This document shows positions 1 through 64,000 of a DNA stretch of 64,000 nucleotides, piece by piece. The position numbers were made by a program, and so were the translations under genes. The first letter of the stretch is position 1. Each line of letters starts with the position of its first letter. Under the pieces are notes generated by a model that did no database searches, was not told where the DNA came from, and saw only the letters and a list, made by a program, of their open reading frames with translations. This DNA is from Bugula neritina (taxonomy: Eukaryota; Animalia; Bryozoa): the NCBI GenBank assembly GCA_964035545.1, contig OZ037768.1:15793875-15857874 (forward strand). The letters are read 5' to 3'.

Positions 1-698
1 ACACTACCACAGGACTCTTCCAGCTAAAGGGATCCGTATGCCGTATGAAACGGAAACTGCGTACATGCCAAGCCAAGCACCGGCGTGCCCAACAAGGACT
101 CTAGTTAGACTACCCGGAGTACTCCAACTCCGCCTCTTGGGAGAAGCCCAGATGTCATGTAAATGTTTGACTGCTTAACAGGTTATCCCCTGTCTAACAC
201 CACAGCTAGCTAGTATTCCTCGTCTATCTACAGCTGGCCAATTGTATGCAACGGATCGTTATAATGACTCTGTCTATTATTATGTCTCTTCCTGTATATT
301 ATGTATTATTTTGTCCACTGATGTATGCAATTACTATTGAATGTTTTTTTATATATATATCAGAAAGATGGCTTTCTGCTGGTGGGGGCGGTGTGGTGGT
401 TCGTGGAACTACCAGCAGCACAACATGTAGGGTCGCGTAATTGACCCGGAACAATGGATAGCCAATTAGCGTAGTTGATAGTTAGCAGCAATTGTAGTTT
501 CCCGCTGCTAACTCAGTCGAAGCTAGAGTGTGAAATAGATTAGATGTGTAACTTGTTTGGAAATAATGTATCGTGTTGTTATAATGTATAGTTGTGTATA
601 AAATATACTCGTTCACTCGACTTATCCTGGTGCAGTTCTATAGTAGATAAATAGACTCTCTGGATAGCACATCAACCCTAAATCTGAAAATCTTAACA
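1..698 (+). mobile_element. 3' end of an LTR retrotransposon (internal 3' region, PPT, 3' LTR 392-698), tail-to-tail with the Gypsy element to the right
   Basis: Purine-rich tract GGTGGGGGCGG (381-391) directly followed by TGTGG (392) ... TAACA (698). The upstream hairpin-PPT motif CAGAAAG-N4-CTTTCTGCTGG matches the element end at 63720-63751. Confidence 0.7.
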
Positions 699-821
699 AT
701 ATATATACAGAGTAGATAACATAAGTATAATAAATGAGTCTTCACGCCGTAGTCCATAACACTTATTTACACTGCTTGACTAGCCAGGAGGGGGGGGGTA
801 CATGTGTAGGTGGCCGCACCT

Positions 822-1986
822 CTAGCACTTCTTCGCCAGCCGTTTCTCTAGTCGGGTCTGCAACTTAGCCAGCTCGGTGGTTGCTCGCTTCTGTTCTTTA
901 CTGAGGCGAGCCATACGCCGTTGCACTTTCCTAATGTCGGCTAGTAGGGATTGGTCAGGGTCGCTGTCATCTCGGGGTGTGTTGGGGTACATAGGAGATT
1001 GTCGTCGTTGGGGGTTGTGAGTCCTTCGTCACAGCGCGTCCAGCACGGGTTACTACGACGCGTAGAGGTTGGGTGGTTACGTCTGGAGGGTAGGTAATCG
1101 TTGTTTCGGAGGGTTGGGGGTCTGCATCAGAGTCACTCTCTACTGTAGGTCGGGTAGCGGGGAAGTGGTCCAGGAGAGTCTGTCGTCGGTCCGGGTCAGT
1201 CACGTGGGGTAGTATTAGGTCCCGGAACTCCGTGTAAGAGTCTGCGTCGACTTCATACAAGTGCCCTACGTAACAGTCTCTAGTTCGTTGGTGTCTCAGT
1301 ATCGTGTCCCTGCAGAAGTGGTGAACTCCGCAGGGACAGAAAGTCACAGTAAAGTGTTGTGGAACGTGTATTCTCAGTCTCCTAGTAGTCGATAGTATTC
1401 TTCTACATTCAGTGCATTGTCTATTGTCGTCCGTCCCTACTATTGCTTCTATCAATGTTCGAGTCCGTCGAGTCGTCCAGTTAGTCCGTCCCAGTAAGGC
1501 TCTTGGTAGTGCTAGAGTAGTGTCCTTGGCTACAGTCAAGTCATCAGTCAAGTCGTTGGTATCAATTTGCATCGCAGTGTGTGTCGGGGAGTCCGTAAAT
1601 GTTGCTAAATGTATGTCGGACAGCATGTCTACCCCTGCTTCTGACATGCTGTCCCAGTTAGTCGTAGGTGTGTCAAGTAATGCCTGTATCTCGTCGGATA
1701 CAGGCTCAGTCTCACCTGCAATAGAGTATTTAAATTTAATTACACTCTATGCGTGGGACTCCCGTTCCAAACAATATTAAATAATCGAGTCTCACTGTCA
1801 CTCACTGATCGTGTAATCAGCTGAGTCGACTGTCCCACTCTAATTATCAATATCATTCGCTGTCAGGAGTTTCAACTTTATCATTATGACAAAGTGAGAC
1901 TGCTGTCGCTACCAGAATAAATTCTAATTAATTATTATAGAATTCCTAGTAGACTTACCCCCCAAAACAGTTGCTGCATTAGACAT
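822..1986 (-). CDS. Spliced accessory gene of the Gypsy element: zinc-finger protein (exon 1 1986-1959, exon 2 1715-967; coiled-coil tail 1028-822 in a shifted frame)
   Basis: ATG TCT AAT GCA GCA ACT GTT TTG GGG G|GTAAGT donor and CTCTATTGCAG|GT acceptor are both phase 1 and join in frame with the 226-aa ORF. Motifs C-x2-C-x12-H-x3-H and C-x-C-x12-H-x5-C are present. Confidence 0.75.
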
Positions 1987-2226
1987 AATGATGCTGCTGC
2001 TTTCTTAGGGCTCGTAGATAGCCAAATTATTTATTGCAAAAGACGTGCTGCCTGTTTGCTAGCTGTAATTGAAAAGAGCGCTCACAGCTAGAGTGCTTAT
2101 GTAACACCCTATACGCTGTGATTTGGCTACGCTCTGCTGACCCCCGGCTGACCTATTCAATCCGCCACTGGGTCGCCTGCTATCAATTACCTCGCTCCCC
2201 CAGACTCCTTTGTGAATGTCGCCATG

Positions 2227-5200
2227 CTACAGAATACTGTGCATGTCGACCAAGTCACACAAGAAGTCTTTTAAATAAGATGGTGGCGCCCTGGTACGTT
2301 GGCTACGGTCCAACGGTACCGGGGAGTTTGCTGTGACTGGCGACTCTTCCACCACGGGTGGTGTCGCCAGTACGGGGGGGGTCCACCAGTACGGGTGGCC
2401 CTCCCCCAGCTGCCTCTCCCTCAGTATCCTGAGGAATTTCCATCTCATCCGGAACGATGGGCCTGTCGACCGGCTCCACAGGTGGTGGGGCCGGCTCTGA
2501 CAGGTCTTCAGGTGTGTCGACCTCCTCTTCCTGGGGTGGAGGAGGTTGGGGTTGGTCGGCTGGCGCATCAGCCGCCCCGTCCTGGTCTGGCAGTATCTCC
2601 TCAATCTCTCGATATGCCATGGGTCGCCCCCTCATAGGAGGGCGCCTAGCTGGCTCTAAGAGAGGAGGTGCTTGACCTGCCGCCTCAGGACTTGCCCAGT
2701 GAGGTTTTAGCCGTGCCTCGTTCTGGACCGACACTTGTCCAGACTGTTCCACTTTGTATGTATGATTTGGCATCACCTCAATTACGCAGTAGGGACCTAC
2801 GAACTTCGGCTGCAACTTGGCTGCCTGTCCGCGCCTGCGGCGATGACTGGTCATCCAGACCCAGTCCCCCACCTTGTATAAAGGTGGGTCGTCAGAGTCA
2901 CCACTCCTGACCTGCCACTGCTGCTCACGTAGCACCTCGTGAGCCGTCCCCATGCGTTTTACGAGCTTGTCCACGTAGTCGTGAACATTGCTCTCTGGAT
3001 TCGGAACATGATAGGTTACGTGCTCAGGAACCCTTGTTTCTCTCCCCAGCATGAGAAAATTAGGGGTCTCCAGTGTACTGGAGTGAAGGGTACTACGGTA
3101 CGCTCGCATGATCTGCGGCAACACCAAGTCCCACTCTTCCTGGCTCCTACCGATAAGCAGGCTTCTCAGAGAGTCCCCTAGCATTCGGTTGTTCCGCTCC
3201 ACGACCCCGTTCCCTTGCGGGTGATACGGGGTCGTCCGACTCTGGTTTACCCCCCACATTCTACAGAGATCGCTCATAAGTTGCGACTGAAACTGGGCGC
3301 CCTGGTCAGAGTGTATCTGCTCCGGCAAGCCGAAATAGCAGAACACCTGTTGATCCAGAGCTCTGGCCACCGAGGGGGCCGACGCATCTGGAATAGCCAG
3401 TGCATCAGCCCACCGCGTGAAATGGTCAGTTAATACCAGTATCCAGTTATTACCTCTCGCTGTTGTGGGCATGGGGCCTACCAGATCGACAGCAACCACC
3501 TGCCACGGACGACCGGCATGGAGGCGACGCCTCCCTGCGGTCTCAGTGGGGCGGCCATGCTTGCTAGCTTGGCACACCTCGCACTTCCGCACCCGGAGTC
3601 GGACATCCCGGGTCATACCGGGCCAAAACCACTGGAGTTGAAGACACCTGATCACCCGGCTAGCTCCTGCGTGAGCTTGCTTATGGGTGTCCCAGATCAA
3701 CTCCCGCCGCAGAGCTGACGGGCAGACTACCCTCTCTCGTTCACTGCGATTGGTGCCGACTGCCAACGTGATCGTTAGCAGCCCATCGCTGTTGAACCTT
3801 AGGGAGTCCCAGCGGTCACAGAAGTACTTAAACTCAGTACTCTTCACTCGCTGTTCGGCCTCACTCGGCCGCCGTCCCTCCTTCTTGGCCCGGACTAGGT
3901 CAGCTACCACTCCTGGTAGCGTGGACTGGAGCCGACATAGCTCCCTGACGTTCCGAAGCAACGCGGGGTTTGCGTGAAGGTTGTTAACAGCCTTGTTGGG
4001 TGATTCGGACAGGAGTTGCCCTTCTTCCCAGCTGTACACACCCGCTTTCCCCAACTGCGCTTCGACGTCCGAGCGAGGGGGTCCACCGTCCCTGCGCTCG
4101 ATATTCTGGCATTGCTTACACCCATCTGCCTGGCGGCGGCTGAGTCCATCTGCATTACCGTGTTTCTTACCGGGTCGATGCTCGATCCGATAAGAAAACT
4201 CTGCCAGGATCTCTAGCCAGCGCGCCACTTGGCTGGATGGTTCTGCCCATCGACACAGCCATATCAGGGACGCATGATCCATCCGAAGCCGGAATGTGCG
4301 CCCATATAGATATGGTCTAAAGTGTTTGACCGCCTTGACTACTGCCAAGAGTTCCCTCCTGGTTGTACAGTAGTTCTTCTCAGGCGCCGACAGGGCCTTG
4401 CTATAGTAAGCCACCACCACCTCGCAACCATCTTGGACCTGCGATAGCACCGCCCCCACATTATGGTTACTGGCATCAGTATCCAAAATGTACTCCTTCG
4501 CAGGGTCAGGATACGCCAAGATGGGTGCCTCCACCAGGCGATCCTTCAGGTGGTCAAATGCCTTCTGCTCAGCCTGCGTCCACTGCCATCGCACCCCCTT
4601 CGCGGTCAGCCGATTTAACGGCTGTGCAATTCCTGCGAAGTCTGGTATGTACTGACGATAGTACCCAACCAGCCCCAGGAACGCCCGCAATTCAGAGAGG
4701 TCGACAGGAACGGCCCAGTCCCTCACGGCCCGTACCTTCTCGGGGTCAGTGGCGACCCCGTCTCGACCAACTACATGGCCCAGGTACTTGACCTCGCGTT
4801 GCAGTAATGCACACTTCGAGGGCTTCAGCTTCAGGTTAGCAGCTCGGAGTCTGTCGAACACCTCCCTGAGTCGACTGACATGTGTGTCGAAGTCGGGGGA
4901 GATGACGATGACATCATCGAGATATATGAGCAAGGTCTTCCAGTGCAGTCCACTCAGGACCTGCTCCATGAGTCACTGGAAGGTGGCTGGTGCGGACGTA
5001 AGTCCGAATGGCAACACCTTCCATTTCCAGAGTCCATCCCGCGTTATAAACGCGGCCTTGTCCTGTGCTTCAGGACTCAGGGGCACCTGCCAATACCCGC
5101 TTAACAAGTCCAACGTGCTGAAGAACTTGCTACCAGCTAAGGCATCGAGCGACTCATCGATCCTCGGGAGAGGGTAAGCGTCCTGGATGGTCACGCTGTT

Positions 5201-6709
5201 CAGCCTGCGATAGTCAACGCAAAACCTCCAGCTACCATCCTTTTTCCGAACCAGGACGACTGGAGAACTCCAGGCCCCATGGCCTGGCTCAATCAGGTCC
5301 CGGTTCAGAAGGTCTTGCACCTGACGGCTCACTTCTCTCTCCTTCTCAGGACCTAACCGGCGGGTCGGCTGCCGAATCGGCACCGTCCCCGCCGCCAGGG
5401 GTATCTCATGACGAACCGTCTCAGTCAGACCCATGTCATGGTCGCCGCAACTAAACACATCCTTGTACTCAGAGAGTAGCCGCGCCATCTCCAGGCGTTC
5501 TCGCTTGCTCTCACAGCCATCACAGGCATCCTCGTACAAATCTGCTACGTGTTCAGGCACCGGCCCCCTGCCGTCTCTAGTGGGTACTCCCCGGGCACCG
5601 TCCGCTGTTTCCAGCGCGGGCCCTACATCCTCCTCTTGCACGGAGTGGAACTTCCCTACTAGAGACCCAGCCGGTAATTCTACCGGCTCCGTGAAAGGGT
5701 TTACGCACTGGACCAGGAACTCCCTCCGCTCATCCAGTCTATTCAGACTGTTAGCGAGCTGGACGCCCCCCAGTGCACCTTCCACCACTCCGAGCTCGGA
5801 GATCTCCCTACAGTTCACTCTGCAGCGAACTGTAGCCCGGGAGCGCCCAGGTACAGTACAGCGCTGTACCACCTGCACTCCCCCCACCAAGGGTCGGCCA
5901 AATCGGTCGACACAGGCCAGCTCACGCCCCGCCATCACTACTGCCGACTTGCTAAAGTCGATGTAGCACCTGTGTCGCTTCAGAAATGGCATGCCCAAGA
6001 TGGCATCCTCCTTGAGTTGACTGACGATGAAGGTCTCACTGATCATCTGATCACGGACTCTACCAGTCAACTGGATTACCCCATAGAAAGGAATACACGA
6101 CCCGTCCGCCAACGTGCCGTGTTCCCCCTCATATGGTTCTAGGCTAGCCCTGTCCTTGGCACTGAGAGTGTCGAAGAGACGTCGACTCAGTAGATTTGTG
6201 GTACACCCAGTATCCAACAGGAATGTGGCAGCTTTACCAGCAATTTTGCCGGGGAGGAAATAGCTGCTTCCATATGGCTGGGCGCTCACTGAGCGATTTG
6301 TCTCTTGAGGCGACACCTCATGTGCATGGAATTGGGGATGCACCTGTGCTTTTCGGTTGCGAGGGGGTCGTCGACGTTGCATGGGCGGGCAGGGTACGTC
6401 TCGGTCTCGCTCACACACGGGCGGCCGAGTGAATTCTCGGACTGATGCTCGTGTGGGCAACCGAGGAAAATCCCTGTTGTGCTCCCATTCGTCGTTCACT
6501 CCCTCATCAAGCAAACCTTCAAAGCGGTTTTTGAGTGCCCAAGCCGGAGGTATTGGTGGGCCTTGCGGCCGACTCACTCTCCTTGGGACTTGCCACTCTG
6601 GCGAAGGCGGCCTCCTCACCCGATGGGGTGGGGGCCGTAGCCTTTGCCTTGGGGGGTTAAACTCGGGCCCACGGTAGGCGGAAGTTACCTTGGGCCGTCG
6701 CTGTTTAAC
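2227..6709 (-). pseudogene. pol: Gypsy pol (aspartic protease, RT, RNase H, integrase) with one nonsense codon and one likely C-terminal frameshift
   Basis: LLDTGC protease, YLDD RT, TDAS-type RNase H, HHCC and DDE integrase, GPY motif. TGA at 4973-4975 in TFQ*LM. The typical terminal RSQRTRAPPSYLKDF motif lies in another frame (ORF 2227-2604) past a C7 run near 2375-2381. Confidence 0.93.
6660..6709 (-). promoter_or_regulatory. Putative -1 programmed ribosomal frameshift signal (G UUA AAC plus downstream stem-loop)
   Basis: Heptamer at 6709-6703 is in the gag frame, and a -1 slip enters the pol frame (VKQRRPKV). After a 6-nt spacer, GGCCCAAGGTA pairs with TACCGTGGGCC. Confidence 0.7.
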
Positions 6710-7554
6710 CGCCTCCCACTGCCGCGGGGGCAACTTCGTAGGAAGTGCCCACCACTACCACAGCCCCAGCATACGGGGCCGCGCCTGTCGGCGACAGCTA
6801 CCGACGACCTCTTGGGTCTCTCGGCTGTCGCCTGCTGGCGCAGTTGCCTGAACTTGGCGAGCAGTTCTCGAATCAAGCTCGTGGTTAAGCTAGATTCGTC
6901 TGCTGCTGCCACTGCGACTTGTACAGCTGTCTTCGTTGACGACGTCGACACGTCGTCTGCCCCGACTTGCTGTACTGTCGCGCCAGGTCGACTTGCACTG
7001 TCGGCTTGGAAATAGGCATTCCCAAGCCTTAGAGCTCTCTCCATAGTCTCAACTTCGGCCACCAGCAGGTGCTGTTTAAGACCGAGGTTGTTAATAGACT
7101 GGAGGAATGCATCCAGTGCTAGGCTCTGTCGACCATCGGCAGGCAAGTCGCTGTAAGCAACTTGTGCCAGTCGTTCAACTACGGTAGCGCGCTCTCGCAG
7201 ATTGGTCTTAGGATTTCTCCTAAGACTCTGCAGTTGCACGCGAGCATCTCGAGCGGTTAATCCAAACCTAGCTCGTATTGCTTCAAATATGTCACCGACA
7301 TTCTGGCTTATCCCATAGGGTTTAGCCGGCCCTGTCAGACACAACCGCAGCTGGATCAGAGTAACCCTGTTCGGCCATCCGCAGATGTCCGCCACATCAC
7401 TGAACTCAGTGATGAATTGCTCCACATCTTCTTCTCCAGAGAAGGTGGGAGCCCGCAAGTGGTACCTGTCCATAGGCAGCGCTGGGCCGCCTATGTGATC
7501 CTCTTCCATTGCTGCTGGCTCCTGTCGGGGCGCGTCGACGACTTCGTCGGCCAT
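6685..7554 (-). CDS. gag: Gypsy gag polyprotein
   Basis: 289-aa ORF downstream of the PBS, capsid-like N-terminus (APTFSGEEDVEQFI...W), CWGCGSGGHFLRSC zinc knuckle. Confidence 0.92.
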   Translation of the reverse strand: MADEVVDAPRQEPAAMEEDHIGGPALPMDRYHLRAPTFSGEEDVEQFITEFSDVADICGWPNRVTLIQLRLCLTGPAKPYGISQNVGDIFEAIRARFGLTARDARVQLQSLRRNPKTNLRERATVVERLAQVAYSDLPADGRQSLALDAFLQSINNLGLKQHLLVAEVETMERALRLGNAYFQADSASRPGATVQQVGADDVSTSSTKTAVQVAVAAADESSLTTSLIRELLAKFRQLRQQATAERPKRSSVAVADRRGPVCWGCGSGGHFLRSCPRGSGRRLNSDGPR

Positions 7555-7590
7555 CTTACTCTCTGACTAGGGGCATTTGTATTAAGTGAG

Positions 7591-7608
7591 ATCCCACCGC
7601 TGCCACCA
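7591..7608 (-). promoter_or_regulatory. Primer binding site complementary to the tRNA-Leu 3' end
   Basis: TGGTGGCAGCGGTGGGAT, 1 nt downstream of the LTR end, complementary to ATCCCACCGCTGCCACCA. Confidence 0.88.
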
Positions 7609-7609
7609 G

Positions 7610-7925
7610 TGTAGTGAATTTTGCCAGTTCACTATTATTATTTGTGGGTCTACTTAATCAAAGCCACTGCGACAGGTTGTTTACGATAAGATACTTTTAT
7701 TATTTACACAAATACAAGAAGGTTATTTACTGCTAGCATGAATAGAAAACGATTACATAATTAGTGAGCTTCAATACACAACTGTTCTAAAAGAAGTCCC
7801 AAGCTGCTCTGCCGGCTAGCTACTCAGCGCACTGCAACTACGAGTAGCTAGCTCCACCTGCTATCAATTAGTGTCACTGTCCTGATTGGTGGCTACTAAT
7901 GGTGCCACTACTGTCCATAGTTACA
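7610..7925 (-). repeat. 5' LTR (316 bp) of the Gypsy element
   Basis: TGTAA...CTACA termini, CCAAT box, AATAAA, directly upstream of the PBS. Confidence 0.85.
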
Positions 7926-8939
7926 CTCCGACAGTGTCGAACTCACAAGATACATAAAACAGTATAGAGTAAACCTTTTTGATTAATCTAATAGGAATTG
8001 CACTACTAAAATCTATCACAATATTACTGCAATGTGACAAACTGCTTTGTATATAATCTACAATAGTATATCTGCTGTAAATCCTCATCATTGTCAATCA
8101 CTCTTGAGGGATGTCTGAAGGTTGGCAAATCTTAGCTTAATTAAACTTTCTTTGCCAACACTAATGTCTGTATTATCCTGACTTAAGAAGCTTTACTCAC
8201 TTGACAGTTCCTTTTTTTACTTGAACTTGCTTTTATCTTGGCACTTGCATTTGTGGCAGACATAATATGGTGGACAGTATAATATATAGGAAGAGCATCT
8301 AGTCATAATTGCTCCTGTGCCTCATTTAAACAAGTCCTTAGCCCGTTCTAGCAAAAACCCTTTCCATCAGGGGTTCTCACAGGGATAGCAACTATAAACT
8401 TGCGTGAGTTTATAATATGGTAGATTTGATTTTACAGAGTAGTTCTGTTACGTCTGCTCACTGTTTGACGTATACTAGTCACGTAGCTGTAGCCAGCTTT
8501 CACATTGTTTGTTTAAAATACTACGTAGGTTATATTTCAGAAAATTATGGACATTCAGAATTAAGGTATATTAATAATTAATGTTAGCATACCTTGCTTG
8601 TGCTTGGTTTGCATGGGCTTTAGTAACAAGTTGTGCTGATGAAGTGTACATGCTGTAAATACTTAAAAAAAATTTATGTAGTTATTGATTAATGAATAAT
8701 AATGTGAATACAGTGAATTATAAAGCCAGGAAAAAATGCAATTGTCATATATTGTCAGCATCAGTATTAGTAGGTCTCTGGCCATGGATGCGGGTGTGTG
8801 CCTGGGCTATGACTATATGGAGGACAGGCTGTTGCCCATGTAACATGTCCCCCCTTTCCATGTCGCTGGTGTATCCAAAGGAGCAGCAGGGCTGTTCCAG
8901 TTTGGCACCAGCGCCATCGCAGAAGCTGCCAGAACAAGA

Positions 8940-9300
8940 CTATAAACAACCATAGACTGTTTTAGGGGCTACAACTCCTCATTTATCCTGGAGAGTTACT
9001 CCCCAAGCCCTTCGCATGGTTGGGTATTGTCACAAGGCAGCGGTAGTTTGGCGTCAGAGTTTCCTTTTCTTGGATGAGCTGTCTTCCTAGCCCCACCTGC
9101 CCAAAGCAGTGGTTTTAAGGGGCCAGTAACTCGCCTTCGTCCCTTTCCCTATCAGCAGAAGCAGTTATATACCTATGCCACATGAGCATGCTAAGAGTTA
9201 AATTTGTTTGTCAGAGGCTATTTGTCGTGCTTGAAGAAGCATTTTTTTAACAGTGGCAGCTTATCCTCACTGCTGCTCCTTCCTTCTTTCCTATAACAAC
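8940..9300. mobile_element. Probable degraded retroelement fragment (RTE-like 5' region)
   Basis: GC-richer island whose motifs resemble RTE 5' regions as recalled. No ORF support. Confidence 0.3.
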
Positions 9301-11104
9301 CTTAGAACTCTGTCAGCATTCAATGATTGAAAAAAAACAAGTAGTTTGAAACAAATGAGTATTATGCAAAAAGTTATCGTTACCTATTTTTACATAATAT
9401 TGGAATAATTGCAGTCATATAATATATTTGTAACATATTTAATCTTTTTGATGATATCTACAGTATTAATTAATTTTACTTCAAGAGCTCAAATGTAAGT
9501 GCTATTATTAAGCAAGTACTAATAAGTTCACATACTTTTTGTTTGTGTCTATAATTGAAAAAAGATGATGAAGGTGATAATTATAAATTATTATTGCAAA
9601 TATGATATTATTATGTCATATGTGTAAAAATTGCTGAAAACAAAAAAAAACAGCTGTAGATATATTGTTTAATCTATAGCAGTTCTTTATTAGATAAAAA
9701 AAATTAAATGCTACACTGTTTAGCAAACACAGCAAGTATTGATTACCTATGGAGGTCAATCATGAAAGTTGGGCAATTCCAAATTACAGTCTGCTATTGC
9801 ACAAATTGCCATTTTCGTTGTCTCCAAATGTATAATTAGACCTGGAGATTTGCAACATTCTGGTGATTGCCTGCTAATTTATGGGTTTTCAACTGCTAAA
9901 TGGTGAAATTGCTAAATTCAAATGTTGAGTTTGATGACCTAGTTAAATAATTAGTGTGCAATTTCTCCTTTGTGACAATCTCCCCACACCTATTTCTCTT
10001 TTGGAAGAAATACTTTCATAGCTTTAGATAAAAGTTCACAGATTTATAAATTGCTAAATTAATAAATCATATAAACATAAAGATATAATATAAGCTGCTA
10101 AAATTAAGATTAGGTTCTCTCTGTATTATTACAAAATAATTTGCAAAGCTACATAAAAATGTTGAGAAAATTGAAAATTTTGGGAGAATTCAAACAACAA
10201 AATACTATATCCTCATATCTAAAAAGCTAACATCAACATGTGTAAAACAAGTATACTATACCTTTAAATACCTTGCAATGCTGTCAAATCCGGATGTTGT
10301 TATAAGATTTGGAGTTTTTATTTGCGGTAAGCAACAAGCAAAATGCAAAATCAATTATGTAGCAAGTTAAAAAATGCCTTTTCAGAAGTCAGTCAATTAA
10401 TTTAATCCCAAAATATTCGTTACATCAGGTAGCTTCTCATTCACACTGTCTATAGCTACTGTATGTTCATCACGTAAACAAGGCTGTGATATTCTAGAAC
10501 AGTTGCAATACTATAACAAGTATATGGTAGCAAATAATAAATAACTTAAAATTGTTATAATAATAATATGTTACCATCAAAGTAAGAAATATGTAAAGCA
10601 ATTAATCATGTAATACATATATTTGGTTTTTTTGCTTATATGAAACCTAATATGTTGAGTTGGTTTTGATGTTGAAATAACCAGCTAGTATAACTACAGT
10701 GCATTAATTCAGCATGATTTTGTTTTTAAAAATAGACTGTGTTAACCTTATAAATCAAAGGTGTATTGATTATTATAATATTATAGTATGCAGAACAGGT
10801 TGAAAACTTAAATACAGTGAATTTTTCTCATAAAGGCAAAGCAAACCATTCCCCTTTACAAAATTACTATAGAAAATGATAGCATATCAGAAAGTGTCTA
10901 CAACTTTAATTCTCACACAATGAAAGATCGAAGTTGGTGCAGTTAATTCATTGGTGCAGTTGAATAGTGTTCCTAATATTTTACGGAAACAGGTTACTCA
11001 GCTTTAACTACATTACAAGAATTGCCCCAAATTTTGATTCTACCAAATTGACTACCAGTTAAACAGAAATAGTGGGTGTCAACATAAATTACATAATAAG
11101 CTGA

Positions 11105-11240
11105 GGGAGCAGCTGTGGTCTAGGAGGTAGAGCGTTTGCCTAGTAAGCACGAAGTCAAGGGTTTAAGCCTGACAGAAGCCATTGGTGATGTTAGGAAGAG
11201 CATCTAGTCATTGCTCTTGTGTCACATGTGAATAAGTCTT
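11105..11240 (+). mobile_element. tRNA-derived SINE; related core fragments at about 8288-8325, 21868-21895 and 58392-58430
   Basis: A-box-like TGGTCTAGGAGGTAGAGC and B-box-like GGGTTTAAGCC, then a GGAAG(A/G)GCATCT(A/G)G..CAT..TTGCTC core that recurs in the window. Confidence 0.65.
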
Positions 11241-13397
11241 TTTCATCACATGTTCTCTCACAAGGATTGGGACTTTATTTTATTACATACATAATAAGCT
11301 GATTGTACAAGTGCATATGAATTTTGATAGACCATAAAATAAAGTAAATAAAGATAGAAGTTTAAACAAGTAACCCATACATTACAACCATTTTTTAAAT
11401 TTCTTATCAAGTAAGTTTCATGTAGTATAGCAGATTTCAATTTCTTTCTGAAAAATCTGTATTTAATCAATCTGCAGCAGTTAATTAAATCTATAAAATA
11501 GCATGTTGCTGAGAATTTGGCAAAACTATAATTTAGGAGTAGTAGGCTACAACAAATTATTTAGATCACATGTGAAACTTCTAAATGCAAGTGTCAAGAA
11601 CTTAAACTGTAGCTCTGAACAAAGATATAAAAACCCTTTGCTTAAAGGATTAAACTTTTATAGTTTCTAATTTCAGCAGTAACAGAATTAAAATTACATT
11701 TTGCCACTTATGATTTGTTAATATTGATTTTGCGGATTCCTCAAGTTGTGCTCTCTTGATTTGGTTGGTAGTTTGTAAAATAGGACGTTTCGATGACTTA
11801 TGTTCCTATTTATATACCATCACTCGTGGCGATGCAATGGGTTAAATTTAGCCAATCACGAAGCGTTTATAACAGCCACGTATTGCCAGCTTGATCCAAA
11901 TCATTATAGAGCCATGAACTTGACTGCAAAAGCATGCCTTATAACATTTATGATTGATTGATTAATCCATAGGAACTCAGGACGGTGGTAAACATACTAA
12001 TCGAGTTGACAGAGTGGACTTCAGGTGGCTGGTGTTGTAGAATTGTGGAATATTAACTGTAAAGTAGCGTGCAGTACCTTATTTATAATTTTCAGTTTAT
12101 ACAAAGTTTGAACAAGAAAATTACGACTGGGTCTGCAGGAGCACTGAGTGGATACACTATCCAGGTGAGGAAAATACAGTTTATATTAGCATCTTACAGT
12201 TGCGAATAATGTCATGCCTGGTTTCTACTGGGGTGAGTCAGCTACTTTAAAGCTGCATTTATTACTTACACTTGTATTAGTAGTTAGCTTGGAACTGAGT
12301 TCGTAGTTTCTGGTTTGGTGTTTGTGTTTTAAAACAAGTTGACGTTATTTCAAATAATTTTGCATTTAGTAATTTTCTACTGCAGAAGAATATAATGGCC
12401 AACAATACAACTCCCTACTGAATGCTTAGATCACATAAAATAAATGTTGATCTTTATCATTATTTAGTGTTAAAAGTTTGATCTATTTTATGTTGCTCAT
12501 ATAATTAAAATATCAAAGTTAGAAAACTTATTTCGAGGTGTCTGTATAAATAAAGAGTCTCCCCTCGAGAAAGCTCTATAGGATGTATTCACATGCATGT
12601 GTGTCAAGCAGAAAGATTATTTGAAGTAACTTGCATACAGCAGTGTTAACTTTAACCCTTTGCCAGACAGTTGAGTCACTAGGTGCAGAGTAGCCTGTGC
12701 TCTAGTGACAATAGTCTGAGTTTTCTAGTTTGTACTTTGCGGTTTGAAGTGAAATTGTTGACCAAATAGTCTATTGACATCATGTGAAGGACTACTGAAC
12801 AAAAAGGAATTATATTATCACCGAACACTTGCTAACACTACAGCAAGTTGCCCTGGTGAAGCAAACACCATTTTTCAGTATAAATTCATTGCTGTTCCTC
12901 AGAAAAGTCATTTTGAAAACGTATTCTATGTGTTTCACATGCAGACAAGTAGTATATGTATGTATACATTTTTGTAGAAAGTGAAAAATGGGGTTAATAG
13001 ACAATTTAGGTTGCAAATCACTGTCTTTGTATAATATTTGTTGATAAAATTTAATTTGTTGAGATAAACATGTGTGTACCAAGTTATTGTGATACTTATA
13101 ATCTATTTGCTTCAAGTGATAAGCATAGTACAGACTTCACACATGTTTATATATGCTAATATTATGTTTCTAGTTATGACAGCACGTGTTAGAACAACTT
13201 GCAATACAAAGGTAACTGCATGCCTGCTTGCAGTCACCACCTTTTGATAGGCTTATTTTACCATGTCAAGTTTCACTGTCTCATTGAGTTAGATTTTCTA
13301 GTAAATATGTTTATATTGCTGTGAGATAATACAATGTTGCTGCTGCTGTAGCTAGCACCACTTTAACTAGCGATAGTCTACTACCTAATACTAGTAA

Positions 13398-13399
<2 letters not shown>

Positions 13400-13437
<38 letters not shown>

Positions 13438-13620
13438 AGTGCTACTACATACAACTACTGCTACTACTATTACTATTGCTGCCATTACTATTACCTTTAA
13501 TACTAATAGTATTAGGTTACTGTTAGTACTCTTATTGTTACTGTTACCTTTACTTTAATACATTACTGCTATTACTGGTACTGCTACTGCTATTGCTATA
13601 CTAGTTATATTATTACCATC
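13400..13620. repeat. Degenerate (TGC)n/(TAC)n microsatellite
   Basis: Visible trinucleotide repeat. Confidence 0.8.
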
Positions 13621-14006
13621 ACAGCTAACCACAATAAATAGACAAGCAAGTTTAATTTGCATATTTCAAATAATATATCTTGGGTTGAACCTGCAATGAA
13701 TAATTCAAAGACATCTATTCAACTTACTGGATCAGACTTCTATTTTATAGGCAATAAATTATGCAGCCGATCAACTCTATAAAGAGGGTTTGCTTTCACT
13801 CTGTTGTTTGCATACAACTTAGGAAACACCAGGGCTAAGGCAGAAAATACTTTGCCTACATCTACCATGGGGTGTGCTGTGGTACTTTGATACTTTACTC
13901 TGTTTAAATCACTACTTCTATGTGTATCTTATGACTATTGTTTCTATTTTAGAACAAACCTGAAGTTACAGATCAAGTTTCAGCCTCCTCAGACGAAGAG
14001 AGAGTT

Positions 14007-17000
14007 ATGACAGAACAGACAGTCTCTACCCCCAAGCCTTCTGAATCTGGTGTGTGCTTCTTTAAACTTTAAACTCATCCAGCAACAATATTGATTTGCT
14101 AACTAAATCAATGCAGCAATACACATCTAAGTGTCCTCTAACAGCTATAGAAGTGAGGACTAATCACTGCATTAAGTTAATCCAACCAGCCTGTCTCATA
14201 AAACACTATATACACTGTAATTCTAATACTTGTGGTGTCTAATCTCCAGACATGATCATACAGTGTTTTGTAAAACAGCCAGCAGTTGACTCTCTAGGGA
14301 AAGTAACTAGAAAACTGGAAGGACTTTTTTACAGAGGGTAAAGCTTCATATTACTTGCAACTAATTGATGTTGTGTATATTTTTGATTTAGTAAAAAACT
14401 AGTAACTGAACAAACTACGATAACTGCTCCAATAACATGATAACTTTTCTGACGCTAAAATGGTTATATTGCATGAGATTGCAGAAAAAAATTTATACTC
14501 AATTTAATCCCATAATAAGTTTCACCAGGATTTTATGGCTACATCCATGAAGCACTGTTTTGCTCCGCTATACTGCTTTAGTTATTTCTACTATCATTGT
14601 CACGATGACCATTTAGCTCAAGCAAACTTGCTTTTATGACTCTCCAAAGCGATAACTAACAACAAGCACTCTTCTATATTTTCTGTTGCTTAGTTCTGCA
14701 GGTCAAGCAGTTTTGTTAACCTGAACATATAGTCCAAAAGTGTTCAAATATGAACCTTGTGCTATGAGTATGAGAAGTCATGCATTATAAACTCTATGAA
14801 TCACTAATGCATTGTCACACATTAGACCATTACTAAATGTTAATCAATTTTGTTACCCATAATAGTTGTGCAATGTGAGTAATTAACAAGTAATAAACAT
14901 ATTAGTATTTTTGTGACTTCAAGTTTTGTTTTTATCTGTAATATTCATTTAATTTCTAGTCAAGGTAATCAAATCTATTATCACAAACCTATTGAATAAT
15001 TAGACTATGATATACACAACACATGACTGTTATAATACGATGCACATATGATCACTTGACCATCTCTTTTAGATAACTATGCAATGGTAAAAATAAGTAT
15101 TTTACTTAAACAACAAGTATAAAACATCATTAAATTTCATGCAAGTGTTAATGTCGCCACCTGATGCTTGCAATTTTGCTTGGGTTGGTTATGCACCAGC
15201 AACTGGTGAGATTGCAGGTAAAACCATCAGCCAACATAACATGTGCAGGTAGCACATCTTGTTATTAGTAACCTTTAGAGGTGAGAGACTCTAAGCTGCA
15301 TAGAGTTAGCTGTGATTCTTACTCATGGTACACTGTACAGTAAAGCTACATGTACACAGGTCGATTTTTCATGAAAATCGGCCGATAAACTGTTAGCGAT
15401 TTTTTAGGATTTTTGAAAAATCGGCTGATTTTGCTTTTGGCAGATTTTTGTAGCGATTTTCAGAATTGAACATGTTCAATTTATCGGGCGATTTTCTGTT
15501 GAACCAGCCAATCAAAAGCTGGCAGAAAATCATGACAGCGAGCGAAGTTAACACCATTGTTGAAATACAACTAGGAAGTAATTAGTACGTTGCTATCACT
15601 ACGATGCATCATATATGAAAAAAAAATATAAAAATAACTATCAATCGAAGTAGTACTAGTAGTAATAACAACGCAATTTTTATTTATTAGAACATCAGAA
15701 TAAACATATTGCTTTTTTAAATAGAACACTGGTATTATTCTCAACTTTTACTCATTTATAATACAATTTATAACTTTTAGTTTTAATTTTTATATTTAAG
15801 TAACTAATATTAGCATCTCAACTTTATAGTTTAATTTTTGTTGAAAGAACAGATTTGCACTGATCGTGAATTTTCGTTAGTAATTTAGTTAGCTCCAAGA
15901 CGGCCGTTTTCTCAACATAAATATAATTGTGAGTTTTTGTTAATAAGTTAGCTCCAAGACGGCCGTTTTCTCAACATAAATATGATTGTGAGTTTTTGTT
16001 AATAAGTTAGCTCCAAGACGGCCGTTTTCTCAACATAAATATGATTGTGAGTTTTTGCTAATTGCTAAGTTAGCTCCAAGACGGCCGTTTTTCAACATAA
16101 ATATGATCGTGATTGGTGGCAGCAGTCAGTTCGGTGCTGCCTGCTGTAATATATATACCTCATCATGTACGATTCAGAGATTACTCAAAAATATGTCGAC
16201 AACTTGGAGAAGTTTCCTGCTCTGTGGGATAACTGTAGTAAGGTTTATTCAAACAAGGATGCCAAGAAGAGGGCTTGGGCTGACCTGGCAGCTCTTGTTG
16301 GAATATCGGCTGAAGAGCTTCAGACTCTTCACAAAACCAATAGAACTTACTTTGCAAAGGTAATTTAATATAATTTTATACTCACTGCATTTGGAATGAG
16401 AAAATTTAAATGATATTTAAATTAATATTCATACAGGTACTATGATTTTTAACAGGAGCACAAAAGGCGCTTTCATCAGCCGTCTGGAGCTGGTGGAGAG
16501 GAGCGCAACAAAAAAACATACCCATATTACGAGCAGATGCTCTTTCTTTTGCCAACTCTAAAAACTAGGAGCTCGCACTCCAACCTTATTGCTGAGGTAA
16601 GCAACAGTAGTGATTGTGGTAGTATGCAAATCGATGTAAACATACATTATTTATTAATAGGTTGTTAATTATTTCACATAATAATATGAGTTTAGGATAG
16701 AAATCAGATGATGGATGATGGAAGTAGTCAAGGTGATTCTTCACAACCATCTTCCACATCATCAAGGTCCGAATCAATACTTCTGCTGCCAGCTGCATCT
16801 AGGACACCTGTGACATCGCCCCCACCTGTGACATTTCCCCGACCTGTAACATCTCCCCCACCTGTGACATCTCCCCCACCTGTGACATCTCCCCCACCTA
16901 TGCGTGGCAACACACCACGTAACAGAGGAACAAAAGTTAGTAGTTAGGCTTTCACACAATAAAGGTGAACGTGTGAGAGCTGTATACCAGCTATTAAAAA

Positions 17001-20000
17001 TTGTTGTGCCTAAAAAATCCACATGGCAGGATGGTTTAATAACATACTTTAAACATAAGAATGCTTAATTAGGGTTAACTGTAATTCGATAACAGATATA
17101 GTGGTTTGCTTCATTTACAATCTTACTAAAATGTCAAATAAAAAAGATTTGATTTAAGTTGGGCAGGTTTGTAATACTTAACACTTTCTTAAATGCTTTT
17201 TATGTTCTGTTTTAGCGACCACTAGAATCCAATCCCAAAGATCATCTAAGGATGAAGTGTTTGGAGTTTCTGAACACTCCAACCAAGGACCACTTGGACT
17301 TGTGGGGTGATGCGCTTGTTGCTGACCTACGCCAGATCACCAATGTTGCTGTAAGCATTGTAACTAAAAAGACTCAAGACTTCGTTAGTTGCGATTAAAA
17401 TATTATCAAACCACTGCTTATCAATTCATATACTTTTTGTAGGTAAGGAGACGCTTGATGCATCGCCTGTCTGGGGAAGTTGTGGATGCTATCTGCCAGC
17501 AGTCGGAAACAACTAGGAGGCCATACGTGCCCAGTTTGCTGCCAGCTAGTGCTTCTGCTGAAGACGGTGCCGTAGCCGAATCACCACATGAGAGTACTTC
17601 TTCAATTTTATCGCAACTAAATGCACACATGACTTATGAATATATGTAAATTTTTGTATGTTGTGTAAATAAATATATGCATAGTTTTAAACAAAACTGA
17701 AACAAAAATATCAATATTTCTTGTAAAATATAATGCAAAATATGTAATATTTTAATCAAAAGTACATGCATTGCTAACTAGCAAAAGAGTCAATCATCCC
17801 GTTAAATGCTGTTGCAAACCCTGGCCAATAGCCACCATCCTATCCTGCCAGTCAACACGCCCAACCCCATTGAACCATCTGCAAAGAGTCTCCTGGATGT
17901 CTTTTGGCTCTCTACCTGCATGATTACCGGCCAGGCGACGTTGCAGTGGATGCAACTCTGTTTGAACTTCTTGTCGCCAGGTAGCATTCTCAACATACGC
18001 ATCGGCATCGACTGTGAATGTCATGGCATTGTTGTCTAGCAGATAGTTCTGCAATGCACAGCATGCCATTATGATGTTGTCTACCTTGTCAGGCTGCAGA
18101 TTAATTGGCCGCTGGAATATCCGCCACATTGCCACGAGTCTACCAAATGAGTTTTCTGTGATTAAAATAAAATATCGAAATTGGTAAACAAATCATTTCT
18201 TTAGTTTAACTTCACTGAATGTATTCCATAATTGTAATTAAAAAAAGTATTTACATACCAACAATTCTCCTGGCTCGACTGAGCCTGTAGTTGAACACCA
18301 GTTTATCGTTGCTGAGTGGGCCACGAGACCTTGGATATGGCTTCATCATGTACTTTTTTAGCGGAAATGCCTCGTCTGATACGAAGTGGTAGGGTACGAG
18401 GCTATCAGTGTATGGCAAGCATGCATCATCTGGGAGGTGTACTTGGTCACTCTCAAGTAACTCCTTCAGAGGCGACTCTCTCCATATGCCTGCGTCTGAA
18501 CTTCTGCCATTGGCCCCAACGTTTATGTAGATGAACCTACAAAGTATCAGATGCTGTCATTTTGTGGAAAGAGCATGTCTGCACTCAAATAAATTTGGGG
18601 TTGAAAATTAATTTTTGCATTCAAGAGAGTAAGGATGCATTAATTACCTTTGATTTGCGTCTGCTATGGCCATCAACACTATGCTTTCATAGCCTTTATA
18701 GTTGTGGAATGCTGAACCAGCAGACTTGGGCTTCATTATCCGCTAAAATAAGCCACAAACACCACAAAATTGAAATACTCTGCGCCTTGAAAATTGCCTA
18801 CAAATAACAATTTCATTTTGTAATACATACAATATGCTTGCCGTCTAGAGATCCGATGCAGTTAGGATAGTTCCATCTAGCAAGGTAGTCCTTTGCTACT
18901 GCTCGCCATTCATCTGCGCTCTGTGGAAACCTTAGATGGGTTGGCTGAAGCACTTTATAAATTGCAGCACACATCTCATGTATAATGTTGGATATTGTTT
19001 TTACACCTTCAATATGAAATGAAGAGCATACAAAAACAAAATAGTATTATGCAAACAACCAAGTAATATTACATTACATACTATTACAAAATATATATAT
19101 ACCTACCTAGACGAAATTGGTAATGAAGATCGCTCATTGTTGCCCCAGTTGCTAGGAAGCGTAGAGTGCAGGAAAGGCGAGTCCGAGGATCAATGGCAGG
19201 CCGCATCTGAGTGTCTTGTTTTTTTGTTAGTGGAGTGACCATTTCCAGCAGCTTGTCGAAGAGTGGCTCTGGCATACGAAAGTAGTGAGTGAAAGTCCCT
19301 ACCCTTCGCGAACTATCATCACGTAGCAGCTTAGGGACTGTTGTATTCATTGCACCTATAATTTAAAATACAAACAAGAAGTAATTAATAAATATACATT
19401 CCCATCAATATGATATTTAGGTGAGTTCAATTAATTTAGTATAGACTGCAATTAAACATTAATAGTTATAAATTAGAATCACCAAATAACTAAATAATTA
19501 AATAATTAAATGTCATGAAACACTCACCTATTTGTAGGATGTAGGTTAATGAAGAGAAGTAAGAATATTTTTTTGTTTAATTTAATAAGTCAATTGATTT
19601 TTAGTTTGAAACTCATACATTAAATTAATCTCTCAAACTTGAATTGCAATATTTCTTTGTGAGATTTGGCAAATAACTATACATTTTATGTACCTATAAA
19701 ATCATTAACAAATTTTCAATATTCGACTATTATTGAAATAGAGGTTTAAGAAATTGAATTAATTTTCGTTTAAATTTTAAATCTGCCTTTTAAGAGCAAA
19801 CTTTAAAGTCTTAGTCTAATATTGAACGCATGTTATTAATTTTTGTTGTTTTTTCAGATTATTTAGAGGATTTTACACAAAATAAGATTAAGTGTAATTA
19901 CAATATTTCAGTTTCACAACTTGAACTAAAAAATACTCATACTGATACAAAATTAGACAGCCTAATACAGTAATACTAATAGTAATAATAATTTACTAAT

Positions 20001-20240
20001 TATTTTATGTTATTCATATTGTTTGACATTAGGGATTTGTACTAAATCATTTATGAAATACAAGTAACTACATAAATTGAATGTATGTTAACGTACTACT
20101 ACTACTACTACTGCTACTGCTGCTGCTGCTACTACTAGTACTACTACTACTACTGCTACTACTACTACTACTACTGCTACTACTACTACTAGTACTACTA
20201 CTAGTACTAGTACTACACACTAGTACTAGTAGTAGTACTG

Positions 20241-20339
<99 letters not shown>

Positions 20340-23121
20340 CTAGTAGTAGTGAGCGTTTAGTAGCTGGATACAACTCGCCTTCCTGGTCTCTACTTTGGCA
20401 CTGTGGCGCAACCCACCACCTCCTGGCTCGTTTCTCATTGATTGATTCGTCTTCCTCATCGTCATAAAATAACATATAAGCTGCAGCTGCTAAAATTTGT
20501 TGATCTTTTCTAGCCATTTCACGTGTGAAAAGAATGTATATTATAATAATGCCGATGTATGTTTACTCAGTTTACTATGCTAATGCACGTGAAACTAATC
20601 TTGAATTTTGCGCATGAACCTAAAAGAAAGTTGTATAGACTGAGAGCCATCCGCCAATAAAACGCAAGCAGAAAATTAACCCGGGAAATAAAAATTGCCT
20701 AGAAAATCAGTCGATTTTTCAATCAGCAATAGCGAAATCGAGAAGTACAAAATCGGCTGAAAAAATCAGCGTGTGTACATGTAGCTTAACAGATGACATC
20801 AACTAACCTGTGTGAATAAGACAAGGTGGTGGTCAACAAGCTATAAAAGTCACCTGAATTATAATAAAACAATGAAATACTGTAAACTGTTATTTCACTG
20901 ATCAGCACACCTTTTAAATTACCATTTGTCAAAATGATGGCAGCCTTGAGTATAGAAATTTCATATGATCACCTCCACTTAGCTCTGGTTATTAATAAGA
21001 CTACACATAAAATACATGCTAAATAATAAATGTGTCCATATCACTGGGTTCAGCAATAGCAAGACAAAACATTTATAACTACGATACATTGGTAGCTAGT
21101 CTTGCTAGCTTTTGTATGGAAAGTTGTCTCCTCTTTCTATAATACGTACAATGTTTGTTTCTAGCAATAATTTGCATCTGCATACACTAAAGAAAATAGA
21201 AAATGTACAAAAAGTTATGTTTTTAAAAATGTAATTTTACAAAGAATTTACACTGCAGATTTGCAAAAAACAGTTCCATTTTAATGTAATGTAGCTAACC
21301 ACAGCATTCTTGAGGTTTAAATTCATACATCTCCAAAATACTGGACACAATTTATTTATTAGGAGAATTTTGAGCAAATTCATAGTATTAATTTTGTTAA
21401 CTAAATTCACCTACTGCAATCTTTCTAAACGTTCCTAACAATGTGAACATGTAGTTTATATTATATTTAAAGTGATTCCTGATGTAGATGAACAGCCTCA
21501 AGCTGGCTTTCTATGGAGAATGTCAACCAATGCAATAGGGGGCGTGTATAATGCAGCCTCGGGAGCAGCTGGTATCGGTTACAACAGCACTAAATGGGTT
21601 CTTGGTAAGTTTGGTCACTTGATACTATAGCCAACTAGAGCATTACTTCTTAGCCAACATTTTAACACAGATGAAACATTCATTTTCTGTTGGACTTGCA
21701 GTGGGGAAGGAAGGGGTTAAAATTAAGAGGCTTTCAGCTATTTCTTATCAAAATAATAGTATCCTTTCTGCTCAAGGTATTTGAGCAATGAAAAGGGATG
21801 CTTTTTCAAATGACAACAGACTGATAAAAATATGATGGTGATTAACCCAATACAAATTGGGCAAGTCTTGGAAGGGCATTGAGTATAATCTTGTGAAGGA
21901 CTATTGTGCAGCTGTTGGCATATGACAGCTTTTTCTTTTGGTAAAAAAAGGTAAAATTACTTATAGGAAATAAATGAACAGAAGAATGGAAAGATAAAAC
22001 AATGTAAGCAATGATTACAAGATGTTTAAACTGATTTGAAAGCTCATAGGTTTTCTACTGAGCCTTCGGTTTGTCAGATCTAAAATTATAGTTGCTACTG
22101 AAAGGGAATATTCTGGTGACGAGAGCCACATTGTGAACTTAGGTTTGAGTGAGTGAGGGAGAGAGGGGCCACAGCATCAGTAATTTTCAAATACTTTATT
22201 CCAAATTCTTATACATCATTACACAGTTAAGTCTTTATATAGTTATTGAAGGGAGCAGGTTTTGTAGCATGTATATAAATGAGACATTTAAAAAGGGGGT
22301 CTTTCATTTCTAATTCATATATGTGTAAAAAAATTTATTTGTTATGCCTTTGAGGGCCACATGAATGTAGCGGGCCCGCATCTGGCCCTGGGGCCTTCTT
22401 TTAGGCAGCCCTGTTTTAACACACTATAGTCATACAAACATTATTTGCTTTCCTATCACACATCATGTTTAATAACGATCATAAAAGTCAGTGAACACCC
22501 AGCAGTCTTACTTAGACAGTGTTTACATCAGATCTCGTAAAATGAGTTACTATTGTCAACTTTAAATATAAGACACCATCTGAAACTAGCCATCTGCCAG
22601 CAGATATGATGTCACTAACTGAAGAACACTTCTGAGGATGTGTAGTGCTTCACTGGTTGCAATGCAGGCTGTCCATGTAACAGCTGTTGTTGATTAGAAG
22701 CACTTGATCATTGTTAGTAGCTCTTACTACATTATTGCTGCTTGCAGTTATTAGGCTTATTACTCTCTAGTACTGTCATCAGTATAATGTGTTGAGCAAA
22801 GTTTTAAGTCACAATTGCATCTTGCATTATTTACATGCCTAATTGCATAAGCTATGATATATACATGTATAAATTGACCACTTCCAAAGAACAACAACTG
22901 TTTTCTCTGTCTAAATTATTTTCATGTAAATGTGTATGAGAGGTATTAATAGTAGTTCCATATTATTTCTAGGGAAAGGCGTTGAGATTGGTTCCAATGT
23001 TGCAGTCAAATCCAAAGATTTATCTGGAAACGTTCTTAGTAAAACAGCTGAAGTCGGATCAAACATTGTTGGAGTTATCCCACTTCCAAACAAGCTCAAA
23101 GGGAAAGATAAAAAGGAATGA
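14007..23121 (+). CDS. TMEM263: TMEM263-like small membrane protein (coding exons 14007-14049, 21488-21604, 22973-23121; upstream exon 12096-12164)
   Basis: Phase-consistent GT-AG exons give MTEQ...QAGFLWRMSTNAIGGVYNAASGAAGIGYNSTKWVLGKGVEIG...KLKGKDKKE, resembling TMEM263 (Gly-rich GG...GA...W.GK..E core and KDK.E terminus). Confidence 0.75.
15887..16110. repeat. 59-bp tandem repeat, about 3.7 copies, upstream of the MADF gene
   Basis: AGTTAGCTCCAAGACGGCCGTTTTCTCAACATAAATAT... starting at 15887, 15946, 16005 and about 16067. Confidence 0.9.
16165..17649 (+). CDS. Harbinger MADF/Myb-SANT DNA-binding protein (exons 16165-16359, 16456-16595, 16696-16935, 17216-17350, 17443-17649)
   Basis: FPALWD...YSNK..KKRAW..LA MADF motif, SGAG..YPYYEQMLFL, BESS-like C-terminus. 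All junctions are phase 0 and open. Confidence 0.88.
17794..20517 (-). CDS. Harbinger DDE transposase (exons about 20517-20379, 19355-19107, 19006-18831, 18742-18648, 18536-18259, 18155-17794)
   Basis: NCIGSLDGKHI, NYKG..SIVL, SDEAFPL, FNYRLSRARRIVENSFG motifs. No stop codons in the spliced frame. Confidence 0.92.
20094..20350. repeat. Inverted microsatellite: (TAC)n followed by (TAG)n
   Basis: (TAC)n 20094-20216, ACAC spacer, (TAG)n 20221-20350. The arms are mutually complementary. Confidence 0.92.
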
Positions 23122-24234
23122 CCTACATCAGACTTTCACTCTAATATGCTTCAATAAAATACACAACTGCGTATTATAACATAGTGTATTATCATGCAGA
23201 AAAACTGTCCAGCTGATATCGAAATACATTAGTCTAAGCCACGGTAACATACTTGTTCTAAACCTGTGTAATTGGATGCTTTACAGCAAAACTGTCAATT
23301 GCATTAATGTTTTATTTTATTATATTTCTACAGAAGTTAGGTGCTACATTTTATAATAAGTATTGCAATTAAATTGTTTATTTTAGCCAGATATGTAAAT
23401 TTTTATGATGATAAAATATATAGTGAAAAGAGTTTTTTCTGCTTAGATAACATTTTACTTGCATGAAAGATGACAGAAAATTGGTAAAACCGACTCCTAG
23501 TTTCACCATTTCTACTGGGGAGTGTAGCAGATTGATTGTTTCCAGCGTAAGGAGCTGTTTGAGTTTCTTTTAACTTCCAAGGTTTCTCGCATTGGATTAC
23601 AGGCTGCTATGTCTTATCTTGCTGTGTTTACTATCTCAGCACTAATTGACCATGTCCTCGCCTTTCATTTAGTTTCAAATCATATGCTCTCCTGGTGTCA
23701 CCACTTTGTTTTCTCTGACATTAATAATGCCAAGCTATTCTAGTATATTCTATCAGATCATTCACAACCATCGCATTATTTTTCCATGAGATCTTGCCCA
23801 AAATAGTAGTTGGCATTAAATATACTGATTAATTAAAAAGCCTGTGACAAGGCTGTTCTCATTAACTTGCAAATGAGTTAGACCTGGAATCTCTTCTCTG
23901 GTAAGTATTTTCAGTCATAGTGATTGAGTTAGAACAGCTGAAGAAACTTAAAGCACATTGTTCAAGTAAGCAAATTACAAGCACATAGTTTGTGTAGCAC
24001 CTTCACTTCAATAGATTTTATGGTTTGTATAAAATTAATTAAGCTGGCTAAAATTAATTTGTCTTATTTCATAATCTTACAAAATTTGATATTTTTGTTT
24101 TAGTGAATGTCATATCTATATTTTATAAAAAAAAACATGTTATGTAACCATACAAAATAGTTTGGTGTAAAACTCAATACATTTTCACATTATACAATAT
24201 CATACTGCTCAGAGAGCCAACTGCAGAGCCAGTG

Positions 24235-24235
<1 letters not shown>

Positions 24236-24273
<38 letters not shown>
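24236..24273. repeat. (TA)n microsatellite
   Basis: Direct observation. Confidence 0.9.
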
Positions 24274-24277
<4 letters not shown>

Positions 24278-24301
24278 TTATCAACACTTTGACTTTGATG
24301 G

Positions 24302-25089
24302 TTAGGTTATTGTATTTGTTATTAATATCTGAATTCCACATAGTAAAAAAAGAGAAAAAAGGGATGGAAACTTCAGCGTAGATGTGCTGTTACAACCATC
24401 GGAGTGACAGCAGTATATATTAGCACCTGATACTCTGGTCACAGACTCAACACAGTATCTCGAGCAGCTCCTCTCTATGTACTTTATTGCAGAAAATTCA
24501 TGAGGCTTTATTTCCATTAGCTAAAAAGTTAACATTTAAGATAATTATTTTACTAATATTATAATAATTATATCTCATTGTACATCAGTGAATTTTAACA
24601 ATTTTCTTACAAACAATATTATAATTACATCACAATGTTTCACAAAAAGAACATATTATCCACAGCACACATCAAATATTATCTACAGCACAGTTACTGA
24701 ATAATTTAGGCAAGTTTGAACAAAACAACTGGTACAATAAGGCAAACCTGTCATGTAGGTGTAGATAAAGTGTACATATAAAAACTGAATTACATATTGT
24801 ATTACATTTCACCATAATTTATCCTTTTATATTTCATTATAAGATTATTTTAGGTTATTTTATGCCATATTATAGCATTTTACTTCTTTTAAATTTATTG
24901 TTTAAATAATGCAAACCAAAAGCAAGCTTTCTCATTTAAATACAACTAGAAGCTAATAATGTCTTACAGTGCAGTACTGGTAAGGGGCAGGGCAAGTCAG
25001 TGGCTGCAGGTGGCTGACTTGTTTTTCACATTTTTCATTGTCGCTTAGTGAGGTGCTTGAACATTGATAGCAATGTGTGTTGGCAGAGA
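24302..25089 (-). CDS. Ly6/uPAR three-finger protein, GPI-anchored type (exons 25089-24968, 24520-24302; signal-peptide exon unresolved)
   Basis: CYQC...C...CP...C / SCSRYC...CCHSDGCN (10 Cys) followed by a hydrophobic tail. Confidence 0.85.
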
Positions 25090-25152
25090 CTAACAATGAG
25101 ATGGAGGGAGACATTACATGTGCATATACTAATATGTGCATACTATGTATAT

Positions 25153-25255
25153 AACACACAACACACACACAACACACACACAACACACACAACACACACA
25201 CAACACACACAATACACACACAACACACACAAAACACACACACACACACAACACA
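25153..25255. repeat. Degenerate (CA)n microsatellite
   Basis: Direct observation. Confidence 0.85.
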
Positions 25256-26514
25256 GTGTACATATATGACGGTGTCCAACAACTACAACAACACAAAATT
25301 ATATGCACAAAACCTGCAAGGCATCTAACTGTGTGGTTAGCTGCTGGTCACTGTATAATAAACTGTAACAAATTATTTATTTACCAAAATTGATTTATTA
25401 ATGTAAATAAGCTTTACTTGGTGATAGTGAACAGTGAATTCACTATATTAATAGTCAACATTATGGTATGGTGTTGAGATGTATTTAATTAAACATACCC
25501 ATATCATATATGCAGAACAAAACTTATAAAAGGAAAAATCATAGCATAAGTGGTAAGTGAAAATGCTTTTCAATATTACCACTTGAAGTCCCTTTAACCT
25601 CGCGTTTTAACATGGTTGATTTATTTCATTTACAAGAATATAAAAAACTGCAAAACATAATCTAATGTTATAAGTAAGAGTGGGTTATCTTATTGGCTAC
25701 TTTAAGACTAAACCAAAATAATCATAATGGTTGCCTCTGCATGAAATACGTTGTGGGAAAAAGACATATGCAGGGAATGCAAATGCTGCCTGGATTAAGT
25801 TTCCTTTCAAAGATTTTGTCTCAATAAAAAAGAGTTTAAGAAACTACATAGAAATAGTTCTCTGGCAAGATTGAAATGGAGGTGAAACTTGATTTTGCAT
25901 GTTCCTGAACCTCCTTTTATGTCAATGTTTTGCTTGAGTTTTAAGTTATCTTTTAACTTAAAATGTAGACTAACTATTCTGATGTTGAAAAACACAAATA
26001 AGTGTTGAAATAAATTCTTTTCTAAAATGGTTAAAGTTGCACAATCATCAATGCAATTACCTACAGACCAGTTGTGGCATGCTATGCATAACTCCTCTCC
26101 AATATAAGTTGATTCAGTTATATAAACATTCAATGGCTTTACCTGTTTGAGCTGTGAAAATAATGAGCACAAAGTTTACTGTTACAGAAGTTAGGAGATC
26201 CAACATTTTAGTAATCAAATCTTTAATTTTAAAACTTAACAATACAACAGAGAAAAATCAATTGTAAAAAATGAATGCTTGAAATACTTTAATTGTCAGA
26301 TTTGATTGTTGTTAATGCAAGGTTGTATATTATTATTATAATATTATATATAACTTTTCAATGATGAACAACCAAACCCAATAATTAACACATGATAGTT
26401 ACTTGCTCAGCACAACAAATAGGTTAAAAATTAACATTGCAGTTTGTTGAGGTTTGCTTTGCAATAATTATAGTAATAAGACAATCATTCTCAAAAATAT
26501 GACAGCGGAAACTT

Positions 26515-28070
26515 TTAATCAGAGTTACAATAGTCTTGTTGACAGCAGTACACACTTGCACCTCCTAGAATGCTATGAAAAGTCACACAGTGTTTCGAGC
26601 AAGATCGAGAGATATAGGTCACTGAAGTTGGTTTCAATAGATCATCTATGATCTTTGTAGTCTACAATACAACACTACATAAATGCTTGACCTTGTATAG
26701 TATACTTATAGACGCTGTAACATTTTTGATTCTTGCACTTAATTTTTAAATTGCTACTGTAAATACAACAGTTAAAAGTTCCTCTTTACAACAAATAATT
26801 TTTTAGTTTAATTAAAATTTATAGTTAAGACCTCCATTTTGGTTTTTACAAGCATAGTTAAAATGATCCCATAAACACTCTGTAGTCAAAATCTGGAGTA
26901 AATGTAATGGGTACCCTAAAAATGTTAACAATAATTTTAGTATCTAAGATGTCATGAATTAGCTCTCAAGTTGTTCTGTCTGATAAAGTAGAACATTAAA
27001 GAAAAACAGTGAAGCACTCTTTTGCGCAAGTAAAACTTTTGTATTCGTCCTCTCATTTCAGGGGTCTATATCAATTCTTTTAATGACAAAAGAAACTACA
27101 GAATGCATCAACTATGGAATTCTACTTACTTTCAACTTAATTATTATAGTTAACTAGCATGTTAGTTGGTGATGTCATATAATTTATAAACTGAAGGAAA
27201 TAGGAAATTGGAATAAAGAAGGGTGAGAGCAGAGTCACTACCTTGCAAAAGTCATAGCCGTATGGGCAATCTACAGGTATTACATCATCAGGAATTGCCT
27301 CCCCCGGTTTACATAAGTTGTCATTATCAGTAGATGAGCACTCATAGCACTTTCTTGCTGTAAAATTGATATGTTTTTGAAATATTAGTTTTGTATAAAA
27401 CTATCAAATTGTATGCAACAAAATATTAGGAGTAAGTGACTATAATAAACTCTAATTAATTATATTGAATATATTTTGTTTAGTTATATAATGTACCAAT
27501 GTAATATTATCAAAATTTGCCATTATTGTGTCAGCTAGTATGTATAACTTGGAGGAGTGAGTAGCTAGTTGATAATCATTTTTACAGGCTGCACTTTTTC
27601 TTGAGTTCATCTCCTACTTATATTTCTGCCAGAACCCCAACTTGTAACAACTTGCAAGTTAGCATACGTGGCTACTAGTTGGGTGCGGCTCTACAGGCTA
27701 GCACTTTTAATGACACCAGATTGAGATAGTTTGACATGGAATAGTGGTTTTGGCATACAACCATTCCAAAATTATATTTTCTATAATTTAAATTAAATTC
27801 TAGATTTTCAACCTACATTTTAAAATTAATGACCTGGGTAGATACTGTTAGTGTTGGTATTTAAATTAACCTGCTCACTAGCAAATTCAAGTTTCCTGTA
27901 TTATCTTCCTTCCTTAACACATAATTCCTGCAGTTTATATATGAGCTAATTTATTGCAGTCACTAATAAAATAATTATTACTGATGTTGACTGACTTACT
28001 TACTAGTTGAAGAGCTTTGATGAACAAAACATATAGCAATGATTAGTTTCTGTACTGCTGCCCATGCCAT
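26515..28070 (-). CDS. Ly6/three-finger protein, predicted secreted (exons 28070-28004, 27357-27242, 26661-26515)
   Basis: MAWAAVQKLIIAICFVHQSSST-TRKCYECSSTDNDNLCKPG...CPYGYDFCK-TTK...SCSKHC...YCCQQDYCNSD*. Phases 1 and 0 are consistent; 10 Cys in the domain. Confidence 0.85.
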
Positions 28071-28624
28071 AATCAACAGCAATAATTCTTGAAACCCAAC
28101 AAAAGCTCTGAGCTCAACAATCCCAACATCGTGTAAAGACTATACAGAGTTATCCCAATGAGTGGACATCACATTCCTGATTATATAACTTCTTTGACTG
28201 TTTTGTATTAGTTTGTATCAGTGCTTTGTTGAACTTTAGACCAATTTGAGTTAGTATGCCAACTTAAAAACTTAATGGAAGTATTGGGCACGAAAATGTG
28301 GAGGCATTTTCGACATAAAAAAGACTGTTTATCAATTTTTAGTACAGGGTAAGACTAACAAATTTCGAACAGTCACATCAGGTGCAGATAATTACTGAAA
28401 AATCTGTGAATTTCAAAGCAAAATAAATTCATAGATTGGGCAATATTAGCTACAAGCACAACTTTATTATACAGCAAAATATTTTACAAAAGATTGCAAT
28501 AGCAAATGACAGATTGGTATAAGAAAGAAATCTAGATCAGTTTGGGATGAGTGGACTAAGATGTTAACCATATACACACAGTACTATCTTGAAACATAAT
28601 ATGTTACTTCCAGTGTTAACTTTC

Positions 28625-31279
28625 CTATAACGAATCATTTGCTTTCACACCTGAGTTTGAGTTTGTGGCTGCAGCAACACCTGTGGCTGGCAGGACTGAT
28701 GGAACTGGCGAGGGCTGCACCTTCATGAGAGTTTCTTCAGATTGAGTTATGTTGTTATTGGCTCTGGTTTCATTTTGTAAAGTGGAGAAAGGAATGTCTA
28801 ACGTTTGGTTTTTAGCTTCTGGTAGCTCTTTGGGCTTGGAGATCAAAGAAGGATCTAGATTAGCAGCTCCTGGTAATTGTTTCCTTTCAGCAGTTTTAAC
28901 AAGTTCTGTGATGGTGACCGTGTCTGACAGTTCAAATACAGAAGTGCTGCGAGTGTCAGCGGGTGGTGTCGGTGTGGTGGGTGCCAGTTTATGCTGCTCC
29001 GCTGCTACTGGGTCAAACTGATAGATTGTGTAGAAAACCTTCAATGGCCCTCGCTACAAAATCATTTTGAATAAACAAACCTTTAGGCTACTGCAGCAGC
29101 TGAAAAGTGACAAGACTTGATATCAAGAAATAGCCAGGCAAGTCAAGTGAAACAAAAAAGATAATAATGGTTTGTAGAAGCACAATAACACCTCAATAAC
29201 TGAGCTAGCACTATTTCTATCAGTGGATCATAGCAAACCAATTTGATCGAATTTTGGCGAACAGTTGTGGCTTGCAAGTTAGACTGAGTGGGCTAGGGCA
29301 AGACTTACCCTTCGCCATGTATATATATATGCCACGTCCATGAGAGTATAGTCATCGCTTAGAGATTCATCTGAATGAAACACATCAATCTACAATGTAA
29401 ACAATGCACATAGCTATAGTATAGCATATGTTTTCTCACATCATGCTATATAAAACACGCTGCAAATGCGACTGCTTGAATCAAGCTGCCAAAACTTAGG
29501 ACAAAATATTTTTATAGCAAGAAATTTTAATAAATGGCTAAAAGTCAAAAAAGGTTTTTACTTTTAAACAGGGACCTAAAGCACTCGGTGATTTCAACAT
29601 AAAAAGTTTCCATGAAATAAATGAGAACATTTAGCTGTTGAGAACAACCTCTGTACAAACAAGCCTATACGAAAACACAAACAGCCATGGCACAACCTAT
29701 TATCATACATATTCAACAATTACCAAGAAGTCAAGGGGGAGGTCAAATTTCGCTCTAAGTAGCTTTTTAATGCCAGATACAGTAAATGTGGCTGGACAGC
29801 GCAGATATATAGTGGCAGGTCCGGCAGCCTCCTCAGTACTCGGCTGAATGTGCTTTGCTTCTCCGCTAAAACATTAGTGCTAAGGTTTGTTATATAGAAT
29901 TGGGTGACATTATGAAATATTAACGTTTTTGTCTGAAAAGAAATGTGTACAAAGTGCATGATAGCAGTTGGTGCAGTTCAGCAGCAAAACAAAAGGAGAC
30001 AATGTAATCTCATCATGAAGTCACAGTATTTAGTGGTTAATAATAGCAGCTATAATAAAATATGAAAAACCATTTTGGGCTATGCACTAGGGCCATGCTG
30101 ATACCTACTTTGGGTAATGCACTAGGGCCATGCTGATACCTACTTTGGGTTATGCACTAGGGCCATGCTGATACCTACTTTGGGTAATGCACTGGGGTCA
30201 TACTGATACCTACTTTGGGTTATGTACTAGGGCCATACTGATACCTACTTTGGGCTATGCACTAAGGCCATACTGATAGAGTCATCTTCAGCTAGTATTT
30301 CCCGGTCATCCTTCACTTCCCCCCTCTCTTCACTGTTACCTTCACCATTTACATCTGCAAAAATAAAATTCTAGTTAATGGAAATGGTGAAATGTAGATT
30401 ATATCGCACTAAACTCTAAGTGTATACTGAGTAGCATAGGAATGTATATTAGTAGCAGCATGTCTTTCTTTTTAGTACGGTAAATGTGTTGAATATTTTA
30501 GCATAAGCACCTGCATATAACATGAGTGGGTGCTTCAAATCAACAATAAAACACACTAAATATATGAAAGCATAGGTAAAAGCCACAAAGGCGGTATTTA
30601 ATGAGCATCAAGTAAATACCAGGATCAGGGTGGTCAGAGTAGAACTCTCTCCTTCGCTCCATTTCTTTACCAAACACCCCTGGAACTAGCTTGTAAACTA
30701 GATCTTGAATTGTTTGATCATGCCTAAAATACATCACATCACAAAGTGTGACAAAAGGAGACATGATTTCAGAAACAATGCAATTCTTTAAATTTGATGT
30801 ATCATAGATTGAAACACCTTACAAGTTTGGTATGGCTTGAATATAACTTTTGTGAGCTGAGATAACACGGCAGTTACCCAAGATTTGACTGATGAAGTCA
30901 TACTGTTGTAGTGTAGCACATACCTAATCATTTCGAGAGGTCTGGTCTTGTGTATAACAACATCACATATAGGACACGTACAGTGCTGGTAAAGATGCTT
31001 CACAATGCATGTCTTGCAAACTAAAACAATTCAAACTAGCATGAAAACCCAGGAAACGATGAAAAACGGTGAAAACTGCAAAAGTTGATCTTTTCAATCT
31101 CTGAAACAACCAAGTATTGAAATGCATAACAAGAAAATATTATGACCATCACATTGAGTCTACTCACATGTATGTAGACAATCTTGCGCAGTACACGGAT
31201 CAATAAAATAACCATTACACAGCTTGCAAACAAGATAAGGAGTAACTTCAGCAAGCTTCAATTTACTGACTCGGTGCAT
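28625..31279 (-). CDS. BMI1: Polycomb group RING finger protein, BMI1/PCGF2/4-like (exons 31279-31168, 31020-30924, 30723-30620, 30354-30249, 29865-29724, 29389-29309, 29053-28625)
   Basis: MHR...[10 protein letters not shown]...CLHTFCKTCIV...[35 protein letters not shown]; RAWUL region YLRCPA and [14 protein letters not shown]. Confidence 0.93.
30074..30277. repeat. 35-bp minisatellite, about 6 copies, spanning the BMI1 exon 4/intron 4 junction
   Basis: Unit TTTGGG(T/C)(A/T)ATGCACTAGGGCCATGCTGATACCTAC. Confidence 0.93.
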
Positions 31280-32399
31280 ATTGTGTAACACTCAAGTAGG
31301 AAACCTGAAATTTATAGTTGAGCAGTAAAACTTATTTACTAAATGATTTCTAAATTGAGTTTGGCTAGAAAAGAGTGTAGCTAGGTAAAAATGAATGAAA
31401 TATTTTAGGATAAGTTAAACTTTAGTTTAAATTAACTATGAATGCTGGGGGCATCTAAAATTAATTCAGAGAGTATTTATGTCCTCAAATAAAGATTTTA
31501 GCAAACCAACTTATGTGCCGAAATTGTGTGCAGTGACACTACCCACTTTTCGCAAAATATTCTTTATGCAACTAGCCTACCAATTAAAAACTGCCAGAAC
31601 TTGCTAGTGTGAAACTAATTGCAACCCTAAAAATAAAACAAAACAAAAATAAAATTATCGTCAATTATAATATTCAACTAGGTATTCTGAAATCTGCCAT
31701 TATAGTTATAAACCAATGCAGAAAGTAAGAACAAACAAAATTGCTTGGGTTGTCACAACAACATACCTAGGTGTGGGCATTAGTGCTGAATTTGATTAGC
31801 ATTAGCACTAAAAAAGATAGAGCTTCAAAAGTTTTCAAATCAATTAATATTATGATTCTTGAAATATAAAATAAAGCTAGACTTTATCATAATCATAGCT
31901 GTATGAACTATAAAATATAAGGATCAGGATGAGATAGTAATTAATGATTAAGGTACAAAGCTTGTTGAAGGCATTCTTGACAAAAAGTCATTAGATCAGT
32001 AAGCTTTTCAATTATTATCATTGTTAATTTTGCGATAGAAATAATCACTATCATTATAGTACTGCAATAATGATGATGATAATTACTAATACGAATACCA
32101 CGATTCATAGGCAACGTAAATATAAAGTTGAATAAACAGCACGATGAATAGGCGCAATTAATACAGTTATATTAATAATTATATTAATAACGATAATCAT
32201 AATTGATAATAATTGAGCCAAGTTAAAATTAAGTTTTTGTTTGTATTCTTTCGAGTTACACTTACTGCTAATTTAATCAATATTGCATAACAATAAATAT
32301 GATAATTATAATAAACATTAAAATCAGTTATAACATCAACTGCTATGAAACTGAAAAAAACTATCAGTAGAAGCATGGGCATCAGTATCACCATCGAAA

Positions 32400-33830
32400 G
32401 CCTGACATACTCACAGACTTGAAGTGTACTCTAAGATGGCAAGCACTGATTTACAAAGGTTCATTCGACACATATAGACAGTCAAGACAGTGGTTATCTA
32501 CAAATGTGACACCAATATATGAAGGCAGGACAGCAAATCTCCAAATAATTTCAGGCACATTCCTGACAAGCATTCCCTGTAAAATGATGGAACACATCAT
32601 GCTACATCAACTTAAGGCTTAATAGAAAGCTAGACAGTGTACTTCATCATCAACAATATGATTTTAGAAAAGGGCTGTCTTGTCAGACTTAATTGTGTGC
32701 TACCTACCATGACCTAGTGAAAGCAGCTGACAAGGGACACACTACCCATGCAGTAGTTAAGCTTTTGACAAGGTACTTTACCTTAGGTTGCTTCGGAAAT
32801 TGCAGCAGTCTGGGTATAAATGGATACTTACTCAACTGGATACTTGATTTATTTTCTGGCAGACAGTAGTCTGTTGTACTGCGGAAAGCCAGCTCTCAAA
32901 AGTGCAAGGCAACCTTAGGCGTGCAACAGGGATTTACACTAAAACCAACCTTGTTTTTTGCTATGTTAATAATCTTCCGAATTTGCTGTCTGCAAAGTTA
33001 GCCTCTATGCAGATGATACTCTGGTGTACCAAACTATTAACACCACTAAAGAGGCGGAAGTGCTACAAAATGACAGCAACACTGTCTATCAACGGTAAAA
33101 AAAATAGAAAATGTCGTTCACCAAAAAGAAATTCCAGGTAATTAACTTTAGTAGAGCTACCTCCGAATTCCATTACAAACTCGGTACCACATGCCTTGCA
33201 TGAGCAGAAAACACCAAATGTCTTGGGGGAGGCAAGCGTCTGTCAGGGTTGACAATGCTTGGGGTAACCATTCATCCAGATCTAAGATTTGACCAGCACA
33301 TAGATGAAAAGTGTACTAGGTCCGGGAAAGTCCTTGGAGGGATCAAGCATTTCATGTATGATGCCCCAAAGGAAGCTAGGCTACTGGCTTATACAACTCT
33401 ATGCAGACCTATACTCGAATATGCAGATGTGGTTTGGGATCCTGCGACTAGAAGCAAGGTGCATGATATGGAGCTGGTTTGGAACAGTGGCATGCAGTTC
33501 ATAAACAATTTGGAGGGGTGTACTGGCAGTGTATCTGAGACAAGAAATGAGTTAGGACTCTGGATGCTGAAAGACGAAAAAAATTATGGCTTTGTTTACT
33601 AACCCGGATTCTTCAGAATGAGGATTAGCAACAAACTCTATCCAGAGCCTATGATAAGATTATTGAAGACAGGGAGCTTTTAACTGTAACCGCCCGGGCA
33701 GCTGCAGAGGAGCGCTCACCTCGATGTCGGCTAGGAAAAGCATGCTCCACACTAGTTTTCTGGACAAACAATGTGTGAATAATACAATAAATAATTACAC
33801 AGCAGCAAAACGCAAATCCTAACTCTGGCC
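32400..33830 (+). mobile_element. Degraded non-LTR retrotransposon (LINE) RT region
   Basis: Fragments LTSIPCKMMEHIM, GFRKGLSCQT-like, YADD, LAYTTLCRPILEYADVVWDP, with many frameshifts. Confidence 0.8.
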
Positions 33831-34142
33831 CAAAATAAGTTGATCTCTAGAGGCTCCCTATAGACATTCAAGTTGCTGTGGAAATCTTACTACAACTGCA
33901 GTAATCTGAGGTAATAATCTCAAGGCTGAACGGTTAACCTCTCAAAAACTTTAAGTTCAATCATCAATGTCAATGAACTTGAAGTCGAAGTGATAGATGT
34001 TGTGTTGTTTGACTCGCTATTATTCACCACGAGACTCGTTCAGCTCTGGAATTTTCCTGTTAGCTAGAATTGCAATAAATCATGATAATTATCAGCTTAG
34101 ACTCAACCCATCGTCGTTGTACTCTTACGCACCAATCACACA

Positions 34143-36114
34143 TAATGGCAGCAGACTTCCATTTGGCATATCTAATGGACCAGAGATCTTTTCTCAAGCT
34201 ATATGCAGACTACTAGGCGACATAGAGAATGTCATCTGTCACATGGATGATATTCTAATTCATGGTAAAGATGCAGAAAGCCACGATAAAACCTTGAAGC
34301 TGGTTTTACGCAAACTGGAAGAAGCAGGACTCACATTGAATGAAGACAAGTGTGAGATTGGCCAAGCTCAAGTGAAGCTTTTAGGCCATATCATAGATGC
34401 TGAAGGAGTCAGCCCCGACCCGGATAAAGTTGCATCAATACGTGACTTTCCAGCCCCTACCTGTAAGACAGAGTTGAGACGACTAAATGGCATGCTGAAT
34501 CAGCTAGCTAAGTTTATCCCTCACCTGTCCGAAATCACAGCTCCCATGAGAGAGTTACTGAAAGAAAGTAAGGCTTGGACATGGAGTCAACCTCAAGAGG
34601 AAGCTTTCCAAAAAGTAAAGCAAACACTGATGTCTGCTCAGGTCATAGCACACTATGATCCCAAGCTGAAAACAATCGTTGCCACTGATGCTAGCAACAC
34701 TGGACTTGAAGCTGCTATGTTTCAAATACAAAGAATGGAACAAAGAGGCGAGTATACTATGCATAAAGGTCTTTAACCGCAGTGGAACAAAATTACGCCG
34801 CAATAGAAAAGAAGGCATTGGCAATGGTTTGGGCATGCATGGTTACGCTTATGGGTGTAAAAGACTTGGACCAAGTGCCAGCCAGGATTCTCCGATTGAG
34901 ACTGCGGCTCATGAGGTATGCTTCAAAGGTAGAGTATATCCCAGGGTCTCGCAACCACGTAGCGGATGCTTTGTCGCGAGCACCCTCTGGTCTACCATCT
35001 CGCATAGATGTGATGCTGGTTGAAGAGCTAGAAGCTAGCACTTCCATTATCCCTTCGATAGATACAATGATCGAAGAAATCAAGGAGGCACAACAACTAG
35101 ATGCTGTGTGCCAAGAGGTCCAGAATCTCATCATAAAAGGATGGCCTACATATAAAACAGATGCCCATAGCAGTACACCCTTAATGGGATGTCAAAGGAC
35201 ATTTGACACAATCTAAAGGCCTTCTCTTATATAATCAGCTGCTAGTCATTCCTAGCAACCTAAGACTAAAACTGCTTGACCGCATTTACCAGACTCATCA
35301 AGGAATAGTAAAATGCCAGGCAAGAGCCAGAAGAGCTATCTGGTGGCCGGGAATGTCCAAACAAATAAAGGAAATGATACAAGGGTGTCGACAGTGCAGA
35401 AGTAACTCACCGACGCCAGTAGAGCCTCTGCATCCGTCCACCTTGCCATTTAAACCCTGGATAAAGCTAGGTGCAGACCTGTTTGAGTTCCAGAAAAAGA
35501 ACTCTCTGTTAGTGGTCGATTACCATAGCAGATACATAGAAGTTAGGAGATTGGACTTCCTGTCTTCAGCATTCATTATGGACAAAGTTAAATCCATCTT
35601 CTCAACACCTGGAATTCCCGAGGTAGTCATTTCTGACAATGGACCTCAGTTCAGCTCTAGGGAGTTCCAAGAATTCGCCAAGAGTTATGGTTTTCAACAC
35701 GTGACCAACTCTCCAAAATATCCAAAGGCCAATGGCAAAGCTGAGAGAGCAGTAGGAACAGTAAAGCGTCTGTGGAGCAAAACTACAGATCCATACCTAA
35801 GTTTACTAACCTATAGAGCTACTCCACTCGAAAACGGATTCACTGCTTCAGAACTCTTGATGAACAGGCTACCTCGAACTACTCTACCCTCAATGCCTGA
35901 AACTCGAGTAGTTCACAAGCCGCCAAAAATTGCTGAGAAGGAACAACACATAAATCTAAGGACCATGAATAACTACAACCAACGGCACAAAGCCACTCTG
36001 TTGCCTGAACTTTCTCAAAGTTCACCCGTCTATGTCAGAGACACTAAGAAACAGGGCACAGTTCTGGCAAGTGTAGCTCCACACTCATACACAGTTAAAA
36101 CTGAAACAGGAGTT
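34143..36114 (+). mobile_element. Internal Gypsy (Mag/K02A2.6-like) pol fragment: partial RT, RNase H, integrase
   Basis: RLPFGISNGPEIF, HMDD, TDAS, H..HQG...C..C, SDNGPQF, NGKAERAV. Frameshifted, no LTRs. Confidence 0.88.
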
Positions 36115-37572
36115 ATTGTTGTTGTACTCTTGCGCACCAATCACACAATAGACAGGTTATAGACCCAGACCTATCAGTCTGTCACTATCACTATGGAATG
36201 CCATTGATGTACCATAAAATTAAATATAATTAATGCTTATATGTTTTATCTATTATATCATTATTCATTATTAATATGATTATTTATTGCTAAAAGTATA
36301 CTATACCTATAACTAAAACTTGTAAGCTATAACTAAAAGTAAAACTAAATATAAGAGTTAAGATTAACTTAAAGTGCAACGGTTGAACTGTTTTTTGATA
36401 ATATTATTAGTATTAAAATATATCCAATATTAATATAAACTTGAAATTCAATTTCAACATTTGATTTATAAATTAAACTTATATCATTATATTTTTTTAT
36501 TAATTTAATTTTATATTTAATTTATCGATTGATGAAATTGATTACCATTATTCTAGTTTTAAAAGTAAATCATTATCATTATGATGATGCAATATCATGA
36601 ATACCTTTATCATAATGATAGTCAGCAATTTTAAACAATAAAACACAATCGCATGACTAAACTATTACATTTACTATAACTATAACTCAGTATAAGTATA
36701 ACTATCGAGTTACTTTTAGATTTTTTGTAAACTCATATGTAGCAAGTTGGCAAAACTGATAATGCATTTCACCCTTCGAGTGTTCATGATATAACTGGGG
36801 TTATAGTTCAATACTGATATTATAGTCGAAACTCAATAATTATTCTACCTTCTGAAGGAGACTGCAACCATTGAACTATAATAGTTTCAGTTCAGTGACT
36901 GCAACAATTTCTCTTTGAAGTTACCGAGACCACTTCAAAATAGAAGACAATTCCCAACTTGTTTACGCAACGATGAAACTACGTTTTATTGGGCATTTAC
37001 TTTCAGAACCAAAAATTATAAAAATTACTAAATACTCAAGAAGTTCTATACGACTCTTGAGTTGCGTACAAAAATGGATTACATTGTAAAGAAATACTTT
37101 TGTTCAAAGGATTATTTGGTCACACCAGTAACCTTGCCAATTATCAGCAAATCTACATATATTATTTTATCTTCATTTTCTCACACCCAAGCCCTATGAA
37201 AGCAATGAGAAGCAAATGTTGCAGCTGGCTTGTGAAGTGTAATGTCTTATGTCCAATGCTTATTTGTATTAAACTGGAACTGCTAAAATTAACACAAGCT
37301 ACAAACACAGTAGACTTTTGACACCAAATAATTTATTTACCTATTCTTGAACACAATGTGTTGAACCAGCTCACAAAAAAATGTACATTCAGCTACATTC
37401 ATCATCTCTTCGGAAGTACAAGTATTTTATAAAAAGAAAACCATACTATTCAAATGTTGACATGAGCAATGGACGCTATGAGTTCAAATACAACGGAACA
37501 ATTAGATGGAAAAGATGAGGCCAAAGAATCTGCTCTGATCAACAGTCACTAATTTTAAATTTCCATCAATAA

Positions 37573-43137
<5,565 letters not shown>

Positions 43138-44689
43138 TTTTATTTCAAGAAAATACTTATGCAGAAAATTACTTCTTGCTGCACACCGGCAAACAGCAAA
43201 TGTCGGATATGAACGTCGGCGAATGAAATGCCGGTATTTTCATGCACGCACCTTTAAAGTTTTTTTTCTTGTAATAGTTAATTTAAAATTTTACAAATTT
43301 AAATATTACTGTTTCTAAAAAAAAAATTTATACGTAATTTGATTTTATTCACATTTATAAAAGGGTGAAAGCAGTTCGAATAAAACTTAAATTTAGAGTT
43401 ATCTTCCACAATAATTCGAAGAGAAAACTCTAATGTGTTATATTTCTGGCAGTCCGCAGTTGGTGCCGAACGGCTAATTTCTTTCTGGAGTTATCGTTTT
43501 AAAAGCAGAAAAGTCTGGATTGATTAGATCAATCTCTGAATAGATCACGTGCACGAATAAAAATAATATTGGGTAAAAAATGTACGAAAGCTTTTGCAAT
43601 GATGCAACAAAGTATGTTATATAGGTTAAGGGAGGCCAGTCAAAAAGTATATAGAAAAATAAAAGTAACATATAATAATAATAGCAACACACAAATAAAA
43701 GCATAACAAATAACGATAGTAAAGTACAGTGGAAAGAGCCGTACCAAAGAGTGTTACACAGAAATTTGATAGCTGTAGTGATTATAGCAGCAATATGCAG
43801 AAGCACGTATGGCAGAACAGTATATTACTGCAGCAAAGTGTAGTTAGCTTGTATTTTTTCAGATGCCATCCATTATTGTGGGTAAATTATTATTTCTCAG
43901 CATGTGGTCTTCTACAATTAATTTGTAGTTAACTATCATTGCTGCCGATTGAAATTAATCAATTAAACATTATCGTTGGATGATCTTAGGTAACACATGT
44001 GATTGCTGGAATTGTACCATTCAAGTTGTTGCTTTATTGAAGCACTCGGAACCACTGAACTGAAACTATAGTTCAATGCTCGGAACAGCTAAAAACAGCT
44101 ACATCAGTCAACCCGGCGGGCATGCTCTCGGTGAACAAGAGTTGTCTACTTAATGAAGAAATCTAGGCCACTGAGCTGGAATAGAATAATATTATTATTG
44201 AGCTCATTGCTCTAGGCTTTAATAACAGTGATTATGTAACTGCTGGCAATAAAATATTTCTATAAGCAGTTTCAAGTTAGGGGTTAACGAGTGTAATAGT
44301 TTGAATTTCTCACGTTTATAGTTGGGGTTCCAATTTAAATCCTCAACTCCAAATTCGAGAATACTAAATTACTGCACGTATATCATTCTACTTGGAGCTG
44401 CTTATCGAATAAGAATAATTTTGATTCAAGCTACATCACGAGACTTGGCGACGGAAAACTTATGCTCTCAAACGACACTCGCACTTGCATTCGTACAGTG
44501 TACCATTATTATTATTGTAAGCTCCTCACGGACAGCCTAAGCCTTAGTTATTATTATAAATAAAATATTATGTTCTAATGACTATGAGTAATGACTAAGC
44601 ATATTGATATTGATATTGTAATTGTAGTTAAATTTAATTTCGATATAATTATAAATATATCAATATGAATATGAATATGCTTGTACTTG

Positions 44690-45010
44690 AACTACTTGTA
44701 GTTGTAGTACTACTACTAGTTGTAGTAATACTAATAGTAATACTATTAGTAATAGTATTACTAATACTAAGACTAATAGTATAAGTATTACTATTAGTAT
44801 TAGTATTACGTTTACTATTAATATTATATTACTATTAGTATTACTATTAGTATAGGTATTACTATAACTATCACTATGTCTATTGGATTTAGTTATACTA
44901 ATAGTAATAGTAATAGTAATAGACTAATACTATAGTAATATTAATAGTAATACTACTAATACTATTAGTATTAGAGTATTACTACTACTAATACTAATAG
45001 TAATGATAAT
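44690..45010. repeat. Low-complexity (TAG/TAA/TAC) repeat tract
   Basis: Direct observation; similar tracts continue to about 45860. Confidence 0.75.
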
Positions 45011-45919
45011 ACTTTAAAATTAATTGTTACTGTTAGAGCGATTTACTCATACAGTGATACTAGTCTAAGTCATAGTGATAGTCGGTTACTTTTAGTTTTA
45101 ATTTTCACTTTGTCACTCTGAGTCTCGGTCTGACTCATAGACTAACACTAACAGTAAGTGTAATTCCTAGAAATTTGCTTTAAAATTAAGTTTAACTTCA
45201 ACACTTGCGGTTACAGTTAGTGCTACGGCTACGCGTAGCTTGCGGGACTGACCATTATTTTTCTTTCAGTTTTCTAGTTTATTTATATTATTATTATTAT
45301 AATTATAATTATGATAATGATGGTCAAATGATTTAGGCTTTAAAGTTAAACCTAATTCTTGAACTTTTAGTTTGTTTCTAATCACATGTTTACTCTAAGT
45401 CTAATCCTTACTCTTAGTCTGCTCCTACCGTTTACGAACAGTAACACTATATACGAGTAGTAGGAGTACTATGTGAGTATATCTATTAGTATAAGTATTA
45501 ATTTAAATTAAAGTATAATAGTAGTACTTATAGTTATTAATATATTTATACTAAGACCTAAGAGTAAGTCTAATGGTAGTACTAATGGTGTTAGCTTAAT
45601 AAATCAGTATGACTATGAGTACGAATACTTTAATACTATTGGTATTAGTAATAATAATATCTATAATTATACTAATAGCAGTAGTAATATTAATAGTAAT
45701 ACCAATACTGATAATGATAGTATTATTGTAGTAGCAATACGAATAGTGATACTAATAGTATTACTTATACTTATACTCGTACTCATACGGTAAGAGTAAT
45801 ATTTTATTACTAATACTTCAACTTGAGCAGTTGAAGTTTTTTAAATAATAGTAATGGTAATACTCGTAGTTGGCGTCCTGCTGTCTGAAGATAATTATAT
45901 ATGATAGCTGGGACAGAGT

Positions 45920-46850
45920 CATATTTGGTTGTTGCATCTCCTTGTAGACATATGGCTATGGAAGCCAATAGGGGTATGGCAGTCTTTACTGCAGAGAGTG
46001 AGACTACATATGTGCATTACTGCTACCTGTACTTCGGAGCTGGATTTGCAGTTAGATCTTTTTTCATCAGGTAGTTAGTTTGGTTCGGCTCCGCTTGTCT
46101 GGTGATGCTCTGTAATGCAGACCAACAGGAGACCCGGGGTTCCAGGAGGTTTTCCCATGAGTGTGTATGAATTCCAGCGCTTTTAAAGTTCCTTTTGCAA
46201 GTGTCCTTAAAGCGTAATTACCCAAGAGCTTAGAATCTTTTGAAAGCTCTCCATGCAACAAGTCTTTGGGGATCAGGCCAAGCCAGCCAGCTAAGATGTC
46301 GCTGGCTCAGAAGAGTAAACATTGGCGACAGTTCAGCAGGTTGCAGATCCAATTATTGGGTGCCATTTGGTTCTGAGTATGTGTCTCACAGTGGAGATGA
46401 AGGCTATTTAATCGCATTTTCTGTGTGGCATAGAATATCCTATTTTTGCTGGAGTAGAGTGGTATGAACAATACACATGCTCTGTATACACTTATTTTGT
46501 TGTTCACAGACAAGTTGCTGTTTTGCCCATAGTCTCTTGTGTAGCTTGAATTTTTCTTCGAAAATTTTGGCAATGTTTGAATGCTCTCAGGCTCAAGAGA
46601 GAGGTTTCCGCTGATGGTAGACCCAATACTGAAATTTGTCAACTGTGTTGAGCTTCTGACTTCCTATGCAGATGCTTGATATAAGTCAGTAAATATAATG
46701 TTCCAACACTTAAGTTTTCTTTATGCTAATGGTTAGGTCATAGTCGCCACATGTAGGAGCTAGGTGGTCGATTAGTGTTTAAAGTGTTTTTTTGTGTTTG
46801 TCACTATAGCAGCATCATCAACAAAAGGAGACTCCCTTGCCCCAGCTCAT
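45920..46850 (-). mobile_element. Degraded RTE-clade LINE, 3' part
   Basis: LLFVDDAAIV, KISVYRACVL..LYS, LHGELS and a terminal C..C...IG..SH-like motif, scattered over several frames. Confidence 0.75.
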
Positions 46851-47592
46851 AATTTGGCCAAATTTGAAACCTACCTTTGGACCTTGTTTGTAAGTTTATT
46901 CCCTTCATTGTTCTTGAAGGCATAGTAAATAAGTAGTAATACTAATGGTGGTTCATATTGATATCTATGCCTATAACTACAGTCATAGGCAGTGGTCGAG
47001 GTCTGGAGAAAATAGTGGAGTTTGGGGTTAGGAAGGCTAAAAATTTGACCTCTGATTTTAATGCCTAAGATGCCATGGGGCCTCAACTTCTCCAATCAGT
47101 ATTATGCAAGTAGAATACTAAGGAAAAGCAGTAAAGTATTGTCTTACACAATCAATTTTTTTCAATTTTTCGTCTTATTTCAGACTGCAATTTCAATTAT
47201 TTTCAGGGCAAAATAAACTAAAAAAATAAATGTTGTATCAACTGTCAGGTTTAAAAATAAAACATGAATATAATCTCTTGGGTGTTTTATCTGTACAAGC
47301 ATAAAGGCATCAAGAAAATCACCTAGAGTATTTTAGTATTCACTTGTTTAATATAATTGGATCATTTTACTTTGTTTAGTACACATCAGCAATTTCGGAC
47401 CAAAACTTAAAATTTTGCTCAAACTTCATGAAAATTTACTATATGAGGTAATGTTATGTGCTGATTCTAACTATGCATAGCAAACAAAGGCTGGGAAAAA
47501 GGCCTGCAACATTAAAGCAATGTCATTGCCATGTTATTTAAATTAGTTTATGCGGACTGTGATGGTCCTTTCGTCATGCTCTGCAACTCTCC

Positions 47593-48538
47593 ATAGACCC
47601 TTTCCAGAGGACCCTGATATTCCCTTTACCATTAAGAGTTGTGCCTTGCCAAAGTGAATAGGTTGAACCTTTGCATAAAGAGCAAACTCATTAAAAATTC
47701 AGAGTTTGGCTGCTACGTAAAAGTCTAATTATGCTATAGAATTGTTCTTTTAGAAGGTGGATATTGTAGTAAACTGTGGGTTATGAATGCAACTAGTGCC
47801 TGAACATACTCTTTGTGTTAGAGAAAATAAGCCAAGTATTTGAGTACGAATGAAGATAACTTTATTAGCATCAAATACAGCTTATGTGGTCCTACTACCA
47901 GCGAGCTCCAGTAGTAGTCTGAACTATTACTGGAAACTCGCCTGCTTTTATACACAAGAATTCACATCTAAAATGTTCCAACAGACAAAAGAAAGTTAAG
48001 CTTGACAGAAACAAAGAAAAGTAGACAAAGGAAAACGAATAATTCAATAGGCCAACCTATTGAAGGTATTCATAAAAGCCACACAAATTTCCAGTATCAG
48101 TATTAATGCAAAACGATAAAATAGCAAAAAGAGGAAATAACTCTGGAATGCGTATTTCATGAAAATTACATTATACTGAAAGCTTTAACAACAATCACAA
48201 TAATAAGGCATTAGAAAGCTAGCCCAACTTAGCTACAATTACAGCATTCAAAACATACGCAACAGTAATTATAGTAATGAGGATGAGAATCCATTACAAT
48301 ATTTTGGTATAAGCACACATTAGCAGTTCAAAAAAAAGTTTTTAAAATATTTCTTCATGGAGAATTTTGAAGAAAATAAACTTGAAAGCAATTGTGTGTT
48401 TTTGGTTACTTTAGCATTGTTCAGCAACGAAAACTACTAAAAATGACTTCAAGTTTATTTTGTTCAGCCATTTTCATTTTGGGAAGACACAACTCTTAAT
48501 CGTAAGAGGGACATTGAGGACCTCTGAAAAGGGTCTAT
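47593..48538. mobile_element. Non-autonomous DNA transposon (MITE) with about 75-bp imperfect TIRs
   Basis: ATAGACCCTTTCCAGAGG...ATTAAGAGTTGTG...TGAAC is mirrored at about 48462-48538. Confidence 0.8.
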
Positions 48539-48712
48539 TCACTTGATCAGAAAAAACCATGAATACTGTAAATTGGCACAATAATTGAAATATCTTCAAT
48601 TCTGTTCCTAATGTTTTTCATCTGCATACAATTATTTTTTACGCTATATTTATTTTAATATAATTTCAAGACTTGGCATTTTTTCAACTGAACGGTGACA
48701 TATATTAACAAT

Positions 48713-50740
48713 AGTAGGGGAAGGCGGGGCAAGTTGGGTCAAAAATTGGTTTTTTTAATATTGTGGCCGATCTAAGCATGTAAATATCAAACTGTTTGTC
48801 ATATAGATAGATTAACACGTTATCTGCAATAGCCCAATTTTATTTTGAGGCAACACCAACATTTAGTCAGCTGACCCAACTTACCCCGCATGAGGGGTAA
48901 GTTGGGTCACCACCAAAAACAAATGGGGCAAGTTGGGTCGCTATTTCATTACTATGGCATCTAACATCTCACTGAAATAAATTCAGTTTATTAATGTTCA
49001 TTAGGTCTAAGTAATGATTAACAGCATATTAGTTTGTGAAAAACACACAAAGTTTGTAACGTAGGCCCCCAGTCATCATTTAAGTTAGCGAGATTATTTG
49101 AGTTTAGACTCTGGGAATAGACGAAGAAGTAAACCAAATCTGCTTGGGGCTATTATTTTTATTTAATAAAGGCATCAAGAAAACTAACTCGACTCAAAGC
49201 CCATGCCATCTAGTTTGTTGCCAAAACTAACACAGCCTATAGTTCGAACAGTTGTTCCATTTGAGACAGGTGTCCCCAGCACTCTAACAATTTGCTCAGC
49301 CTCTACTGTATATATGTCTGGCTATGATGGCTTAGAGAATGTGCCCTGTGGAGTCTTTTTGTTAAAGTCCAATCTCCTTCATCCTTGCCAACCACCATTC
49401 CAACAAAACCTATGAATGAACATTTTCCTTTGTATTTTGTCACCACAAACGCCCCTTCTTCTACATCTGCCACATCCTGTTCTTCTGCTTCCGCCTCGGA
49501 TGGTGAATCGCTGTCTGTCTCTAGTGGAACTATATGGTTCTGCTCATCTTCTTCACTGCAGGATTCTGGCTCTTTCTGTATAGGCCTACGCTTAGGTCAT
49601 TCCTTTCCTTTATTCAACTTGTCTGCTCATTCGTGTTTGATTCTTTCTTTCTCTGGCGTGCCTGTCAGTATAGCGGTCTTTACCCGCTTTCTTCTGGGTG
49701 CTCCATCTTTGCGTAGAGCAGCTTTGGGTAAGAGAAGAATATCTTGATTGGTAATAGGCTGCTTAGAGCTAGCCACCACCAGTGAAGTAGAAGTATCCTG
49801 AGAGGTAGCCCCTGCCAATTAACCAGAAGTACTAGGCGTGCTTGGATTGTAGATTGGAATCTGGAATAAAGATGGCTGAGATGAACCTGGCTAAGTTGAA
49901 TTAGATCATCTTGCTCATTGATCACTCTTTGAGGTTTGTACGTAGCATCGGTTGAAACATAGTCGGCGACGGTAAATATGCCTGCTTTTGATGAGAATAT
50001 GCCAGGTGAGCGAAAGCCCGATGTTATATTGGCAACAGTCATGTTTTGCCCAAATGCTCGCTCTGTTAGGGCGCCAATGTCTTGAACTTTTATGCTCCTG
50101 TTCAGATAGGTTATCATTAAGTTATTCATTGCCTTGTTAGAGTATGTTTTCATTAGACCGAAAACAGTTCTATCCATGGACTGTAATCGGTGTAAAGTAT
50201 GTGGTGGCAAGGTGAGTAGAACAACTCCTGATTCTTTAGCAAGAGTTACAGACTCTAAGGATATATGTGATCTGCAACAATAAATTTACCTTAACACCAT
50301 GTTTAGTGACTCGGGGCAAGTTGGCCTACTGACCCAACTAGCCCCAAAATTTTGACCCGACTTGCCCCATTGGCAGCAATTTTGTAAAGCATGTAATTTT
50401 TGCATGAAAAATTTAATTTAGAAAGTTTTTTAATTCACCAAATATAAGCTAACTACTTAAGCATTCATGACACAAAACATCAGCACTCTATCCTCATACT
50501 AAATGACAAAGTTTTGGTCTACTGTTTTGGTGAACAGAATATCAAATGAAGCAAAAATATTGATATTGGCCAATATTTCACTCACCTCTTTTTCGATAGT
50601 GTTGTTGGAGTAGCAGGAAGTTATTTTAGTTTGGCCTTTACTTTTTGACCTAACCATTCAGTTTCCTAGCATTACAGTTTTTGAGAAAATGGCCTGACCC
50701 AACTTGCCCCTTGACCCAACTTACCCCAGCTTCCCCTACT
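48713..50740 (-). mobile_element. pogo/Tigger-like (Tc1-mariner superfamily) transposon, internally deleted
   Basis: TIRs AGTAGGGGAAG..GGG(C/T)AAGTTGGGTCA, many subterminal GGGGCAAGTTGGGTC copies, TA at the right flank, DDE_1 remnant SHISLESVTLAKESGVVLLTLPPHTLHRLQSMDRTVF. Confidence 0.85.
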
Positions 50741-51543
50741 TAGTGACAGTAAGTCATACTTGAGAAGTAATAACTGTAACTGTTGTTCTAAAATTGTGAA
50801 AGCAAATATTTATTATAAACCTAAATGATTATATTATTATTGATTAAAACTTAATGCTATAATATTGACAAAATATTATTTAAACATTTTTAATGTCATT
50901 TCACAACCTAGCCAATTGTAGACTTGTAGTAGATGAAACTGCCAATACTTAATTCAAATTTTCACTTCAGCTAAAACTCATGTAAGTTTTTTTGATTAAA
51001 AAAACTTGCTCGAGTTCTGTTTTATTTAATCTAATTTAATCATACACTAGCAAATTTTTTTTACAATCTTACTATGGCATTGCATGTAAAATGTAATGCA
51101 TAATATTATTTATTATCTTTTATTCTATATTGCTTAATTTGGTTATTGCTAAACTATATGGTATAAATACTATTAAAATCTTTAAATATAAAAGTTTTCA
51201 TATTATATTATATGCAGAACTAGTAAATATTTAAGTCTGAAATGATATCGGAAACTTATAATTATGAAATCATTATGTGTAAGAAGAATGATGTAAACAG
51301 ATTAATTGAATGGAAAATGTCAATAAACTGACACTATTGGTGAATTTTATAATATGAAGCACAGCTACTGTATACTATAATTCTATAAGCTACAATTTCT
51401 AAAATAATCTCAGTGGTTCAGACAGTATAAGCAACAAAAATATAGAAGTCAGTTTTTCTTGCACATTTTTTTAAAAACTTGCCCTGCTATCTTTCTAGGT
51501 GGTGTCGCAGTATAGCTGCACTTTGTTGGTGATTGTCTAAATA

Positions 51544-54500
51544 ATGGCTTGCGGCACTAATGCTATCAAAACCTGCCTCTGTATACTCAGCGTCTTCTTT
51601 TGGGTGAGTAAAGTTTACCTGCCATTTTGCCTAGCTCTCAGCAATCACTACCAGCTCTCTCAACTGATGAATTTATAGCGAAGTAACAATGCAGTGTAGG
51701 TCCCAGTCACTAAACTTGATAAAACTGCAGCATACTTTTTGCAATCATGGTGAAGATTTGAAAATAATTTTAGAAATAATCATGTAAGTTGCTGATAATA
51801 TAAGTTAAAGTAGCCGAAGACTAGCTTGTCTACAGTAAGGTTTAAGTTTGCCGAGACCCTTATGCTTGCTCGAGTGTAATCATATTTCCAATTCATCTAG
51901 TCTGTCGTATGCCTATATGTTTACTATATAGGGACACTTTATCTTGAAACAGAAGCCTCCCATTTCTCTTCTTAGGCAATGTCTCCCTTTAAGAGAGTAA
52001 GATTAAGCGTACTAAAGGGAATATACTAAAAACAAGTAGCTATATATAAACTTGAAAGTTTTATGCTCAGGCATTGTAGGAATAAGTAATGAATCAAGAC
52101 TTAATTTGAGTCATCCACCATAGATAGGCGACACCTGTTAGATGTACTTAAGACACAGAGGTGGCGTATGAGTTTAGAGTTTAAGTAGCCTATATTTGTT
52201 TCACAAAAGAGTGTCGCATGCTGAAAGTCAAAAAAAGTTATTGAAGTGCTTGCTTTCTCAATTATCGCTTAAACGGTTGGTATGCGTGTATTTTCATATC
52301 TATTGTTATGTAAATGCAGTTTTCTTGCTTTTGGCTATAGGTGTGTGCTGCTCGCTTATTTAAATGCTGCCAAAAAGTCAGCAATATCCAGTGGCTATAC
52401 AGATCTCCATATATCTTCCAAATCCTTCATATTCTTGAAAGTTACAGTTGTGGCCAATATGCTACTATGTAGAGATTAGAATGCTATTTTTTTTGTTTTT
52501 AGACTTGTGCTGTAACGCTGATTGTTATTGGCTCAATAATCCTCGCAGAATATGGAAACATATCAGAGCTGGCGCAATCAACTGAGATTTTGGCTCCGTC
52601 CATGATCCTCATTGGTGCTGGCGTATTCTTATTTATTGTTGGACTGCTGGGTTGTGCAGGCGCATTGAAGGGCAACAAGTTGGTATTAACTGTGGTAGGT
52701 TAAGGCCAAACATTACTCAGCATACCTAAAGTATATGTGTTGCAACAAGCATTTTCTCTATCTGAATTGTTTAATCACTCACTCTGCTATGTGATTATTG
52801 TAGTGATATGTATGTATACACAATACACTGCATAGCCGACATCCTATATGTTTTGTAGTTTTTCCTTCTCATGCTGGTTGTACTAGTTGGAGAAGTGGTG
52901 GCTGTGGCATTTGGATACTACTATAGAGAGCAGGTATGCTAATCCATTCACAATACATACTAAATGTCTAAGCATCACTGTACAATCACAGTTCTTTCTG
53001 GTCAGCCGTTCAGCAGAGGTTCATCTTGTTGCAGGTTGGAACAAAGTTGAACACTAAATTTCGTGAGATGATTAAAGACTGCAAGAATGATAGCAGTGAT
53101 GCCAGTTGTAGTGAAATTGATTTCATACAAAAAAAGGTAACTGGAAATACTGCTACTAGTAATACATTGTTTTGAGGAGGACGTTGTGTGCTATGCCAAC
53201 TTAACAAACGTGCCATACCAGTATGTTTCATTTGTATAAGCACTAATAGTTGTCTGATTGTACAACATTGCTATTAATTATGCTACTGATACCTTGTCTG
53301 AATATATTGTATATAGAATCATCTCGAAAACTTTTCCCTCCTTCTCTTTCCCTTTCTCCCCCCCCCTCTCTCCTTTCCTCTTTCTCTTCCTTTCTGCAAC
53401 ATCTAGGAAATATATGGTTGTGGTAGTGCTTCAAATGTTTATCACCACAGTACACTACATGCCAAAGGTGAATAAATAGTTTCTAATCAAGGATCAATAT
53501 TTTAGAGGTTTTAAGTAACACAATAAAGGGATAAAAAAATCTTCAATAAAAAGTGCTGAAGAAAAATTTGATATCTTCAATTTCAAATGTTCAAGTTTAA
53601 GTAAAGTTGAGTTTTCATTACTAAATATTTAAGTTCATTTCCGTTTTAAATTAGACCATACTTTGCATAGGTATTCAAATGACTGGCTAGCTAGCTAATT
53701 ATCTAGTTAGGCTGACTAATAGCAATCTAAATTAAGACTTGTTGATAAATACTGACAGGCTAGTTACTAATCAAAATCGTGCCAATTTCCGTAGTAAAGT
53801 TTTAATATAACTAATTTAAGGATGCTATGAAATATCAAAATAATTCCTAAATGTAGACAGTTTTGATAATGGTATCATCTGCTGAGAGCACACTGGTAGT
53901 ACAGCTGTTTTACTTTTCTACTGTATCAAACATTCCCAACCCACCTCCTTGTCATACTAACATGTTTTCATTTAGATAGCGAGGTCTGCTTAACCAACTT
54001 TTTTACAATCCAAAATGGTGGTTTTTATGCTTTTTCACTAAAGAATTGTGAACTAATATTCAATTTTAAAGTGAAATACACTATTATCTCTATTTATGGG
54101 TGTTGTAATTGTTAGCTGATTATCTCAGCTATTGTCTGCAACTGTGGATTGTAAAGTTACTTTGCTTTTTGTAAATCACTAGCTAATAAAATTCTAGTTC
54201 CATTTTTATGCTGCACTGCTGAATGAGCGCAACTTTCAGAATGTGCATAGTGATGATCTTTCAATGGCCACTAGTACATGCTGATTAAGTAGCATATTTC
54301 CTAGCTACTCATATGCTAAGGGCTAATGGTGACAATACATTTAGTTGCTAGTCTGGTCTGTAGTTTGAATGCTGTGGGGCTGATACCTATGAAGATTGGT
54401 TTATGTCTACTGAGAACTATTCCATCCCACAATCCTGCTGTCGGGAGAACAACTGCACCACACCAGAAAGGGGCACAAATGAGACAATTGCTGATGAAGT

Positions 54501-55028
54501 TATTTTCACGCGTGGTTGCTCAGCAAAGGCCATAGATCTCATAGAAGACTACTTTACCTGGATATTTGTTGCCACCATTATTGTTGTCATACTACAGGTA
54601 ATGGTTTCCAGAACTGCATGTGGAGTTACTTTTTTGCTGATAAAAGTATATTTCGTAAATATGATCACTTGATTTTGTAGAAAAACACAATCAAAAGTAT
54701 TAAAAATTTTTTAAAACATGTTATTGGTGTTTCAGCCCCCATTTCTACTACTGTTGCAATATATTGTAATACACAGCTATATTCCTTATGAAAATAAGCA
54801 GCTTTGTTTATTGTTATGAGCAATTCACTTACAGTGATATCTAGTTGTAAGTAATTTAATTTTTCAATATAATTATGTTACTGGTTAATATACTACTATA
54901 TTTATATTTCATCTTTTAAAATGTTGCTTTCATTGCAGGTGTTGGGGTTAATTGGAACTTGTGTGATGCTTTGTCGCTCCCGGGAGACCCCCTATTCCAA
55001 TTTGGACAGTCAAGGATACAGGGTGTAA
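51544..55028 (+). CDS. TSPAN3: Tetraspanin, TSPAN3-like, 250 aa (exons 51544-51603, 52503-52694, 52859-52933, 53035-53136, 54364-54597, 54939-55028)
   Basis: Four TM segments, CCG, PQSCC and GC motifs; C-terminus MLCRSRETPYSNL resembles TSPAN3. All exons are phase 0. Confidence 0.85.
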
Positions 55029-56568
55029 CATTTGGGAAAAGTCAACTGTTTTAATTCCATCAGTTTAAAGGAGCATTTTGTGCTTTGTGCGCCATTTTTG
55101 CTGCTTTATGTGTAAACTTAGCATGCATTCTGACCTTTTCAATCCCCACCCCCTCCCCTTTTTCCACCCAACAATTCTTGTGTTGTGCATTCATCATTTT
55201 ACATTTATGTAGATGGTACACTAGTAATATGCTATTTTTAGAGTGAAAACGCTAGTTATTAATGTAGATGGTGTAATAAATGATAATGACTATTACACTA
55301 TCTGCAGCATTATAACACTATAACCTCCAGTTTCAACATTTTGTTAATTAATATAAACTGTCTGCTAGTATTTTCTTAATAAACTGTAAAGGATTAAAAT
55401 GAACTTACAGACATTTTCTTTGCATGTTGTAGCAAATAAAATAGATTTGCATTGGTTCATTGAAATATAGTGACTGCTGCACTACAATCTTGATAGAAAA
55501 TTATTTTTTATTATAATGATTAGGCATTTCACACATGTATATGTGAAGCAATAAGTAAAACATCCCAGTAGCAAACACAAAGCCAGCACTGCTCACAACA
55601 CCACCCATAATTACAATCTGCTCAACCAGTAAGATTTGTAGTTCTCTACATAAATACTGCCTATAAAAATAATGCTGGCCCCAAACACTCGGCAGCTTCA
55701 AGTCGCTAAGCATTATGCAAGGCTCATGACTCGAGTTACTTGTTTCTTGAGCTCTCTGGCTTGAGTTTACACACTTTTATATATATTCTTTGACAGAAAC
55801 ATAAATTTCTTCCAGTACTTTGTTGTTCGCTGATCCTAATACCAATGCTGTTCACAGAATTAGAGCAACTAATTTTATGATAATTCTTGACAAATAAAAA
55901 TTTTAGGCATTGACTTATTAAAATAAAAAATGGTTATAGAAATTAACCAGAGTTAATGAACGGAAGACTTAAGTTCATTCTAAAATGTTACTCATATTTA
56001 AGCGATACTGTTTTTGGAAGCAAAATACATGAGCTATGAGAACAGAAACCCTTACAAAATGTTCATGATTCAATAACAGAGTTCATACCTTATACAAATT
56101 TTGAAGAATAACTTCCTAATTCGCTTAAAATAATAATTATAGTTCAATCGTGGCAATAAAAAATTAGGATATTTTTTTAAAGAGATTCTCTCCTAATGTA
56201 CAGTAAAATATGAATTTAGCAGAGATGAGTGCAACAGATATATAGACTGGAAAACCAACTATGGAAGACAAGATATAAATGCAAGGTATGGAAGACAAAA
56301 TATAAATACAAAACTTGGAAAAATATTAAGAGTATTAAAATTAGGAAGACCTGGAATATAAATAAACTAAGAAAATATAGAAGACAACCAAAATATAGAA
56401 CATTAGCAACGCAATGCTACTAATGAATAAATATAAAAACTAATTGCTTGTTTTGATAATTTTAAAAGTTAGAAAATATTGTAAAGAGTTTGTGGGTTAT
56501 AAGCAAAAATGAAAAAAGACTATAATGAAAGAAAATATCTTGAAGAGTCCGTCTCAACCATGCAGCAG

Positions 56569-59500
56569 TTAGACTACTACCACCATCTTTTTAATGTGGC
56601 TTATTTCTTTACGTAACTGCTCCTCGCTCAGAGTAAGTTTGCCTTCAAGCAGCCCTTTACTATCAGTTATGCTCTCATGTACAGTAGCAAAACCTTGTCT
56701 ACACTCCCTTTTCAGTTTGTCGAGCTTTTCGGTCTGTTGCTTAAAAGCGGATTCAACCATGGCAGCCATCTTTTGCTCAAAACTCTAAAAAGTTATTTAC
56801 ATTGACATCAATAAACTGCACCTTGTAATTTGTATATACCAGGCATCAGAAGGTAAGCCTTATAGTAGAAAAAGGCAAATTATTTACAGTATATAACATA
56901 CATTGAGCAGTCATACAGTGCTGTTAGAATAGTGCTGGTGTGGAAAACAAATCATACATATATTGTTCACGCAGACTCCAAGACACGCATGCATGAAAGA
57001 TTGGTTTAAGAGACAACAACAAATTTACCTGCTGTTTCTTCAGGTCATCCTTACTAGTAGACAGTGCTCTCAACTGAGCTAGTTCCTTTTTTATGTCATC
57101 TGCCAAACTTGCAATCTGCTTTTCAACTTTAACCTGAACAAGTCACCAGATACCATAATTACTAATAATCAGCTTTCAAATTGACATAAATGTATAATTG
57201 TAAAAAAGTGTAGCTTCTGCAACCAAAGTTTTGTCAACACAGTGTAATAAAATCATATAACATACACAACTACACACTTCTAAACACGATCTCATTGTGA
57301 TATAGTTTACTTTGCAAAGTCTGCATATTGCACCACATAATCTACAATTAGAATTACACAACTGCTCAAGTACTTGATATCCTTTGCGTTAGAAAGTAAA
57401 TTGAGAATATTGCTATAAAAATGGTACAACACCAAATGTGATAAAATTGTAATCTCAGTTATCATGGTTTAGGACTTAGGTGATGTCTAATGAAGTGAAA
57501 TAGCAACCAATGAAATAACATTTATAAAGTAAAGTATTGCAGCAGCGGAAACCCTTCGTGTATAAAGTTCTATTACAACTATTTCACTACCCGTAACCAC
57601 ATATTGGTGATTAGTTGAAATGGATTTTTCCATTTCAGTATGGCATTAGAGAATAAGCATTAGTTACAGAGCTAAATTAATTGAGTCTGAATAATCCTTG
57701 TACCATTTTGTCTTTTGTAAAACTCTCTTGTTTTTGTAGTTGAACTGTAACCTGGCCTATGGATTTTTCTCTCTCTGCATCAACAACCTGCTTCTGATTA
57801 GTTAACTGTAACTTTAACTCATCTATGGCACTTCTGAAACAATTTAATAACAGCTAAAATATAAAAGAACGCATATTATAGAGTGTTATCCAAATTCGCT
57901 TAAAAATAAAACAATGTGTATTGTGAAATTATATAATGCATCAATTGAAAAAATATTATTTTAAAATTTCTTTTGGAATTACAGTTAAATTATCATGCAA
58001 ATTATAGGCAGGAATGTTGAAAGATAGCAGAATTGCTTTAAGAAAAAGATAAGCAATGTCTTTAAAATCTGTGCATAGTTACAACGAAGTGTTTGGTAAA
58101 CACCATGCTTTACTTATTTGTCACTTACTTTAATTTAGTTTCCATTACAGCCACATTTTTTGCTAAATCCCCTTCTTTAGATTGTGAACGCAGCAAGGAC
58201 TCTGTACTGCTCTTCTCTACCTTCTGAGATGTTTCTGCAAACTACCAAAACATACAAATAGATAACATAATACCCATAATGAAATACACACATGTCTTGC
58301 ATATAAATATGATACAAAATGGGTAATGTAATGTGGAGCAAGAATAGTGTAATGGCTAAAGATCTAGGTAGGCCATGGGGTGACAGCTAGCAGTGATGTT
58401 GGAAAGGGCATCTGGCCATAATTGCTCTCGTTTTGCTTAAACACAGCTTTTACCACCAGACATTTTTATAGGAATGGAGAAATTAAAAAAAAATTATAGA
58501 CAAAGTGCCTGCTTTATATAGCAATACCATAATACAAAAAATACAATAAATAAAAAAAGTAATTATATACCTTAGTGGTATAAAACATGCCAAAAGACTA
58601 TAAAACTATTATAACTATTTTAACACTTATTTTAGAATATACTATGCAAAAATAAGGAAATTAAAAAGCTCATCATTATAAACAGAAATAATGCAATCAA
58701 ATGTCACACGTACCCTCCTATAACATGGAACTTGTTTCACTGATGCACATGTCTTTATGCAAAGTTGATTGCTCAAGTAAATCTTAAACTTTTAAATGAC
58801 AATATATTATTAAAAAATTTGAATTTAGATGTAGAAAACTAGCCTTAGGTAACAGTAAATTTTTAAATACTCTGCTGAAATAATTTTATAATCACCCCAG
58901 AATATTTTAATAATTTTTCATTATTATCTAGGAAACATTATTAAAATGATTTTCTATAATTTAAAATACCTTAATTTCAAAAGCTTGTATTTTGTCTAAA
59001 AGTTTCTGAAAAGAATCTTGGTGTTTGCTATTGAGCTGTTTGACGGCATCTTGAACCTGCAGTTGTTCAGTAGACAATTTAGAAATAGACGCATCACATC
59101 GGGCAATTCGGCCTCTGATATCAGTGATGGTTGTAGCTTGCTGAAGTTCTAGAGATTTAATAGCATTGCCACTGCTGGCAATATACGAATCTTTGATCCT
59201 GATTTGATCTTCAAGTATCTGAAGAGAAACTACTGAAAATTACATCTTACTACGAATTTCAACTGGTAAAAAGCTTAGTTAACTATCACTAGGTCTAGTA
59301 AACCTGAATTCCAAAGTATATAATCTAAAGAAATGTTGTAACAAATATTTTTCAACATATAAAAGCCAGCAGCTAATCAATCATCATACAATAACATGAA
59401 GGCGATTTCCAAGTAACAATCAACTAGTTGGTTAACAATTTTAGCTTGTATACAAAAGAGTATGGCAAGCTAGCCAAAAATATTGTCACAAGGTATAAAG

Positions 59501-60549
59501 AAACTGTGTTATACAAGAATTACTTTACCTTGATATCTCTATCTAGCTTGTGCACAACCTCAGATATGGATCGAATGTGGTCTTGGAGCAACTCTCTTTG
59601 CTTCTTCTCTCCTTGCCAAGTACTGTGGGTTATATTTAGATTTTCAATCACATCTTCTTTAATCTTCATTGCCCTATCTGTTATCACACAACAAAATATT
59701 ATATAACATGATTTTAAACTAAACCAAAGAAAAACTTAACTATCCACCATGGGCCACATGCAGCCTATGTCGTTCTACTAGTGTAGCTATACTCAAATAA
59801 AATAAGCAATTATATGTAAATAAAATGTCACCTGGATATTTTAGACAAGTCCCATTTTGATATTAAGTAGGCTTAGTTAACTGATTTGCCAATCTTGAAC
59901 AAACATTTAACTTTGTTAGAACATGTTTGATTTAACTGTGCGCAGGGATCATGCCCACATTTGAAGCAGTGAAACAAAGTTATGAAATGTTTAACAGCTT
60001 TAATCTTAATTAGGATTCATCATTGATAATTCAATCTGCTAAGATCATAGAATAGAACTATCAAAAATTAATATTCTAAAATATTAGGCCACTAATTACA
60101 TAATAATTATATTGAGTTATTCCAAATCTATGCTTTTCAATTTACTTTACATAGCAAAGGCTTTCACTAAAATATAATATCTTATAATACGAGTCGCATC
60201 TCTCCTTATACCTGCTAAGAGAATAGATTATGGGTATACCTAAAAGATCTTGTGCTGCCTTCTCCTGGCTAGACAGCCTATCCTCCAAAGATGAGAATCT
60301 GTGCATGCTTGCGCTGCCATTTGCATGTCGTCGAGGAGATGGTGGTACAGGAACCAGTTTAGTTGGTGCATCCATCTTATAACTCGGACCCCTAAACCCC
60401 CCACTCCCGCCGTAGCTGTCGTGGTATGTTGATTTTAACTCTGTTCGGTAGTCTTCTCCAATTATAGACTCTTTTGATTTAAGAGGCAATAAATTAGAAG
60501 TTCTGTTTTTAGAGTTTACATGGTGCACATAAGGCTGGGGCAGTGCCAT
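56569..60549 (-). CDS. FAM81A: FAM81-family coiled-coil protein (7 coding exons near 60549-60240, 59677-59529, 59219-58970, 58241-58129, 57833-57704, 57132-57029, 56784-56569)
   Basis: LEDRL..QEK..., A.KIKEDVI, LLQDHIRSISEVVHKLDRDIKILEDQIR.KD, DIRGRIARCDASISKLS match FAM81A/B. Paralog assignment is uncertain. Confidence 0.85.
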
Positions 60550-62635
60550 GGATAGCTCCCTACAACAGTGGGTAGTCATTACTTGACATAACTCTAAAGC
60601 GCCAATCAAATTCTAATCTAACTCTAAAGTAGGTATTAGAATAACTAAGCTAAACTCAAGAAACACAGAAATAAAAACTACCACAATTTAAAGTCCACTT
60701 TTTCGATATAATATATAGTGCAATTTACAGCTTCCAATTAAAACAACTACTCTATATACATTGCATCATAAAGGATACAAGTCCAGCTGCTTAATAATAA
60801 AATTTCATTATTCAAATAAGTTTGAATCAATAACGTACGATTTACTATAAGTATTATGAATCTTACAACTGTTAGATTAAACTGCTTGTATTACAGCATT
60901 ATTGTAGTACTACAGATATATTTCTAAGATTAGTATAAAATAGTAATTGTTGCTTAAAAAATTTCAACTTGATAAGAAATATCTAACGTCAAAAAAATAT
61001 TAAATCCAGTTGAAAATATTAACAGATTAAGATTATTCATAAGCTGGTTCTATATTACAATGTTTATAAGTTTATCTGAAACATCAATATGAAGCTAGTT
61101 TACATGCATACAGCCTTTAATGCAGAGTAACCTCTATATACTGTGTTAAACCCTGGCAGCTATTTTAAAATAATGTTGTATTTTTATTTAACTTACAGAT
61201 CTACACTCACAGTTGCTGGCATTTGCTTGTGCTGATACAAATCAAATGATGTATTGATACAGTCTAAATGACAGCAAAACCTTTGACATGTTTTATTAAT
61301 TGAATACATTAACTTATTCATAGAAACTTGTAAATTTCATCTAATAGTTTTGTTTATACAAACTTTCTAATAAAACTCTAAGATAATATCTAAGGAACAT
61401 TATTAAAAACCAATAGCAAGCTTATCAGTGGTTAAATTGACATACTAATATTAAAATAAAGATATTACCTATAATATTAGGGTGTAGCATGTGAGCACAG
61501 TGCAAACTGGAGATCAATACTAATTGTTCTCTATAAAAGCCATGTATATTTAGAGTGTTTCCAGTGTATTGATTGCTTTCTAATAATTAAAATTCATATA
61601 TTTTCTATAGCAATTTTATGAAATTTCCTACATGCAAGATTTGAGTGTCACAGAATATTTTTAATCCAGAGCCTTGTTTCTGATATGCTCGGTTAAATTG
61701 TTGCAACTATAAGTAAGGTGTCAGCACTGCTTTAATTTTATATTTTTTCTGAATTGCTAGAGATGCAGCACAATTACAGTGTTGTTATATATGCTTTTTA
61801 TTAGTGCTAAACTATCAAAATTTAATGAGAAGATTTTGTAATTCAATGGCTGTTAAACTAGTGGTATTTTCAGTAACAATATTTTTGGTCAAGCTTTGAT
61901 GGTACTTCGTATCAATTTTAGTGCTAAAAATAGAATCAAAGTAGTAGACAATAAACTTCAGATCTCAATCTAAATGATTTTATGCCAGTTTATTTTTAGG
62001 ACTGTAATATTAGCAATTAGGGTTTAGATAATTTGTTAAATCATAAGTAATTGTTAATGTTTTCATGAAAATTCCAGCAATATCAATGCTGTTTGGGAGA
62101 TTCTATTGGTATTATAATACAGTGGCAATTAACTAAAATGTATGTAATTATTCTTAATTTCATCAGTATTCATTGAATATAGCAATCAGTAAATTTCAGA
62201 GTAGTCAGGCTTGAGAATAATATATTTTTAATTTTAGCTGCTTATAAATGTACAAAGCTACCCCCCCCCCCTCAATATATATTTCTATTAAACATGTGTG
62301 CTATTTTTGATAGAAATCGCATATTATGTTCATAATTCAAATAAACTTATTAAGTTACTGATTTGCTTCTTAAAATTATTGTACATTTTTTGAACAAAAC
62401 TTATAACTGTAATAAGATTAGCCTTTGACTTGCCGTGATTTTGATTCATGTAATGCTACCAGAAAAATCACGCTAAATGTTGGCTGTAGCAGAGTCAAAA
62501 TTGAACACAAAAAATAATGTAGAAAATATTTGAAGATCAGTTCTCAGGCCAGACTATGATACTGACCTAGCACAATTTTCTATTAGTTGACATTCTAAGC
62601 AAATTAAGTTTTCAAATACTTTGTCAGCAAGATTA

Positions 62636-62785
62636 TGTGTATGAGTGTGTGTGAGTGTGTATGAGGGTGTGTGCATGTGTATGAGTGTGTGTGAGTGTGT
62701 GTGAGCGTGTGTGAGCGTGCGTGCGTGCGCGTGTGTTTGAGTTTTTTGTCTTTGTGTGCATGCATGTGTGTGTGGTGGGTGTGTG
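62636..62785. repeat. Degenerate (TG)n microsatellite
   Basis: Direct observation. Confidence 0.85.
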
Positions 62786-63366
62786 TACAAAATATAAATA
62801 CAGATTTATATTTTTATAAATGTGTTCTGATGTAACCTGCTTACTTGAACTATGTGTAAAAATACAAAGCTTACAAGCTTCAGCTTCTTCAATGCCAATA
62901 AACTTTTTATATAGTATTAAAAAGGTTTTATTATCACTATCTTCTTTCATTATAAGTTTGTACTAATAACGTTCATCAGAACTTGACCGATATTGTGCAG
63001 ATAATTCCTGTGGATTTGAGAGTTTTGAATGCATTTCTTCATTCTGGTGTAGGTATGAGAGAGGAAACAAGCAGAAAGGTATATATTATAACCATTACCT
63101 AATAAAGTCAGGATCTTTGAAAATTTGATAATAGCAAGTTACTCTCTATTACACAACTCGTGCATAGCAAAGCCTAGTCTGCTAAAATTCCTATGCATAA
63201 GTTTAATGCTTAGAAGAAACTGATGCAACTGGACAAGTTTTGAAAATTTAATTCGACGCGAGAATTTCACTATTTTACTTCTACCTGTAATTGTATAAAT
63301 TGTAGAATAGTAAAGCTACTTTATTATTTATTTAGGTTTGTAAACAAGTGATCATAGAAGCAAGGC

Positions 63367-64000
63367 TGTAGTAATTTGTGCAATTACTGAGCGTGAGTTA
63401 TTTACTTGCGTATAGTTAGCTGGTTATTCTGTTATCAATTACTAGGGTAGCTGTCGAGTAATTATATTTATTATCCACAATAAAGCATAAACCAAACATC
63501 ACATCAAATTATCCTATACAAGAGTCAACTACTAACACATGTTACTACTACAAGCCTCCGCTTACAACAACGTGATATAATGTTAATAACCCGGGAAGTG
63601 TCACGTGAATCGGAAGCATATCTTCCGGAGCTGCTAATTGGTTGCTACATAAGAGTCTAAGTATTCCAAGAGTAGGGAGAGGGCGATTCCCGTGTTTGTA
63701 CTTTGCACTACTCACTACACCGTCCCCCCCAGCAGAAAGCCCTACTTTCTGATAACACAATAAAAAAAACACATAATGAAAAACTATACAATAATCCAAA
63801 AAGAAAAACATACATAAGTAAACCCACAAAGAGTAAGAAAAGAAATAGTTAAACACGACAACATGTACATTAGAAGACAACAGGGTGATCGATCACACAC
63901 ATCTAGTCAGCTATTAAGAGAGAGGGTGCTTACCAGCACGCGGGCCAATGTCGGAGCGCTCGTCACATTCCAAACGAGTATCGCTCAACGAAGGTGCCTA
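63367..64000 (-). mobile_element. 3' end of an LTR retrotransposon: 3' LTR 63367-63719, PPT 63720-63730, internal region running out of the window
   Basis: Minus strand GGGGGGGACGG then TGTAGT...ACTACA perfect 6-bp terminal inverted repeat. Same pre-PPT motif as 361-391. Confidence 0.8.

Follow-up and report, generated by a model that had tools for sequence, protein, structure and literature searches.

The analysed window, a stretch of 64,000 nucleotides from the bryozoan Bugula neritina, opens inside a Ty3/Gypsy element that carries, behind pol, a spliced accessory gene for a zinc-finger protein. The central proposal of the first-pass annotation is supported in part: the gene is element-borne and spliced, its product is not Env and has the layout of a nuclear regulator, and sister copies of the element keep it. 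It is very probable that the finger protein works for the element as a nuclear regulator of some kind. As read from the sequence, its predicted function is activation of the element's own transcription, to which we give a little less than an even chance.

The element lies on the minus strand, and the window start falls within it and cuts its 3′ side. Upstream of the finger gene it consists of the following parts:

7610..8020, minus strand: 5′ LTR, with its inner end at 7610 and an uncertain outer edge (7925-8020)
7591..7608, minus strand: primer-binding site, 18 nt directly behind the LTR-like end, presumably of the tRNA-Leu type
6685..7554, minus strand: gag with a CCHC knuckle (knuckle E 0.055, below the cut-off)
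2230..6754, minus strand: pol with protease, RT, RNase H, and integrase (Pfam, PDB match)

The order of the coding regions is that of Ty3/Gypsy elements, with gag followed by protease, RT, RNase H, and integrase (Pfam), and the top PDB match of pol is Ty3 Gag-Pol (E 7.8e-80). A second (3′) LTR of the element was not found within the window, and the element continues past the window start. Elsewhere, the window contains a second, frameshifted Gypsy pol fragment with RT, RNase H, and integrase (33997-36162, plus strand), DDE transposase remnants at 17794-18556 and 49680-50285 (both minus strand; DDE_Tnp_4, and DDE_1 below the cut-off), and host-gene exons at 38183-40984 (minus strand) and 54364-54672 (plus strand) of the ATP synthase alpha/beta family and tetraspanin. 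No further copies of the finger gene were detected in the window, including the surroundings of the Gypsy fragment at 33997-36162.

The finger gene sits between pol and the 3′ end of the element and is divided as follows:

1959..1986, minus strand: exon 1, with ATG at 1986, nine codons plus one base, matching the N-terminus of the homologous protein P0003
1716..1958, minus strand: GT-AG intron in phase 1, with ends covered by sister contigs and a variable middle
967..1715, minus strand: exon 2 reading frame of the window copy, which stops early at TGA 969-967

Both the 28-nt first exon and the 243-nt AT-rich intron of the first-pass annotation are borne out. Exon 1 (1986-1959) reads MSNAATVLG plus one base and meets a GTAAGT donor at 1958, and the intron, which is 64% A+T, contains stops in the read-through frame and ends in a phase-matched TTGCAG acceptor at 1716. 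The proposed junction also exists in nature, as P0003 (70% identical) starts with 8 of the 9 exon-1 residues and then joins exon 2 in exact register. No other 9-mer reaches a score of 6 among the 47,838 scanned across 203 proteins. P0003, a single record, would represent either a transcript or an intron-less retrocopy, with splicing implied either way. P0013, a close relative of P0003, as well as P0008 and P0024, read through an acceptor-like stretch instead. In a cluster 36% identical to the sister protein P0001, P0199 is spliced and P0050, P0198, and P0200 read through at the same junction point. A search with the P0003 N-terminus, which yielded 4 candidates, found no second spliced form.

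At the DNA level, both ends of the intron are covered by contigs from runs X3 and X4, which skip its middle. Of 42 indels, 12 are listed; the intron holds 10 of these, the region upstream two, and exon 2 none. No joint excising exactly this intron is present among the 12 joints listed from three contig runs (contigs drop rare forms), and thus the DNA copies seen retain the intron. From these comparisons, the intron of the finger gene is judged real. It could be argued that exon 1 and the intron are a chance reading and that the exon 2 frame starts at an internal ATG or is reached from the LTR, as gene callers start most homologues at an internal Met. This is highly improbable given the exact register of the join in P0003, the accumulation of indels in the intron, and the coverage of the intron ends by contigs of more distant copies.

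The window copy itself is broken by two neighboring features:

975..985, minus strand: short deletion relative to P0001 and sister contigs, with the basic patch missing and the frame shifted
822..968, minus strand: coiled-coil tail, out of frame in the window copy, matching the tail of P0001 at 47 of 47 aligned positions

The continuous spliced protein that had been described, with its end at 822, is therefore not found in this copy, in which the exon-2 frame ends at TGA 969-967 and the coiled-coil tail lies in another frame. The sister protein P0001 is 99% identical, with only 2 mismatches to exon 2 over 224 aligned residues. Since it runs unbroken from exon 2 into the tail through a KKKR patch that is missing from the window copy, a short deletion near 975-985 is indicated; contigs of run X1 likewise show extra sequence near this position. 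By comparison with its sisters, the window copy is frameshifted by this deletion and cannot make the described protein. At the aromatic position of the finger, the window copy has L, and most relatives have F (F 0.61). The host element of the finger gene is also dead because pol is disrupted by an in-frame stop near 4973 and by a frame change in the integrase tail.

Sister copies present a different state. A word-based search returned 43 homologous proteins at 44-99% identity among 820 candidates, and by this measure the finger gene is real and the resemblance exceeds chance. The reading frame is present in sister copies, being carried by both homologous proteins and contigs. Contigs of three runs were placed on 800-2150, giving 229 variant rows, of which the 40 best-supported are considered here. 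Among these 40, 22 of the 29 exon-2 variants are synonymous (p 3e-7) vs. an expected fraction of 0.29, which is transition-weighted and applied to rows pooled over the three runs and so does not amount to a formal dN/dS. Third codon positions account for 18 of the 28 variant sites in exon 2 in the rows listed. This predominance of synonymous variants speaks against neutral evolution, and the sister copies apparently keep the finger protein under purifying selection. Summed contig depth was rejected as a measure of copy number.

Two features of exon 2 define the protein:

1606..1632, minus strand: acidic-hydrophobic motif, activation-domain-like or export-signal-like, present in 19 of 21 close relatives
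1147..1515, minus strand: double-finger domain of about 125 residues, a C2H2 finger and a C-x-C...H...C/H finger, and then a [YF]EVD strand and helices

The reported acidic N-terminus is confirmed by 14 D/E and no K/R in the first 60 residues of exon 2, and both fingers were read correctly, with finger 1 being C-x2-C-x12-H-x3-H from 1416 and finger 2 being C-x-C-x12-H-x5-C. The product was also rightly separated from Env, as it lacks a hydrophobic segment (top 19-residue Kyte-Doolittle mean of 0.74 in the window product). Across the window product and eight homologues, the highest 19-residue hydropathy ranges from 0.52 to 1.00, and no Env-type membrane segment is present.

A profile search against 1.84 billion representatives recovered 240 clusters, defined at 50% identity, with E 0.001 as the cut-off; 78 of them pass 1e-10 and 25 pass 1e-30. 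Of 129 fetched proteins covering the core, 104 contain the double-finger motif. An alignment of 113 sequences shows almost no variation at seven zinc ligands and at a Val-Asp pair. Five basic positions on the finger helices are kept as well (0.71-0.90 K/R), which suggests, as a hint only, that the domain binds nucleic acid. The strict C2H2 motif of finger 1 occurs in 27 of 43 close homologues, many of which are fragments. The last ligand of finger 2 is C in 63, H in 23, and neither in 2 of the 88 sequences parsed. A TGEKP-type linker is absent, and the fingers are joined by a five-residue hydrophobic strand. Upstream of the fingers, acidic residues outweigh basic ones in all 21 close relatives and in 53 of 61 distant members; downstream, the balance is basic in 16 of 16 and 34 of 39, respectively. 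A heptad pattern is present in 17 of 23 close and 36 of 62 distant members (vs. shuffled means of 0.2 and 1.3), and a basic patch is present in intact relatives and in 48 of 85 members with long tails. The family thus keeps the order of acidic N-terminus, finger domain, basic patch, and coiled coil.

An AlphaFold model built with 113 sequences contains a block of pLDDT 95-98 at P0001 residues 51-160, a long C-terminal helix, and low-confidence linkers, and both fingers are predicted to pack as one compact domain. An earlier model from 18 sequences was poor (mean pLDDT 48.7); the coiled-coil helix at 241-283 is predicted in both. Pfam has no match for the window product, and 47 of 49 distant members are without any hit at E 0.001. 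Among 18 members, 15 match Pfam zf-C2H2_4 when E values up to 1 are allowed, the best E being 0.00079 and the finger matches all sub-threshold. By their sequences, the double-finger proteins are a family absent from Pfam. The best PDB sequence matches of the profile are DNA-binding-type C2H2 fingers (SALL3, E 6.5e-4). Foldseek with the full model as query returned nothing at E ≤0.001 in PDB or BFVD, and DNA-bound finger arrays gave no significant structure match (best E 1.7). A wide fold search matched the coiled coil only, an Atlas search gave low recognition with only generic finger clusters, and Pfam and fold searches found no chromatin-reader or enzyme domain in the family.

An acidic end, a finger domain, a basic patch, and a coiled coil together form the layout of a dimeric transcription activator. 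In the proposed mechanism, the finger protein would be expressed either from a weak spacer promoter upstream of exon 1 or from a spliced LTR transcript. The basic patch would then carry it to the nucleus, and the coiled coil would pair two finger domains for binding to a site present in both the LTR and the region before exon 1. Recruitment of the polymerase II machinery by the acidic end would close a positive loop like that of foamy-virus Tas. Because the intron must survive in genomic RNA, splicing would be incomplete or restricted to the short transcript.

The region between pol and exon 1 and the 5′ LTR hold the putative control signals of such a loop:

1987..2230, minus strand: spacer between pol and exon 1, a candidate internal promoter or upstream splice acceptor, with an AT-rich box near 2035 and an AG at 2063
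2176..2189, minus strand: 14-nt word TAATTGATAGCAGG, spacer copy, a candidate shared control site identical to the LTR word
7857..7870, minus strand: 14-nt word, 5′ LTR copy, the same as the spacer word

The word TAATTGATAGCAGG is the longest common to the 5′ LTR and the rest of the element. Shuffling the spacer gives a shared word of this length in 3 of 3000 trials and shuffling the entire internal region in 3 of 200, and none of 223 host windows shares more than 12 nt with the LTR. When gaps are allowed in the alignment, the score is equalled by 25 of 500 shuffles, and the word was found after the fact. A shared control site in LTR and spacer is therefore suggestive only. The spacer was rejected as an LTR remnant, as nothing aligns outside the 14-nt word; it contains a long hairpin and is partly covered by contigs of runs X3 and X4. 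Just upstream of the gag ATG lie a donor-like GTAAG at 7559 and a short upstream ORF (7559-7576). Joined to the acceptor-like AG at 2063, this donor could yield an LTR-driven spliced mRNA of the finger gene, and both this route and an internal promoter are possible from the signals present.

Several observations weigh against activation of transcription. The fingers are without a canonical linker and are predicted to pack as one domain, and no significant structural match to DNA-bound finger arrays was obtained. The 9aaTAD pattern, as we assume it for screening, is not enriched (4 of 21 close relatives vs. 7.6, and 14 of 61 distant members vs. 14.2) and was rejected as a special feature. The acidic motif at 1606..1632 fits an export signal too, given the nuclear-export-signal pattern that we take as standard. 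The tested Gypsy-type precedent, CERV, works on RNA export.

In the most serious alternative, the protein would bind structured RNA of the element and, like Rev or CERV, block splicing or license the export of intron-containing genomic RNA, thereby limiting its own spliced mRNA. Such a role is possible, on the unlikely side. Retention of the intron in DNA copies requires that unspliced RNA leave the nucleus, and the persistence of the intron in the DNA copy next to the joined form in P0003 matches a CERV/Rev-type trait. The basic patch, the export-signal-like motif (19 of 21 close relatives), and the coiled coil also parallel the NLS, NES, leucine zipper, and cysteine finger of CERV described in the available part of the report (PMC10309623). 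The donor-like site before gag and the acceptor-like site before exon 1 would suit RNA regulation as well. The intron folds strongly (z -5.6), with the acceptor inside a predicted hairpin, but its folding is no stronger than that of many gag-pol windows (z down to -7.3) and was rejected as special. In the intron, spacer, pol, and gag, most of the sense RNA from 1600 to 7400 (minus strand) folds much more strongly than shuffled sequence; exon 2 and the LTR do not. The export-signal pattern exceeds the shuffled mean of 10.4 in close relatives, but in distant members it shows no excess (31 of 61 vs. 29.8). The long acidic N-terminus found across the family would better suit an activator, and finger 1 is akin to DNA-binding-type fingers.

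Relatives of the finger gene bear on the remaining alternatives. Three distant members, P0139, P0165, and P0090, begin in an integrase tail. The first two were found by a motif that we take to mark the integrase tail (2 of 195 proteins; 7 of 3900 shuffles) and the third by alignment to the pol tail of the window (12 of 29 identical). Since these three begin in this way, the linkage of the finger gene to pol is old, as judged from the window together with the three integrase-tail proteins. The integrase-tail starters fall in two separate parts of a quick tree, for which 13 of 118 rows were dropped to thin near-copies and in which 47 of 102 inner branches are open. Scans of metagenome contigs, viral contigs, and prokaryote genomes found no relatives.

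The integrase tail is where other Gypsy elements carry chromodomains, and three distant members in frame with it would fit a factor that binds DNA or chromatin of the element and keeps copies open or steers integration. Plant VANC proteins offer a parallel for anti-silencing, and the layout evidence is the same as for an activator. We consider a chromatin role of this kind unlikely, as no chromatin-reader or enzyme domain was found and no full pol fusion is present among proteins of 1300-3710 residues (a weak test). In the window element, moreover, the finger gene has its own start codon and is separated from pol by a stop.

Integrase-tail starts also speak to whether the homologues are ordinary host genes captured once, a concern raised by the first-pass annotation to which the answer is divided: some are annotated bryozoan genes, and others start in the integrase tail. 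The named homologues are XP_067940964.1 of Watersipora subatra and KAF6037488.1 of Bugula neritina, both annotated genes, and in the quick tree the Bugula protein is sister to the group of the window with support 94, which points to a bryozoan as the likely host. Some homologues look like host genes, and the tree gives no direction of transfer between host and element. P0199 and P0201 (KAF6037488.1) resemble each other closely in an acidic first exon of some 65 residues and much less in the finger exons joined to it; the words VKTE and VKVE in the first exon are SUMO-site-like. The two proteins possibly represent a host locus with alternative, element-derived finger exons. P0054/P0197 (XP_067940964.1) and P0069 have two tandem finger domains and a coiled-coil end and are candidate domesticated genes.

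A finger gene captured once from the host and carried as a passenger without a role for the element would agree with the annotated homologues (XP_067940964.1 having two domains), with the sister position of the Bugula protein, and with the shared first exon of P0199 and P0201. We find this quite improbable. Passengers are expected to decay, yet the protein is maintained in sister copies; members starting in an integrase tail are spread over two distinct regions of the tree; and the annotated genes may themselves be domesticated or element-borne. A second paralogue within the same element argues in the same direction and is located, with a nested repeat, in the 3′ region:

3..104, plus strand: the 33 terminal codons with the stop of a likely second family member, with 18 of 27 residues identical to the P0141 C-terminus
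357..697, no strand assigned: solo-LTR-like nested repeat, AT tract between the convergent genes, with AT-repeat flanks

The segment at 3-104 (plus strand) matches P0141 with E 6.5e-6 among 203 queries (tblastn), and both sequences end 6 residues later. P0141 belongs to the finger family, being 32% identical to P0001 over 157 columns, and lacks both the basic patch and the basic finger-2 residues. The element likely carries two convergent finger paralogues, of which only the tail of the second lies inside the window. Possible transcript ends are AATAAA at 729 (plus strand) and AATAAG at 767 (minus strand). The repeat at 357-697 has a partial second copy at the far window end (63713-63768, 82-88%) and no similarity to the 5′ LTR of the element, and it is likely unrelated to the element.

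Judged from P0141, the opposite-strand paralogue may act, as a speculation, as a damping partner of the activator. The Tax/HBZ circuit is a comparison for such a pair of activator and antisense restrainer. The widest picture would be a widespread, env-less animal Gypsy lineage with a two-gene switch, in which the spliced activator drives the LTR and its own promoter through the shared site, the antisense paralogue restrains it, and bryozoan hosts have domesticated the domain as alternative finger exons. Taken as a whole, this picture is rather unlikely.

LTR retrotransposons are usually considered dependent on host factors for their activation. A finger family placed after pol offers a route to asking whether retrotransposons encode their own transcription or export switches like complex retroviruses, and it bears on whether element genes feed host zinc-finger repertoires. 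Several known systems come close to it. Foamy-virus Tas/Bel1 is a 3′ accessory gene product that acts as a nuclear transactivator of the LTR and an internal promoter (PMC8003144, available part). The finger gene is like Tas in its 3′ accessory position, and the internal promoter and activation are here only predicted. The foamy virus is a retrovirus with env, and its spliced product is given as Bet in a figure legend of the available part (PMC8003144). No match to Tas was found in the Pfam, PDB, and viral-fold listings, where such an absence does not exclude homology. In the plant elements Grande (gene23), RIRE2, and Retand, additional ORFs are antisense only and no zinc-finger domain is named (PMC7264820), whereas the element described here has a sense gene with an intron and a likely antisense paralogue. 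The third gene of the animal LTR elements Tor3b/4b of Oikopleura has an internal promoter, located in pol or in the spacer that follows it, but it encodes a membrane Env from an mRNA without splicing (PMC4402516, available part). Bdelloid rotifer ORF3 types are likewise non-Env third ORFs in animal LTR elements, but these encode esterase, exonuclease, coiled-coil, or membrane proteins, and the term 'zinc finger' is absent from the main text as available (PMC5408684). A finger gene of the present kind goes unmentioned in the available parts of PMC5408684, PMC13524379, and PMC8220671. No account of the finger family was found in the literature searched, which had Repbase, subscription journals, and supplements outside its scope, and earlier annotation is possible.

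The closest known system is CERV of the C. elegans element Cer1, a spliced, nuclear, non-Env 3′ protein of a Ty3/Gypsy-type element that is needed for RNA export according to the available part of its report (PMC10309623). No other Gypsy-type accessory protein in the literature searched has had a regulatory role tested. This already known spliced nuclear 3′ regulator, which works on RNA export and not on transcription, was overlooked in the first-pass annotation, as were the frameshift of the window copy and the likely second family member on the other strand. As described there, CERV has 517 aa and five exons, three of which share the gag frame, contains a G-protein-like domain and a C4-type loop, and is without obvious homologues beyond nematodes (PMC10309623, available part). 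Set against this description, the finger gene is distinguished by its C2H2 and C2HC/H double finger, its own short first exon after pol, and its likely convergent paralogue. The kind of gene is thus already known through CERV, and the gene described here belongs to an uncatalogued, widespread finger family that is probably present twice in the element.
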